DNA of 64,000 bases from an uncultured Planctomycetota bacterium (GTDB taxonomy: Bacteria; Planctomycetota; Planctomycetia; Isosphaerales; Isosphaeraceae), in contig CAWJTV010000041.1 in assembly GCA_963845755.1 (NCBI GenBank), positions 480,001 to 544,000 on the forward strand, in the 5' to 3' direction. Each line of letters begins with the position of its first letter. Positions within the stretch are counted from its first letter, which is position 1. Positions 1 through 64,000 of this stretch are shown here, in pieces. The notes below the pieces were generated by a model that made no database searches, was not told the origin of the DNA, and worked only from the letters and a program-made list of their open reading frames with translations. The translations under genes and the position numbers were made by a program.

Positions 1-847
1 AGCCGGCTCGGAGGCAACCGAGCGCCTGCTCCGCGACGCTCTGGCCCGGAATCCGCATCGGGACGTCCAGGGCATGGCCTGCTACTGGCTCGCCCGTTAC
101 CTCAAGGAGCGAGCCCAGTGGTCGCGCGAGGCGAAGCGGTCCAACGTCAACCCCTCATCATACGAACCCACTCACATCATCCGTCCGTTTCCCCTGGTCG
201 TGGAGGGTTGGGGGGCCGACTACATCGATCGGCTTCGCCGGCTTGATCCGGCCGCACTCGATCGGGAAGCCGAGGCACTCTTCACGCGGGTCGCCGCCGA
301 GTATGCCGATATTCCGAACAATGACAAAGACCAGCGCCCCCAGACGAGTACCCTGGGGACGGCCGCCCGCGCCGCCCTCCATGAAATGCGTCACCTGACC
401 ATCGGTAAGCCGGCTCCGGAAATCGAGGGCAAGGACCTCGACGGCCGTTCGTTCCGATTGAGCGACTATCGAGGCAAGGTCGTCGTCCTCGACTTCGGCA
501 GCCACTTCTTCTGCGGCTTCTGTCGGACGCTCTACCCCTCCGAACGGGAACTCGTCAAGCGGCTTCGAGACAAGCCTTTCGCGCTGGTCAGCATCAACGC
601 GGAACCGTCCAAAGACCGCGCGGAGCTGAAGAAAGCCTGGGTGGACGCGGGAAACACCTGGCGATGCGTTTGGGACGGAGATTACGAGGGACCGATCAAC
701 ACGGCCTGGGATATCCGGAGCTATCCCACGATCTACGTGCTGGATTACAACGGCGTGATCCGATATAAGAACATCTATGAAAAAGACCTGGATCAGGCCG
801 TGAATCAGCTCTTGCTGGAGCTGGAAGCATCGAGGAAGTCGCGGTAG
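1..847 (+). CDS. TlpA/redoxin-family thiol-disulfide oxidoreductase domain protein, 5'-truncated by the window edge
   Basis: Frame is open from base 2. C-terminal GKPAPEIEGKDLDG..LSDYRGKVVVLDF..CGFC (CxxC) and YPTIYVLD..GVIRY thioredoxin-like motifs. Confidence 0.85.
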   Translation, partial: AGSEATERLLRDALARNPHRDVQGMACYWLARYLKERAQWSREAKRSNVNPSSYEPTHIIRPFPLVVEGWGADYIDRLRRLDPAALDREAEALFTRVAAEYADIPNNDKDQRPQTSTLGTAARAALHEMRHLTIGKPAPEIEGKDLDGRSFRLSDYRGKVVVLDFGSHFFCGFCRTLYPSERELVKRLRDKPFALVSINAEPSKDRAELKKAWVDAGNTWRCVWDGDYEGPINTAWDIRSYPTIYVLDYNGVIRYKNIYEKDLDQAVNQLLLELEASRKSR

Positions 848-880
848 GAGTCTAATGAACACGAGGGTTCCTTCCGACAC

Positions 881-2175
881 TCAAGCTATGCCCTCCAGAG
901 ACGTGCGAACCTCGTGAACCGTGGTATAGCGGTCCTCTGGCGATTTGGAGAGACACTTCCGGCAAAGATCGCTGACGGGTTTCGGGAGTTCGGCGCGGAG
1001 GCTGATGGGCGGGATCACCGGTGCGGTACTGATGACGTCCGCCAGGATGTCCGGTAGCCTTCGACCGACCCAGGGCGGGCGACCGGTCAACAACGTGTAG
1101 AGGACCGCTCCGATCCCGTACACATCGGTTCTGATATCGATGGGACCCCAAGATCGCGAGGCTTGTTCGGGAGCCATGAACGGTGCGGTCCCTTCGATCT
1201 CGGCGGTCCACGGGGTGTGCTCGGTGAGCGATCGAGCCAAACCGAAATCGGTCACCTGGAGATGGCCATCCCCGTCGAGCAACAGATTAGCCGGTTTGAG
1301 GTCGCAATGGACGATGCCTCGGGCGTGCGCATGTTCGAGCGCATGGCAAGTCTCGATGGCCCAGCGGATGGCCTCCTCGGTGGAGATGACTCGGGTTGTA
1401 CGGAGGAATTCCAGGTTGGGTCCGGCGACCAGGTCCATGACGAGGAAATACGCGCCGGCGGGTGTGCGACCCAGTCCGTGGATTCCGACGATGCTGGGAT
1501 GACGTAGCCGGGCGATGGTCCTCGCTTCTCCGATGAAGCGATGAACTACGTCAGGTTGACCGAGAAACGTCTTGCGAAGGAATTTCACGGCAACCGCCCG
1601 GCTCTCGCTCTGTTGCCACGCCTGGTAAACTTTGCCCATCCGCCCCGCGCCAATCATGCGTTGAAGGAGGAAGTCCTGGTGTGCCAGCAGGGGACCGTCC
1701 CGAGTGGGGTCCGGCAGGTCTTCGGGTGGGAATGTCCGCCTCGAAGGAGGAAGCGGGATCTCACGAGGATCGGCCGACTCGTCCGCAAGCTCCCGGTCGA
1801 TTTGCAGCAGCTCTCTCCGGATCAGCTCTTGCCTTGCTGAGAATCGCGAGAGGAACTCCTCATGAGTGGGCCGATCGCCCCAGTGCCGCCGCACCCGGTA
1901 TTCTTCGCCGATGAGCTCGATCGGCCACTCGTCGAGCGAGCCTAACTCCGGGAACTTCGCGGCATAGCCCTCCAGCATCATTCGTTCGTCCGCGCGCCAG
2001 GCTTCCGCCACCGGAACTCCAGGTCGATGCCAATGAGCTCGATGAGCAAATGGCGTCGGTCCTGAGAGGTCAGTGCCGGCGGTTGGTCCAGGTAATCGGC
2101 GATCTCGACGGGACCATTCCGTTGCCAGTCCTCCTCGAAGCGGAGGATGTGCGATTCGAATGCGTCGTCAGGCAT
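881..2175 (-). CDS. Hanks-type Ser/Thr protein kinase, cytoplasmic; one frameshift near 1990-2000 (probable sequencing error)
   Basis: IGAGRMGKVY, VAVK, HCDLKPAN, DFG and GTAPFMAPE motifs in ORF 881..2011. N-terminus MPDDAFESHILRFEEDW..LIELIGIDLEFRWR lies in the adjacent frame and overlaps the sigma factor stop (ATGCCTGA). Confidence 0.9.
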
Positions 2176-2761
2176 CGTCCCGTCGCCCGGCCAGGATGTC
2201 GCGGATCTGACCGAGCGTGCGCCGGATGGTGCGCTCCGAACGCCCGGTATCCTCCACGATCTCGGAGAGCTGTGCTCCCTGTAACCGGAGCTCCAGCACG
2301 CGCCGCGCGAAAACACTCAGTTGCGAGAGGACCCATTCCAGCTCGTCGGCCAAAGCGACGGCCTCTTCCGGAGTGGGGTCCGAGTGCCGGTCGAGAAACC
2401 GGACCTCCTCGACCTGATCGAGGCGACATTCGGTGTCAACCGACCGGCGATCCGCACGTTCATGCCGGGCCTGACGGAGCAGCTTGTGCTTGGTGATGGA
2501 CGCCAGCAATCGCCAGAGATCGCCGCCGCGACCGAGCGTGAAGCGGCCGGCGCGTACGCCGACGAAGAAACTCCGATAGGCCGACAGCACGATGTCTTCC
2601 GGATCGGTCCGGCGCGCCAGGCGAGTCGAGAGCCGGCTCCGGGCCAGCAGGGTCAGCCGTTCGAAATAGCGGGCGAACAACGCGTCCGCAGCCCGGTCAT
2701 CGCCGTCGCGAAATCGTTCCAGCAGAACGAGGGACGTCCAGCCGGCTGGGGTCTCGCCCAT
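2168..2761 (-). CDS. ECF sigma-70 factor, kinase-associated planctomycete type
   Basis: LLERFRDGDDRAADALFARY, DPEDIVLSAYRSF (region 2) and RRVLELRLQG..EIVEDTGRSERTIRR (region 4 HTH). Coupled to the kinase. Confidence 0.9.
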   Translation of the reverse strand: MGETPAGWTSLVLLERFRDGDDRAADALFARYFERLTLLARSRLSTRLARRTDPEDIVLSAYRSFFVGVRAGRFTLGRGGDLWRLLASITKHKLLRQARHERADRRSVDTECRLDQVEEVRFLDRHSDPTPEEAVALADELEWVLSQLSVFARRVLELRLQGAQLSEIVEDTGRSERTIRRTLGQIRDILAGRRDDA

Positions 2762-2873
2762 CGTCTTCTCCCGATTCTGACGAATTCCGATGGATTCCTG
2801 GCCGCTTGTATCGACGAGAAGGCATTACCTGAAAGCCAGCGGAAATCCTGTTCCATTCCTTCAGGAGCGAGTC

Positions 2874-3164
2874 ATGGCCTACGTGGTGACGGAACCGTGC
2901 TTCGGTTGCAAGTACACGGATTGTGTCGTCGTGTGCCCTTGTGACTGCTTTCGCGAGGGCGACGCCATGTTGTTCATCGATCCCGACGAGTGCATTGATT
3001 GCGATGCGTGTCTTCCCGAGTGTCCTGTCGAGGCTATCTTCCAAGAAGACAACGTGCCAGAGGTGTGGAGAGATTTCGTGACGCTGAATCGGGAGATGGC
3101 CGGGAGTTGTCCTCCCATTACGGATCGGAAGGAGCCGCTTGCGAATCGTGGTGCATCGTCTTGA
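2874..3164 (+). CDS. fdxA: 7Fe-type (FdxA-like) ferredoxin
   Basis: MAYVVTEPCFGCKYTDCVVVCPCDCF..IDPDECIDCDACLPECPVEAI; AGGAG RBS before ATG 2874. Confidence 0.92.
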   Translation: MAYVVTEPCFGCKYTDCVVVCPCDCFREGDAMLFIDPDECIDCDACLPECPVEAIFQEDNVPEVWRDFVTLNREMAGSCPPITDRKEPLANRGASS

Positions 3165-3257
3165 CGACGTCCCCGGTTCGCTGGTCTGTGCGAACCGGCG
3201 TTGCAGCCGTATGATGAGGGAGGTGAGCAAACGCGACTCGGGAGGGAAGGCATTCCC

Positions 3258-3984
3258 ATGCCGCTACTCGACCATTTCCACTCGCCTCTGGCCCCGCGAC
3301 GGCACTGGGAATCGTTCCACGTCAACTGGGCCGGGGCCATCGCCGACGCCTTGAACGAAACCCTGTTGCCCGAGGGCTATTTCGCCGAGGAGCATGCGCA
3401 GCTCGGCCCTTGGGTCGAGATCGACGTGGCCACCTTCACCGATTCGGAATCAACCGGGCACCGAGCCGGCGGAACAGCCACCTTACCTCCCCGGGTCTGG
3501 GTTCCTCCTGCTCCGGCGATGGTCGCCCCGGCCGCATTTCCCGACGCTTTCGAAGTCCTGGTGTTTGAAAACGAGGGCGGGGCCCGGCTGGTGGCGGCGA
3601 TCGAGCTGGTCAGCCCCGGCAACAAGGATCGCACCGCGCATCGCCAGGCGTTCGTGGTCGAGTGCGCCAGCTATCTGTGCCGGGGGATCAGTCTCATCGT
3701 CATCGATATCGTCACCAGCCGGCGCGCGAACCTGCATAATGAGATCCTGCGGGTTCTTGGCCATGATCGAAGCCTTTGCCATGCCGGCGGAGGCCACCCT
3801 TTATGGAGTCGCGTATCGGCCGGTCGTCCGCGAGGGGCAGGAACAGATCGAGATGTGGCCGACGGCACTGGAAATCGGTCAGCCCTTGCCGGTGCTGCCG
3901 CTGGCGCTCAATGCCGAGTTCGCTCTCCCGATCGATTTGGAGGCGACTTACACCGTCGCCTGCCAGAGACGACGGCTGGTATGA
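3258..3984 (+). CDS. DUF4058 family protein; frameshift near 3760
   Basis: MPLLDHFH..HWESFH..W, LVAAIELVSPGNK; C-terminus LPVLPLAL..PIDLEATY continues in the next frame. Confidence 0.8.
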
Positions 3985-4091
3985 CGAGGATGCCACCCTG
4001 CTCTGGGCGAAGGCTCGCTCACCTCGTATGATGATTCCGGGCGAAGAGATGATGACTCCCAGCGGGCAAGGCCATGTCTTCCGGACTCTTG

Positions 4092-4831
4092 ATGGAAAGT
4101 CTGACAAATGACGAACTCCCGGCCTTGCCGGTGATCGCGATCTCCCCACAGCATCACCAGCGGCTCAAACCCCTGGCGGGCAAGCCGGCCGGGACGCTCC
4201 TGATCCACGAGATCTACCGCAGCCTGCAAGGCGAGAGCACGTTCGCCGGTCTGCCCTGCATCTTCATCCGGCTGACCGCTTGCCACCTGCGTTGCGTCTA
4301 CTGCGACACGCCGCACGCCTTCAACCAGGGAGAGGTTCTTAGCCTCGATCAGGTCCTGACCCGCGCCCTGGAACTCGGCGACAACCTGGTCGAGCTGACC
4401 GGTGGTGAGCCGCTCTTGCAGCCCGAGGTCTATCCGCTCATGACCCGGCTCGCCGATGCCGGCAAGACCGTGTTGCTCGAGACCAGCGGCGCGATCGACA
4501 CCGTCGCGGTCGATCCCCGGGTGCGGATCATCCTCGACGTCAAGACGCCGGGCTCGGGCGAGGTCGAGGCCAATGTCTGGAGCAATCTAGATCGGCTCAA
4601 GGCGATCGACGAGGTCAAAGTGGTGATCTGCGATCGTCGCGACTTCGACTGGGCCGCCGATCTGATCGGCGCAAGACGGCTGACTGAACGATGCCCGGTG
4701 CTCCTGAGTGCGTCGTTCGGTCAGGTCAACCCGACCGATCTGGCCGCGTGGATCCTCGAAACCCGCCTGCCCGTCCGGCTGCAACTCCAGCAGCACAAGA
4801 TCCTGTGGGGTCCGAAGGCCCGGGGGTCTGA
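4092..4831 (+). CDS. queE: 7-carboxy-7-deazaguanine synthase (radical SAM)
   Basis: EIYRSLQGE, CHLRCVYCDT (CxxxCxxC), LTGGEPLLQ, LETSG, QLQQHKILW. One extra G in the G5 run at 4822-4826 gives the usual ..ARGV* end (TGA 4829-4831). Confidence 0.88.
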
Positions 4832-4869
4832 TCCTCGTCCGGTTTCGTCGAGCACGACCGTGTCCCGCC

Positions 4870-5103
4870 TCACCAGCCGAGACCCGACCGTAAGCCGATC
4901 CATTCATGGACCACCAGCATGGTGGCCACGTAGCCGAGCAACCGGAGCAAGATCGCCGACAGGTTGCCCGCGAGCTGGTGCGCGTCTTTCGGTGAGGTCA
5001 GCCGGCGGACCCCACTCGGGATGGCGATCGCACCGCCGACCAGCAAGAGCAGCAGGATCGGCACAAGTTCCCAGGCCTCCTTGATCCAACTCCCCGAAGC
5101 CAT
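4870..5103 (-). CDS. Small two-helix membrane protein (77 aa), function unknown
   Basis: Two hydrophobic segments; GGAG upstream; converges on queE. Confidence 0.6.
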   Translation of the reverse strand: MASGSWIKEAWELVPILLLLLVGGAIAIPSGVRRLTSPKDAHQLAGNLSAILLRLLGYVATMLVVHEWIGLRSGLGW

Positions 5104-5173
5104 GACAGTTCAATCTCCCGGACAGGTTGACGTGAGTGCAAATCCGATCGGTGGAAACGGTGCAGTCTGGTAG

Positions 5174-5190
5174 GGCAAACGGCGCGCCGA
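5174..5190 (-). promoter_or_regulatory. Possible sigma54 (-24/-12) promoter for the 77-aa gene
   Basis: Minus strand TCGGCGCGCCGTTTGCC = GG-N10-GC with TTGC, about 70 bp upstream of the ATG; AT-rich tract further upstream. Confidence 0.35.
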
Positions 5191-5373
5191 TCCGCGTCAG
5201 CGGCATTTTAACCTGCGTTCTTGAAAGTAAAAGTACCTCATGAGTGCCGTCGCGGGGGGAAAATGCACTTTTTTCAACAATGTCAAGGTTGCCGGCGCGA
5301 AATTCCGAGGGCTGGGCAAAAATTGCCGGTTGTGCCGATGGTCGGAGTCGGTGAACTGCGCGCGAATAGTCTG

Positions 5374-5451
5374 TCCCGGAAGCCTCAACGGCCGTCTCGT
5401 AGGGTGCTCTGTGAGCACCGAATTCGGCAAAGTCCCCCGGATCGGTGCTCA
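5374..5451. repeat. First copy of a ~99-bp tandem GTAG REPIN unit, split by the IS (remainder at 6915-6937)
   Basis: Identical to 6936-7013. Joining 5451 to 6915 restores the intact arm CGGTGCTCAGAGAGCACCCTAC. Confidence 0.9.
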
Positions 5452-6914
5452 GGGAACGCCGACGAAATAACATCCCCATTTCAGGGTGCCAAACTGCTGT
5501 TCGCCATGAGAACCTAGGTAAGATAGGAAGATCCAGGCTGTTCCTGGGCGCGCGACCCGTCTGCCTCCCCGCGATGTCGGTTTTCGGAGGGCCCTTCTGG
5601 TCCCGGGGGGGCGTGCGGTGGTATAGCGAGGATTGTTCCGTATCTGGGTCTTTAGCCGGAGGCCAATCATGTCGCCTTATTCCCCGGACGTCGAGCGGAC
5701 CATGAGAGCATTCTACCATTCCTTGCGCGAGAATGATCGGCGACGGTATGCGGCGGTCGAGGCGGCCAAGTTGGGTCACGGCGGGGTCGAGTACATCGCC
5801 AAGGTCTTGGGCGTCGATCCCAAGACCATTCGTCACGGCCAGCGCGACCTCGAGGATCTCCCCGCCGAACCCGCTCCGCAGGTCCGCCAGCCCGGCGGGG
5901 GGCGGAGACGGCGGCTCGATCAAGACCCCGAGATCACCAACAACTTCCACAAGGTCCTCCTCGATCGCACCGCCGGCAGCCCAACCGCGGAGTCCCTGAT
6001 CTGGACCAACTTGACCAAGATCGAAATCGCAGGTGGCATGCGAGAGTGTGGAAGCTTTGTCAGTGTGCATATCGTCAGCCAACTGCTCGATCAGGAAGGT
6101 TTCCATGAACGCAAAGCCCTGCGCATGGAACCGCTGAGCCGCCACCCCGAGCGAGACCACCAATTCCAGACGATCGGCCGGCTCAAGGGGGAATACCTCG
6201 ACTCCCCCCACCCGGTCCTGAGCATGGACCTGAAATCCCGAGAACGGCTCGGCAACTTCTTCCGCGCCGGCACGCTCCAGACGCGACAGACGATCCGGGT
6301 GTTCGACCACGACTTCGACGAGTTCGCCGAGGGACTCGTGTTGCCCCACGGGATCTACGACCTCAAGCAGAATCGCGGATACATCCACCTAGGCACGAGT
6401 CATGATACCAGCGAATTCGCGTGCGACTGCGTCAAGGACTGGTGGGACCGATTCGGCAACGCGGTCTACCCGCAGGCGACGTCGCTGCTGCTGCTCTGCG
6501 ATGGCGGCGGGAGCAACCCGGCGGACAACGACCGCTACCAGCAGCACTTGTTCCGGGCCGACTTGCAACGCCTGGCCAACGACCTGGAGTTGGAGATCCG
6601 GGTGGCGCACTATCCGCCGTACGCCTCGAAGTTCAACCCGATCGAACATCGCCTGTTCCCCCACCTGACGCGGGTCTGCAAGGGCGTCATCCTGCACAAC
6701 ATCGACTGGGTCGCCGAACTGATGAGGAAAGCCACGACGCGGACGGGCCTGACGGTTCAAGTTGACATCCTGGACAAGGTCTATCAACTCGGCCGAAAGG
6801 TCAGCGAAACCGCCAAGGATGCCGTGAAGTTGCTCCGGGACGCCATCCTGCCACGCTGGAACTACCGCATTTTACCCAATGTGTGAAGTCGGGAAGTTAT
6901 TTCGTCGGTGTTCC
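5452..6914 (+). mobile_element. ISAzo13-family insertion sequence
   Basis: 24-bp terminal inverted repeats GGAACGCCGACGAAATAACATCCC (5453-5476) and GGGAAGTTATTTCGTCGGTGTTCC (6891-6914), 22/24 match, flanking a single transposase. Confidence 0.92.
5669..6886 (+). CDS. ISAzo13-family (Rhodopirellula-type) DDE transposase
   Basis: RRRYAAVEA..LGHGG, SMDLK, HDT.EFA.D, LLCDGGGSN, HYPPYASKFNPIEHRLF, WNYRI; GGAGG RBS. Confidence 0.93.
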   Translation: MSPYSPDVERTMRAFYHSLRENDRRRYAAVEAAKLGHGGVEYIAKVLGVDPKTIRHGQRDLEDLPAEPAPQVRQPGGGRRRRLDQDPEITNNFHKVLLDRTAGSPTAESLIWTNLTKIEIAGGMRECGSFVSVHIVSQLLDQEGFHERKALRMEPLSRHPERDHQFQTIGRLKGEYLDSPHPVLSMDLKSRERLGNFFRAGTLQTRQTIRVFDHDFDEFAEGLVLPHGIYDLKQNRGYIHLGTSHDTSEFACDCVKDWWDRFGNAVYPQATSLLLLCDGGGSNPADNDRYQQHLFRADLQRLANDLELEIRVAHYPPYASKFNPIEHRLFPHLTRVCKGVILHNIDWVAELMRKATTRTGLTVQVDILDKVYQLGRKVSETAKDAVKLLRDAILPRWNYRILPNV

Positions 6915-6935
6915 GAGAGCACCCTACAAAGACCT

Positions 6936-7037
6936 TCCCGGAAGCCTCAACGGCCGTCTCGTAGGGTGCTCTGTGAGCACCGAATTCGGCAAAGTCCCCC
7001 GGATCGGTGCTCAGAGAGCACCCTACAAAGACCTTCC
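6936..7037. repeat. Intact GTAG-family REPIN (inverted REP doublet, core 6961-7026)
   Basis: GTAGGGTGCTCTGTGAGCACCG-N22-CGGTGCTCAGAGAGCACCCTAC; each arm is itself a hairpin. Confidence 0.88.
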
Positions 7038-7060
7038 GAGACAGTCGCTAAGACGGGTGG

Positions 7061-7870
7061 TCAGAGAGTCTCATCAGGTGGGAGCCGGAAGAGTCTCCGC
7101 GCGTTGTCTGTCGTGATCTGCGCGAGCTCCTCGGGAGCCAGGCCACGGATCTCGGCCAGGCGCCGGGCGGTCAGTGCGACCCGCGCCGGCTCGTTGTTGC
7201 GGCCGCGGAAGGGATGGGGGCTCAGATAGGGGCTGTCCGTCTCGACGAGGATCCGGTCGAGGGGGACTCGGGCGGCGATTTCGCGGAGGGCGTCGAGACT
7301 CTTGTTCGTGTAGGTCAGCATGCCAGCGAAGGAGAGATCCAGGCCCAGGTCCAGGAACGCCCGGGCATCGTCCCAGGTCCCGGTGAAGGAGTGCTGGACC
7401 CCGCGGACCGGACGGCCCAGCTCTCGCAACTGCTCGATCAAATCGCGCTGACAGTCGCGGCAGTGGATCACCACCGGCAGGTCGAGCCAATGCGCCAGCT
7501 CCAGGTGACGGCCGAACCACTCCTGCTGGATCGCGAACGGTGTGCGGTCCCAGTATCGGTCGAGGCCGGTCTCCCCGATCGCGACAACCCCCGGCTGTCC
7601 GGTCAGCTCGACGACGAGGGGCCAGTCCGGCTCGCCGGCTTCGGCCGCGTGATTGGGGTGGATCCCCACGGCCGCGAAAAGGCCCCGATGCGCCCGGGCC
7701 AGGTCCACGACGGCCGCGCTGTCGGCGGCTGTCGTGCCGATCGCCACGGCTTGCACAACCCCGGCCTGCCGCGCACGCTCCAGGACCCCGTCCCAATCAC
7801 TGCGCAGCCGCGAGTCGTCCAGATGCGCGTGGGTGTCGATGAGCGGGAATAGAGCGGCTGTTGCGGTCAT
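7061..7870 (-). CDS. tatD: TatD family hydrolase
   Basis: IDTHAHLD, AVGIHP, AIGETGLD, VIHCRD, HSFTG, LVETDSPYLSP, NEP. Confidence 0.93.
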   Translation of the reverse strand: MTATAALFPLIDTHAHLDDSRLRSDWDGVLERARQAGVVQAVAIGTTAADSAAVVDLARAHRGLFAAVGIHPNHAAEAGEPDWPLVVELTGQPGVVAIGETGLDRYWDRTPFAIQQEWFGRHLELAHWLDLPVVIHCRDCQRDLIEQLRELGRPVRGVQHSFTGTWDDARAFLDLGLDLSFAGMLTYTNKSLDALREIAARVPLDRILVETDSPYLSPHPFRGRNNEPARVALTARRLAEIRGLAPEELAQITTDNARRLFRLPPDETL

Positions 7871-8334
7871 CAGTTGACGAGCCCGTCCTGATAGCCCACG
7901 AGTTCCAGGCGGTATCCGGTTACCTGGAACCCCTGGCGGCTGAGATAGTCCGAGAGCTGGGGATCGAGCTTGTCGATCAGGCTGGGGTCAAACCGCGTGG
8001 GCAGGTCGTGCACCGCTCCGGTCCGCAAACAACGGAAGTGATAGTGGAGGTCGCGGCGGGCGTCATAGCGGGCGCTGGTGTCGCCGGAGCCGGCCCCCGC
8101 GGTGAGCTTGGCCGCGATGCCGGTGGCTACCAGGGCCTCCAGGGCCTTGTACACGGTGGCCAGGCTGATCTTGGGGATCACAGAGCGGACGGCGTGGTAC
8201 ACCTCCTCGGCCGTGGGATGGTGTGCCGCCCGGGTCAAGGAGTCGTAGACGGCCAGCCGCTGGGGCGTGCAGCGGAAGCCCGCCCCTTCCAGGACCCTGC
8301 GCAACGACTGGTGATCCAGCAGGACAGTCTGCAT
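7870..8334 (-). CDS. Fur/PerR family transcriptional regulator
   Basis: TPQRLAVY, HPTAEEVY, ISLATVYKALEAL, HYHF.C; TGATG overlap with tatD. Confidence 0.9.
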   Translation of the reverse strand: MQTVLLDHQSLRRVLEGAGFRCTPQRLAVYDSLTRAAHHPTAEEVYHAVRSVIPKISLATVYKALEALVATGIAAKLTAGAGSGDTSARYDARRDLHYHFRCLRTGAVHDLPTRFDPSLIDKLDPQLSDYLSRQGFQVTGYRLELVGYQDGLVN

Positions 8335-8435
8335 CGCTCGTGTCGAGGCCTCCGATGGGGTTCGACCCCTCGACGGGCCGGAAACCGCCGGCCTCGGCAG
8401 TCCCGGCCGCAATCCCTTCAAGCAATCGCCCTTCC

Positions 8436-8478
8436 ATTGTTAGGCCGCTTGACAGCCCTGTCAACTACGTGTTAGATT
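8436..8478. promoter_or_regulatory. Overlapping divergent sigma70-type promoters (nusA and fur)
   Basis: Palindrome TTGACAG-CC-CTGTCAA (8449-8464) puts TTGACA on both strands. Plus strand: TGnTAGATT (8470-8478). Minus strand: AACAAT at 17-bp spacing. Confidence 0.6.
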
Positions 8479-8799
8479 GAGCGCTTGGGCCGGGGTCGGA
8501 GACACTGTCGAATCGGGCTCGGCCCTTTCGGGGCTTGGTTCGCTCCCTGCGCCAGAATCCTTCTCCCGGCTTCACCGCCAGGAACGGATGGAAGCGTGCG
8601 GCCTGGGCCATCGCGGGTCTTTCTCCCGGACTCCATGCCAGGAGCGGATGGAAACGATCGAAACACCGCGGTCAGGTCCTCCCAGCCCCGGCAATCGAGG
8701 GGGCTCGGAGTCCTCGCGGTTGTTGTCATCCCGCCCCGGTCGGGCATCCCGCCTGCCGGGGGCCCAGCGCCCTGAGTGAGCACGCCTCGGAGGAGAGGA

Positions 8800-10542
8800 A
8801 TGAGCGTCGATCTGGTTCGTATTGTCGATAGCATCCACCGCGATAAGAATATCTCCAAGGATATTCTGTTTGAGGGGATCCAATCGGCTCTTACCACTGC
8901 CGCACGCAAGCATTATCCGGAAGCGGCCGAGATCGAGGTGCGGATCGATCCGGATTCCGGCGCCATCGACGCAACCAAGGATGGGATCAAGATGGATCCG
9001 GCGGAACTGGGCCGGATTGCCGCCCAGACGGCCAAGCAGGTGATCATCCAGAAGATCCGGGAGGCCGAGCGCGATAGCCTGTTCGACGAATTCGAGGATC
9101 AGCGGGGCGACCTGATGACCGGGACGGTGCAGCGGTTCGAGGGGGGGGCGGTCATCGTCAACCTCGGGAAGACCGACGCCATCCTGCCCCGGAGCGAGCA
9201 GATCCCGGGCGAGAGCCATCATCCCAACGAGCGGATCCGCGCGATCATCCTGGACGTCCGCAAGGTCGGCCAGCGGGTCAAGATCATCCTCAGCCGCACG
9301 CATCCCGACTTCGTCCGTCGCCTCTTCGAGCTGGAGATCCCCGAGATCGCCGATCAGATCATCGCGATCCGCGCCCTGGCCCGGGAGGCGGGCTACCGGT
9401 CGAAGGTTGCGGTGACCTCCAACGACTCCAAGGTCGATGCGGTGGGCGCCTGCGTCGGGGTGCGCGGGACGCGAATCAAGAACATCGTGGACGAGCTGGG
9501 GGGCGAGCGCATCGACATCGTCCGCTGGAACGAATCGCTCCAGGTCCTGATCCCCAACGCACTCCAGCCGGCCGAAATCGACGAGGTAATGCTCTGCCAC
9601 CTGCTCGGGCGGGCTATCGTCCTGGTCCGCGACGATCAGCTCTCGCTGGCGATCGGCCGCCGCGGGCAGAACGTCCGGCTCGCCTCCAAGCTCGTGGGCT
9701 GGGACATCGAGATCATGACGGCCGAGGAGCTCGACGAGGTGATCGAGAAGGCGGTCAAGTCGTTCGAGAAGATCGATGTTGTCGACACCGAACTGGCCGA
9801 ACGCCTGGTCGAGCAAGGAATCCTCAGCTTCGACGACCTGTCGGTGATGGAGATCGCCGATTTAGTGAACACGATTGAGGGACTGACCGAGGAACAAGCG
9901 GTCGAGATCGTGGCCCGGGCGGAAGTCCTGGCCGAAGAGCAAACCGATGAGCTCCCCCGCCGCAAGGGACAGCGGATCGCCCCCGAGGAGGTCGCCCCCG
10001 AGGTTAGCGGGAGCCACGCCGACGAGGACACAAGCACCGATGGCCAGTCCGGCGTCGACGACGGTACGGGCGAATCCACCGGCCTCGATGCGGATCCGGA
10101 GCCGGACGCCGGCCTTGACCCGGACTCCGACGCGGGAGCTTCCCTGAGCCTCCTCGATCCTTCAGTCGAGGAATCCGCGTCGGACACGAGCCCCGAACCG
10201 GACGAATCGGCCGTCGGCGACGTATCATCTGATGAGAGTTCCGACCTGGAGCGTGACGAGGGTCTTGACGAAGAGTTCCATGACCTGGCCCTGGCGGTCG
10301 AGACCGCGGGCCTCTCGAGCCAGGGCCATGAAGTCACCTTCCCGCCCAGTGAGGACGATCAGGGGGAGACCCTCCGGATCGTGACCGAAGCGGTCGAGCA
10401 AGGCGATGGAGAACGGCCAGCCGGCCCCGGCCCGACGACCTCGACCGAGCCCGCCACCGGCTCGAGCCGGCCGGGCGGCTCGTCCCCGCGGCCGAAGCCA
10501 TCCCCCCACGATCCCGACGACCCGACCGGCGAGGCGCCCTGA
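8800..10542 (+). CDS. nusA: Transcription termination/antitermination factor NusA with a long acidic C-terminal tail
   Basis: [22 protein letters not shown]1 and KH motifs ([38 protein letters not shown]); GGAGAGG RBS. Confidence 0.97.
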
Positions 10543-11057
10543 TCCAGAAGATGACAACGACTTACCGGGAAGACTCAAGATACAATCCATGCAATCAGTC
10601 TTCATCGTGCAGGCACCACGCCTGCCTTTCATTCTCAGACGCGGGCAAGAGGCCCGCACCCGAAAGGTCCCAGTGATTATCGACCGGCTCTTGAACCCGA
10701 GCCCAAGCCGATTCCGATTCGAGGCCGTGCGCGGAACCCCAGGGACCGGGCAAAGCCTGATGTAACCAAGGGAAGGGAGAGATGGTCGGGCCCGTCACGG
10801 GCCGACTCTGCTGTCGATGACCAGCGGACCAAGTCGACAAACGGTCGAAACCGGCCCGATGGTGCGTGCTCCCGTCCACAACTCGGACCGTCTGTCGATG
10901 GGACGGCGGGCCGGGTTCCTGGTAGAATCTCAAGGGAGGCCGGCTGCCAGGTTGGCCTTCATCCGCATTCAATGGGACCAGTAGAATCATCGAGAACACC
11001 ACGACACAAACCCGGGTCGAATCTATCCCGGGAGACCGGAGCTGTGTCCGGGAGGAG

Positions 11058-14000
11058 TTGCCTTTGTCGATGCGCGTGCATGAGCTGGCCAAAGAGCTGG
11101 GCATGAAGAGCCAAGAGCTGCTGGATCGCATTCAGAAGGCGGGGCTGGACGTCAAGCTCAGCGCCTTGGCGAGCCTGGACCCGGGTACGGTCGAGCGGAT
11201 CCGGTCCTTGATCAAGCAGGGGGTTGCCGGGAGGGAGGCTCGCGGTTCGAGTCCGGCGACGTCGATGCCGGGGGGCGGGCCTGCGCCGGTGCCCAAGCCG
11301 GGCGCGGCCTCACCGGTACGCGGAGGCGGTGAGCCGGCACGGCCGGCGGTTCTCGGTTCCAAGCCGGCGGTTTTGGGGCCTTCGCACGCGCCTGCGCCCC
11401 AGGGCCCTGCCCCGGCGGCGTCACCGGTGCGTACCGGAGTCCCGGCTCCCGGCCCGACCGCCGAGGCCACGCCCGGAGCGGCGTCGACGCCCGCCGGGCC
11501 GCCGCCGCCGGCTTCGACCCAGCGGATGGTTCCGGGCTCGTCCCCAGCGGGAATGTCGCGGCCGGTTGCGCCGGGCTCAGCGCCGGAGGGACCCGCTGGG
11601 CCGGCCTCGGGGCGTCCGGCCCAGGGCCCGCCGCCGTCGTCGTCGCGGCCAGGCGGCGGCTTCGAGAGGCCGGGTTCCCGCCCGGCCGGCGGCGGTCCCC
11701 TGTCGGCGCACACGCGGCATGGACAGACCGGCGGCGGCCCGCGCCCGGGTTCTTCGGGCCCGTCGGGGCATGGTCCGCGCCCCGAGTCTCGGCCGGGGTC
11801 ATCATCCGGGACACCAGGTGGTCAGGGTCTCCAACCGATGAGTCCGGACCAGTACATGTCGCCGGGCGGGGTCCGCATCATGACGCCTCGAGGGAGTGGA
11901 CCGACGGCACCGCCGCCCACCCAGCCGCGCCGCCCCGTCGAAGGACCCGGCGGCGACGGTGGCCGTCGCGAAGGTCCGCGCGCGTCCAGTCGGCCGCTGC
12001 CCCCGGTGGCCCAGCACATCCCGTCTCCGTCGCGATCGGGAGGCCCGCAACGCCAGGTCCCGCCCGCCGGGCCCAAGGCCCAGCGTCCCGAGAAGAAGAT
12101 GACGCGGGACGAGATGATGGAGATGATGCGCAAGGGGGGGCTCCAGGTGTTCCAGGCGCCGACCGGCCCCGCTCCCGGGTCTGCGCCCGGCGGCCGGGGC
12201 GGCCAGCCGCCGCGCAGTATCGGACACGGAGGCCCACCGCGCCCGGGTGGCCCGCCCGCCGGATCGCAGCCCCGGCGCATCGGGCCGGGCTTGACCTCTC
12301 CGGCAGCCCCGCCGGCCCCGCCGGTGGATGAAGAAGAAGATCGCAAGAACAAAGGCGCCCGCCTGGGCTCGCCCGCCGATCGGGCCGGCCGCCGGGCCAA
12401 GCGGAACGAGCGGGCCGGCGAACGCCGGGTCACATCCCCCGTACCCGCCGCCGCATTGCTCTCCGGCGAGGATGAGGAGTTCCGGCGCTCGCGCGGTTCG
12501 AAGAAGTCCCGGGGTGGGCATCGCGCCGTGCTGGCCCCCACTCGCAAGTCGCGCGCCCAGATCGAGCCGCCGATCAGCGTGCGGGCCCTTTCCGAAGCGA
12601 TCGGCATCAAGCACGGCGATCTGCTCCGCAAGCTGATGGGCTTGAACCAGCTCCTGACCATCAACTCCACCCTGGAGGAAGACCTCGCCGTCATGCTCTC
12701 CATGGAGTTCGGCATCGAGCTCCAGGTGGTCCACGAGACCACCCCGGAAGAGGAGATGATCGCGGCCTTCTCCGAGTCCAGCGACCCGGAGAATCTCGTG
12801 CCCCGGCCCCCGGTTATCACGATTCTTGGGCATGTCGACCACGGCAAGACCTCGCTGCTGGACCGGATCCGCAAGTCGAACGTGGTCAACTCCGAGAGTG
12901 GCGGCATCACGCAGCACATCGGCGCTTACCAGGTCGAGTCCAACGACCGGGCCATCACATTCGTCGATACGCCCGGCCACGAGGCATTCACCTCGATGTG
13001 CGCCCGCGGTGCCAATGTCACCGACATCGTCGTGCTGGTCGTTGCCGCCGACGACGGCGTCATGCCCCAGACCGTGGAGGCGATCGCCCACGCCAAGGCG
13101 GCCGAGGTGCCGATCGTCGTGGCGCTCAACAAGATCGACCTGCCCAACGTCAACAATGCCTCCAATCTCAGCAAGATCTACGGCGAGCTGTCGCAGCAGG
13201 GCCTCCACCCGGTCGAGTGGGGTGGGGACATCGAGGTCGTCAAGACCTCGGCGACGACCGGCCAGGGCATCCCCGAGCTGCTCCTGACGCTCGAGACCAT
13301 CGCCGAACTGCACGAGCTCAAGGCCGACCCGAACCGGCCGGCCAAGGGCACCTGCCTGGAGGCCTCGCTCTCCGAGGGCCGGGGCGTGGTGGCGACCGTG
13401 CTGATCCAGGAGGGGACCCTCCGCGTCGGCGAGGTCATCGTCTGCGGCACCAGCTACGGCCGGGTCCGCGCCTTGTTCAACGACAAGGGGCAATTGATCG
13501 ACCATGCCGGTCCCTCCACCCCCGTCGAGGTCTCCGGACTGGACATCGTCCCCTCCGCCGGCGAGGATGTCGGCGTCGTCGAGGACATCTCGCGCGCCCG
13601 CGAGGTCGCCGAGGCCCGGCGAACCGCGCCCGCGACGCCGCCCACTTCGATCGCCAGGCCGTCACGCTGGAGAACCTCTACAGCAAGATGGCCGAGCAGA
13701 AGATCAAGAGCCTCAACCTCATCCTCAAGGCCGACGTCCAGGGCTCCATCGAGGCCCTCACCAAGGAGCTCGAGAAGCTCCATAATGAGGAGGTCCCGCT
13801 CCGGATCCTGCTCAAGGCCGTCGGCGGCATCACCGAAAGCGACATCGTCCTGGCCGACGCCTCCCAGGCCATCGTCATCGGTTTTCGCGTCGCACCCGAG
13901 GATCGGGCGATCGCGATGGCCGAGGACAAGAATATCGAGATCCGCCGCTACGACATCATCTACCAGGTCACCGACGACATCAAGAAGGCCGTCGAGGGGA

Positions 14001-14317
14001 TGCTGGTCCCCGAAGTCAAGGAGGTCCACCTCGGCCGGGCCGTGGTCCGCCAGGTCTTCAAGATCTCCCGGGTCGGGGCCGTCGCCGGCTGCTTCGTCAC
14101 CCAGGGGATGATGGAGCGATCGGCCAAGGTCCGCCTCATCCGCGAGGGCCGCGAGATCTACAAGGGCTCCATCGAGGCGCTCAAGCGGTTCAAGGACGAC
14201 GCGAAGGAGGTCCCCCAGAACTTCGAGTGCGGCATCAAGGTCAGCAACTTCGACGACATCAAGGTCGGCGACGTCATCGAAGCTTATCGGATCGATGTCA
14301 TCCGCCGCACGCTTTGA
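11058..14317 (+). CDS. infB: Translation initiation factor IF-2; frameshift near 13620 (probable sequencing error)
   Basis: [11 protein letters not shown]-terminus, [25 protein letters not shown]-terminal [25 protein letters not shown] is in ORF 12998..14317. Confidence 0.97.
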
Positions 14318-14330
14318 TCCCGTGAGCAGG

Positions 14331-14348
14331 CAGTAGGCAGTAGGTAGT
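14331..14348. repeat. Heptamer (CAGTAGG)n, left arm of an inverted pair with 16347-16364
   Basis: 17/18 match to the reverse complement of ACTGCCTACTGCCTACTG just before rbfA. Confidence 0.7.
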
Positions 14349-14377
14349 CGGAAGTAAAGATGAGAGTCTGTTCCCAA

Positions 14378-14590
14378 AGCCCCAGAGGGGCGACCGGACG
14401 TAGCCAGGGGCGTGAGCCCCTGGACGATCGACCGCGACCCCCTCGACCGTCCTTCGAGCCCCGGAGGGGCGACAGACGTCCTCAGGGCCACAGGGTTTCT
14501 GTCGCCCCTCCGGGGCTCCCCGGATCGGGGGACCCCCTCGTCCAGGGGCTCACGCCCCTGGCTACGTGCTTCCGCCCCCCTCCGGGGGCT
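14378..14590. repeat. Long nested palindromic extragenic element (REP/MITE-like)
   Basis: Outer arms CGTAGCCAGGGGCGTGAGCCCCTGGA / TCCAGGGGCTCACGCCCCTGGCTACG; inner arms GAGCCCCGGAGGGGCGACAGA / TCTGTCGCCCCTCCGGGGCTC. Confidence 0.85.
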
Positions 14591-14620
14591 CGGGAAGGGA
14601 CTTATGGAACAGACTCTGAG

Positions 14621-16311
14621 TTCGACTTTGGCCGATTCTAACACCTCGACGCCCGCGGCGCGCACCCGCGATCGAGCGGGGGCGCCGCACGACCGCAATT
14701 CGCCCCGCGCGGGCTTCCTTAACGTGGCCCGGCGGCCCGTCTCAGGCGGCCGGGGCCAGTCCATTGAGCAGGATCTGCCTCAAAGGACGACCGAGTTTTG
14801 AAAAGGCTTCGCGATGACCAGGGATTGCAAAAACCCATTCCACCCACAGCCAGCGCCGTACCGCCGTGATGGCATCCGAGAACGTCACGTCGCACTTTCC
14901 CGGCCAATCCACCACCCGCGGCGTGTGTACCGTCTGGGCATCTCCGTGTACAACCACGCCACCACGGTATACAGGCAAAACAGGCACGGTGCCGCCCGCA
15001 AGACGGTCCGCCGACTCCAGCCCCGCGTCGTCTCCAGGCCGAGGTAGGAACGGACTTCTTGAAAGGTCGTCTCGATCGACCAGCGACCGGTGTAGGTCTC
15101 GATCACCGCCTGGGGGCTCATGGTCAGGTCGGTCGTGAAGAAATACTCGTCCCGGTGCGTCCCAGTCCGGTCGCGGACGAAGACCCAGAGCACCGGCACC
15201 AAGGGCCGACCACCGCGATACCAGTGACCTCGGCCACTGACTACTTCCACACGGCGGCGTCCCCCTCCGTACCAAGCGACCTTCAGCACCGAGGGCTGAC
15301 GGCAGTCGCGCACCACCTGGGCCGGCTTGGGCAGTGCCTTCCCCTTCTTGCGGGGACGATGGGCCGGCCGCTTGCCCGAGACCGGCGGCGACGGCTCGAA
15401 CAGATTGGCGTTGGGGTAGAACTTGCTGACGAACGTCAGCCGCTTGGGGTTGGCCGTGGCCAATTCGGCCAGTTCGTGGGTCGCGTAATCGCCGTCGGCC
15501 GTGGCGAGCCACGTTCGCTCCGGGAACCAGCGGATCAGGATGCGGAGCATCTGTGCCAGCAAATCCGCCGGGGTCTTGTGCGCCCGCTTGGTAACCCCGT
15601 CGGTCGCCTTGTCCTCGGGCCGATACAACGACACCATCAACGGCAAAGCCCAGGGCCGGCGGGAAAACGGCAAGTGGACCAGCAGGGCCAGGACGACCCA
15701 CTTGTGTCCCCAGCGGAAGGCGGTGAACGAGTGAGTGGAACGGACGGGATCGCGGTGACACCCTTTGCCGTAGACCCGGGGCCCGGGATGTTCGGTGACG
15801 GTATCGTCGCCGACCACGGGCACGAGGCCCTGGGGTGCGAATCGCGCCAGCACGGCGGCGATGTATCGCCGCGCCAGGGTGCGGGAGGACCAGCGGCGCT
15901 GGGAGAAGATGCGGTGATAACTACTCGAATGACCGGGGGCCAAGCCGCCGAGGCATCGGAGCAGATTGGAGAGAGTGCGTCCGCCCACCGTGAGGATGGC
16001 GGCCAGCGCCAGCAGAACCCACCGGCGGTAGACGGTGCGGCGAAAGGCCGGTTGCAGGGGGTCGAAGAGGGCGCGGACCGGCGCGGGGAGTTGGTCGTGA
16101 TTGCGGTCGAGTAGGTGTCGAGCGGCCCGCGCCTTTTGGGCTTGTCGCCGTCGCAAGACGCGGAGGTCTTTTCGAGAGATCCGCTTCCGGCGTCGAGGTG
16201 TTACAATAGTCATGGCGGCCTCCTTGTGTGCGATGTGAGAGGAGATCCCTACCCTCTATCGCACGAAGGAGGCGCAGCCCCGCGGAAGCCAAACAATCGG
16301 CAAAAGTCGAA
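14621..16311 (-). mobile_element. IS701-like insertion sequence between infB and rbfA
   Basis: Terminal inverted repeats TTCGACTTTGGCCGATT / AATCGGCAAAAGTCGAA (16/17); flanking direct repeat CTGAG at 14616-14620 and 16312-16316. Confidence 0.88.
14742..16213 (-). CDS. IS701-like DDE transposase; frameshift near 14920
   Basis: GDDT..HPGPRVYG..HRD, GHKWVVL, ADGDYA, YTGRWSIETTFQE. C-terminus TFSDAITAVRRWLW..LAPAA* is in the adjacent frame. Confidence 0.87.
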
Positions 16312-16374
16312 CTGAGACCGTACCGGCCGCTTTTCTTCCGGTGTTCACTGCCTACTGCCTACTGAGGTAAATTG

Positions 16375-16806
16375 ATGCCCTCGCACCGCAGTCTCCGCAT
16401 GGCCGAAGCGATCCGCGAAGTGGTCGCCACGGCGATCTTGTTCGACGTGGCGGATCCGCGCGTGCGGTCCGTCACGGTGCTCCGCGTCGAGGTATCGGGC
16501 GACCTGCACCAGGCCAAGGTCTATGTTTCGATCATGGGAACCGGGGCCGAGCAGCGGCGGGCGATGGAGGGCCTGAATCACGCGACGGGCTTCCTCCAGG
16601 CGCGCGTGGCGGCGCGGCTCCAGACGCGATTCACCCCGGTCCTCAGCTTCCACTCGGATGACCGGGTGAAGAAGTCGATCGAGATCGGCCGTCTGATCGA
16701 CGAAGCCGTCGCGTCGGATCAGAGGGGGGACGCCTCTCCGACTGGACTCATCCCCGCGGCCGCGAGGGAGGCCGACGACGAAGGGCGAGAGCCGGAGGAC
16801 TCGTAG
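16375..16806 (+). CDS. rbfA: 30S ribosome-binding factor A
   Basis: RMAEAIREVV, DPRV..VTV.RVEVSGDL..AKVYVS, RFTPVLSF; follows infB. Confidence 0.95.
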   Translation: MPSHRSLRMAEAIREVVATAILFDVADPRVRSVTVLRVEVSGDLHQAKVYVSIMGTGAEQRRAMEGLNHATGFLQARVAARLQTRFTPVLSFHSDDRVKKSIEIGRLIDEAVASDQRGDASPTGLIPAAAREADDEGREPEDS

Positions 16807-16976
16807 CCCCACGGCGGCGCCCCTGGCATGGGCCACCCCCGCCGCGGGCGGCCGACTCGACGGCCGCCCTTCGCGACAGTCGAGACGAATCCCCGTCGCG
16901 ATGACGGCGGCGCTCGCCCGACCAATGGTCTTCGCGATCCCCTCGGGTTTCGCTTATCACCCAGTAGAATAGGATC

Positions 16977-17879
16977 ATGGCAACACAAAGCAAGGCTCAG
17001 TTCCTGACCGACGTCTATACGTTGCTCAAGCGGCGCTACAAGCCCAAGGCGGACCGCAACGCCTCCCGGCTTTCGGTCCTCAAGGCGGTCGTTTATGGGA
17101 TCTGCCACGAGGACACGACCCGCGAGCACGCCAACCAGGCCCTCTCGCGGTTCAAGGACGAGTTCTTCGATTGGAATGAGGTGCGGGTCAGCAGCCTCGA
17201 TGAGATCCAGGAGAACCTGGCCGGCATCCCCGAGGCCGAGGAGCGCGCGCGGCGCATTCGCCGTTTCCTCCGCCAGCTCTTCAACCGGACCTACGCCTTT
17301 AATCTCGACGCCCTGACCAAGAAGCCGCTCAAAGAGGCCCTCAAGGTACTCCAGACCTACGAGGCATTCGCGTCGGACTACGTCACGGCCACCGTGATCC
17401 AGCAGGCCCTCGGCGGTCACGCGATCCCGATCGACAGGCACACGCACCGCGCCCTGGTACGGCTGGGGATCACCGAGTCCACGATCCCGGACCTCCGCGC
17501 CGTGCTGGAACGGGCCGTCCCCAAGAATCGCGGCGCCGAGTTCCTCGATCTGCTCGAAGACCTCGCCAATGACACCTGCGTGGACGGCGAGCCGGATTGT
17601 CCCCGCTGCGAGCTTCGCAAGATCTGCCCCTTCGTCCAGGTGCGCAAACACGAGAGCACGTTGTCCGACTCGGCAGGCTCCGTCCGGCCCGCCAAGCCCC
17701 GCCCCGGCAAGGAAAAGGACGCGACCCGGACGCCCAAGGCCAAGCCCGTCGACGTGGCACCGCCGCCGGCCCCCGCGCCGGCTCCGCCTCCGGGCGCCAT
17801 CAAGAAGAGCCCCTCGGCGCATGCCGCCAAGGAGAATCCCTCGCCACCCAAACCCGCCCGCGGCAAGCGAAGTCATTAG
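16977..17879 (+). CDS. Endonuclease III-like HhH-GPD protein with [4Fe-4S] motif and a Pro/Lys-rich tail
   Basis: DWNEVRVS, IPIDRH..R.LVRLG, CVDGEPDCPRCELRKIC (Cx6Cx2Cx5C). Confidence 0.78.
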   Translation: MATQSKAQFLTDVYTLLKRRYKPKADRNASRLSVLKAVVYGICHEDTTREHANQALSRFKDEFFDWNEVRVSSLDEIQENLAGIPEAEERARRIRRFLRQLFNRTYAFNLDALTKKPLKEALKVLQTYEAFASDYVTATVIQQALGGHAIPIDRHTHRALVRLGITESTIPDLRAVLERAVPKNRGAEFLDLLEDLANDTCVDGEPDCPRCELRKICPFVQVRKHESTLSDSAGSVRPAKPRPGKEKDATRTPKAKPVDVAPPPAPAPAPPPGAIKKSPSAHAAKENPSPPKPARGKRSH

Positions 17880-17924
17880 AGCGCTTATCAGTTGCGTTGC
17901 GCGCGCCCAGAGCGATGCGAATCC

Positions 17925-18019
17925 ACCCCCCGGAACCCCCCCTTCGCAAGGGGGGGACAGGAAATGGGCCACTCCTCCTCAATGGTCCCCCCCTTGCGAA
18001 GGGGGGGTTCCGGGGGGGT
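17925..18019. repeat. Inverted REP-like doublet between convergent genes
   Basis: CCCCCCGGAACCCCCCCTTCGCAAGGGGGGGAC ... GTCCCCCCCTTGCGAAGGGGGGGTTCCGGGGGGG. Confidence 0.8.
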
Positions 18020-18139
18020 TCTTTGGGAACCGGCTTCGCGTGTGTACAACTCAACCGTGAAGCGCTCTAGTCATTGATCATCGGTCACCATTGTGCGTGC
18101 CTTGCCGTGCGCGCACTCTCTTCGCCCATCGACAACGGT

Positions 18140-18562
18140 TCATTCTTCCGAACGCGCGCGCTTGGGTTTGCATGGACCAACGACGAATAAGATGTATCCC
18201 AGCAGCCCACCGAGCGTGTTGAGGATGAGGTCATCCACATCCGCGACGCGACGTCCGGAGATGTACTGTCCCACCTCGATGCTCGCGCTGACACACAAGC
18301 AGAAGAGGGCCACATGCCAGGCTGTCGTACGCCGGGGCCGGACCAGCGGTGGTATCAGGCCGATGGGGATGAAGGCCACGAGATTCCCCGCGAAATTGAC
18401 CACGAGTTGCCGACCTCCGACCCTCCAGTCCGCGATGATCGAGTGCAGCGGGCGGAAGTTTGATGGCGGATGATTCGAAGGGAACTGCAGCAGTGCGAGG
18501 TCGAGGAGTAACAGGAGGTAGGCGAGAAGGCACAGCAAGGCTACGGTCCGTCGCGTCGACAT
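18140..18562 (-). CDS. VanZ family membrane protein
   Basis: NFRPLHSI, NFAGNLVAFIPIG, SASIEVGQY, R.ADVDDLILNTLGG. Confidence 0.9.
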   Translation of the reverse strand: MSTRRTVALLCLLAYLLLLLDLALLQFPSNHPPSNFRPLHSIIADWRVGGRQLVVNFAGNLVAFIPIGLIPPLVRPRRTTAWHVALFCLCVSASIEVGQYISGRRVADVDDLILNTLGGLLGYILFVVGPCKPKRARSEE

Positions 18563-18660
18563 CGGATTTCAAGTCGCTCCATTCCGACAGGGGGAATCGG
18601 TCAAGCCCGTGCGCATCACTTGGGGATTCCAGGGCGGCCTTCGTCCGCAGCCCACGAGGA

Positions 18661-18816
18661 ATTCCGGATTCGAGATTCCGGATTCGAGATTCCGGATTCG
18701 AGATTCCGGATTCGAGATTCCGGATTCGAGATTCCGGATTCGAGATTCGAGATTCCCGATTCAAGAGACCGGAATCGACTCCTTCGCGGATGGGGAATCT
18801 TGAATTGGGAATCGAG
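18661..18816. repeat. Tandem repeat (ATTCCGGATTCGAG)x6 plus three heptamers, with a short inverted partner
   Basis: Six perfect 14-mers at 18661-18744, then ATTCGAG ATTCCCG ATTCAAG; complementary TCTTGAATTGGGAATCGAG near 18799-18817. Confidence 0.9.
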
Positions 18817-19042
18817 GATTCCTCAGTTGCGCGGTGCGGAGATCCTGCAAAATTCACATTGTCTATCGACCGTACTCGGGATTGGTGAATCCGCCTCGCT
18901 GCGAGGGTCCCACGCGCCATTCGGGATACTCCCCTTGCGTATCCTGCTCTTCGTAATGCCAAGAGATTGTATATTCTGTAGTGACTCGCACGTTATACTA
19001 CGGACCGTGAATCACACGACAAGACAACTCGGAGATGCAATC

Positions 19043-19510
19043 ATGGCGACAGTGATACCACGAAATCAAGGGAAGACCGAATTCGTCCGATCCGTGCTCA
19101 CGAAGGACCCGCGCGCGAATGCCAAGTCTGTGAAGGACGCATGGGAGGAGTCCGGACATGACGGGACGATCAGTGAGACGTTGGTCAACAAGATGAGGTC
19201 GGAGATGGGCCTGGCCGGGAACCTGCGCGGCCGTCCCAAGGGCTCGAAGACAGCAACGGCCGAGAAGCCCAAGTATACCGGGAAGAAGCGGGGGCGGAAA
19301 CCCAAGTCGGCCCAGGTCGCTCCCAACAACGGACGATCGGTGGAGGAGCCGCGCGCGAAGTCGACTGGCCGACACAATCAACTGGCCGCCCTCGAAGCCG
19401 AGATCGACGTCTTGCTCTTCAAGGTAATGAATCTCGGCGGTCTGGAGGAGATCGAGAATAGCCTGAGGAAGACGCGTCGCCTGCTCTACGGAGCGCTCAC
19501 GGGGGGTTGA
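19043..19510 (+). CDS. Small basic hypothetical protein, possibly DNA-binding
   Basis: GGAG RBS and upstream TATACT; KTEFVR.VL..DP.AN.K.V helical N-terminus; RGRPK and KKRGRKPK basic motifs. Confidence 0.7.
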   Translation: MATVIPRNQGKTEFVRSVLTKDPRANAKSVKDAWEESGHDGTISETLVNKMRSEMGLAGNLRGRPKGSKTATAEKPKYTGKKRGRKPKSAQVAPNNGRSVEEPRAKSTGRHNQLAALEAEIDVLLFKVMNLGGLEEIENSLRKTRRLLYGALTGG

Positions 19511-19582
19511 GTCGGATCGCCACGGACCCCCGAGTTGCTACAGGTCGAGGGAGGCTGGCAACCGCCGCCCGCGGCTCGCAAG

Positions 19583-20639
19583 TCATCCGAGAGCGTTCGA
19601 GACCTCGTCTTTCGAGAATTCGACGACCGCCGTGCACGAATCGGCCGCGCCGTAGTAGACGAGGAAGGCGCCCGCCGTCTCGACGATCCCGGTGGGGAAC
19701 ACGACATCCGGGACGAAGCCCTTTCGTTCGAACTCGGCCGTGGGCTCGAAGACGGATGCGGCCGTGCGGCGAAGGATCTTCGCCGGGTCGTCGGGGTCGA
19801 GTAAGAGAACACCCGTCGAATAGATTCCCACCTCGCCGGGACGGGTCGGCTGGCGGTTGCCGTGGTAGATCTCCAACCATCCGTCATCGACGCGCAACGG
19901 CGGCGTACCAGCACCGACGCGCCCGGTCTCCCACTCGGCATCGCCGCCGTGCAGGCACTCGTGCCGGCCCCAGTGGATCAGGTCGGGGGACCGCGCGACC
20001 CACATCTCGGGCCGGCAGAACGGCGTGGCCGCGTTCGGGCGATGGAGCGCGACAAACTCACCGCCGATCGGCTCGGGGAACAAGACCACGTCCTTGTTCT
20101 CGGGGCAGAAGATCACGCCATGGCGCTCGAAGTGGCGAAAGTCCCGCGTCGAGGCCAGCGCCGTCGCCGCACCGTGCCGCGATACGGAAACATAAGTGAA
20201 CAGATAACGATCATCGAGTTTCGTGATCCGCGGGTCCTCGACCCCGAATTCCTCCATCTCCGAATCGGGCAGGAACCGGACATCCGTCACTTCACGCACG
20301 GATCGGCCGTCGCCGCATTTCACCACGCGCAGGTGCGAGATGAACGTCAGCCGCACGAGGCCGTCGGCCTTGCGCCTCACCACGCGGGGATCGAGCACCT
20401 CGATCGAATCGTCGGGCAACCAATCGATCGTCAGGCCCTGGCCGGGGGCCCATCGCGGCGACGCGGTGAAACCGGCCCGACGCTCGCGGGGACGCTCCGC
20501 GACCCGGACCATCAGGATCACCTCGTCCCCCGCGGATCGCGCCCGGATTGAAGACCCCGACGACCTCGAAGTCGTCGCGCGACGGTTCCAGGTCGGCCGG
20601 ACGGAGCAATAACCGCTCGAAATGGCGTTGCAAGAGCAT
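19583..20639 (-). CDS. Glycoside hydrolase family 130 protein; frameshift near 20530
   Basis: GVFNPGA, ILMVRVAERP, GVEDPRIT, ENKDVVLFPE, LHRP, WLEIYHG, VVFPTG, YYGAAD. Confidence 0.9.
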
Positions 20640-20936
20640 CGCGGACTCCTTTTCGCAATGGCTGGGCTCGTCCCTCACACGGCCAGCGGAGACCCGAGAT
20701 CCATCCTCATCACCGCGGCGGTGGGAACTCCCCATCATGCACTGCGCTCCAAGAAAATGCCACGCCCAACCGGTCGATCGATCGCGTCGGCCGCCGGCCT
20801 TGGTGACCCGATCGAGACGGGATTCCGCGAGGACACGGGGTGGTGTCCCCATAGGCGTTGACTTAACGAGGAGACCCTGTGAAATCCGCCGGGTTTTCGA
20901 GACGTCGCGTGCACGACCGCCCCGGGTCCGGAGTCC

Positions 20937-20965
20937 CTCGTTCCCACGGTCCCCGTGGGAACGAG
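20937..20965. repeat. Single REP-like hairpin related to 21289-21392
   Basis: CTCGTTCCCACGG-TCC-CCGTGGGAACGAG, perfect 13-bp stem. Confidence 0.75.
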
Positions 20966-21256
20966 ATCCCTCCCACCGATCGGGGCATCACACCTCCCGG
21001 ACGGCATCGCCTGCGGATTGCCGGCATTCCCCCAGGAAAACTGACCCTGGGACATCACCGAAAAAACGAGACTTCTCGCCCAATACCACCAGGACCGGGG
21101 CCGGCCGAAGCGGGTCGTGGCCCCGAAGGGGTCAAACATACCAGCCCGGGGCAACGCCCCGGGACGGTGGCGACGACCACCCCGAGGGCAGCCCTGAAAG
21201 GGCGAAACAGGCTGGGTCGGAGCCTTCGCCTGTGCCGCCCTTTCAGGGCTTGTTCA

Positions 21257-21453
21257 GAGTCTGTAGCAACGAGACCGGGTGATAGGAACTCGTTCCCACG
21301 CTCCTGCGTGGGAATGCCGTCTTGGCCGCTCTGCGGCCCCGGCGACGCGGAGCGTCGCACCCGGACGTTCCCACGCAGAGCATGGGAACGAGGATCCCGA
21401 TGGTGTGAGGACGAGGCCTTCCTTCCTGAGCCCGGTTCCGTTGCTATAGTCTC
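21257..21453. mobile_element. 197-bp MITE with 23-bp terminal inverted repeats and an 8-bp target duplication, containing a REP doublet (21289-21392)
   Basis: GAGTCTGTAGCAACGAGACCGGG vs reverse-complemented right end GAGACTATAGCAACGGAACCGGG (19/23); CTTGTTCA at 21249-21256 and 21454-21461. Confidence 0.82.
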
Positions 21454-21485
21454 CTTGTTCATGGGGTTTTTCGGTTCCCGGGGCG

Positions 21486-21986
21486 ATCGCCAAGGGCTAC
21501 AAATTGCACGCCGTCTGGAGCAACCGTCCGATGCCCGAGGTGTGTTCGATCACACCGCTGAATGTCGCCGAGACCAAGGCCGCCGAGCAGTTGCTGCCGG
21601 AATTGGCCGACTGCGGCGGCGGTGGCTACGTGCTGGGCGATGGCGAGTACGACGCCAACCCGGTCTTCGACGCGGCGGGCCCGCGGGCTACCAGTTGGTA
21701 GCCCCGCGCGAGGACCCCAGGCCGGACTGGGACACCGCCGCCAAAGCCCGTACCGCCTCCGCTGCATCGAGCTGTTGCAGGGAGATTTCGGGAAGAGCCT
21801 CTACGCGATGCGCGGCGCGATCGAGCGATCCTTCGGCCAGGCGACCTCCTTCGGTGGCGGCCTGGGTCCGCTGCCGGCCTGGGTGCGCCGGTCGTGGCGG
21901 GTGTGGCGTTGGGTCTGGGCCAAACTGCTGATCAATGCTGTGCGGATCGTGAATCGACAAGGACTTACGTTCAAATGGAATAATTG
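21486..21986 (+). pseudogene. 3' remnant of a DDE transposase (IS4/IS5/IS982-like), 5'-truncated and frameshifted
   Basis: KGYKLHAV, LGDGEYD and RGAIERSFG motifs across three frames; no start codon. Confidence 0.75.
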
Positions 21987-22200
21987 GTTGCCCCGGGCTG
22001 ATTTGTTTGGCCCCTTCGGGGCAAATCGTGGTGGTGTCCAGCGAGGAGTCTCGAAAAATCGGTAGGCGTTCACGGGCCGAGGGTGATGGCCGTTTAGATA
22101 CGAACAAGTCTTGGAGCATAAGAGCCGACCTGACCCCGATACGGGCGGAGCGAGACGAGCGAGAATCCCTGTCGAGTCGCCCCGGCGAGACGCGGGAATG

Positions 22201-23506
22201 TCAATCGTCGTCTTCGAGCTCGAGTACGCCCTCCTGGACCATCTGGTGGGCCTTGACGGCCAGTTTCCCGCGGGCCATTTCGAGGTCCGCGGGGAGGGAG
22301 CCGGGGGGGATCTCCTCGAGGATGCGCAGCGCTGCGGCCGGGCGCTGGTGATCGCGGATCAGGATGCGCGCGAGCCCGAGCCGGACCCGTGACGACGCGC
22401 CGGGGTAATACCGGCAGTAGTCCCGCATCAGCCGGACCGATCGGGCCTCGGCGCCCCGGGCGTGCAGGGCCTTGATCAGCTCCAGGAGATCGGGCTGAGA
22501 CGGCCAGTTGAGCAAGGTCCGCGCGGCTTTGTCGTAGGCCTCCAGCGCGCCCTCGATATCGCCCTCGTCGATCCGCGAGCGGATGCGACGGACGGCCATG
22601 GCCCCGCGCTCTTGCTGACTCGGCCTGGCGCCGTCGGTCCCTTCGTCCTCGGCCAGACTCGCCCGGGCCTTGGCGCGCTGCTTCATGCTCCAGCGCAGGG
22701 ACCTCTTCTGGTGGTCGAGCCGCTGCTTCGCGCCGCTTCCAGTCGCGGCCGAGCTTCCGCCACCGGGACCAGATCGAGAACACGTCCCAGTTCTCGCAAT
22801 CGACCAGCCCGGTCTTGAGCAGGACGATCGCCACTGCGGTGCCCCAGAAAGCCCCCGAGAGGTGGCCGATCTCCGAGACCATGATCTTGCCCTCGATCGA
22901 CCCCCAGAACACCAGCCCGAAGAGCTGCTCGCCGATGTAGAGGATGGCCACCGTCGTGTAGTAGAGGTCCCACTGATACACCAGGACGCGGAACCCGACG
23001 ATGAGGATCACGGTACAGTTCAGCTCGTTCCGGGGCGCCCAGATCATGCAGGCCGCAAGCAGCCCGTAGATGACCGCCGAGGCCCCGGCCGCGTGCCCGT
23101 CCAGGCCTGATCTCATGAGCAGCGCCTGCACCAGCGCCCCGTGCATCGTGCCGATCGCCAGGTAGGTCGTCAGGAACTTCAACGCCCCGAGCTTCCCTTC
23201 GACCACGATCCCGAAGGACCAGAGGAACAGCATGTTCCCGGCGAGATGGAGCACACCATAGTGGAGGAAGTTGTGCGTCACCCACTGGATCGGATGCAGC
23301 CGGCCGTCGCCCACGGCCAGGGCGTAGCGTTCGAAGTTCGAGAGCTCCTCGACGCCATCGATCACGTCCCCGTTCTCGTCCAGCGGAACTGCGCTCGCTA
23401 CCGGCGGCACGATGAAGAGAATCGCAACATTGAGCAGGATCAGGGCGACCGTGGCGTACGGCCAGTGGTAGATCGGGGCGTCGGTACCCGTCGGGATGAT
23501 CAGCAT
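22201..23506 (-). CDS. Rhomboid-family intramembrane serine protease with a helical (TPR-like) C-terminus; frameshift near 22700
   Basis: FLHYGVLHLAGNMLFLW.FG..VE, GASAVIYG (catalytic Ser), GHLSG (His); C-terminus in ORF 22201..22686. Confidence 0.87.
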
Positions 23507-24157
23507 GGGCGCGGCTCCGGGCCGGAGGGTGCACAAGGGCGATCCTGCGCCAGGCTACCATACCAGCAGCGGGATGATCGGGGGAACCATGAGCCTGCCC
23601 GCAACCTGGATCTCAGTCCCATTGACTCGCGGCGCCCCGAGGAGTAGATTACGATACGATCCGGTGCCGAGCCGATCAAAGCAGATCTCCCCCGCCGGGA
23701 AGGGCGACGTTGGTCTCGCCCACGACTTGATGACCGAGGCGCCCCGCGTCGAGGGACGCCGGAATCGGCGGGCTGCCTCCCCTCTAAGAGAGGACTTCTC
23801 CATGGCTTCGGGCCGGCGGCCGGTGACCGTCTGCTTGTCCCCTGCGATGCGGGCGCCCTCGGCCTGTGGCCAACCCGTGCCCGCACCGGAAGCGTTCTAC
23901 ATCGATCACTCAACGGACGGCCGAGTCGATTGCCCCGAGGACTGGGAAATCGACGGCGGGTGTCCGGCCGTCGTCGGACGGAGCCGCGGTCTGGATTGCA
24001 GAGGCGCAAATACCGGACCTTGCCGAAGGATCTCACGTTTCGTATCAACTCCGTGATTCACACGAATCGGCTCCTATCTCCGTGATTCGCACGAGTCGGC
24101 AGCTCGCGGGACCAGGCCGCTCCAATCCTTCTCCCCAGTATCTGGGAGTCCACCGCA

Positions 24158-25576
24158 ATGCGCAGGTTCACACTCGGATCCGGATCGGATCGCAAGGTCG
24201 TGGTCATCGAGCTCGATGGCTCTCGCATGAGTGTCGTCCAGGTCATGCCGGACGGGAGCACAAAGCGGTCGCAGAAGGAGCTGGGCAGCCAGCCGGCGGC
24301 GCGGGCCGCGAGCGATCAGATGGCCCGCGAGCTGGTCTCGCGCGGCTTCGTCGAGAAGGCCGCCAGCGGTGTCAAGCCGGCGAAGGCGGCAGCCGAGGCC
24401 GGCGCGAGTTCGCAGGGACTTGAAGACATTTCTCTCCTCGAGGGTGTCGAGCCGCCCTCCGCCAGTCCATCCATGCTGCCGCGGCTGGCGGCCGCATCGA
24501 CCGCGACCGCGGCGACGGTCGCCGAGGCCCCGCCCAAGAAGAAAAAGAAGGCCGGTGGCAAGAAGAAGCGGAAGAAGGCGGAGAGCGGCGACGCGCTGGA
24601 CAAACGCGTGCTGGCCGGCATCGGGGCCGCCGGCGCCGCCATCGTCGCCCTCATCGGATTCCTCGCCTACGACATCTTGTTGAAGCCGGCGACGATCGTG
24701 GGTAAATGGAGCGGTTCGATGACCGAGCACGAGATCAGCAAGAAGCTCACCCACACGCGCTATGACCTCACCCTCGACACCCAGAAGCACGCGTCGCTGA
24801 CCCTCCAGCAGAAGTACACCTCGACCGGCACGTACTCGCTCAAGGGGGACCGCCTCAGGCTGAGTCTCCGCGACGAGGAGGGCGCGGAGACGGAGAAGGA
24901 GTACCAGATCGTACTCGGGAGCGTGACGCTCGACTTGAAGGATCCCCAGACCGGCGAGATGACGGTCCAGTTGCTCCGATCGGGGGACGCGCCGGCGGGT
25001 GGAGGGAAGTCCGCGCCGGCCCCCGCGGCCCCGTCGGACGACGGGGAGGCCGACGCGGCGGGCGACGCGGCCCTGGCGTCGGTCGAGTTCGCGCCGAAGG
25101 ACTCGGCCTTCCGGCTCCGCTATCCCAAGGGCTGGGAGCACGAGACCGGCAGCCGACCCGACAACACCTACTCCTGGGGCCGCTTCACCAAGGGCTCGGC
25201 GACGATCGAGGCCCGCGCCGATGTCCAGGGCTCGCTGATGTCCGGCTCCGATGTCAACCGGCAGCCGCAGGAGGAGGGGAGCGAGATGGCCCCCGTGCAC
25301 CGCGCGCACGAGCTCTACAAGAAGACCGCCGCCGAGGAATTCAGCGACTACAGCGAGAGCAAGCCGGCGGCATTCAAAGGGGCGCAGCTCGGCGAAGGGC
25401 GAATCGCGCAGTTCACCGCCTCCGGCGGGGGCCTGTTCGGGTCCAAGGTCCGCGGCTACCGCGTGACCTTGCTGACCAACGACCGCCGCATCACGATCCT
25501 GTGCCATTGCCCCGAGAAGGAGTTCGCCGGGTACCGGCGGACGTTCCTGGCCGTCTGCCGGAGCCTCGCGCGCTGA
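24158..25576 (+). CDS. Hypothetical bitopic membrane protein (WGR-like N-terminus, Lys-rich linker, one TM, extracytoplasmic beta domains)
   Basis: Typical high-GC3 codon usage; KKKKKAGGKKKRKK precedes the TM segment VLAGIGAAGAAIVALIGFLAY. Confidence 0.7.
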   Translation: MRRFTLGSGSDRKVVVIELDGSRMSVVQVMPDGSTKRSQKELGSQPAARAASDQMARELVSRGFVEKAASGVKPAKAAAEAGASSQGLEDISLLEGVEPPSASPSMLPRLAAASTATAATVAEAPPKKKKKAGGKKKRKKAESGDALDKRVLAGIGAAGAAIVALIGFLAYDILLKPATIVGKWSGSMTEHEISKKLTHTRYDLTLDTQKHASLTLQQKYTSTGTYSLKGDRLRLSLRDEEGAETEKEYQIVLGSVTLDLKDPQTGEMTVQLLRSGDAPAGGGKSAPAPAAPSDDGEADAAGDAALASVEFAPKDSAFRLRYPKGWEHETGSRPDNTYSWGRFTKGSATIEARADVQGSLMSGSDVNRQPQEEGSEMAPVHRAHELYKKTAAEEFSDYSESKPAAFKGAQLGEGRIAQFTASGGGLFGSKVRGYRVTLLTNDRRITILCHCPEKEFAGYRRTFLAVCRSLAR

Positions 25577-25745
25577 GACGCCGGCCGGGGCCGGATGAGA
25601 GAGAGCAGGATAATTGACCGCGCCCTGGTCAAGATCATCGATGGTTCCTTCTGGCACGAATCCGTACCGGTGGCCTCTTCTCTCTTCCCTCGGGTCTGGT
25701 GAGCGGATCTTGCCTGTTCTGTCGCAATGGTGAGAGCGGATGCTC

Positions 25746-26062
25746 TTACCAGCGCCGAAGCCAGGGCTCTCGCAGCCCAGGCGACGGCCGAGGTCGATCG
25801 CCGCTTGATACACGCTCTGCTGGGTCGCCGCCGCCCACAGCTCCAGCGGGTTGCCATGACTGCGACACCGATGACAATAGTATCGACCGCGCGCCACGTT
25901 CACCGAGAAACTGCGACGACGGCGGCCGTCCCCGCAAGCCGACAGGGGACAGCTCCCGTACCATTGGGAACCCGATCGACTCGTGGGCTCGAACCCCAGC
26001 AAGTCCAGCACCGGCTCCATCGTCACAACCGCGCGAATCTGCTCGAAGTCAACGCCGGGCAT
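25746..26062 (-). pseudogene. CHC2-type zinc-finger (primase N-terminal-like) gene of a decayed mobile element
   Basis: GSCPL..SFSVN....YYCHRCRSHGN.LELWA; ends PWLRRW* after a frameshift near 25775; the His after CPL is missing. Confidence 0.72.
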
Positions 26063-26981
26063 CGTTCCGGGCCTCGCTCTCCGGAGACGATGGTTCGACC
26101 GTTCCGTTCCCAATCATCTCTGGAGAGGGAACGGGAACAGCCCGGTCGGTCGATCCCTCCCGACGTTGCCAGCCCCCAGGTGTGCGGCACAGCCGACCGG
26201 CTCGCTCCAGCGACTCCAGCACCGCACCGAGCCGTTGGTTCTTCACCACCAGCGATTCCCGCAGCTTCGCTCGGGTCACGGGCGCGCCCGGGCTCAAAAG
26301 CTCCAGCACGCGCTGCTCCAGGCTCCGCCACTGGCCGTTGTGGGTCAGCGGGGTCGAACTGTCCCCCGGGTCCCCGACGACCTCCAGGTGGGTGGTCGCC
26401 GCGTCGGTCGTGACCAACTCCAAAGTGACCGGCGGCGCGGCCGGCGCCGCGCGGTGCTCGCTGGTGAGCACCAACGGGTCCCGACTGCGCCGCAGATACA
26501 GGTTCGAGTCGCCGAAGGCGTGGATGTCACTGGAACCGCGCAGGCCCTGACCAGCAGCCACTCCCCCCGCGGCGTTCTTGCGGGTGTGATGCACCAGGAT
26601 TCGTGACGAGGCCACGTGGGCTTTCCACCGCTCGCGCAGGGCTTTGAAGCCGCCCCGGCGATTGTGCGGTTGGAGCTTCACCGCGAAGAGATCGCCCAGC
26701 TCGCCGTAGAAGTCGGCACTCTTGGACTGGGGCCGCTCGATCACCCCGAGGGACACGTCCCGCGGGGCCGCCAGCCGTCCGGCGACGATCCGCAGCGCCA
26801 CACTCTTGCCGGTCCCCGACTCCCCCGTGATCAGCGCGAAGCCTCCTTCCTGGACGAGCTGTTCGACCCGCCAGGCGAACTGCTCAATCCGGGGAGTCAG
26901 AAACAGTCCTTCGCTGGGCAAGTCCGGTGAGAACGGGTTCCATCTCAATCCATACACCGCCAGCAGTTTCTTGGTGTTCAT
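26049..26981 (-). pseudogene. In-frame chimera: N-half of an ExeA/AAA_22 transposition ATPase fused to the C-part of an AAA_25/RepA-like helicase
   Basis: YGLRWNPF..FALITGESGTGKS (Walker A, no Walker B), then abruptly ILVHHTRK..LRGSSD near 26600. Confidence 0.72.
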
Positions 26982-27193
26982 GAGAGTTCTCCGTGGGGAC
27001 CAGGGAGTGTCTTGGGCAAGTAAGCCGGCGGCAGACCGGTGGCGGAATACTCCTGGAGGATCGCTGCCAGAAGCGGCGGCAGCTCGCCGCTTTGGCGGCG
27101 AGGGTTCTCCGGCGTGTCGTCGGGGCCATCGAGTGGGATCGAACTGCGGCGGCCGGCGGCGTTGGCGGTCTTGTCCAGGGGATAATTCGACAC
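26978..27193 (-). pseudogene. C-terminal remnant of a Mu/IS481-like DDE transposase
   Basis: YPLDKTANA.GRR..LPPLL..ILQEY.ATGLPPAYLP resembles the tails of transposases that precede ExeA-like ATPases; ATGA overlap with the ATPase. Confidence 0.55.
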
Positions 27194-27231
27194 TCCTCGC
27201 TCATCACCACCTCGGTTCGACAGAGTTCTCT

Positions 27232-27439
27232 ACGCCAACGGCGTTGCACAGCAAAGCCCAGGGTCGCCGCAGGCGCACCCTGGGAACGTCGAGTCGCCAC
27301 CGAGTTCCGGTTTCCCTCTCCTCCGGCGCACCCCAACGGGGTTTCCCCTGCCCGACGCTCCGGTTCGCCTGGGGAGGAAGTTCCCGACCCAGGGTGCGCC
27401 TGCGGCGAACCTGGGCTTTGCTCTTAACGCCTTTGGCGT
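27232..27439. repeat. Long palindromic extragenic element
   Basis: ACGCCAACGGCGTT..AGCAAAGCCCAGGGTCGCCGCAGGCGCACCCTGGG / CCCAGGGTGCGCCTGCGGCGAACCTGGGCTTTGCT..AACGCCTTTGGCGT. Confidence 0.82.
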
Positions 27440-27775
27440 CAGGGTTGCCGCGGAATCCCGCTCGTCGGTTCATGAACCCAGTGGTGTTCGGCGAGAAGTG
27501 TCAAAAAAATGGTGGCAAAGCTGACTGGAGGCATCAGTCCCAGCCAACTTTGCCATCTTCATTTTTTTGGCGTTTTTTCGGACGCTGCGCCTTTCGATGT
27601 AATCGTTGATCTGGTAACGAATTGAGGCGACAGCCGGCGAGCCGGTCATCGGAAAACCGTAATATAAGTCAAAATTCATGCAACTGAGAGTGCGCATGTG
27701 CGGATTCTATCCTGTAGACGCGACCAACCGTACCGAGGACGACTTCCGCCGCATCCACTCCCGGGGCTGACTTCC

Positions 27776-29386
27776 ATGACCATCAACACCGCGACCAAGC
27801 CCGACCGGGCCGAGATCAACTCGAAAAACGCGCAGCGGAGTACCGGGCCTCGGTCTCCCGAAGGGAAATGCCGCTCCAAATTCAATGCTGTCAAGCACGG
27901 CATGACCGCCAGGACCCTCGTCTTGCCTGGCGAGGATGCCGGCGCACTCCAGGCACGGCTCGAGGATTGGACCGCCGATCTCCAGCCTCAGAACGGCGTC
28001 GAGCAGTTCCTGGTCGAGCAGGCCGTCCACTCCTCCTGGAAGCTCGAGCGGGCCGACCGCGCCGAGGCCGCCCGGCTCTCCCAGGTCATCGAATCCGTAC
28101 CGCAGGAGGAGGCCAATCGTCAGCAGGACGTGGTCGCCGCCCTGGGCGACTGGCTCCTCAGCGACCGCGATGTGATCCACGACCTGACGCTCCGCCGCGA
28201 TCTGCTCGACATCCTCGCCCCGGACCAGAAGCGCACCTATCCGGACTGCCGCACCCTGGACATCTTCAACCATCCCGAGGCCATCGTCCGCCGCCTGGAA
28301 GCCACCGCCATCGGCTGTCAGTGGCTGCTCGATCGGTGGACCGAGCTCCGGGCGACGCTGGACCTGGATTGCCCCTGGGGGCTGGCCGAAAAGGCCAGGG
28401 CCCTGCGCCTGCTGGGGAAGTGCCCGCTCAACCTGGAACCCGGGAAGTGGGAGGTCTACATCCAGAGCCGTGACGACGCCGAGGCGGAAACGCTCGATGA
28501 CCTGGTCGATCGCCAGCTCGACTCCCAACTGGACGAACGGCTGACGGTGACGAAACCCGAGACGCCCGCCGTGTTCCGCGGCATCGTCGACCAGGCGATC
28601 GCGCGGCTGGAGACACTCGTCGCGGGGCACCACGGTGGCGCCGAGTCCGACGCCCAGCAAGCCGCCCGGCTCTCGTTCGACGCCAGCAACGACGCCGAAC
28701 GACTGCGCCGCTACCAGTTCTCGGCCGGCCGAGCGCTGTTCCGGAGCCTCGACACCCTGATCAAGGTCCGTCGATCCGGACTGGGAGTGGAGTCAGCTTC
28801 CGTCTCCGATGGGCCCCGTTGCACGATCGAACCGTCCGATGAAGGAAATCCGCAAAACGAACCGATCGTCCCGCAGGTCGTGGAGGAGGATCCGCAAAAC
28901 GAACCCACGGAGCCACCGTCCGTTGACGCGAATCCGCAAGACGAATCCAGGGAACCGCGGGTCGTTGACGGGAACCCGCAAGACGAACCCACGGCCCAAC
29001 CCGTCGATCACACGAGTCCGCCGAACCCACCCACCAATCCGCTCGTCGATCGCGGGAATCCACGGACCCAACCCATCATCCCGACCGTCGATCGCGGGAA
29101 TCGGAAAAACGAACCCACGGACCCGCAGTTCGGGGCGCTCCATCGTCACGGCCTGGTTTATCTCCCCGCCGTGATCTCTGCGATGACGCTCGTGATCCTC
29201 TTCGTTGGCCCGGTCGGAGATCATCGCGGCTGGCAAGCCGACGTGGCGGCATCGCCGCTCGATCGCGAGAAGCGGCAAGATCAACCTAATCGGCTACGGA
29301 ACCCGGCGGAACGCACGCGCGCTCTAATTCGACCCGGCGGCGCCGACCCTCGGCACATGGGATGGCCGCATGTTGTTTCACGTTAA
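27776..29386 (+). CDS. Hypothetical protein of the NAxxSTGPxxxEGKxxSxxNAxKHG family with seven 14-aa QNEP repeats
   Basis: N-terminal motif NAQRSTGPRSPEGKCRSKFNAVKHG; RLRRYQ..R.L.R.L..L motif; repeats at 28844-29125. Confidence 0.78.
   Translation: MTINTATKPDRAEINSKNAQRSTGPRSPEGKCRSKFNAVKHGMTARTLVLPGEDAGALQARLEDWTADLQPQNGVEQFLVEQAVHSSWKLERADRAEAARLSQVIESVPQEEANRQQDVVAALGDWLLSDRDVIHDLTLRRDLLDILAPDQKRTYPDCRTLDIFNHPEAIVRRLEATAIGCQWLLDRWTELRATLDLDCPWGLAEKARALRLLGKCPLNLEPGKWEVYIQSRDDAEAETLDDLVDRQLDSQLDERLTVTKPETPAVFRGIVDQAIARLETLVAGHHGGAESDAQQAARLSFDASNDAERLRRYQFSAGRALFRSLDTLIKVRRSGLGVESASVSDGPRCTIEPSDEGNPQNEPIVPQVVEEDPQNEPTEPPSVDANPQDESREPRVVDGNPQDEPTAQPVDHTSPPNPPTNPLVDRGNPRTQPIIPTVDRGNRKNEPTDPQFGALHRHGLVYLPAVISAMTLVILFVGPVGDHRGWQADVAASPLDREKRQDQPNRLRNPAERTRALIRPGGADPRHMGWPHVVSR
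28844..29125 (+). repeat. Seven 42-bp intragenic repeats, core CCGCAAAACGAACCC
   Basis: Units start at 28844, 28886, 28928, 28970, 29012, 29054 and 29096. Confidence 0.85.
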
Positions 29387-29471
29387 CTTGGCCTGGACGA
29401 GGATCGATCCATCCACCTCAGGAGGCGACTCGACCGAGAGCCTGTCCCGGAAGGCTCGGAAGCCCGTCCAA

Positions 29472-29534
29472 GTAGGGTGGGTGCAACCCACCAAGTTCTC
29501 AAGGCCTTACGTCGGTGGGTTGCACCCACCCTAC
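29472..29534. repeat. GTAG-family REPIN
   Basis: GTAGGGTGGGTGCAACCCACC ... GGTGGGTTGCACCCACCCTAC, perfect 21-bp arms. Confidence 0.88.
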
Positions 29535-29775
29535 AACTGTTGAACCGGACTTCTGGGACCGACTTTGAGATTCGTCTGATCTATTACCGAGATCACCGTT
29601 TCCGCGATCTGGCATCGCGACTGCCATTCTTGCAGTCATCAAACTGGCGTCATCATCGGCGGTCATTTTGGCAGAAGAACGTGGCCCACTCCGTCGGCTC
29701 GAGCCGGGAATGGAATTATCTAGGTTCCTGATTCATGAGGGATTTATGTCGAGAGCGGTGGTCAGGATAAAGCGA

Positions 29776-29791
29776 TGGCACGACTCTTGCT
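29776..29791 (+). promoter_or_regulatory. sigma54 (RpoN) promoter upstream of dnaK-clpB
   Basis: TGGCACGACTCTTGCT matches the consensus TGGCACG-N4-TTGCW exactly, about 200 bp before the dnaK start. Confidence 0.8.
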
Positions 29792-29992
29792 TAAAGAGGA
29801 ACGCCATGAGAATATCCGTGACGAGGCGGTCGAGGCACGCGAATCCGGGATTAGCAGCGAGGTATTTCCAGGATCGTCGGGGCCTTATAGTGTGGAATCA
29901 AGATTTCCATTCGGTCGGGACGTGGAACGGCAATTGAGGGCTGGGAACCTCGACGGACAACGCACGGCTCACCGTCGGAAAGGAGACACGTC

Positions 29993-31942
29993 GTGTCTGA
30001 AGGCGAAAAGATCATCGGGATCGATCTGGGGACGACCAACAGCGTGGTCGCGGTGATGGAGGGGAACGACGTGACGGTCATCCCCAACCAGGAGGGAAGC
30101 CGGCTGACGCCCTCTGTCGTCGCCTTCTCCACCAAGGGCGACATCCTGGTGGGGGACCCCGCGAAGCGGCAGGCCATCACCAATCCGGGGGGGACGATCT
30201 ACTCGATCAAGCGGTTCATGGGGCGCCGCCATGACGAAGTGAAGACCGAGGAGAAGATGGTCCCCTACCAGGTCGTCGGGGGCCCGAGCGATTTCGTCAA
30301 AGTTCGCGTAACCAACAAGGAGTACACGCCTCCGGAGATCTCGGCGATGATCCTCCGGAAGCTCAAGGAGGCGGCCGAGAGTTACCTGGGGCACAAGATC
30401 CGCAAGGCGGTGATCACCGTCCCCGCCTATTTCAACGATAGCCAGCGGCAGGCCACGAAGGATGCCGGCCAGATCGCCGGCCTGGAGGTCGCGCGGATCA
30501 TCAATGAGCCGACCGCCGCGGCGCTGGCCTACGGGCTGGAGAAGAAGAAGAACGAGAAGATCGCCGTCTTCGACCTGGGCGGCGGCACGTTTGACATCTC
30601 GATCCTCGACGTCGCCGAGGGTGTCTTCGAGGTCCTCTCGACCAACGGCGACACCCATCTGGGCGGCGACGATTGGGATGAGTCGCTGATCAACCACATT
30701 GCCGACGAGTTCAAGAAGGAGCAAGGGATCGACCTTCGCAAGGACCAGATGGCCTTGCAGCGGCTCAAGGAGGCGGCCGAGAAGGCCAAGAAGGACCTGT
30801 CGTTCCAGGCCCAGGCGGACATCAACCTGCCGTTCATCACGGCCGATGCCTCCGGGCCCAAGCACCTGGCGATGACCATCAGCCGCGCCCAGTTCGAGAA
30901 GCTGACCGATAGCCTCTTCGAGCGGTGCCGCGGGCCGGTCCTCACGGCGATGAAGGATGCCAAGCTCAAGCCGTCCGAGATCGATGAGGTCGTGCTCGTC
31001 GGCGGCTCGACGCGCATGCCCCGGGTCCAGCAGATCGTCAAGGACATCTTCGGCAAGGAGCCGCATAAGGGGGTCAACCCGGACGAGGTCGTCGCCGTCG
31101 GCGCGGCCATCCAGGGCGCCGTCTTGACCGGCGACGTCAAGGAAGTCCTGCTCCTGGACGTGACTCCCCTGTCGCTGGGGCTGGAGACCAAGGGGGGCGT
31201 GATGACCGTCCTGGTGCCCAAGAACACCACGATCCCCACCGAGAAGAAGGAGACCTTCACCACGGCCGACGACAACCAGACGGCCGTCACGATCAAGGTC
31301 TTCCAGGGCGAGCGGCCGATGGCCCCGGACAACCGGCTCCTCGGCGAGTTTAACCTCGAAGGTATCCCGCCGGCCCGCATGGGCGTGCCCCAGATCGAGG
31401 TGGCGTTCAACATCGACGCCAACGGGATCCTCAACGTGACCGCGCGCGACAAGGGGACCGGCAAGGAGCAGACCATCAAGATCCAGTCCTCCGGGGGCCT
31501 GGACAAGGATGAGATCGAGCGAATGAAGCACGACGCCGAATCCCACGCCGCCGACGACAAGAAGCGTCGTGAGTTGGCCGAGGCCCGCAATACCGCCGAA
31601 CAGCGCGTCTATCAGCTCGAGAAGCTGCTGGAAGAGTCGAAGGACAAGCTGAGCGAGTCCGACCTGACGGCCCTCCGTGCCGCCATGGACAAGGTCAACG
31701 AGGCCAAGAAGGGCGAGGACGTCACGGCCATCAACCGGGCGATCGACGAGCTCCAGCGCGCCAGCCAGGCCATGGCCGAGCACCTCTATTCCGCGGGCCC
31801 GGGCGCGGCCGGCGCCGGCGGTGCCGGACCCGACCACGGGCCGGGCCCCGGCGACGGGCACCCCGGCGCCGCCCACGATGGCGGACCCGGCGGCGCCAAG
31901 CCTGACGACGTCATCGACGTCGAGTTCGAGGAGAAGAAGTAG
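29993..31942 (+). CDS. dnaK: Chaperone DnaK
   Basis: [67 protein letters not shown] start after AAGGAG. Confidence 0.98.
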
Positions 31943-32104
31943 TGGCGTCGTGAGTGACAAGTGACAAGTGGCAAGTGGCAAGTTAGGACAGAGATACAGA
32001 CCGAATCGGCCTGGACCGTTCACCTACTTGCCACCTGCTACCTACTACTTGCCACTCGCTACTTGCCACTTGTCACTTGTCACTTGTCACTCACGACGCC
32101 ACTA
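31940..32104. repeat. 44-bp inverted repeat built from TG(A/G)CAAG heptamers, spanning the dnaK-clpB spacer
   Basis: 31940-31983 vs 32061-32104, 43/44 complementary. Confidence 0.9.
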
Positions 32105-32106
32105 TC

Positions 32107-34761
32107 ATGCCCTTTCGATTCGACCAACTCACCCTGAAGAGCCAGGAGGCGGTGCAGCAAGCCCAGGCACTGGCTCGCGAGCGCAGTCATCAGCGGCTGG
32201 AGCCGATGCATTTGCTGGCGGCCCTGTTGCACCCCGACCAGCAGGTCGTCCGCTCGCTCCTCGGCCAGTTGGGCGTCAACCCCGCCCAGATCCTCAAGGC
32301 CGCCGAGGAGGGACTCAATGCCCTGCCGAAGGTCAGCGGCGGCGAGCAGACCCTCGGCCCTGAGCTGAACCAGGTGTTCGATGCCTCCGCCTCCGAGGCC
32401 GAGCGCCTCAAGGACCAGTACATCTCGGTCGAGCACCTCTTGCTGGCCCTGGTGAAGGTCAAGAGCCGGGCACAGGCCCTGCTCGGCGCCCTGGGGATCA
32501 CCGAGAAAGAGGTGCTCCAGGCGCTGCAAAAGGTCCGCGGCGGTCAGCGGGTCACCGATCAGAACCCCGAGGACAAGTACCAGGCGCTGGAGCGTTACGG
32601 GCGCGATCTGGTCGAGCTGGCGCGCGAGGGAAAGATCGATCCGGTCATCGGCCGGGATTCGGAGATCCGTCGCGTTGTCCAGGTCCTGAGCCGGCGGACC
32701 AAGAACAACCCGGTCCTGATCGGCGAGCCGGGCGTGGGCAAGACGGCGATTGTCGAGGGGCTGGCCCAGCGGATCGTCTCGGGCGACGTCCCCGAGAGCT
32801 TGCAACAGCGACGTCTCATCGCGCTCGACATGGGCGCGCTGGTCGCCGGCACCAAGTTCCGCGGCGAGTTCGAGGAGCGGCTCAAGGCGGTCCTCAAGGA
32901 GGTCGGCTCGTCGGAAGGCCGGATCATCCTGTTCATCGACGAGCTGCACCTGGTCGTCGGCGCGGGCAAGGCCGAGGGATCAATGGACGCGGCCAATCTG
33001 CTCAAGCCGGCCCTGGCGCGAGGTGAGCTCCGCTGCATCGGCGCGACGACCCTCGACGAGTTCCGCGAGCATATCGAGAAGGACCCGGCCCTGGAGCGTC
33101 GGTTCCAGCCGGTCTTCGTTGGCGAGCCTTCGGTCGAGGACACGATCGCCATCCTCCGCGGGTTGAAGGAGCGCTACGAGGTCCATCACAAGGTCAAGAT
33201 CCGGGATTCGGCCCTGGTCTCCGCCGCCAAGCTCGCGGCGCGATACATCACAGATCGATTCCTGCCCGACAAGGCGATCGACCTGGTGGACGAGGCCGCC
33301 AGCCGGCTGTCGATGGAGCTCCAGTCGGTCCCGACGGAGATCGACGTCCTCCAGCGCCGGCTGCTCCAGCTCCAGTTGGCCGAGCGGATGCTCCGTAGCG
33401 AGGAAGAAGAACACGCCCGGGAGCGCCTCGTCGAGATCGAGCTGGAAATCCAGCAGATCGAGAAGCAGCTCCAGGACCTGCGCGGCCAGTGGGAGATGGA
33501 GAAGTCCGGGCTGGGCGACATCCAGAAAGTCCGCGAGCGGCTGGAGGCGGTCAAGGTCGAATACGGCCGCGCCTGGGATGAAATCCGGCACATGCAGCAG
33601 CGGGGCGATCGGCCCGACGAGAATCAGTTCCAGGCCCTGGCCGGACTCGACTCCGAACGCAAGGCCCTGGAGAAGCGGATCGCCGAAGCCGAGGCACTCG
33701 GCGACGGACCGGCCAAGGGCACGGGTCGGCGCCTCCTCAAGAAGGAGGTCGACTCCGAGGAGATCGCCGAGGTCGTCTCCCAGTGGACCGGGATACCCGT
33801 GTCGCGGATGCTCACCACCGAGCGTGAGAAGCTCTTGAAGCTCGAGGACCAGATCCACCTCCGGATGGTGGACCAGGACGTGGCCGTCCGCGCCGTGGCC
33901 GACGCCGTCCGCCGCAGCCGCGCCGGCTTGCAGGACCCGAACCGGCCAATCGGCTCGTTCCTGTTCCTGGGGCCGACCGGGGTCGGCAAGACCGAGTTGG
34001 CCAAGGCGCTGGCCGAGTTCCTCTTCGACAGCGAGACGGCCATGGTCCGGCTCGATATGAGCGAGTACGGCGAGCGCCATAACGTCGCCCGGCTAATCGG
34101 CGCCCCGCCCGGATACGTCGGCTACGAGGAAGGCGGCCGGCTCACCGAGTCCGTCCGTCGCCGCCCCTATTCGGTCGTCCTCCTCGATGAGATCGAGAAG
34201 GCCCACCGCGACGTTTTCAACGTGTTGCTCCAGGTCCTCGACGATGGCCGGTTGACCGACGGACAGGGTCGCACCGTCGACTTCCGCAACACCGTCATCA
34301 TCATGACCTCCAACCTGGGCAGCCACATCATCGCCGAGCTGGCCGCATCCGGCGATGAGGCGAGGATGCGCAGTGAGATCCAGAGCGTCCTCAAGGAGGC
34401 GTTCCTGCCGGAGTTCCTCAACCGGGTCGACGACACCATCATCTTCCACCCGCTGGGGATGAAGGAGCTGACCCAGATCGTTGATATCCAGCTCCGGCGG
34501 CTCGAAGCCCAGCTCGCCGAGGCCGGGTTGACCCTCCATATCACCGACGAGGCCAAGAAGCGCCTGGCCGAAGAGGGCTTCGACCCGGCCTACGGCGCCC
34601 GGCCGCTCAAGCGCGTCATCCAGCAGCGACTGGCCAATCGCCTGGCGACTGCCCTGCTCGAGCAAAAGGTGGCCGAAGGGGACACTGTCGAGATCGGCTG
34701 GGAACCGGTGAAGCAAGCCTTCACGCTCACACCGGCCCGGTCGCCGACCGCCCGGGGCTGA
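32107..34761 (+). CDS. clpB: ATP-dependent disaggregase ClpB
   Basis: Two AAA+ modules ([16 protein letters not shown]), long coiled-coil middle domain, YGARPLKR; no ClpP-docking IGF loop. Confidence 0.97.
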
Positions 34762-34864
34762 GAGCCGTCGAACGAGATCCCCGATGAGTGGGGCCGGCGA
34801 TGGAAATTCGTGGACGCCTCAGGACGAACAGGATTGAACGTCAGAGCCCGATCAAGCCGGGAGT

Positions 34865-36816
34865 TCATGGGGCGACATCGGAGTTGTCGGGGCGCCCAGG
34901 CCCACCGAGGTCGATCACGACGCTCTTGCCGTCGTCGTAGAGCAGCGGGTAACGCGAGGCTAACTCTCCGAGCAGTTTGTATGCCCTGGCATCATTGGTA
35001 TTGAGAGAATAAATCCATAGGTTTAACACGACTCCGTCTGTCGGCCGGATCATCCCCGCTTTACTCATTTCCTTTGATCTGAACAGAACTTCGCATTTGC
35101 TACGGCTGGGACTGGCTACATAAGTGAGCCCGAGTCCTCTCAGGTAATCGGCGAGCTTCTCGGATCGACCGGTCAAGGGAATCCCGGGAGGAGGACTGAT
35201 CGACCCGATATTATCGGGAAAGTACACAGGATTACGCGTGTGATCGAGCAAGAGGGGCCAGTCCAGGAAGCAAAAGAGCGGCCGGCCGGCGGGTATCGAT
35301 GCCTGGATCCGACCGTACTGTTCGCGCTCCGCAAGCGTGAACCTCATGCGGCCCGTGATCGCTCCCCTGACGACATCGGGTAGCTCGCGAGAATCCAGGA
35401 CGACCTTGCGACCGTAGTAGAGGATCGAACCGGCAATCAGCAGGTAGACTCCGATCCGCACGGGCATTTGCATCGCACTCCGCGAGGCGAGCCTCAGGAG
35501 CGTTCCGTAGCAGATGATCACCATGAAGCATCTTGCCACATAGCCGTAACGCCAGAATTCTGCCGATTCGAAGACAGAAATCGTCGCCACAAGATTCACC
35601 AGACCAGCCGTACAGCACGCAAGGACCAGCGCGCGGCGTTTGATGGATGTTCGCCAGCGCAGCGTGCACCATACCGCTGTCCCGCAACCGGCCAGGAGGA
35701 AGAGGCTTTGTGGTTTGGGAACGACGTCCCGGATTTTCTCTGACAGGCGTGGGCGAGACGTACTGGAGAACGCCGTCTTATTGGGCAAGAGTGCGAGCGT
35801 GTGTTTTCGGTAACCCTCGCCAAGATAGGGATAGAGCAAGGTTTTCGACGCCTGGTAGGACCGGACCATATACGGCAAGACCATCACGAAGGACAGGATA
35901 CCGATCATGGCTCCGAGAGCGATGGGCCGGAGGCGCCGGGTCATCAATGCCAGGAGGACTTCCCAGGAAAATACGAAGAGTAAGACGATGCTGATGAGGG
36001 TTGTCTTGAGGGTCACGATAGCGGCAAGCAGAACGGCGGCCGCCATGCTCGCCCCGATCGGATTCCCGGATCTGACTTGGTACAGTGTCCTTGCCAGGGC
36101 CAGCAGGAGGAAGACAGGTACGACGGCAGCCGATGCGTTGATGATGGAGCAAGGATAGGTCGCGAAGACCAGGGTGAGTGCAAGTCGCGCAGCGCGCTTC
36201 AGACGCCGGATCGTGAGGAGTAGGACGCCCATTCCCAGGAAGGCAAGCCCAGGGTCGGCGAGATGGACGTAATCGACCGGGAGGACCGCGAGTACGAGAG
36301 CCTGGAGAAACGACTCACCTCCCAACGAAGCCGTGAGGCGATCCGAGAAAGGATCGATCGACATTCCGCCGGTCTGGAGCATCTCCACGGGCGCGAGCGT
36401 GTAGGCACCATCGTCCGAAATGAAGATCGAGTATCGTCCCGCGATGGTTCCTGGCTCGGGTGGAGGCTGATTGAAGCACAGCCAGTTCACATAACCAAGG
36501 AGCAGGACTCCGAGCGTCGCCACGTCCCAGCCCGAGAGATTGCGGGCTCCCTCGCCGAGTCGCGCAGACCCCCTTGGGCGAGCCAGGCCGCGACGCCGCC
36601 GAGCACGATTCCGATGATAAGTCCCGGAGAGATCACCCGGGCAAGGTTCAGCACTCCCCCCACGACGATCAGGAATGCCAGGCCCCATCCGGCCGCAAGC
36701 CCACCGTCATACCGCCTGAATCTCAGCAAGCGGCCGAGCGCCACGCCATATCCAACGAAGGCCGCGAGCAGGATGAAGCCCCAGACGAAGGCCCCGATAT
36801 AGGTCAGTACAGCCAT
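34865..36816 (-). CDS. Polytopic membrane protein, possible GT-C-type glycosyltransferase; frameshift near 36530
   Basis: More than 10 hydrophobic segments, acidic DD in the first loop (SDDGAY), P.YP motif, soluble C-terminal domain; last gene of the glycosylation cluster. Confidence 0.6.
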
Positions 36817-36953
36817 ACAGATTGCCTCAATATCGAACGTGATCACAAATAATCTAATGAAATGACCCGTTCTGGCACGTTCCGTGGCGCGTCCCTTTCG
36901 ACCGCCCACGCCCGCGTGCCCGGGATGCTGCCGGGGGCCGAATTGTGACCGCC

Positions 36954-37790
36954 CTATCTGCCGCCGTCGTCTCGAATATCGTAGGCTTGCCTCGCCCAGA
37001 CGATGGCCTCGTCGATGATCTGCACTTTGAACGGCTCCTGGGCCCGCATCTCGATCGAGACCCAGCGGTCATAACCGACTTGCCCGAGGCTCTCGGCGAA
37101 TCGGCCGTGGTCAATCGTCGCCTCACTGACGGGGGCCAGGTTGGGTTCGCTGATGTGGAAGTGATGCAGGAGTGCCGAGTGATCACGAATCACGCTGGCG
37201 ATATCGTCGCTCACCATGTTCATGCAGGCCGTGTCGAGATGCAGGCGCAGTCCGGGCCGATTGACTCGGGCCACGAGATCGGCGGCGTCCGCGGCGCGCG
37301 TGACGAAATCGGCTTGATACTGGGGCGGATTCGCTTCCATGACCACCACCGTGCCGTACCGTTCGGCGATATCAGCGAGTTCTCCAAAGAATGTAATGGC
37401 CACATCCCACACGGTCTGCGCGGGGAGATCGCCCACTTGCCTGTTCCTGGGAGAGCCGAAAACCAGCGACTTGGCGCCAAGATCGGCACAAAGCCGGATG
37501 ATCGCGTCGAGGTAGGTCAGCGTCCGTGACCGAATCTCGGCATTCTCGAAGATGGTCAGATCCGGTCGCCCAAAGAGCAGTGCTTGAGCCGCGACCACCC
37601 GGAACCCTCGCTGTGCGAGCCCGTTTCGGTAACGACGGACATCCGATTGGTCAACCTCGCTCGGTGTCGTCCAGATCTTCGAGGGTGCGATCTCGATGTC
37701 CTTGACCCCATGCCGATCGAGAATCGGGAGCACCTCCTCGTCGACTCCTGACGGCCAGGCGATGTTCGAAATGGCGAGCTTGTAGGCCAT
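36954..37790 (-). CDS. Sugar phosphate isomerase/epimerase (xylose-isomerase-like TIM barrel)
   Basis: KLAISNIAW, IEIAP, LVFGSPRNR, EANP..Y, HLD, HFHISEP, WVSIEM. Confidence 0.85.
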   Translation of the reverse strand: MAYKLAISNIAWPSGVDEEVLPILDRHGVKDIEIAPSKIWTTPSEVDQSDVRRYRNGLAQRGFRVVAAQALLFGRPDLTIFENAEIRSRTLTYLDAIIRLCADLGAKSLVFGSPRNRQVGDLPAQTVWDVAITFFGELADIAERYGTVVVMEANPPQYQADFVTRAADAADLVARVNRPGLRLHLDTACMNMVSDDIASVIRDHSALLHHFHISEPNLAPVSEATIDHGRFAESLGQVGYDRWVSIEMRAQEPFKVQIIDEAIVWARQAYDIRDDGGR

Positions 37791-37872
37791 GCTGCACTTC
37801 CCATGGGTAGAACGATGCGTTGCGATTCGGGTAACGTCCCGATCGGGCTCGAGATCGCCGACCGCTCGCGTC

Positions 37873-38580
37873 CTATCGGAGGACGTTTCCGCCATTGATG
37901 TCGATCGTGCAGCCGGTCATCGAGACCGCGTCGGGCGACAGGACAAAATGAACGCAGGCTGCAATCTCCTCCGGGGTCGCGAACCGCTTGAGAGGGATAG
38001 ACTGGCGGTAGGGCTCCAGGTCGTCCGCCGCGCGATCCTGGGTCATTCGGGTCCCGATCGTGACCCCGGGTGCCAGGCAGATGATGCGATTCCGTGGTGC
38101 AAGTTTCGGCGCCAAGGTCTTGACCATGGAGTGGATCGCCCCCTTCGTGATGGCGTAGGCGTCGTCATAACTCCCCTTGAAGGCCGATTGGGAGGACAGC
38201 AGCACAATCACGCCGCCCGGCTCCAGCTTCTCTCGCACGCGTGCCACCGCGGTCATGGCCGAAAAGAGGTTGACGTTGATCATCCGGGCCAGTTGCTCGA
38301 ACGGAGCCTCGAAGAGTGTCTGGGAGATCATGATGCCCGCGCAATTGATGAATGAGTCAACGGGCGTCTGTAGCCCGGCGAATGCGATCTCCACCGCCTT
38401 GGGATCCTCGAAGTCGCAGATCACGACCTCCGGGCAATCGGGGAATAGCGATCGTTGTCCCTCATCCCTCAGCACGGGCACGATCCGATCACCTTCGCTC
38501 GCGAGACGAGCGGCGATTGCTTTTCCGATCCCACTCGTCACGCCACTCACCAGATGAGTTCTCAACGGTTCGACTCCCAT
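37873..38580 (-). CDS. SDR-family NAD(P)-dependent oxidoreductase
   Basis: SGVTSGIG, NCAG, YAITK (YxxxK), APG, INGG. Confidence 0.9.
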   Translation of the reverse strand: MGVEPLRTHLVSGVTSGIGKAIAARLASEGDRIVPVLRDEGQRSLFPDCPEVVICDFEDPKAVEIAFAGLQTPVDSFINCAGIMISQTLFEAPFEQLARMINVNLFSAMTAVARVREKLEPGGVIVLLSSQSAFKGSYDDAYAITKGAIHSMVKTLAPKLAPRNRIICLAPGVTIGTRMTQDRAADDLEPYRQSIPLKRFATPEEIAACVHFVLSPDAVSMTGCTIDINGGNVLR

Positions 38581-38585
38581 CGTGG

Positions 38586-39401
38586 TCAGGACACGGAAGG
38601 CGGGTTGCACGCCCCGCTCATCACCTCGAACACCTCTCGGAGGATGTTGAGATTTCCCCCCACACCCTTGATCTTCGAAGGTACTTCGTTCTTGGGGTAG
38701 CGGCGGTTGACCGGAATCTCCGTCATACGAAATCCAAGCCGCGCAGCTCGTACCAACAAGTAATAAGGAAGATTATAGGAATTGAAGATCTTGCGGAAGG
38801 GCTTGATCCGCGGATCCTCGATCAGTCGCCGGCTGTAACCGCGGTAACTGTTGGTTGTATCGGAGAATCGGCGATAAGCGGCGAGGCTGATGAGTGGAGC
38901 ATGGATCAAGCGAATGGCGAGTTCGCGATAGAGCGGAGCATTGATCGACTGGCCACCTTTGCGAAATCGGGACCCCGCCACGCAATCGTAGCCATCTTTC
39001 AGGTGGCTCACGTAGGTTGCCAGGAAATCGGGATCGTCCTTGTTGTTGCCGTCCATGTGGACCATGCCCTGATAGCCCTTCACGAGCGCATAGGCGAAGA
39101 GCAAGCGGAGCTGGGAGCTCATCCGTCCGGGGCTGGTTTTCCGGATCACGCAGGTCACGCCGAGATCTCGCATCAGCCCCGTCTCCGTGCAGCCATCGCT
39201 GCTGCCGCCATCGCAGATGATGACGTCAGGGAGTTCCGGCAGGTCCTTCATGTAGGCGAGCTGGTCCCTGATCCTCTGGCCCTCGTTCAAGACCGGAATC
39301 AGCACGCAGTAGGCTCCGGATTTCGATCGGAACTCCTCGATGTTTGCCGTCGGCAGTTCCCAGTCGGCAGGCGGATCCAGACTCTGGAAATCAATTCCCA
39401 T
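38586..39401 (-). CDS. GT2 glycosyltransferase (polyprenol-phosphate sugar synthase-like)
   Basis: IPVLNEG, DGGSSDG, MDGNNKDD, GSRF..GG, DTTN.YR.YS, EIPV.R.YP. Confidence 0.88.
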   Translation of the reverse strand: MGIDFQSLDPPADWELPTANIEEFRSKSGAYCVLIPVLNEGQRIRDQLAYMKDLPELPDVIICDGGSSDGCTETGLMRDLGVTCVIRKTSPGRMSSQLRLLFAYALVKGYQGMVHMDGNNKDDPDFLATYVSHLKDGYDCVAGSRFRKGGQSINAPLYRELAIRLIHAPLISLAAYRRFSDTTNSYRGYSRRLIEDPRIKPFRKIFNSYNLPYYLLVRAARLGFRMTEIPVNRRYPKNEVPSKIKGVGGNLNILREVFEVMSGACNPPSVS

Positions 39402-40531
39402 GGCGGTGTAGGTCTCGGGGTGGAGCGGCGGTTCTGGGAGATCGATGGACCGGTCGAATCGAGCCTCGCCGGCGACGAGTTCGGCTCAAGGGTTGTCACC
39501 GACCTCCACTTGGTTCTCGATTGGGTCGGTTCGAAGGGTGAATCCGGTTCGAACTCGGTGTAGACATTGCGGCGCTCGCCGCGGATGCCGACCATCGGAC
39601 TGTGGAGCTCGTCAACGGCATGATAGAGGGGTTGGCTTGGCATTTCCTCGACCAATCTCATGAGGTATTCTCCGATCAGGAGCAACATGAGGAACATGAC
39701 GAGGAAATTGAAACTGTTCGTGAGCGATGTGGTCGCCCATCCCGGCGCGATATCCTTGCGCGACAGGTATGTCGCGATCACGTAACACGCGTATAACAGG
39801 CTGAACGAACTTCCCAGCAAGCCCAGGAGGCTCACCAACCGCAACGGCGCATTGGAATTATGCACCACCAGGGAGATCCCCTCGCGAATCGCGCCCCAGA
39901 ATGACGGTCTCGGCGGGAGTCCGCTACGATTAATCCTCCGGTATTCGAAGACCTTCACACTGTAGCCGATCTCGCAGATGAGCATGCTCAGGAATCGTCG
40001 TCGGCGCTGGATCCTGGTCATCCCGTTTACGGCCTGCCGGCTCAGGGCCAGCAGGTAAGTCGTCCCGGGGATCAATCGTATCTGTGCATAGCGGGCGATG
40101 ATCGCGTAGAAGAGGGACCGGCACGCCCGGTAGGGGAAGGATCGGCCCCTGTCCTTATCGCTGATCCCGACCACGACATCGCAGCCCCCGCGACACTGCT
40201 CGATCAGATCAGGGATGACGGCGGGGGGATCCCAATTCGGATTGAGCACAACCACGTAGTCGCCGATTGCTGCATCAAGTCCGGCCGTGATCGCGATGTC
40301 GTCGTGCATGTGCCTCGACAGTGGGATTACGCGCAGGCAATTCGCCGTGCCGATCAACTGCTTGCACACGTCGAGCGTCCCGTCCGTGGACCCGTTTTCG
40401 ATCAGCACGATCTCGTAATAGGCATAGCGTTCCCGGAGGATTTCACCGACTTCTCCGACGACCTTCTTGACGATCGATTCCGAGTTGTCCAACGGAATGA
40501 CCACGGTCACGAAAGCATCCAGAATCTCCAT
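39299..40531 (-). CDS. GT2 glycosyltransferase, GtrB/ArnC-like with two C-terminal TM helices (3' end uncertain)
   Basis: VVIP, ENGSTDGT, LSR, AITAGLD.AIGDYVV, PLRL, PGWAT, IGEYL.R, PLY. The tail overlaps the next gene by about 100 nt, so the true stop may be earlier. Confidence 0.82.
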   Translation of the reverse strand: MEILDAFVTVVIPLDNSESIVKKVVGEVGEILRERYAYYEIVLIENGSTDGTLDVCKQLIGTANCLRVIPLSRHMHDDIAITAGLDAAIGDYVVVLNPNWDPPAVIPDLIEQCRGGCDVVVGISDKDRGRSFPYRACRSLFYAIIARYAQIRLIPGTTYLLALSRQAVNGMTRIQRRRRFLSMLICEIGYSVKVFEYRRINRSGLPPRPSFWGAIREGISLVVHNSNAPLRLVSLLGLLGSSFSLLYACYVIATYLSRKDIAPGWATTSLTNSFNFLVMFLMLLLIGEYLMRLVEEMPSQPLYHAVDELHSPMVGIRGERRNVYTEFEPDSPFEPTQSRTKWRSVTTLEPNSSPARLDSTGPSISQNRRSTPRPTPPWELISRVWIRLPTGNCRRQTSRSSDRNPEPTAC

Positions 40532-40719
40532 CGGTCGGTCCCCTATCCCCTTGAAGTCGGGATGTCTTCGAGAGATCCTGGAGCCTCCAGGACATCGTCA
40601 AGGAATGCGAGAGAGGCACGTACCCCTGGTCTCCGCGCCGACCTCTCTCGAGCGTGATGTGTCTCGGGGACCCTCGGGATCGGAGATCCTCGATAGCCGG
40701 TCCCAGGTGAGATCGGACT

Positions 40720-41877
40720 TCATTCATGAAGCGAGCTTTGGAGCATTTCGCGGCCATCCGCCGATCCGGAAGTAGACAGCGATCGATCGATCTCCCGGAC
40801 CGCGTCGTAGACATTGTCGATCTTTCCGCCCATCACTACGTGGTGATTCGGGATGCCATAGTGAGGCTTGTAGAGAATCGGACGGCCGTCGTCGATCTCG
40901 TTCCTCGGGAGGATCGTTTTGACCTCCCAGAGCGAGTCCACATATTCGCAATCCGCCAGGATGGGCAGATATTTTCGGGCATCGCGGATCATGTGAGGGA
41001 ACGCGGTCCGCTCCGACTCCCGGTCGAAACCGAAACGAGGTTTGTCGATGTCTCTCTCGCCGTCGAACCAGTGGTAGTGGGGTGTATACCGGACATGGCT
41101 CAACGTGTGGAGGCCACGCGGCGGGAACGGCATGCACGAGAAGAACGGGCCGCACATGATCGTGACACCCATGTGCCGGAGCGATTCGGGCACCCTCACC
41201 AGGCACAACTCCGCCATCTCATACTTGAGCGGGATGATCTCCAGGCCCGAGGAGCCGGTGATCTGATTAATCTGCGAGTACGCGCAATTGAATACCCTCC
41301 GGGCCCGGACGACCTCCCGGTCACCTTCCCCGCTCGAGAGCGTGGCCAGTATATCCCCGTCGCTGCAGGGGACCAACCGTTCCACGCGAGTCGAGCAGCG
41401 GATCCGGGCGCCCGAGGCTTCGATTCGCAGGCACATGTGGTCGCGAAGTTTTGTCGCATCGAAGGCACATTCTTCTGTCATGAACACATCTTCGACATAG
41501 CGGGCATCGAAGTACTTCCGGATGTCCTCGGGCGCCCGCTCAATAGGGGCCCCCATGATCCGCATGTACCCGGCGAACTGCGATGCCGTGACCTTCGAGA
41601 GCAGCCGGCTTATGGCGTAAATCGGCTTGAAGGATCGGTCCAGACAAGTAGGAAACTCTTCCACGAATCGGGAATAGTTCGCATGGGAGCGGCGTGCGGT
41701 GAGGAAGCTTCGGGGATAATGGTAACCGTTGTGAACGCGGGCCTGGTTATTGTACGAAGACCGCTGCATCAGGGATCGACCCTGCTCGCAAACCAGGGTG
41801 TTCCGGCCCTGCTTCGCGAAATGCTCCGCGAGGTAAAGGCCGAAGAAACCACCGCCGATGATGAGTGTGTCAAGCAT
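40720..41877 (-). CDS. FAD-dependent oxidoreductase (DAO-like) of a glycosylation cluster
   Basis: IIGGGFFG, S.NNQARVHNGYHYPRS, T.M.GPFFS.MPFP, DDGRP, GGKIDN. Confidence 0.85.
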   Translation of the reverse strand: MLDTLIIGGGFFGLYLAEHFAKQGRNTLVCEQGRSLMQRSSYNNQARVHNGYHYPRSFLTARRSHANYSRFVEEFPTCLDRSFKPIYAISRLLSKVTASQFAGYMRIMGAPIERAPEDIRKYFDARYVEDVFMTEECAFDATKLRDHMCLRIEASGARIRCSTRVERLVPCSDGDILATLSSGEGDREVVRARRVFNCAYSQINQITGSSGLEIIPLKYEMAELCLVRVPESLRHMGVTIMCGPFFSCMPFPPRGLHTLSHVRYTPHYHWFDGERDIDKPRFGFDRESERTAFPHMIRDARKYLPILADCEYVDSLWEVKTILPRNEIDDGRPILYKPHYGIPNHHVVMGGKIDNVYDAVREIDRSLSTSGSADGREMLQSSLHE

Positions 41878-42410
41878 GGCAGAATACTGCGGTTCACTCC
41901 GAGGAGACGCCAATCTTCGAAGGAGCGGGCGACCATGGTGCTCAGGACTTCTCGGGAGTGCGGAGGATTCGACCCGAGGCAAAGGCAATCTCACTGACGA
42001 TCCAACGTCCGAGACCCTCTATCGACGGCCTCGGCCTGAAACTCTTTGCCCTGAATCCGTTTCGGATCGAGCTCTTGGTCGGAGAGCAGGAACGTATAGG
42101 GAACGACCCGGACCCGGGGCGGCCCCGCTCCCACGCCCTGAATTCGCCCATCCAGGCGACTCGCTCAACTCGGGCTGGAGATCAGCCTGACCGGAAATCA
42201 GTCGGCAGTGCACCGAGTCGCGATCAGATCGACAGCAGCTTATGCTATGGGTAACCGCCTGAGAATCAATAGGTTGTGACGAAATAAACCTGTCTCAACA
42301 GGACAGCGCTCGTCTAACATATCACTCTCGGGCCGACGGAAACAAGACCTGATCGCGGTCGAACGAAAAACACAAGACTCAAATCAATTACTAAAAGCAG
42401 CATCCGTTGA

Positions 42411-43283
42411 TCACGTGGCTTCGCGCACAATTTCCCGGAGGTAAGCACCGTAGTCGTTGGGGATCCTGGCGGCCAGCCGCTCGACCTGCTCGGCGTCGAT
42501 GAAACCCATGCGATAGGCCACTTCCTCGATACACGCAACTTTGAGCCCCTGCCGAGATTCGATGGCCTCGACGTAATTGGCCGCCTGGATCAGCGACTCG
42601 ATCGTACCGGTGTCGAGCCAGGCGAATCCGCGGCTGAAGATCTCGACGCGAAGCTGGCCGCGGGCCAGGTACGCTCGATTCACATCCGTGATTTCCAGCT
42701 CACCCCGCGGCGAGGGCTTCAATCCCGCGGCGATCTCCACGACTTGATTGTCGTAGAAGTAAAGCCCCGTGACAGCGTGGTGCGACTTCGGTTGCGCCGG
42801 TTTTTCTTCGATCGAAAGGACGCGGCCCTCCGAATCGAATTCGACGACACCATAGCGCTCGGGGTCCTTGACCGGATAAGCGAACACCGTCGCGCCATCC
42901 TCACTCCGGGCACGCTGGAGCATCCCCTGGAACCCCTGCCCATAGAAGATGTTGTCGCCGAGGATCAGCGCCACCGAGTCGCCGCCGACGAACGAGGCAC
43001 CAATCAGGAAGGCCTGGGCCAGGCCGCCGGGGTGGGGCTGGACTGCATACGTAATGGAGATCCCGAGCTGGTTCCCATCTCCCAGCAGCTTCTCAAATCC
43101 GCCGATGTCGTCCGGCGTCGAGATCAGCAGGATCTCACGGATGCCGGCAAGCATCAGTGTTGACAGGGGGTAGTAAATCATCGGCTTGTCGTAGATGGGC
43201 AGCAACTGTTTGCTGACCGCCCGCGTGATCGGAAAGAGCCGCGTCCCTGCGCCGCCGGCCAGGATGATGCCTTTGCGAAACAT
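42411..43283 (-). CDS. rfbA: Glucose-1-phosphate thymidylyltransferase
   Basis: [58 protein letters not shown]. Confidence 0.97.
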
Positions 43284-43631
43284 ATGCTCAACCTCGCCGG
43301 GTTTTCAACCTCGATGGTTCTCAGGCGTCAGCTTCGATCGGCGATCGGCCGTCCTGGTGGTGGTCAAAGACCGCCCGATTGGACTGGCCTAGTGCTCGTG
43401 CATGTGTGATGAATCGATTCGTCGGGTGCACGAACCTGTGAAGCCCTTGGAAACGTAGCACAGGATGGCCGCCGAGTTCAAGCAACGTTCGGAAGCGCAG
43501 GGCGCTTGACCATGGAACGGCCCGCGCCTGTGGAGTCGATCGCGCCGAACATGGCTTGTCCGGTTTGATAGCGACGGAGTATCTTACAAGTCCTGATAAT
43601 GATTGCCCTTGGGGTCAATGGGTTGGTACGA

Positions 43632-44639
43632 ATGGACATACAGAAACCAATAAGACGGATTCTGGTGACGGGGGGATGTGGATTCATCGGCGCCAATTTC
43701 GTGCGGCTTGAGCTTCAGACCGACCCTTCCCTTGAGGTCACCAATCTCGATGTGTTGACTTACGCCGGCAATCCGGACAACCTGGCCGGGCTGGAAGGTC
43801 ACCCGCGTTATCGCTTTATCCGTGGTGACATCGCCGACCGATCGCTCGTGGTGCCGCTGGTGCGAGAAGGTGGCTTCGATGCGATCGTGAACTTCGCCGC
43901 CGAGAGCCACGTTGACCGCTCGATCGACGACGCGACGCCGTTCTTGCGGACCAATGTGATCGGGACCCAGTGCCTGCTGGACGCGGCCCGAGCGGCGGGG
44001 GTGTCGCGCTATGTCCAGGTCTCCACCGACGAGGTTTACGGAACCCTGTCGCCCGAGGATCCGCCGTTCTGCGAGACCACGCCGCTGACTCCCAACAGCC
44101 CGTATGCCGCCAGCAAGGCCGGGGCCGACCTCCTGGTTCGCGCCGCGCATCATACGTTCGGACTCGACACCGTCATCACGCGATGCTCGAACAACTACGG
44201 CCCCTACCAGTTTCCCGAGAAGCTGATCCCGCTGTTCATCACCAACGCTCTGGCGGATATTCCGGTGCCGGTCTATGGCGACGGCCGGCAGGTGCGTGAC
44301 TGGATTCACGTGCTGGACCACTGTCGTGGCGTGGGGGTCGCGATGCGGCGGGGCCGCGCCGGGGAGGTCTACAATTTCGGGGGTCAGAGCGAACGATTCA
44401 ACATCGACGTGACCCGCGCGATCCTCGAGCACTGTGGGAAGTCCGAGAGCCTGATCCGTCACGTGACGGACCGACCGGGACACGACCGCCGCTACGCGGT
44501 CAACTGGGCCAAGTCCCAGGACGAGCTTGGCTGGTGTCCGACCGTGCCGTTCGCGGAGGGCCTGGCCTCGACGGTGGTCTGGTATCAGTCCAATTCCGAA
44601 TGGGTCGTCCGTGTTCGCTCCGGAGCTTACCGTGCCTGA
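43632..44639 (+). CDS. rfbB: dTDP-glucose 4,6-dehydratase
   Basis: VTGGCGFIG.NF, FAAESHVDRSI, STDEVYG, PYAASKA, CSNNYGPYQFPEKLIP, DRPGHDRRY. Confidence 0.97.
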   Translation: MDIQKPIRRILVTGGCGFIGANFVRLELQTDPSLEVTNLDVLTYAGNPDNLAGLEGHPRYRFIRGDIADRSLVVPLVREGGFDAIVNFAAESHVDRSIDDATPFLRTNVIGTQCLLDAARAAGVSRYVQVSTDEVYGTLSPEDPPFCETTPLTPNSPYAASKAGADLLVRAAHHTFGLDTVITRCSNNYGPYQFPEKLIPLFITNALADIPVPVYGDGRQVRDWIHVLDHCRGVGVAMRRGRAGEVYNFGGQSERFNIDVTRAILEHCGKSESLIRHVTDRPGHDRRYAVNWAKSQDELGWCPTVPFAEGLASTVVWYQSNSEWVVRVRSGAYRA

Positions 44640-44690
44640 GCGGGAGCCCGGCCGTCCTCGTGTTCTGAAGCTCACGCGTCCGGAACTCTG

Positions 44691-45170
44691 ATGTCGTCCC
44701 TCGCCTTGATCGGACTGGGGAGCAACCTGGGAGACCGTCGCGCTGCGCTGGAGGGCGCGATCGCGGCCCTGGCCCGGACGCCGGGTGTGCGCGTGCGGGA
44801 CGTCAGCTCGTTCCACGAGACTGAGCCCGTGGGCGGTCCACCCGGACAAGGGAAGTATCTTAACGCCGCCCTCGTCCTGGAGACGGCGCTGGACCCGTTC
44901 GCCGTACTCCACCGGCTCCAGGAGATCGAGGCCCGCTACGGCCGGGTCCGGACCGTCCGGTGGGGCGAGCGGACGCTGGACCTGGACCTGCTCCTCTTCG
45001 ACGATCAGATCATCGACTCACCCGAGCTGATCGTGCCCCATCCGCGATATGCGACCCGGCGATTCGTCCTGGAGCCGCTGGCCGAGATCGCGCCGGAGGC
45101 CGTCGATCCCGTGACGAGACAGACGGTCGCCGACTTGCTCGCGAACCTTGGAAGCAAGGATGAAGGATGA
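44691..45170 (+). CDS. folK: 2-amino-4-hydroxy-6-hydroxymethyldihydropteridine diphosphokinase
   Basis: IGLGSNLGD, ETEPVG, YLNA, RWGERTLDLDLL, VPHPR..R.FVL.PL.EI. Confidence 0.95.
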   Translation: MSSLALIGLGSNLGDRRAALEGAIAALARTPGVRVRDVSSFHETEPVGGPPGQGKYLNAALVLETALDPFAVLHRLQEIEARYGRVRTVRWGERTLDLDLLLFDDQIIDSPELIVPHPRYATRRFVLEPLAEIAPEAVDPVTRQTVADLLANLGSKDEG

Positions 45171-45215
45171 AGGATGAATCCATTCGGTCTTGCTCATCCT
45201 TCATCCTTCATCCTT
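45156..45215. terminator. Heptamer (AAGGATG)x3 inverted repeat between convergent folK and gnd; possible bidirectional terminator
   Basis: Perfect 22-bp stem, 45156-45177 / 45194-45215. Confidence 0.6.
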
Positions 45216-45227
45216 TCCACGAAGCCT

Positions 45228-46241
45228 TCATCCTTTTTTCTCCAAGTGTCCGCCAAACGCGAATCGCATGGCGGAGAGCAGGCGATCGGCGTAGTCATCG
45301 GTCCCGCGCGAGCTGAACCGCTCGAACAGGGCCGTACTGAGCACGCCCGCGGGCACGCCCTCGTCAATCGCGGCCTGGAGCGTCCATCGGCCCTCGCCCG
45401 AGTCTGACACTCTGCCCGAGAAGTCGCTCAGGTCTTCGCCTTTCAGCAGGGCCTGCGCCGTCAGGTCGAGAAGCCAGGAGGCAATAACGCTCCCGCGCCG
45501 CCAGACCTCTGTGATATCGGCGAGGTTCAGGTCGTACTGGTAGAGCTCGGGCCGGCGCAACGGGGTGGTCTCGGCATCCACCTCTTCGGTTTGCTTGCCC
45601 ACGTTCGCGTGTTTGAGGATGTTGAGGCCCTCGGCGTAAGCCGCCATCAGGCCGTACTCGATCCCGTTATGGACCATCTTGACGAAGTGCCCTGCCCCGG
45701 CAGGACCGCAGTGGAGGTATCCCTGCTCGGCGGTGCCGGAAACCTTCTCGCGCCCCGGAGTGCGGGAGATGGCCCCTGCCCCGGGTGCCAGCGCGGCGAA
45801 GATGGGATCCAGGTGTTTCACCACGTCGGGCTCGCCGCCGATCATCAGGCAGTAACCGCGTTCGCGCCCCCAGACGCCGCCGCTGGTGCCGACGTCCACA
45901 TAATGAATCCCGCGCGGCTTCAGGGTCGCGGCGCGGCGGATGTCGTCGTGGTAGTAGGAGTTGCCGCCGTCGATCAGGATATCCCCCTTCTCGAGCCGGC
46001 CGGAGAGCTTCTCGATCGTCGAATCCACCACGGCCGCGGGGACCATCAGCCAGACGGCCCGCGGCGGCTTGAGCTTGCCGAGGAACTCGTCGACGCTGCC
46101 GCCGGCCATGGCCCCTTCCTTGACCAGCGGGGCGGCCGCCTCGGCATGGACGTCGTAGACGACGCATTCCTGCTGATGGGCCAGCAGACGCCGCACCATG
46201 TTCGAGCCCATCCGTCCCAGTCCGACCATCCCGAGTTGCAT
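45228..46241 (-). CDS. gnd: Decarboxylating 6-phosphogluconate dehydrogenase (short-chain type)
   Basis: [55 protein letters not shown]. Confidence 0.95.
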
Positions 46242-46274
46242 TGGGGAACTCCTCAGATCTCACCAGTCGATGAT

Positions 46275-46706
46275 TCAAAAAAGGACGATGTGGACAGCCA
46301 TGGCCAGACCGACCAGCGCCAGGATTCCCGCCACGATCAGTGCGTCTGCAAGATCCCGCGGCGGATTCGGGACGCCATCCTCCAGGGCATGGATATAATT
46401 GCGATGGCGCACCGCAGCCGTCACGCAAACGTAAACCCCTACAATAACCATGCCGAAACCGAGCCAGGGCGAGACCGGCGGCCGCGCGATCGGATGCCCC
46501 GTTTCGACCTCGGCATATTCGCGAGTCCAGAAGGCGAACCGTGCGATCAGGAAGCCGAATCCCATCAAGGCCACGGAAGTGCGGACCCACGCCAGGAAGG
46601 TCCGCTCGGCCGCGAGGTAGATTCGCGGGTCATCGACCGCCCTGGGGCGCGTTGGCGACAACCCGGAGGTCGCCGAGCCCGGTCGGTCGTTGTCGTCGGA
46701 CTGCAT
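46275..46706 (-). CDS. YidH/DUF202 family membrane protein
   Basis: DPRIYLAAERTFLAWVRTSVALMGFGF. Confidence 0.9.
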   Translation of the reverse strand: MQSDDNDRPGSATSGLSPTRPRAVDDPRIYLAAERTFLAWVRTSVALMGFGFLIARFAFWTREYAEVETGHPIARPPVSPWLGFGMVIVGVYVCVTAAVRHRNYIHALEDGVPNPPRDLADALIVAGILALVGLAMAVHIVLF

Positions 46707-46877
46707 GAATCGCCCAGCGCTCCCGGGTTGTCGATGCGGATCATCCCGTGCGCAATCTTGGGCGAGCCGTGGCGCGGGTGTCAAGGTTTTGAACCTCGAC
46801 CGACCCTGTTCAGACGGCGCCGATTCGGATAAAACGATCCGATGGCAAGGGCTTGGACACCGTTGAGGGTAACTGAC

Positions 46878-48041
46878 ATGCGAGGGTTCACGATCTTCCG
46901 CCGTGCCAGCCAACTGGGGATGGCGGTCGCCCTGACCGCGGGATTGTGCGTCAACGCGTCAACGGCCGCCGAGCCGCGACTCAATCAGATTCAGGTGATC
47001 GGCAGCCACAACTCGTACCACCTCGCGCCGGCGCCGGCGGTCCTCCAGTTGATCGCGTCCACCGGCAAGGGCCGGGCCGAGGGGCTCGATTACACCCACC
47101 TTCCGTTTGCCGAACAATTCACCCGGCTCGGCATTCGCCAGATCGAGCTCGACGTCTTCGCGGACCCCAAGGGGGGCCTGTTTGCCGAGCCGAACCTGCG
47201 AAAGCTCCTCGAGAAACAGGGCAAAGAGCCCGGACCCGACCCCAACTCAGACGGACAGCTCCAGAAGCCCGGCCTGAAGGTCCTCCACGTCCAGGACGTG
47301 GACTTTCGCACTCATGCCTCGACATTCATCGAGGCGTTGAAGCAAGTCCGCGCCTGGTCGAAGGCGAACCGCCGCCACGTGCCGATCCTGATCCTGGTCG
47401 AGGTCAAGGACGAATCGATCTTCGGCCTGCCGACCCAGCCGGTCAAGTTCGGGAGTGCGGAGCTCGATCAGCTCGATGCCGAGATCCTCTCGGTATTCGA
47501 CCGGACGGAGGTCCTCACGCCCGACCGGGTGCGCGGCCGGTTTGAAACACTGCCCGAGGCGATCAAGACGCAGGGTTGGCCGCTGCTGGACGAGGTCCGC
47601 GGCCTGGTCATGTTCGCGCTGGACAATGAGAACGCGGTGCGCGAGCGGTATCTCGAAGGTCACCCTGCGCTCCGGGGCCGGCTGATGTTCGCCACGGTCA
47701 AGGAAAGCTCGCACCCCGCGGCCGCCTGGTTCAAGATCAACGATCCGATCAAGGACTTCGACCGCATCCAGCAGCTCGTCCGCGACGGCTTCCTCGTCCG
47801 CACCCGGGCCGACGCCGACACCAAGCAGTCGCGCACCAACGACGTGACCCAGCGCGACAAGGCGATGGCCAGCGGCGCCCAGTTCATCAGCACGGATTAT
47901 CCCGAGCCCGACCGCCGCTTCTCGGCCTATTCCGTCCGGTTTCCCAGCGCCTTCGTGGCGCGAGCCCAACCCGGTCAGCGGCGATCCGGCCTGGGGACGA
48001 ATCGATCTGGAGAGCGGCAAGCCCGGGTCATATACGGATGA
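46878..48041 (+). CDS. Secreted Ca-dependent PI-specific phospholipase C-like protein; extreme C-terminus possibly frameshifted
   Basis: Signal peptide; RLNQIQVIGSHNSYH, GIRQIELDVFADP, LVEVK, LVRTRADADT, SGAQFISTDY. Confidence 0.85.
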   Translation: MRGFTIFRRASQLGMAVALTAGLCVNASTAAEPRLNQIQVIGSHNSYHLAPAPAVLQLIASTGKGRAEGLDYTHLPFAEQFTRLGIRQIELDVFADPKGGLFAEPNLRKLLEKQGKEPGPDPNSDGQLQKPGLKVLHVQDVDFRTHASTFIEALKQVRAWSKANRRHVPILILVEVKDESIFGLPTQPVKFGSAELDQLDAEILSVFDRTEVLTPDRVRGRFETLPEAIKTQGWPLLDEVRGLVMFALDNENAVRERYLEGHPALRGRLMFATVKESSHPAAAWFKINDPIKDFDRIQQLVRDGFLVRTRADADTKQSRTNDVTQRDKAMASGAQFISTDYPEPDRRFSAYSVRFPSAFVARAQPGQRRSGLGTNRSGERQARVIYG

Positions 48042-48094
48042 GAGGTCGAAGTGAATCTCTGGCTGGGAATCCCATGGGTTGATAGGATGGGGTC

Positions 48095-48535
48095 ATGAAT
48101 GCCACGCTCGCCTCCAAAAAGGCCCTCAAGGCGAAAGCCGAGATCAGATGGTTTGCCCTCTGGTTCGCCGCCTTCGTCTGGGGCCTTGGGACCCTCTTCG
48201 GCACGGGTGTCCGCGGGAAGACCCTTCAACAAGCGAACTCCGACGCGACTGCCGCGGCCATCGCGGGGCTGGCCGCCTGGACGGTCTACCATATCGTCTC
48301 TCGTCGGAACAATGGTCTTTGTATGGTCATGGCGAGCCTACCAATGGCGTTGCAACCTCATCGGGGGATTGGGTTCCTGGCCACTCTCGGTATCTTGCTG
48401 GTCGCTCTGGTGCCGCTTGCCTGGTTAATTGGACAATTCGGTAGGCGGTTGGATTCGAAGGCCGAGTGCAGTGTCCCGGCATCCACTGATGCGATGTATG
48501 ACGCTGAGATGGACGGCCTGAAGAACGGAGAGTAA
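48095..48535 (+). CDS. Hypothetical four-TM membrane protein
   Basis: Hydrophobic segments; extended -10 TGATAGGAT 6 nt before the ATG; 3-nt gap to the next gene. Confidence 0.55.
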   Translation: MNATLASKKALKAKAEIRWFALWFAAFVWGLGTLFGTGVRGKTLQQANSDATAAAIAGLAAWTVYHIVSRRNNGLCMVMASLPMALQPHRGIGFLATLGILLVALVPLAWLIGQFGRRLDSKAECSVPASTDAMYDAEMDGLKNGE

Positions 48536-48538
48536 CCC

Positions 48539-48814
48539 ATGCAGCTCGACCGTGTCCGCGACGCGATCCGCCAGCAGCCATTCCGGGCCTTTCGGATCAC
48601 GCTGGCCAATGGCGGTTCGTATCTGGTCAAGCACCCCGAGTTCGTCGCGATGCCTCAGACCCCAAGGAAGAGGGATATTGTGTTCTACGGGGAAGACGGC
48701 GTGCACATCATCGATCTGGCACTGATCCAGGAACTGATCGTCGCGAGGAGCCGGCAGCATCGGCGGCAACAAAGCCAACTGATGAGGACAACGGTGTCTG
48801 ACGCGACCGGCTAG
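48539..48814 (+). CDS. Small hypothetical protein (QPFxxFxIxLxxG..V.HPE family)
   Basis: Motif recurrent in planctomycete small proteins; GGAGAG RBS. Confidence 0.72.
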   Translation: MQLDRVRDAIRQQPFRAFRITLANGGSYLVKHPEFVAMPQTPRKRDIVFYGEDGVHIIDLALIQELIVARSRQHRRQQSQLMRTTVSDATG

Positions 48815-48819
48815 CAGCC

Positions 48820-49914
48820 TCATCGTTCATAGATCGGCAAGAAGCGATAATTCAAGGCCAGGGCCAGCAACGAGAGCGACGTCCCGATGTCGTTGCCGAA
48901 CTGGCCCTGGAAGCTCCCGTCGGGGTGCTGGGCCTGTTTGAGCTGCCGGATGAGCAGCTTGTTCCATTTCTCCCAGGAGAGGATATCTCCCTGGAACAGC
49001 GCCTGGGCCTCGTAATAGCGGGCGTATTCCTGGTAGTTCATCGCGGGCTGTTCGATCCGCTCCTTGAGATAGGCGAGGGTGGCCTTGTACTGCTTGAGAT
49101 CCTTCCGGCGCGCCACGGAATACACCAACGTGGCGATCGAGCTACGGGCGAGCGAGTCGCCGAATCCGCCCAGGCCGCCGGAATACCCCACCTCGCCGCC
49201 GCCGGAGGTCATCGAGGTATAGTAAGCGATCGCCTTGTCGATGGACTCATCGGGGACTTCGACGCCGGCATTGCGGGCGGCGAGCAGGCCGACGAACACC
49301 GCGCCGCTGACGGAGGTATCCGCATCCTGGCCATCGGGCGAGTAGCGCCAGGCGCCGCTGGGATTCTTCTTCTGCGAGGTCACCGCGCAGCGGACGGCCA
49401 GCTCGAGGGCCTGGCCGATCGAGCGGGGCCCCTTGCGGTCGGGCCAGAGGTTGCGTTCGTCCACGGCGCCGTAAGCCTCGGCCAGCCCGAGCGTGGCAAA
49501 TCCGTGGTGGTACATGGAGTTGCCCATGAAGCCGGTCTCGGCGTCCTGGGCCGTGATGATGCTGCGGAGCGCCTTGCGGACGTTGTTGCTGTACGGTCCG
49601 AAGTTCGGATCCTCGCCGGAGGCCAGGAAGACCATCAGGCACATGCCGGTGATCCCGGGTCCTTGCTGCCCCCCCTGCCAGTCGCCCCGTTCGGTCTGGG
49701 TCTTGGCGAGATATTGCAGACCGCGGTCGTACATCTCCCGCACGTCGCGGGGGACGACCTCTCCGAATCGGGCGGTCGGGGGCTGGGCGAACGCCGAGGC
49801 GACCCAGCTCGCGAGCAATGCGGCCGAGACGCAACCCGCGGCGATCGCACCTAGCCGCACGGCCCGCGCCCTCGACCCGCGTGTTCCGGAAGATGGATTC
49901 GTCGTCCTCGTCAT
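48820..49914 (-). CDS. Exported prenyltransferase/squalene-oxidase repeat protein
   Basis: GLQYLAKTQ..RGDW, MYHHGFATL.LAE.YG, GAWRYSP..DADTSV, QHPDGSF, LPIYER; signal-like N-terminus; GGAGAGGAG RBS. Confidence 0.85.
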   Translation of the reverse strand: MTRTTNPSSGTRGSRARAVRLGAIAAGCVSAALLASWVASAFAQPPTARFGEVVPRDVREMYDRGLQYLAKTQTERGDWQGGQQGPGITGMCLMVFLASGEDPNFGPYSNNVRKALRSIITAQDAETGFMGNSMYHHGFATLGLAEAYGAVDERNLWPDRKGPRSIGQALELAVRCAVTSQKKNPSGAWRYSPDGQDADTSVSGAVFVGLLAARNAGVEVPDESIDKAIAYYTSMTSGGGEVGYSGGLGGFGDSLARSSIATLVYSVARRKDLKQYKATLAYLKERIEQPAMNYQEYARYYEAQALFQGDILSWEKWNKLLIRQLKQAQHPDGSFQGQFGNDIGTSLSLLALALNYRFLPIYER

Positions 49915-49930
49915 GGCGTCGCTCCTCTCC

Positions 49931-50914
49931 TCAGTTTCTTCGCGGCGCCGCGACCTTTGGCGGCTCGACTGTTGGCGCCGGGGGCCTTGGCACCGGACGG
50001 ACCAGGGGAACCGCCGGGATCATTATGCGATTACGAACGGGCCTCAGCACCGCTGGCTGCGCCGCGGGCTCATCGGCCGGGACGAAACCATTCTGCTTGA
50101 GCCACATCCCCATCCCCCGGACCTGATCGAGCTGCTGCTTCAAAGAGCGGTACTGCCCCTCCTCGAAGATGGGTTTGACCTTCGCCTCGGGCAGCGTACC
50201 GATCAGGTAGAGGATGGCGTAGTAGTCGTTCTGACCGAGTCTCCTGGGCGGCCGAGTCTCGTCGATCAGCACCTTGACGAGCCGCTCCCGCTGCGCGTCG
50301 GTGAATCCCACGTTGTTGTTCAGCATCTCCATCGTCAGGTCCACCCGCGCCTGGTATCGGTACAACAAGCGCTCGTGCACGACCTTCTCATGCTCGACGG
50401 CCTGCTCGGGGCTCAAGGTCGATTTGAGCGATTTCGCGAAGATCGACCCCTCCTCGAAGATCGCCTGGAAGGCGGTCTGGAGCACCTGGATATCCTGCCA
50501 CATCAACCCCAACTGGTTCTGGTCGTTCTTGACCGATTGGAATTTCTTCCGGATCTCCTCGACGCGATCGAAGTAGCGCTTGATGTCACCGCGTCCGGCC
50601 AGCAGGAGCTTCTTCCGCTGAAGGGGCGTCAGGCCGCACGTCCGCCCCAGGTCCTCCACGCTCAGTGTCAGGAGGGCATCGAGCTTGTTGCGGGCCACAC
50701 CGACGTTGGCCGTGCCGAGGTTGCCGAATAACCATTGATCGAACTGCGCTTCATTGAACTGGACGCCGCCTCGCAACTGTACAGCCTCCTTCTGCACCGC
50801 CTCGTCCTCTGCTGGGTCGTCCTGTGCCTGCGCGGCTTGACCGGCGCCCACCATCGCGACGATCGCCGCGGCTGCCAGCAGCCGGATCAGGGGGCGAGAC
50901 CAACAACCGATCAT
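49931..50914 (-). CDS. Secreted helical LTxxQ-like protein, paralog 1
   Basis: Signal peptide (AQAQ); GLTPLQRKKLLLAGRGDIKR, SIFAKSLKSTLSPEQ, DETRP, LPEAKVKPIF. Confidence 0.8.
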   Translation of the reverse strand: MIGCWSRPLIRLLAAAAIVAMVGAGQAAQAQDDPAEDEAVQKEAVQLRGGVQFNEAQFDQWLFGNLGTANVGVARNKLDALLTLSVEDLGRTCGLTPLQRKKLLLAGRGDIKRYFDRVEEIRKKFQSVKNDQNQLGLMWQDIQVLQTAFQAIFEEGSIFAKSLKSTLSPEQAVEHEKVVHERLLYRYQARVDLTMEMLNNNVGFTDAQRERLVKVLIDETRPPRRLGQNDYYAILYLIGTLPEAKVKPIFEEGQYRSLKQQLDQVRGMGMWLKQNGFVPADEPAAQPAVLRPVRNRIMIPAVPLVRPVPRPPAPTVEPPKVAAPRRN

Positions 50915-50979
50915 CGGGATTCCCCTCATTGTGCAAGCCATCCGCTCGACGACTCTGCGCGGACCTTTACTTCTTTCGC

Positions 50980-52006
50980 TCAGCCCGCTTCTCGATCACC
51001 CTCGTCTTCAACATCTCCACCCCCGCCGGGGCCATTTTCATCATCGGGCGCATTCTGAGTGTCTTTCGCATCGGCGGCCAGCCGGGCCTCGCGCAGGTCT
51101 TCGTCCTCCAGCGGGTCGTTGTTCATCATGATGCCGCCCATGATGCCGAACCCGCCGAAGAACCCCTGGTATTTCGGGATGGTCTTCCAGATCTTCACCT
51201 GGGACTCGTTCAAGAACGGGGCGACGAGACGATCGGAGATCGGAGGCAAGTAGTTATTATCGTTCATGAACATCTCGATCGACTGGTCCCAGGAGTCGTC
51301 CCAGTGGGCGCCCAGGGATTCGCTGATCTTGTCGCGCTGGTCGGGGCTGAGGATCATGTCGTGATCGAGACGGGCGACGAGGTTGCGGAGAGCGACCCGC
51401 TTTCGGGTGGCGATCCGCTTGGTGAGCTCGGCCTGGTATCGGGCGGCCTGCTCGGCGGGGAGCCGCGACTTGAGCGCCTCGAGCAGTCCTGTCTCGATCA
51501 ACCGACGCGGGTCGTTGGCCTGCGCGCTGGGTCATGGTCATGGGTCGGTTCATGGCCTCGACGTATTTCTTGGTCGCGTCGCGGAGGGTTTGCTCGGCGG
51601 CCTGGGCGATCGTCTTGCGCTGCTCGGGCGTGAGCTGGCAGGCCGCCCGGATCACATGGAATTCCGCCCGGATGATCGGCCGGAACTGCATCATCATCTG
51701 ATTGGCCTGCCCGCCCTGATTCACCACGAAAGCCATGGGCGCCGCGACTTTCGCCGCCACCGCAACGTCCCGGATCACCGTAAGCCGCCTCTTGGCCGCG
51801 GCGTCCGCGCCTTTGGGCCGCGGCGCGGATTTGTAAACCTTCACCTTCGGCGGCTTGCCCTCCGGCGTCCTGGCGGCCTGCGCCGGCGGTGGAATCGTCT
51901 TCGTGACTGCGGCCTCCTGGAGTTCGGCCAGGGCCAGCGCGGAGGACACGATCGCGACCGCGATGATCATGGACACCAGGGCTGGGAAGCGCCTCTTCAT
52001 CATCAT
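50980..52006 (-). CDS. Secreted helical LTxxQ-like protein, paralog 2 (most divergent); frameshift near 51520
   Basis: Signal peptide; CQLTPEQRKTI..AA, LKSRLPAEQAARY, LSPDQRDKI, PFLNESQ..IW. Confidence 0.68.
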
Positions 52007-52113
52007 ACTCGTGCCGCCGGTCAACAGGGCTTGAATCCATCGCGTCCGAGGATCGCCGGCGGGAACCGGCTCCTCATTACAGAGTACGAAGTCGAGCGGC
52101 CTCCGGCCATACT

Positions 52114-53021
52114 TCACCCGGGGAGAGCTCCGCGCCGATCCTGTTCGGGAAGGCCGTGGGCCGCGGCGCCGGCCGGCCGGCCCTCGTCCTCGGGCAGGTA
52201 GCCGCCCGCGATGATCTCCTGCTCGAGTCGCTTGACTTCTTCGAATCCGGCAAGCAGCCGGCGCCACTGGCGGTCGTCGAAGATCGGCTTGAGGGTCGTC
52301 TCCGGCAGTCGGGAGGCCTGGATCAACACCGCTTGAAAATCGTATCCCCCGTACCGTCTGAGGGGTGCGTTTGCTCAACGATCTGAATCACGAACTGCCG
52401 GCTCTGATCGTCGCTCAGCTTCAAGGTTCCGAGCCCGCCCACGACCGCCCATTCCACGCGGGATCGATAGAACTCCAACTGGTCCTTCTCGTACGTCTTG
52501 CGTTGCTCGGAGCGGAAGGTTGACTTGAGGGTCTTGACGAAGATCGATCCTTCGATGAAGAGCTTCTCGGGAAGGCCCTTCGTCTGATCTCGCACCTCTC
52601 TCATCGCCGTGAGGAGTCTTGCGGCATTGCCCGGCTCTCGGGCTCGCTGGAAGTCCTCCTCGAGGCGACGCAGGGTTACTTCTTTTTCTCGGATGCGCTC
52701 GAACAGCCGCTTGATGTCGCCGCGACCCGCAATCTCCAGCTTTTTCTTCTGCTCGGCAGTGAGCCCATAGACCTGATCAAGCCGGTTGATCTGCCAGGCG
52801 AGGCGTTTTTCGAGGCGTTCGCGGCTGACCTCGGTATCCGCGACGTCATCGGCCTCGACCGATTCGGCCACCAGGTCGTTCGCCCCGAATGCTCGCTCGA
52901 TGGCCCGCTGTGACTTTCTCGCGGGTTGGTCCGGATCTTGCTCCTGCGCGGCTGAGGCGGAATCGATGCCCGGGGGGAGCATCGTTGCGGCCCACATCAG
53001 AATTGAAAATCGTTGCCACAT
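52114..53021 (-). CDS. Secreted helical LTxxQ-like protein, paralog 3; frameshift near 52350
   Basis: YGLTAEQKKKLEIAGRGDIKR, SIFVKTLKST, FYRSRVEW; QASRLPETTLKPIFDDRQW in ORF 52114..52329. Confidence 0.78.
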
Positions 53022-53070
53022 ACGACTGACCCTCTGGAAGACGGCGCGCCGTGCCGCCTTGCGGGCTCGA

Positions 53071-53972
53071 TCAATCCCGTCTCGCTTGACTCGTTCCGCC
53101 GAGCTCGCCTGGTCGATGTCGGTCGGCCGCCGCGTTCGGTTTCGAATCGTCCGGCAATACCGCGGCTGGTCGGGCTTTCGGTTGACCCGGGGGGAGGTAG
53201 CCTTGCTGGGCGAGGAACTTCTCCTGCCGCCGCGCAAATCGAATTCCTGGCGGAGCAAGCCCCATTGGGCGTCGTCGAAGATCGTCTTGAGCCGGCCCTC
53301 GGGCAGCCGGGTCGCCTGGAACAGTAGGGCGAGTAAGTCGTACTTGCCGTATTTCTCCAGGGGACGCGTCTCTTCGACGATCGCGTCCACGAATCGTCGG
53401 CGCTGCTCGTCGCTCAATTGTAATCCGTGATGAATCTGGGGGACCATCCATTCGACGCGCGACCGATAGAAGGCCAACTGCTCCCGCTCGTGGCAGGCGC
53501 GTTGCTCGGTGGTCAAGGTCGACTTGAGGGTCTTGGCGAACAGCGATTCCCCGCCAAAGAGATCTAGTTGGACCTGATTGGGGAGGGGTCGAAGCTCTCT
53601 GGGGATGCGGATGAGGACTCCCTTGGAGCGATGGAGTATCGCCTTGGCCTGTTCCGCACGATCGAACAGCCGCTTGATGTCGCCCCGTCCGGCCACAGAC
53701 AGCTTCTTCTTCTGGTCCGGAGAGAGGCGGTACATCTGGTCGATCCGGCCGATTTCCCCGGCGAGGTCGGATTCGATCCGATTGCGAGCTGCGCCAGGGC
53801 CCCCGGGGCCGTAGATCCGTTGATCGAACGGGTCGTCCGTCATGGCCTCGTCCGGCTGCGCGGGTTGTTCCACTTTCGGCTCGGCCTCATCCTGGGCCCG
53901 GGCGGGCCGGTCCGTGCCGAGGAGTCCCAGCATCATCGGGACCAGGAACAGGAGCCTGTCTCGTCGCCACAT
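53071..53972 (-). CDS. Secreted helical LTxxQ-like protein, paralog 4; frameshift near 53235
   Basis: YRLSPDQKKKLSVAGRGDIKR, SLFAKTLKSTLTTEQ, EETRPLEKYG, QATRLPE..LKTIFDDAQW; GGGAGG RBS. Confidence 0.8.
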
Positions 53973-54042
53973 GGAGCCAACCTCCCTTGCTGTGCGTTCC
54001 GGGCGAGCCGTCGGGTCGGCTCCCCGCGCATGGGCCTGCTCC

Positions 54043-54981
54043 TCATCGGCGTGTTGACTCAATACGGACCGGTAAGGCCCGTCGGATCGGCGCCGGGCGA
54101 GCGATTTGATCGCCCACCGTCTTCCGTTTCGCGCCATCCCCCGCGCCGGGCTGATTCCCGTCCGCGCCGGCTCCGGCGAGGTAGCCGTTGGCGATGAGGA
54201 CCTTCTCGTAGGTTCGGGCTTCCAGGAACCGGTCATGGAGCAGGCGCATCTGGCCTGGGTTCAGGATCCGCGCGACCTTGGCCTCGGGCAGCCGCGACAC
54301 CTGGAACATCACCGCGTACGTATCATATTCCCCGTAGTATTTGAGCGGAGGGGTTTCCTCCACGATCAGGGTCACGAACCGGCGATGCTGCAGGCCGCTC
54401 AACCCGAGCCGCTCATCGTAGACAGAGACGACCGATTCGACTCGGGATCGATAGATCTCCTTCGCGCCCTTGCTGACTGGTTCGTTCGCCAAGGTCGTCT
54501 TCAATGTCTTGCCCAGCAGCGATCTGCCGTCGAACGGGTCCTCGTTCATCATCTTCACCTGCCAGGATCGCAAATCCCGGTACAAGGCAAGGAACTGGTC
54601 TCGGTTGTCCAGGACACGCTTCATCGCCGCTTTCTTCTCCTCGGTGAAATCGAGCAACCGCTGGATGTCACGCTTTCCCGCGAGTTCCAGCTTCTTCTTC
54701 TGCGCGGCATTGAGCCCATGCCTCTGGACGAGCTCGTGGATCCTGGTGGAGAGGGTTTCCTGGTATCGTCTTCGGGTCTGCTCGAGACCCCCCGTTCGTT
54801 TGTAAATCATCTGGTCGAACCACTGCTCGAACTGTTCGTCGGAAACGAACAAGGCGTTGCGCGGCTTTGCCGGCTGTTCCTCGTCCGCATCGGCGTCGCC
54901 CTGGGCCCGGGCAGGAGGTCCGTAGCCGGCGAATCCCAGCATCATCGTGGCCAGGAGTAGGACTCCGAATCGTCGCTTCAT
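54043..54981 (-). CDS. Secreted helical LTxxQ-like protein, paralog 5
   Basis: Signal peptide (ARAQ); GLNAAQKKKLELAGKRDIQR, SLLGKTLKTTL, EETPPLKYYG, QVSRLPEA. Confidence 0.82.
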   Translation of the reverse strand: MKRRFGVLLLATMMLGFAGYGPPARAQGDADADEEQPAKPRNALFVSDEQFEQWFDQMIYKRTGGLEQTRRRYQETLSTRIHELVQRHGLNAAQKKKLELAGKRDIQRLLDFTEEKKAAMKRVLDNRDQFLALYRDLRSWQVKMMNEDPFDGRSLLGKTLKTTLANEPVSKGAKEIYRSRVESVVSVYDERLGLSGLQHRRFVTLIVEETPPLKYYGEYDTYAVMFQVSRLPEAKVARILNPGQMRLLHDRFLEARTYEKVLIANGYLAGAGADGNQPGAGDGAKRKTVGDQIARPAPIRRALPVRIESTRR

Positions 54982-55110
54982 GACACTGCCCTCATGCGAC
55001 CGTCGGTCACGAGCCCGCGGGCCCGGAGAGGAGCGAAAGACACCCTCCTCGGAGTGGAGAGCGACGATTCACCAGGGAACGTGAGTTCCGTCTCGGCCAC
55101 CCGGGGAAGA

Positions 55111-55953
55111 TCAATTCCGCACGCGCGAGGTATAGCCGCGCTCGACCAGGACGTTTTCCATCCGCCTGGCCCGTTCGAATCGCTCGCTGAGCCGGCGCCA
55201 TTGGGCGTCGTCGAAGATCGGCTTGAGCTGGGCCTCGGGCAACCGGGAGGCTTGCAACAAGATCGCGTCCTCGTCGAGTTCGCCGTATTTTTCGAGGGGA
55301 CGGGTTTCCTTGGCGATCACGTCCAGGAGACGCCGATGTTGCTCCCGGCTCAATCGGAGCTCGCGGCTCAGGGGAAAGAGCACCCAGTTCACGCGTGTCC
55401 GATACGTGGCGACACGGTCCCTTTCCTCGTATCGGGCGCGTTGCTCGGGGGTTAATATCCTCTTGAGCGTCTTGGCGAAGAGCGAGTCGTCCTCGAAGTG
55501 GTTTCGAAGGTACTCCTGACGAAGCGCTAGCAGAACGCGGCGATTCACGTTGACGACGACGTGGTCTTCCTCGGGGTGATCGAACCGTTTCTTCATCTCG
55601 AAGCACCGATCAAGGAACCGCTTGATCTCGCCGCGCCCGGCCAGTTCGAGTTTCTTCTCTTGCTCGGCAGTGAGATCGTACATCTGGTCGACCTGATCGA
55701 TCACCCGGATGAGCCGCGATTCGAGATGATCCCGGATCGCTTCGGTATCCATATCCAAGCTCGCGCGGTCCACCGGATCGACGACCCGCCGAACTTCGAG
55801 CAGCACCGGTCCAGGCGGCCGCGGTTGTACCCCTGCCCCGGGTGGAGCGAAGGCCTCGGCAGGGTTGGCCTGCGCGCGGGCGGGCTGGGCCATTCCGACG
55901 ACCCCCAGCACGAACGCCGTACCGGCGAGTACACGAGAGGAGATTCGCCCCAT
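55111..55953 (-). CDS. Secreted helical LTxxQ-like protein, paralog 6
   Basis: Signal peptide (ARAQ); YDLTAEQEKKLELAGRGEIKR, SLFAKTLKRILTPEQ, QASRLPEAQLKPIFDDAQW; GGGAGG RBS. Confidence 0.82.
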   Translation of the reverse strand: MGRISSRVLAGTAFVLGVVGMAQPARAQANPAEAFAPPGAGVQPRPPGPVLLEVRRVVDPVDRASLDMDTEAIRDHLESRLIRVIDQVDQMYDLTAEQEKKLELAGRGEIKRFLDRCFEMKKRFDHPEEDHVVVNVNRRVLLALRQEYLRNHFEDDSLFAKTLKRILTPEQRARYEERDRVATYRTRVNWVLFPLSRELRLSREQHRRLLDVIAKETRPLEKYGELDEDAILLQASRLPEAQLKPIFDDAQWRRLSERFERARRMENVLVERGYTSRVRN

Positions 55954-56007
55954 GAGCAACCTCCCTGGGATCGCGGTCGTGTGAACGATGAGAGGTTCCG
56001 GAGCCCA

Positions 56008-56069
56008 GTAGGGTGGGTGAAACCCCACCAAAGAATCGGCCCGATTCCGGTGGGTTTCACCCACCCTAC
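56008..56069. repeat. GTAG-family REPIN, same family as 29472
   Basis: GTAGGGTGGGTGAAACCCCACC ... GGTGGGTTTCACCCACCCTAC. Confidence 0.88.
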
Positions 56070-56099
56070 AAAGGCGGGATGCCGTCCTCGGACTGCTGC

Positions 56100-59000
56100 T
56101 TATTGACCACCGGCGCCCTTTTCGAGCCGGTTGAAATACTCATCCAGGCCGGCGCGGAATTCTTCGGGCAAGGACGGGCCCGACTCGCCGGTGGCCTGGG
56201 TGACTCCGCGGTCCTCGCGGACCTCCTTCTCGTTGACGCCGCCGCCCACGAGCGCGAGGGCCGAGTCGTGGGTCGTGCCGGTGCCGCCGCCGCCGGGGTT
56301 CGCACCGCCGCCGCCGCCACCCTTGGGATTGATCCGCTTGGACTGGAGGAGCAGCTCGATGGCTTCGGTCTCGGCACCGATGGCAGGGCTGCCGGTCTCC
56401 GGCCGGGCCAGGATCTCGGACGCCTCGCCCATGACCTCGGCGACCAGCGTGAGCAAGCCGATCTCCTTGGGGAACTCCTGCTCGCCGTCGGGCAATTCGC
56501 GGATCTTCTGCGTGACTTTCTCGGTGCGATCCTTGATGCCGTTCTGCGACTCCGAGAGCTTGCCTGCCTGGCGCTTGTGCTCCTCGGCCTTGACCGCGGG
56601 GCGGGCCTGCTCGGCGACGCGGGTCTCCTCGCGGAGGTTGACTTCCGCCTCGAGGATCTGGAGGACTTCCAGCACGATCGAGGGGGGCAGGCTGGCCTTC
56701 GACTTGCCGCCGGGGCATTGCCCGCTGCACGCCGGGTTGACCAGGTCTTCGGCCCAGCGGTCCAGAGTGTCGGACCAGAATTCGCACTGGGCGATCGACA
56801 CTCCATGCTCCTTCTTGATGTCGTCGCCGAGTTGCCGGAGGCCGCCGATGACGTCCTCTTTCCGCATCTCGTCCAACACGGTCCTGAAGCGGATGAACTG
56901 CCGGCGCTCGAAGTAGGACTGCATGTCGTCCATGATCAGCGAGACGTCGTGGCTCCCCTTGCCTTCCAGGTCGGCCATCTCGCCCAGGACTTTCCACGCC
57001 GGTGCGCCGACGGTCTGTCCCGCGGCACCGAAGGTTTCCCCGATCTGGTCGGAGATCCGGCCACCGATCTTGTACTGGACCCGAGAAGCCGCCTTCAATC
57101 GCTTGACCAGCGTGCTCCCCTCCAGGTTGGCCAGGACGCGGTTGAGCTCGTCGGCGACCTTCTCGAACTCCGCCAGCAGGTCGCGCTGCTGCTTGAGGGC
57201 CTGATCCAGTTTCTCCTCCTCGGGATTGTCCGGTGGCGGAGGGCCCTTGGGATCCTGGGGCTTACCCATGAGAGTCGTCACGGGCAGCCGCTGGGGCGGC
57301 GAGCCCCCCTTGCTCTTGCCGGGCTTCCCTTCGAGTGGCTTGTCGGGAGGCGAGTTCTGGGACGATTCCATGTCGACCACGCGGGGGATGACGGGCTGGT
57401 CCGTCTTCGCCTTCGGATCGCCTTCCTTGGGCTGCCCGGTCCCGGAGGCTCGGATCTGGCCAGCCATCTTCGTGGGGCTGGCCGGCGGAGGGGTCGCCGC
57501 GATCTTCGTCGGCGCCTGGGCGGCCTGCTTGAGCAGGTCGGAGACCGAAGGCATCCGGTTGCCGGCGATGTCCTTGAGGATCTGGAGCATCTCGGCCCAC
57601 TTCTCCAGGTGGCCGACGCCGAACTCGGGGTTCCGCATCGCCTGGCGGACCAGGTCGTCGCCCGAGACGACCAGGCCCGAAAGCCGGCGCCCGTTCTGGC
57701 GCTCGGCCGATGACTGGTTCTCGATGCGACGGCGGGTCTCGGGCCGGTCCAGCTCCTCGGAGTTCATGGCACGCAGTTGCTTGTTAGTCTCGTGGAGCTG
57801 AAGCTCCCGATCGCGGACGTCGATCGCCTGGCGATGCCAGCGGCTGAGTTGCTCGGTCAGCCAGATGGCGTGCTGCTCGGGGGTGAGCACGAAGAAGGTG
57901 TAGGGTGCCGAATACACCCGCTCGCGGCCGGGGAGATAATCCTCGACGAACATCCGGACCTGCACCGGCTGGGGCTCGATGCCCAGCGACTTGGCCGAGA
58001 ACGTGCCGCCGACCTGCATCGACTCCTTCTCGTGGTCGCCCGCCGCCAGGATCCGCTCGCCCTTGGCCGGCTTCGAAACGGCCGGATCGTCCACGCCCTC
58101 CCAGACCATGCCGACGCGCCGGATGCCGAAATCGTCCTGGGCCCGGATCGTGAAGCCGAGCTGCTCCGAGTCGAGCACGACTTTCTGCCGCGGCAGCTCT
58201 TCGCAGGTGAGGCTCGGGGCCTCGTCCTCGCGGCCGTTGATGGCCAGGCTGAACGGTTCCTTCCCTTCCAGCCCGTAGGTGTCCCGCCAGCGGAACTCCA
58301 TCTTGCGCGGGCCTTTGACCGTCGTCGCCGGGCTGGTGATCGTCGCGCCGGCGGGATTCCGGGACTGGCCGTCGACCTGGGCGGACTTCAGCTCGCGGGT
58401 CGCCGTGGCGGCGAACGTGGCCTGGCTTCCCTCGACCAGCGAGATCGCCCCGCCGCGCACGTCCTTCTGGAGGTCGCCGGGGCGACCGAGATACGCCGGG
58501 AGGCTCACGCCCGCGACGATCGACGACAGCTCGGGCCGCAGTGTCGGCTCGACGTACACCTTCTGCCAGGCGTCGCCGATCCGGACCATCAGCCAGCCGG
58601 GATCGATCTGCGAGGGGAGCTCGAACTCATAGCGGCCGTCGCGGAGCGTGGCGGCCACCGCGGGCTGGCCGTCGAACTGGGCCTCCCCCTTGCTGGGCTG
58701 CCAGACGGTATCCTCGGCCAGCCGCGCCGTGACCGTGAACGGTTCGCCGTGCGCGACGACCATCCGGTCGCTCAAGGGCTCGAGCGCCGCGAACGTATAG
58801 CGGGGCGTACTGCCCCAGGGCGACAGCAGCCGCGCCCAGGCGCTGCGAGCCGCCGCCGGGAACGCCAGGGCCAGCGCCAGCGTCAGGACGACGGGCACGG
58901 CCGCGATCCCCATCCACAGCCGATGGCGCGGGGCCGGCACCGCATCGGAGAAGTCCCGCCGCTGCGCGTCCTGGGCCACTTCCCGGACCGCCGCCTCGCA

Positions 59001-59387
59001 CAACGCCAGCGATCGCGATTGCTCGAAATCGTTCCGGACCAGTTCGATGATCCCCAGCAACTGGTCGCCGACCTGCGGATGCTTCCGGCTCAAGAGCCGC
59101 GCGAGCTGCTCCAGCTTGCGGTTCCGCCAGATCCACCGGTGCACGGCCATCGGCACCTTCGCGAAGCCGACCACGGCTGCGACGAACAACACGGCACGCA
59201 ACCAGACCGGCGTGTCCCACGCGCGATCCAGCAGGAACATCAGCAGGTAGGCGGCCACGATCGCGAAGACCGCCACGCAGGCGGCCTCCACCATCTTGAT
59301 GACCCATACCCGGCGGCGGAACTCGTGCAACTGCTTCTGCAGCGCCTCGGGCAGTTGCAGCCGTTCATGCGTATACGCGAGGCTCAT
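56100..59387 (-). CDS. Large membrane-anchored coiled-coil protein (DUF4175-like) of BatA/vWA operons
   Basis: Three N-terminal TM helices, beta-rich middle with AQDDFGI, long coiled coil, C-terminal LPEEFR..LDEYF..L. Confidence 0.8.
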   Translation of the reverse strand: MSLAYTHERLQLPEALQKQLHEFRRRVWVIKMVEAACVAVFAIVAAYLLMFLLDRAWDTPVWLRAVLFVAAVVGFAKVPMAVHRWIWRNRKLEQLARLLSRKHPQVGDQLLGIIELVRNDFEQSRSLALCEAAVREVAQDAQRRDFSDAVPAPRHRLWMGIAAVPVVLTLALALAFPAAARSAWARLLSPWGSTPRYTFAALEPLSDRMVVAHGEPFTVTARLAEDTVWQPSKGEAQFDGQPAVAATLRDGRYEFELPSQIDPGWLMVRIGDAWQKVYVEPTLRPELSSIVAGVSLPAYLGRPGDLQKDVRGGAISLVEGSQATFAATATRELKSAQVDGQSRNPAGATITSPATTVKGPRKMEFRWRDTYGLEGKEPFSLAINGREDEAPSLTCEELPRQKVVLDSEQLGFTIRAQDDFGIRRVGMVWEGVDDPAVSKPAKGERILAAGDHEKESMQVGGTFSAKSLGIEPQPVQVRMFVEDYLPGRERVYSAPYTFFVLTPEQHAIWLTEQLSRWHRQAIDVRDRELQLHETNKQLRAMNSEELDRPETRRRIENQSSAERQNGRRLSGLVVSGDDLVRQAMRNPEFGVGHLEKWAEMLQILKDIAGNRMPSVSDLLKQAAQAPTKIAATPPPASPTKMAGQIRASGTGQPKEGDPKAKTDQPVIPRVVDMESSQNSPPDKPLEGKPGKSKGGSPPQRLPVTTLMGKPQDPKGPPPPDNPEEEKLDQALKQQRDLLAEFEKVADELNRVLANLEGSTLVKRLKAASRVQYKIGGRISDQIGETFGAAGQTVGAPAWKVLGEMADLEGKGSHDVSLIMDDMQSYFERRQFIRFRTVLDEMRKEDVIGGLRQLGDDIKKEHGVSIAQCEFWSDTLDRWAEDLVNPACSGQCPGGKSKASLPPSIVLEVLQILEAEVNLREETRVAEQARPAVKAEEHKRQAGKLSESQNGIKDRTEKVTQKIRELPDGEQEFPKEIGLLTLVAEVMGEASEILARPETGSPAIGAETEAIELLLQSKRINPKGGGGGGANPGGGGTGTTHDSALALVGGGVNEKEVREDRGVTQATGESGPSLPEEFRAGLDEYFNRLEKGAGGQ

Positions 59388-59415
59388 GGATACCTCACAG
59401 TCCACTGGGTCACAC

Positions 59416-59474
59416 GTAGGTCAGGCTTTCCAGCCTGACAACCATCGAGCGTCAGGCTGGAAGGCCTGATCTAC
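59416..59474. repeat. GTAG-family REPIN, third subtype
   Basis: GTAGGTCAGGCTTTCCAGCCTGAC ... GTCAGGCTGGAAGGCCTGATCTAC. Confidence 0.85.
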
Positions 59475-59487
59475 CTTGGAACGTCAA

Positions 59488-59580
59488 CGACGCCTGTCCG
59501 AATCCCCCTACTATACAAGACCGATCACCTTCCGGCCTACCCAGAAGACTCTCAAGGGGTCCGAATAGGCCTGCTCCGAG
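59488..59580 (-). repeat. Orphan copy of the 3' end of the vWA/GATase gene (direct repeat of 61008-61099)
   Basis: 59488-59546 vs 61008-61066 match at 54/59 (offset 1520 bp); reads LGAGLFG..LRVFWVGRKVIGLV* vs the gene's LGAALIGLLGVFWVGRKVIGLV*. Confidence 0.9.
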
Positions 59581-59610
59581 TCTCGCTGGTCTCTTCGATT
59601 TGGGAGCGGT

Positions 59611-59985
59611 TCATTTGGATACTGACGCCAAGTTATTGTTCTGCATGTGAGCAGGACGGTACCCGGGGAGGGCGGAACCCAAACTCTTCATTTCTGGGTA
59701 TGCTTCCAGAGCCTCCCAGGCCCGAGCTTCAAACTCCTCCTTGGACGACCAAGCAGGCATGAAGGGAGGAAATGGTGGTTCGCTAAGCCAGGCGATGTAA
59801 TCAGGAAGAGTACGTTGAGCGGCGAGTTGGAATGGTTGCATGGTGGTCGGGAAGATGTCGTTGTCCCGGAGCCATCGCGTAGCGGGACCCATCTCCCGAT
59901 CGCCATCGGAAGCACGATAGACATCGTAGCAGTAATAACGGACGAAGTTTAATTCGTTCTCGGTGAGAGTGAACGAGGTTGACAC
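59611..59985 (-). CDS. Hypothetical protein, second gene of the cassette
   Basis: GTG start with GAGGAGG RBS directly after the upstream stop; lower GC. Confidence 0.68.
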   Translation of the reverse strand: MSTSFTLTENELNFVRYYCYDVYRASDGDREMGPATRWLRDNDIFPTTMQPFQLAAQRTLPDYIAWLSEPPFPPFMPAWSSKEEFEARAWEALEAYPEMKSLGSALPGYRPAHMQNNNLASVSK

Positions 59986-60001
59986 TCGTGCCTCCTCTTC
60001 G

Positions 60002-60340
60002 TCAAACGTTGATTTGGGGCCAATACCCTGATCGGAACATTCTTGCCCGGTCCTGATCCCTCGGATCGGTGAGGAAAGACGCCAAGTCTGGGTAGCCTTG
60101 AGATGCGTTTGTGGCCCATCGTTCGGCCCCAGCAACAGGGCGTATGACGGGGATGGTCTCCTCAGGAGCCTTGACGACATTTCTCTTAATCCAAAACACC
60201 GGACGCCGACATTCATGATTTGGACAATCCATCGCCAACCGACCAGCCCCGATCTCTCCTTTTAATGGCTCAAGATACCATTCGATGAACCAATCCTCGA
60301 ATTTTACGTTGCACCAGGGACATGTTTCTCCGTGTGGCAT
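60002..60340 (-). CDS. Hypothetical Cys-rich (putative Zn-binding) protein, first gene of the cassette
   Basis: CPWC ... CPNHEC; lower GC; coupled to the downstream gene. Confidence 0.65.
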   Translation of the reverse strand: MPHGETCPWCNVKFEDWFIEWYLEPLKGEIGAGRLAMDCPNHECRRPVFWIKRNVVKAPEETIPVIRPVAGAERWATNASQGYPDLASFLTDPRDQDRARMFRSGYWPQINV

Positions 60341-60407
60341 CGCAACCCGGATGTATCTATGGGTCAAACGCGGTCGGCCAACTTTCTCGAGCCCCTCGAT
60401 TTCCGTG

Positions 60408-60455
60408 GTCCAAACCCTTCTACTCTTACGAGACCGAAGACCTTTCCAGACCAAA
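60408..60455 (-). repeat. Degenerate third copy of the same gene 3' end
   Basis: Minus strand CTTTGGTCTGGAAAGGTCTTCGGTCTCGTAAGAGTAGAAGGGTTTGGAC (LWSG-KVFGLV) aligns with TTCTGGGTAGGCCGGAAGGTCATCGGTCTTGTATAGTGGAGGGGCTCGGAC. Confidence 0.6.
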
Positions 60456-60482
60456 GGCGGGCCGGATCCGTCACAGCCAAGG

Positions 60483-60701
60483 TCACGCGTAGAGTAAGCG
60501 ACCTCGCGGCTTGGGGATCGGCCGGCCCAATTCCTTGGCCGTCTCGATCCACTCGCTGATGATGAGCTCCACCGCGTCGAGAGCCCCCCGGTAAGAGGCA
60601 CCATCGGCGGCACATCCGGGCAACTCAGGGACTTCGGCGAGGAATGCCTGATCTGCTTCGCTCCAGTAAATAATGATCTCGTAACGTGGGTTATCGGGCA
60701 T
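60483..60701 (-). CDS. hicB: HicB family antitoxin (short form)
   Basis: YEIIIYWSEADQAFLAEVPELPGCAADG.SY..AL..WIETAKELGRPIPKP. Confidence 0.92.
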   Translation of the reverse strand: MPDNPRYEIIIYWSEADQAFLAEVPELPGCAADGASYRGALDAVELIISEWIETAKELGRPIPKPRGRLLYA

Positions 60702-60938
60702 CTGACTCCTCCGCCAATCGATACCGGATGATCACGTCCCGGACCTGTCTGACCTGATACGCCTTGGCCAGAGAGTCTCGCGGCTGAAGGTTCAGGATCT
60801 CCTCAACGCCGTCGCGCGTGAAGATGTGGTGGTCGCCTCGAATGCGCACCTCAAAGCCAAGACGCTCCAACAACTGACACAGGTCGCCGAATCGGATGTT
60901 CCACGGAGAACTCGGGCGAGCGTTTTCGACCAACTCAT
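60691..60938 (-). pseudogene. hicA: HicA family toxin, frameshifted near 60890-60903
   Basis: MSWSKTLARVLRGTSD in one frame; NIRFGDLCQLLERLGFEVRIRGDHHIF..NLQP..AKAYQVRQVR in another. Confidence 0.85.
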
Positions 60939-61030
60939 CGCGGCCGAACCTCCAAGATGAGTCACCCGAGTTCTGCTCGTCAGTCTGGAAAACCCGACCG
61001 ACTTCGCCGACGCCTGTCCGAGCCCCTCCA

Positions 61031-63281
61031 CTATACAAGACCGATGACCTTCCGGCCTACCCAGAACACGCCCAGGAGTCCGATCAGCGCCGCCCCGAGC
61101 GCGGGATGGGCCCAGAGCGGGATCCGGCGCACCGAGGGTGGCGGGTCGGGCAGCTCGGAGAGCGACTGCACGACCTGGTCGATCTTGCTGGGATCGATGA
61201 CCTTGCCGCCGGTGACCCGGGCGAGTTCTTCGAGCACCTCCGGGCGGGCGGGCCGACCCGGCCGCTCGGCCGCCACGCCCTGGACGAAGAACGTGGTTTC
61301 CAGCGTCGCGGCGGTCTGCTTGCAGAAGAGCGTCACCTTGTGACTGCCCCCCTCTTCGGCGAGGAATCGGCCGGTGAACTCGCCCCACTCGTCGCCGGTC
61401 GTCGTGAGATGGACCAGCTCGGCCTTGCCCGACGGGGCCGCGATCCGCGCCGTGACGTCACCTTGATGGAGCGGCTCGCCGCTCCGATCCATGACGTTGG
61501 CGTGCAGGGCCAGGATCTGGTTCCGCTTCGGCTGATCGGGAACGTAGTAGAACCGCATCGTCTCGCCCTTGGCCATGTTCCGCTGATAGGCCATCCAGCG
61601 CACGACCTGGCCCCAGAACCGGTAGTGGTACTTGTCCTCGACCCCTTTCCGCCAACGCCAGGCGCCGTCGGTCCCCATGAAGAGCACCTTGCCGGCGCCG
61701 AAGGTCCGCGTGACCAGGAGCGGCATCCGACCGTAGTCGTTGGAGACATCCTTATGGACGCAGAGCACCTCGCTGCCCGCCTTAGCGCGGAGCACCGGCG
61801 CATACCACTGGAAGCCCGGCAGACCTTCCCAGACCTGGGCGTTATCGTCCTCGGTGTCGGCAAGCTTGGTGAGCAAGCTGCGCCGGCCCGTCTCGGTCAA
61901 TTCGAAGTGATTGGGCGTGCGCGAGCCCCAACCGCTGGGCTGGGACGTATCCATCACGACCGGGCAGAGATCCTCCAGCTCCGTTTCCAGCAGCGTGAAC
62001 TCACGCCCATGCATGCCCGGCATGAACACCAGCCCGCTGGCCTGGTGCTCGACGATCCCCTTGATCAGCCGGCACTGCTCGACCGTCAACTGGCCGTCGT
62101 CGACCCCGACATCGCCGAGGAAGACCACATCGAACTTCGAAAGCTCATCCAGGCCGGCGGGGAACTGTTTGATGTAATCCTTGTTGCCGCCGCCGGGTTT
62201 GCTGAGGCCCGGGTGGAACAGCAGGCAGGAGAGCTCGACGCCGGGGTCGCGCGACAGAGCATTCCGCAAGTATCGGTATTCCCACCGCGGGTACGACTCG
62301 ACGAGCAGGACGCGGAGCTTCTCCTCGCGGATGGCGATCGGTGCCGAGAGCGTGTTGTTCTCGGTGGAGATCTCGTCGCCATGCTTGGGGATCGAGAGCG
62401 TCAGGGTGAAATCGCCGATGGCCTTGGGCCGCCAGACGAGCCAGTCGCTGGTCCGGCTCATCGGGGCGATCCGCACGTCGCGAGAGACCGAATCGCCGTC
62501 GGAGGTCTTGAGTGTGACGGTGGTGAGGTATTCGCGCGGCAGCGAGCTGTCGATCGTGAACGGGATCCGGACGGACTTGCCCGTCACGCCGAACGTCGGC
62601 AGGTCGAGGCTCAGCAGCTCGACGTCGGGCAACCGGGTGCGGCTCCCCGCCGGCACGGCGAGGATCGGCACGCCCTTGACCCGGAGCCGGGCGGCGGCTT
62701 GCACCGGGGGCTGGCCCTCGTTCCAGTCGCCATCCGAGGCCAGGACGATCCCGCGCAGGTTGGAGATTCGCTCCTGCGCGGGCCAGCGGGTCGTAAAGGT
62801 CGGTACCTTGACCGGTCCGACTCGCCGTGGAGGCACTCGGATCCGAGGTCGATCCGGGATTGATGGAAGGTGCCGAAAACGGCTGGATGATGACGTTCAT
62901 CCGCGCCCGGATCCGATCCCAGGCCGCGGGGTCGACCAGGGGCGCGACGGCCTCGCGGCGCGTCGTCGCCGTGGGACTCGGCTGGTCGGCCTGGACGACG
63001 TCGCGCGTCTCCATGCTCGGCGATGCGTCCCAGAGGACGGCGATCGTCGGCTTCTCTTGCGGGCGGAATTCTTCGATCCACTCCGGCTGGTTGAGCATCA
63101 CCGCGACGGTCGCGACCAGGGCCAGCCGCAACAGCTCGAGCAGTCCCATCGAGAACCGATAGCCGCTGCGGCGCCAGGCGACGAAGCTGTATCCGGCCGT
63201 GAGCAGCACGGCCATCAGCGAGAGGGCCAACGTCCATGGTGTCCAGAGGAATGTAAGCGATCGAGTCACGCTTGTCGTCAT
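61031..63281 (-). CDS. Membrane protein with vWA and class-I GATase-like domains; frameshift near 62775
   Basis: Two N-terminal TMs, LWDASPSM (MIDAS DxSxS), VLASDG..N, PRWEYRYLRNAL.RD, DVVFLGDV, WRWR, FWGQVVRW, C-terminal TM. Confidence 0.85.
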
Positions 63282-64000
63282 AAGGCGGCTCCGCTCGAAC
63301 GCACTCGTTTGGGGAGACAGAGTCCCGCTTCGATGACCATGGCTACGAGCATGGCGGTCAGGAACATCCGCCAGATTTCCTGGATGAGGGAGCTCATGCT
63401 GCCGGCGCGGTCGTCGACGCGGGCGAAGTCGAGCCCGCGGAAGAGGTCATCCACGCGCCGATCGGCCAGGACCGCGGCCGATTCTTCCGCGGCTGATCGG
63501 TTCACGGCGAGCAGCCGGTCGCTCGAGGCATAGACGCCGCGATGGGCGGCGAATTCGGTCGAGATCCCTTCCTCGCCGCCGGCCACGCGCTCCCAATGAA
63601 CGGGATCCTCCCGCAATGGCTCGCCGGCTGTGAGTTGTCGCGTGCTGCCCAGGGCCGAGGCGCCGGCGGCCATCGCTCGCTGCACCAGGACATACAGGAC
63701 CACGCCGTTGGCCGCCATCGAGGAATCGCCGCTCGCCGCCGTCGTGGCGCAGAAATACGTGCCACCGCCGTCGGTCGTCGCCCGCGCCAGCAGCGGGGCA
63801 CCGCCCCGCAAGGTGGCCAGCGCCGTCAGCTCGCCGCCCGAGAGCCCGCACGCGCGCCGGACCTGGATCTGCCCGACCGGCAGCGGGGCACCGCTTTGGG
63901 TGTGGGAGAGCAGGTCCTGGTCGCCCCGCCAGCCTTCGACGGGAGCCTCCGCCTTCACCTCCTGCCAAGACGTCCACTTCACGCCGGAAACTTCGCCCTT
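63278..64000 (-). CDS. C-terminal part of a probable BatA-domain/vWA operon membrane protein (continues beyond the window)
   Basis: AVNR.A.ES, EIWR.FL.AML..MV.EA.L C-terminal TM motif; ATGA overlap with the next gene. Confidence 0.7.
   Translation of the reverse strand, partial: KGEVSGVKWTSWQEVKAEAPVEGWRGDQDLLSHTQSGAPLPVGQIQVRRACGLSGGELTALATLRGGAPLLARATTDGGGTYFCATTAASGDSSMAANGVVLYVLVQRAMAAGASALGSTRQLTAGEPLREDPVHWERVAGGEEGISTEFAAHRGVYASSDRLLAVNRSAAEESAAVLADRRVDDLFRGLDFARVDDRAGSMSSLIQEIWRMFLTAMLVAMVIEAGLCLPKRVRSSGAAL

Follow-up and report, generated by a model that had tools for sequence, protein, structure and literature searches.

The operon site and its contents

How can small foreign genes come to lie one behind the other inside a bacterial operon whose own genes remain whole? 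The question is raised by a soil planctomycete, from which we analysed a stretch of 64,000 nucleotides (hereafter the window). One of its operons contains two pairs of small foreign genes, and each pair is preceded by a copy of the last codons of the upstream gene (gene A; Table 1). A preliminary description had proposed that small circles carrying this gene end plus cargo integrate one after another, in an integron-like manner that uses a protein-coding tail as the attachment site. We conclude that the junction between gene A and the next operon gene (gene B) is a recurrently filled site, to which cassettes were probably added serially by host homologous recombination and by no dedicated enzyme.

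Table 1. Features of the gene A/gene B junction (positions in the window)
Feature	Position	Strand	Basis or remark
Gene A (anchor gene)	61031..62836	-	Weak GATase1-like match; N-terminal part in another frame in this assembly
Gene A live 3' end and 23-nt spacer (repeat template)	61008..61099	-	Sequence alignment
Degenerate left REP of REPIN family, behind live end	60978..61002	-	19/25 to 59450-59474 (first REP)
hicA, frameshifted as assembled	60691..60938	-	PF07927, E 2e-6
hicB antitoxin	60483..60701	-	PF15919, E 5e-6
Copy of gene B upstream flank (59388-59424), overlapping hicB end	60464..60498	-	0/300 shuffles
Middle degenerate copy of gene A end/spacer	60408..60444	-	0/1,000 shuffles
X1-X2 cassette leader	60341..60407	-	Homologous to leader behind live tail in L034
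X1, 112 aa, undescribed family	60002..60340	-	Conserved Cys pairs, predicted zinc-binding
X2, 124 aa, undescribed family	59611..59985	-	Predicted all-helical partner of X1
Distal dead copy of gene A end and spacer	59488..59580	-	Alignment
GTAG-type REPIN	59416..59474	.	Family of about 92 loci
Gene B, where the operon resumes	56100..59387	-	Adjoins gene A in most relatives

The insert measures about 1.5 kb, and its GC content is 0.56, whereas the genes on either side have 0.67-0.68. Nothing resembling a promoter or terminator was found. Both Pfam matches bear out the identification of the first pair as hicA-hicB; hicA is, however, broken as assembled, since the ATG at 60938 and the HicA domain lie in different frames. 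The hicB gene shares 78% DNA identity with a module behind gene A in a relative (L036). The REP remnant and the copied gene B flank are additions to the parts listed in the preliminary description.

The second pair, X1-X2, represents an undescribed and tightly linked family made up of a predicted zinc-finger protein and a predicted helical partner, and an X2 profile match lies immediately 3' of X1 at 21 of 30 X1 loci. Neither family has a Pfam or PADLOC match, weak zinc-finger models being found in a few members, and fold searches with X1 and X2 gave no clear match (best Z 2.6 and 3.9). In the ESM Atlas, X2 led to unnamed clusters only and X1 to mostly unnamed ones, with low recognition scores. 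The two small genes, closely linked and conserved in order, may function as a toxin-antitoxin pair, and we regard them as a candidate new toxin-antitoxin or defence family.

Copies of the gene end

The duplication of the gene end is real. The live end (61008-61066) and the distal copy (59488-59546), 1,520 nt apart, are identical at 54 of 59 positions, within a longer alignment of 93 nt at 82.8% that includes one inserted base in its weaker 5' part; the two copies of this 93-nt repeat are its only matches in the genome. The middle copy, a 37-nt alignment, also withstands the shuffled controls by which it could have failed, as none of 1,000 dinucleotide shuffles reaches its score when the live tail serves as query, and 2 of 1,000 do so when the distal copy is used. 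It aligns better to the tails (score 39) than to the spacer/leader of a relative (33), and therefore derives from the gene A junction either way.

Could the assembly have created these copies? Frameshifts occur in several genes of the assembly, which might invite this suspicion. However, the copies differ by 8-17%, equivalent copies exist in separate genomes, and short contigs from two sequencing runs (X1 and X2, possibly from the assembly's own study) bridge the junctions with 0-1 differences, no contradicting reads being seen. An artefact is thus hardly conceivable.

Relatives and order of arrival

Comparison with relatives points to a site that is repeatedly used. Among 146 loci, which represent other species and not strains, the site is empty (gap between genes A and B of at most 200 nt) in 118, and the filled ones hold other small cargo, often toxin-antitoxin-like, so that the expected empty sites and differing cassettes are both present. 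The further expectation that each cassette be bounded by a tail copy is borne out in part: in genome G001 the site holds another cargo, 1.8 kb long, which ends in a short tail copy, but 12 of 15 filled alleles are without a clear copy, which means that cargo also enters without duplication. Across events at gene A, about 9, 37, 42 and 69 coding nucleotides were copied.

The order of the modules shifts between genomes. The X1 leader comes first in L034, where it matches ours at 64% over 141 nt (X1 start included), and second in this genome, while a unit of tail and DUF5678 cassette is first in G001 and second in L034 (397 nt, 75%). At a DAO-family gene, G001 has a PIN pair directly behind the live gene; in this genome a 3.45-kb newcomer comes first and the pair follows a dead copy of 381 nt (1,604 nt compared, at 96.4%). 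The same modules thus follow the live gene in one genome and a dead copy of its tail in the next, from which it is likely that each new cassette is inserted in front and displaces its predecessors downstream. The successive stacking envisaged at the outset thus finds support in the comparison of L034, G001 and this genome. A test for mosaicism along gene A is suggestive only: identity between G000 and G001 dips to 0.86 at the 3' end against about 0.92, which is hardly lower than the 0.87 of other windows of the test. Comparison with G001 gave no match for the sites on contigs C13 and C24 and no ortholog for C11:220001, and dapF was not syntenic downstream.

Substitutions in the dead copies

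The distal copy is likely the former resident end of gene A, which recalls the earlier argument that its synonymous differences mark a once-functional allele. At the gene A locus this argument is weak, as the changes confined to the dead copy comprise 4 synonymous and 4 non-synonymous ones. It holds in the pooled data, where 106 of 256 changes on the dead branches of 14 copies are synonymous against 29-33% expected (p 2e-5 to 2e-3), and at another locus, where 13 of 16 changes in the dead copy are synonymous. These counts come from an outgroup-polarised test, which replaced an unpolarised one (0.39 against 0.29, apparently significant) that we rejected because drift in the live copy would by itself yield about 0.43.

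A local origin of the repeats, by tandem duplication of gene end and spacer with later, unrelated insertion of cargo between the copies, could accommodate the unpolarised fraction of 0.39 through drift of live copies and decay of dead ones, and also the genome-specific states that live and dead copies often share (143 sites). It leaves unexplained, however, both the dead copy in which 13 of 16 changes are synonymous and the occurrence of the same tail-cassette unit first in one genome and second in another, and we consider it quite improbable.

Gene-end copies across the genome

The search for other gene-tail duplications proposed earlier was productive: a tail copy lies downstream of 24 genes and upstream of 2 in this genome, counts that derive from a simple purpose-made gene caller on a frameshifted assembly, with part of the 24 sites inspected. 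Owing to tandem paralogs, the raw counts for tail copies were no different from those for the mid-gene and head controls, which made filtering necessary. With control for geometry the polarity remains (15 downstream, 2 upstream; p=0.002). Head copies also occur, with no polarity after the same control (3 versus 5), as do 52 copies of internal fragments. Tail copies span about 25 to 456 nt and involve many unrelated target genes; at a DUF1501 gene, a 224-nt copy in this genome contrasts with a 424-nt copy plus PemK cargo in G001.

Since 24 genes show the pattern with variable copy lengths, the tail is not a dedicated attachment site, and this part of the original proposal is weakened, the more so in view of the head copies and of the filled alleles that have no clear copy. 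An integron-like system, in which a dedicated trans-acting recombinase would use the gene tail as att site, would fit the newest-first order, and the genome does contain 43 tyrosine-recombinase matches and an attC-like array on contig C18. It would not fit the many unrelated targets, the range of copy lengths or the differences in length between sister species at the same gene, nor was the attC core pattern found at the locus by a core-site regex, which does find 3 sites on C18. Such a system is largely refuted by the variable end-points and must be rated highly improbable.

The earlier observation that integrase, transposase, attC and tRNA are lacking nearby is confirmed. No integron integrase adjoins the locus; the only tyrosine-recombinase match (PF00589) on its contig (C41) lies about 520 kb away. 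With no tRNA or tmRNA genes in the window, the insert does not qualify as a tRNA/tmRNA-anchored island.

A REP-associated tyrosine transposase (RAYT) might instead cut at a REPIN and copy or join flanking DNA and cargo. The REP remnant behind the live end would be in line with this, as would the position of hicAB between this remnant and a copy of the flank that follows the REPIN; ten Y1_Tnp matches are present in the genome, a Y1_Tnp gene is itself the cargo of the gene A site in L076, and tandem REPIN clusters with flanks are described in the part of the literature considered here (PMC3116915). On the other hand, REPINs of several types also occur at empty alleles, and abundant repeats are not enriched: they come after none of the 24 live ends and after 2 of the 24 dead copies, whereas 572 of 4,567 gene ends are followed by one (a count by exact 16-mers, which would miss decayed REPs). 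We therefore judge this route very unlikely.

A proposed model of serial addition

What remains to be accounted for are the repeats, the empty and alternative alleles, the shifts in order, the genome-wide polarity and the variable copy lengths. In the model that we favour, incoming DNA, presumably from a relative, would carry the gene A end with cargo behind it. This DNA would most likely form a circle, either through ligation or through excision between two copies already present, and a RecA-mediated single crossover in the gene A end would integrate the circle. Gene A would remain whole, in agreement with its supposed regeneration upon insertion, which our data support, with the new cargo directly behind it and the previous end, along with whatever followed, stranded downstream. 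Repeated rounds would yield a newest-first stack, here with hicAB in front, X1-X2 behind and the resident end and REPIN last. The downstream position of the tail copies would be accounted for if selection favoured flanking genes that stay intact.

At about 60 nt, the well-matched portion of the repeat is short as a substrate for RecA. The genome encodes recA, comEC and dprA (the last in two pieces). Contigs of a further run (X4) contain a single joint of 60374 to 59487, which could be a circle junction or stem from a relative with X1 first. In E. coli, 56 of 60 clones had duplicated 3'-end homology (109-950 bp in 14 sequenced), ascribed in the sections of the paper covered here to a single crossover of re-circularised DNA (PMC3240628).

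Host recombination might also proceed without a circle, anchored in gene A on one side while the other side rejoins the recipient's gene end, either by homology-facilitated illegitimate recombination (HFIR) or via a tail copy already carried. Several observations suit this linear route: cargo whose ends are truncated or chimeric (L036 has pieces of hicA and X1, L034 a piece of DUF5678 joined to an X2-like end), two loci at which the repeats hardly differ in their 5' part and diverge in the last 28-100 nt only, and the presence of comEC and dprA. A study on V. cholerae proposes it for the stacking of T6SS modules (PMC5361080). In the E. coli experiments, however, true HFIR accounted for 4 of 60 clones and is expected to delete, the duplications arising from circles (PMC3240628, same sections). 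We hold the linear variant to be rather unlikely. Sequence alone does not tell whether a circle was integrated by a single crossover or a linear molecule by a double crossover with an already present tail copy as second arm. The many parallel cases, the sister genomes with different alleles and the evidence on arrival order make the question testable on defined junctions.

Relation to known systems

The footprint at gene A is that of a published class of event, insertion with long target duplication, known for restriction-enzyme genes (PMC2853133, as far as the text considered here goes; further cases are listed in its supplements), a point that weakens the original interpretation. That text uses restriction and modification genes as a search criterion, reports some repeats that overlap a gene's 3' end, as at gene A, and leaves the cause of the footprint open. 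Our insert likewise measures <20 kb, has a direct repeat >30 bp that is unique in the genome and present in one copy at the empty site, is free of integrase and transposase, has a lower GC content and varies in repeat length between events. It differs in its toxin-antitoxin-like and other small genes (hicAB and X1-X2) in place of restriction-modification, in the stacking of events with demonstrated order, and in its host, a member of the Planctomycetota.

The variable-length duplication of a 3' end around the insert resembles the single crossovers in E. coli, which were recA-dependent there and, in the sections covered here, involved a laboratory plasmid with 1 kb of homology (PMC3240628), whereas our repeats are shorter and diverged and our circles putative. 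Displacement of T6SS effector-immunity modules in V. cholerae is also integrase-free, with the newest module first and older parts shifted downstream, and the authors draw the parallel to integrons; there, in the portion considered, the effector is exchanged and immunity genes are left behind as orphans, whereas here the end of an unrelated operon gene is duplicated (PMC5361080). Tandem REPIN clusters, in the part of their description used here, share the repetition of a REPIN with flanking sequence (PMC3116915), but our units have genes between them and REPs are not enriched at our other sites. Our literature search found no paper on integrase-independent cassette arrays with 3' duplication, and none on topic by title for Planctomycetes, toxin-antitoxin genes and repeats. 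In PMC2654758, long target duplication is named only in a reference. New here are the cassette order established by comparison and the X1-X2 family, which has no family or fold match.

Integron arrays are newest-first stacks of small genes, often toxin-antitoxin pairs. The array described here shares the newest-first stacking of small genes, but its locus has no integrase, attI or attC and its end-points vary. We tentatively raise the possibility, which we would not yet expect to hold, that stranded gene ends serve as built-in recombination arms, so that each unit of tail and cargo would be a self-targeting, enzyme-free cassette, able to re-enter any allele of its gene in first position. If this were true, the core operons of planctomycetes would contain integron-like arrays by the dozen, which would draw on a common pool of toxin-antitoxin modules, X1-X2 among them. 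This lineage shows, in any case, how small addiction-type genes can accumulate within core operons that are left unbroken.

Structure of the Focal Locus

The end of gene A, the anchor gene upstream of the cassettes, recurs with its spacer in a distal copy 1,520 nt downstream (54/59 positions identical in the alignment; 82.8% in a longer one of 93 nt with one extra base). Between both lie hicA, which is frameshifted in the assembly, hicB and the open reading frames X1 and X2, neither with a Pfam match, and GC content drops from 0.67–0.68 to 0.56 within the insert. The degenerate middle copy proposed in the preliminary description proved significant, being reached in 0 of 1,000 dinucleotide shuffles. 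Further pieces of the junction between gene A and gene B, the next operon gene, are a REP remnant behind the live end, that of gene A itself, and a duplicate of the gene B upstream flank at the hicB end. Given these repeat copies, remnant and flank, the stretch reads as three consecutive alleles of one intergenic site. A mis-join is argued against by contigs of sequencing runs X1 and X2 (labels unrelated to the genes), which span the junctions with 0–1 differences, although these runs may belong to the assembly's own study.

Coordinates of features at the focal locus, elsewhere in the source genome and in one relative
Feature	Location	Observation
Gene A, stop side	window 61031, minus strand	
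Gene A, two frames	window 61031-63281	621-aa open frame (most close relatives: 740-790 aa), owing to a sequencing error or a real frameshift
Middle copy	window 60408-60444	37 nt
Segments spanned by run contigs	window 60956-61173, 60318-60490, 59496-59646, 59371-59521	
Predicted secreted paralogs	window 49931-55935	tandem, downstream of gene B; one distantly related member (33% across 63 aa) forms the cargo between genes A and B at locus L047 of a relative
Transposase gene (5669-6886), presumably ISAzo13-like	window 5374-7017	an 82-nt copy of REPIN plus flank on either side, the two 99% identical
Y1_Tnp (RAYT-like) gene	L076 (relative):6600-7509	between inverted REPs, occupying the A-B site
Small modules, which we take to be XisH/XisI-like, hicAB and DUF4058-like	source genome, C30:88143-90487	run without long flanking repeats
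Small-gene array	source genome, C18:76900-82100	attC-like repeats between genes; no PF00589 match on C18
Sigma-factor-like gene end plus downstream sequence	source genome, C11:220543-227042	recurs three times downstream, different genes between; longer stack
Tail-copy site	source genome, C11:570611	one clearly empty counterpart in same-genus genome

The A-B Site in Relatives

The same site was compared among Planctomycetota, many of them Isosphaeraceae. Thirteen loci of other genomes comprised nine short gaps, three with cargo and one not syntenic; of 160 further, partly redundant loci, 146 hold both genes, at a distance of at most 200 nt in 118, 201–400 nt in 13 and above 400 nt in 15. Cargo compared with Pfam includes zeta toxin, ParE-like, PIN, Uma2, DUF2887, PDDEXK_3 and Y1_Tnp genes; in a same-genus genome, G001, the cargo is different again, measures 1.8 kb and ends in a short tail copy. 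The empty sites and differing cassettes anticipated earlier were thus found, but not a tail copy bounding each: among the 15 filled alleles, a clear tail copy is seen in two (L034, L047) and a copy of the gene B head in one (L091), one has a weak-scoring copy that its near-twin lacks, and 11 have neither tail nor head copy. The three clear cases are the longest inserts.

Tail Copies Across the Genome

Other gene-tail duplications, which the preliminary description had suggested seeking, are present in the source genome. Its 3,153 local direct repeats yielded 501 unique to their site; with our own gene calls, 24 genes have a tail copy on their downstream side and two on their upstream side (15 against two where the offset exceeds gene length; p = 0.002). 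Head copies number 11 against five, or three against five after offset control, and internal fragments 30 and 22. Abundant repeats are not enriched near these sites (0/24 live ends and 2/24 dead copies, i.e., stranded duplicates, vs 572/4,567 gene ends). The genome's 18-mer counts are led by a CRISPR-repeat-like sequence (~175 copies) and a repeat of 7-nt period (~200 copies).

Synonymous differences had been taken to mark a once-functional allele. Four synonymous and four non-synonymous specific changes make this argument indecisive at the focal locus; over 14 dead copies, 106 of 256 specific changes are synonymous (29–33% expected; counts are noisy at alignment edges), and one copy, with 13 synonymous changes out of 16, was therefore a working allele.

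Order of Arrival

Twelve tail-copy queries were compared with G001. Besides the empty counterpart, one site has a much shorter gap, two genes bear G001's own tail copies of different length, a further copy has MazF-like cargo, and Uma2 cargo is common to both genomes at one gene, presumably carB; three orthologs lack a downstream copy and four queries had no usable ortholog or synteny. One cassette is displaced, next to a DAO-family gene that we assume to be sarcosine oxidase beta-like. In G001 a PIN pair stands after the live gene and is followed by a 456-nt copy; in the source genome this PIN pair (1,604 nt, 96.4%) comes last, behind a 381-nt copy that is separated from the live gene by 3.45 kb of inserted DNA containing a 2OG-Fe(II) oxygenase gene. 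Likewise, the X1 leader, placed after the middle copy in the focal genome, comes after the live tail in L034, and a tail+DUF5678 unit located behind the live gene in G001 is preceded in L034 by a dead copy (397 nt, 75%). These arrangements are most simply read as new cargo entering directly behind the live gene and displacing the old end and its cargo, in line with the one-after-another stacking proposed before.

Mechanism of Acquisition

Neither integrase, attC pattern nor tRNA was found near the focal locus, as previously noted. Of the proposed integron-like accretion at a tail attachment site, the stacking order holds; a fixed att site is excluded by the many unrelated targets and variable end-points. 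We lean towards a non-replicating circle that would carry a gene end plus cargo and integrate by RecA single crossover, since this route gave 3'-end duplications of 109–950 bp in E. coli (in the available part of PMC3240628). The source genome encodes recA, comEC and dprA. The main rival, a linear route of incoming DNA as proposed for T6SS module stacking (PMC5361080, in part), seems rather unlikely. At two loci the differences between the live and dead copies lie in the final 28–100 nt, with hardly any in the 5' part, a pattern that both routes could produce. In run X4, one contig has a distal-type tail fused to the X1 leader; it could derive from a circle or a chromosome.

The X1-X2 Gene Pair

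X1, with conserved Cys pairs, has seven close homologs and 96 cluster representatives, and of the 121 family genomes 20 contain it, with up to seven matches each; X2 has 32 matches, itself included, and its profile matches directly downstream at 21 of 30 X1 loci. Long repeats within 1.5 kb flank three of the 29 other X1 loci; the repeat is a gene tail in one case, a gene head in another and unassigned in the third. Both structures are confidently predicted (pLDDT 96 and 90), and fold searches gave no clear match (X1: best Z 2.6, rmsd 2.5, 46 residues, LysW; X2: Z 3.9, rmsd 3.2, 59 residues). Size, linkage and company suggest a putative toxin-antitoxin role.

Comparison With Known Systems

The tail-copy cassette locus is real and its footprint is of a type already known. 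Tandem REPINs with flanks have been described (PMC3116915) and related recombination is covered in PMC2884548 and PMC2568036, as far as the accessible portions of these papers go; our literature search turned up no description of planctomycete toxin-antitoxin cargo stacked behind duplicated gene tails. The present case adds arrival-order evidence and one undescribed gene pair. The array resembles an integron in its stacking order but is not itself one; its footprint agrees with insertion with long target duplication, as set out in the part of PMC2853133 available, in all but cargo class.
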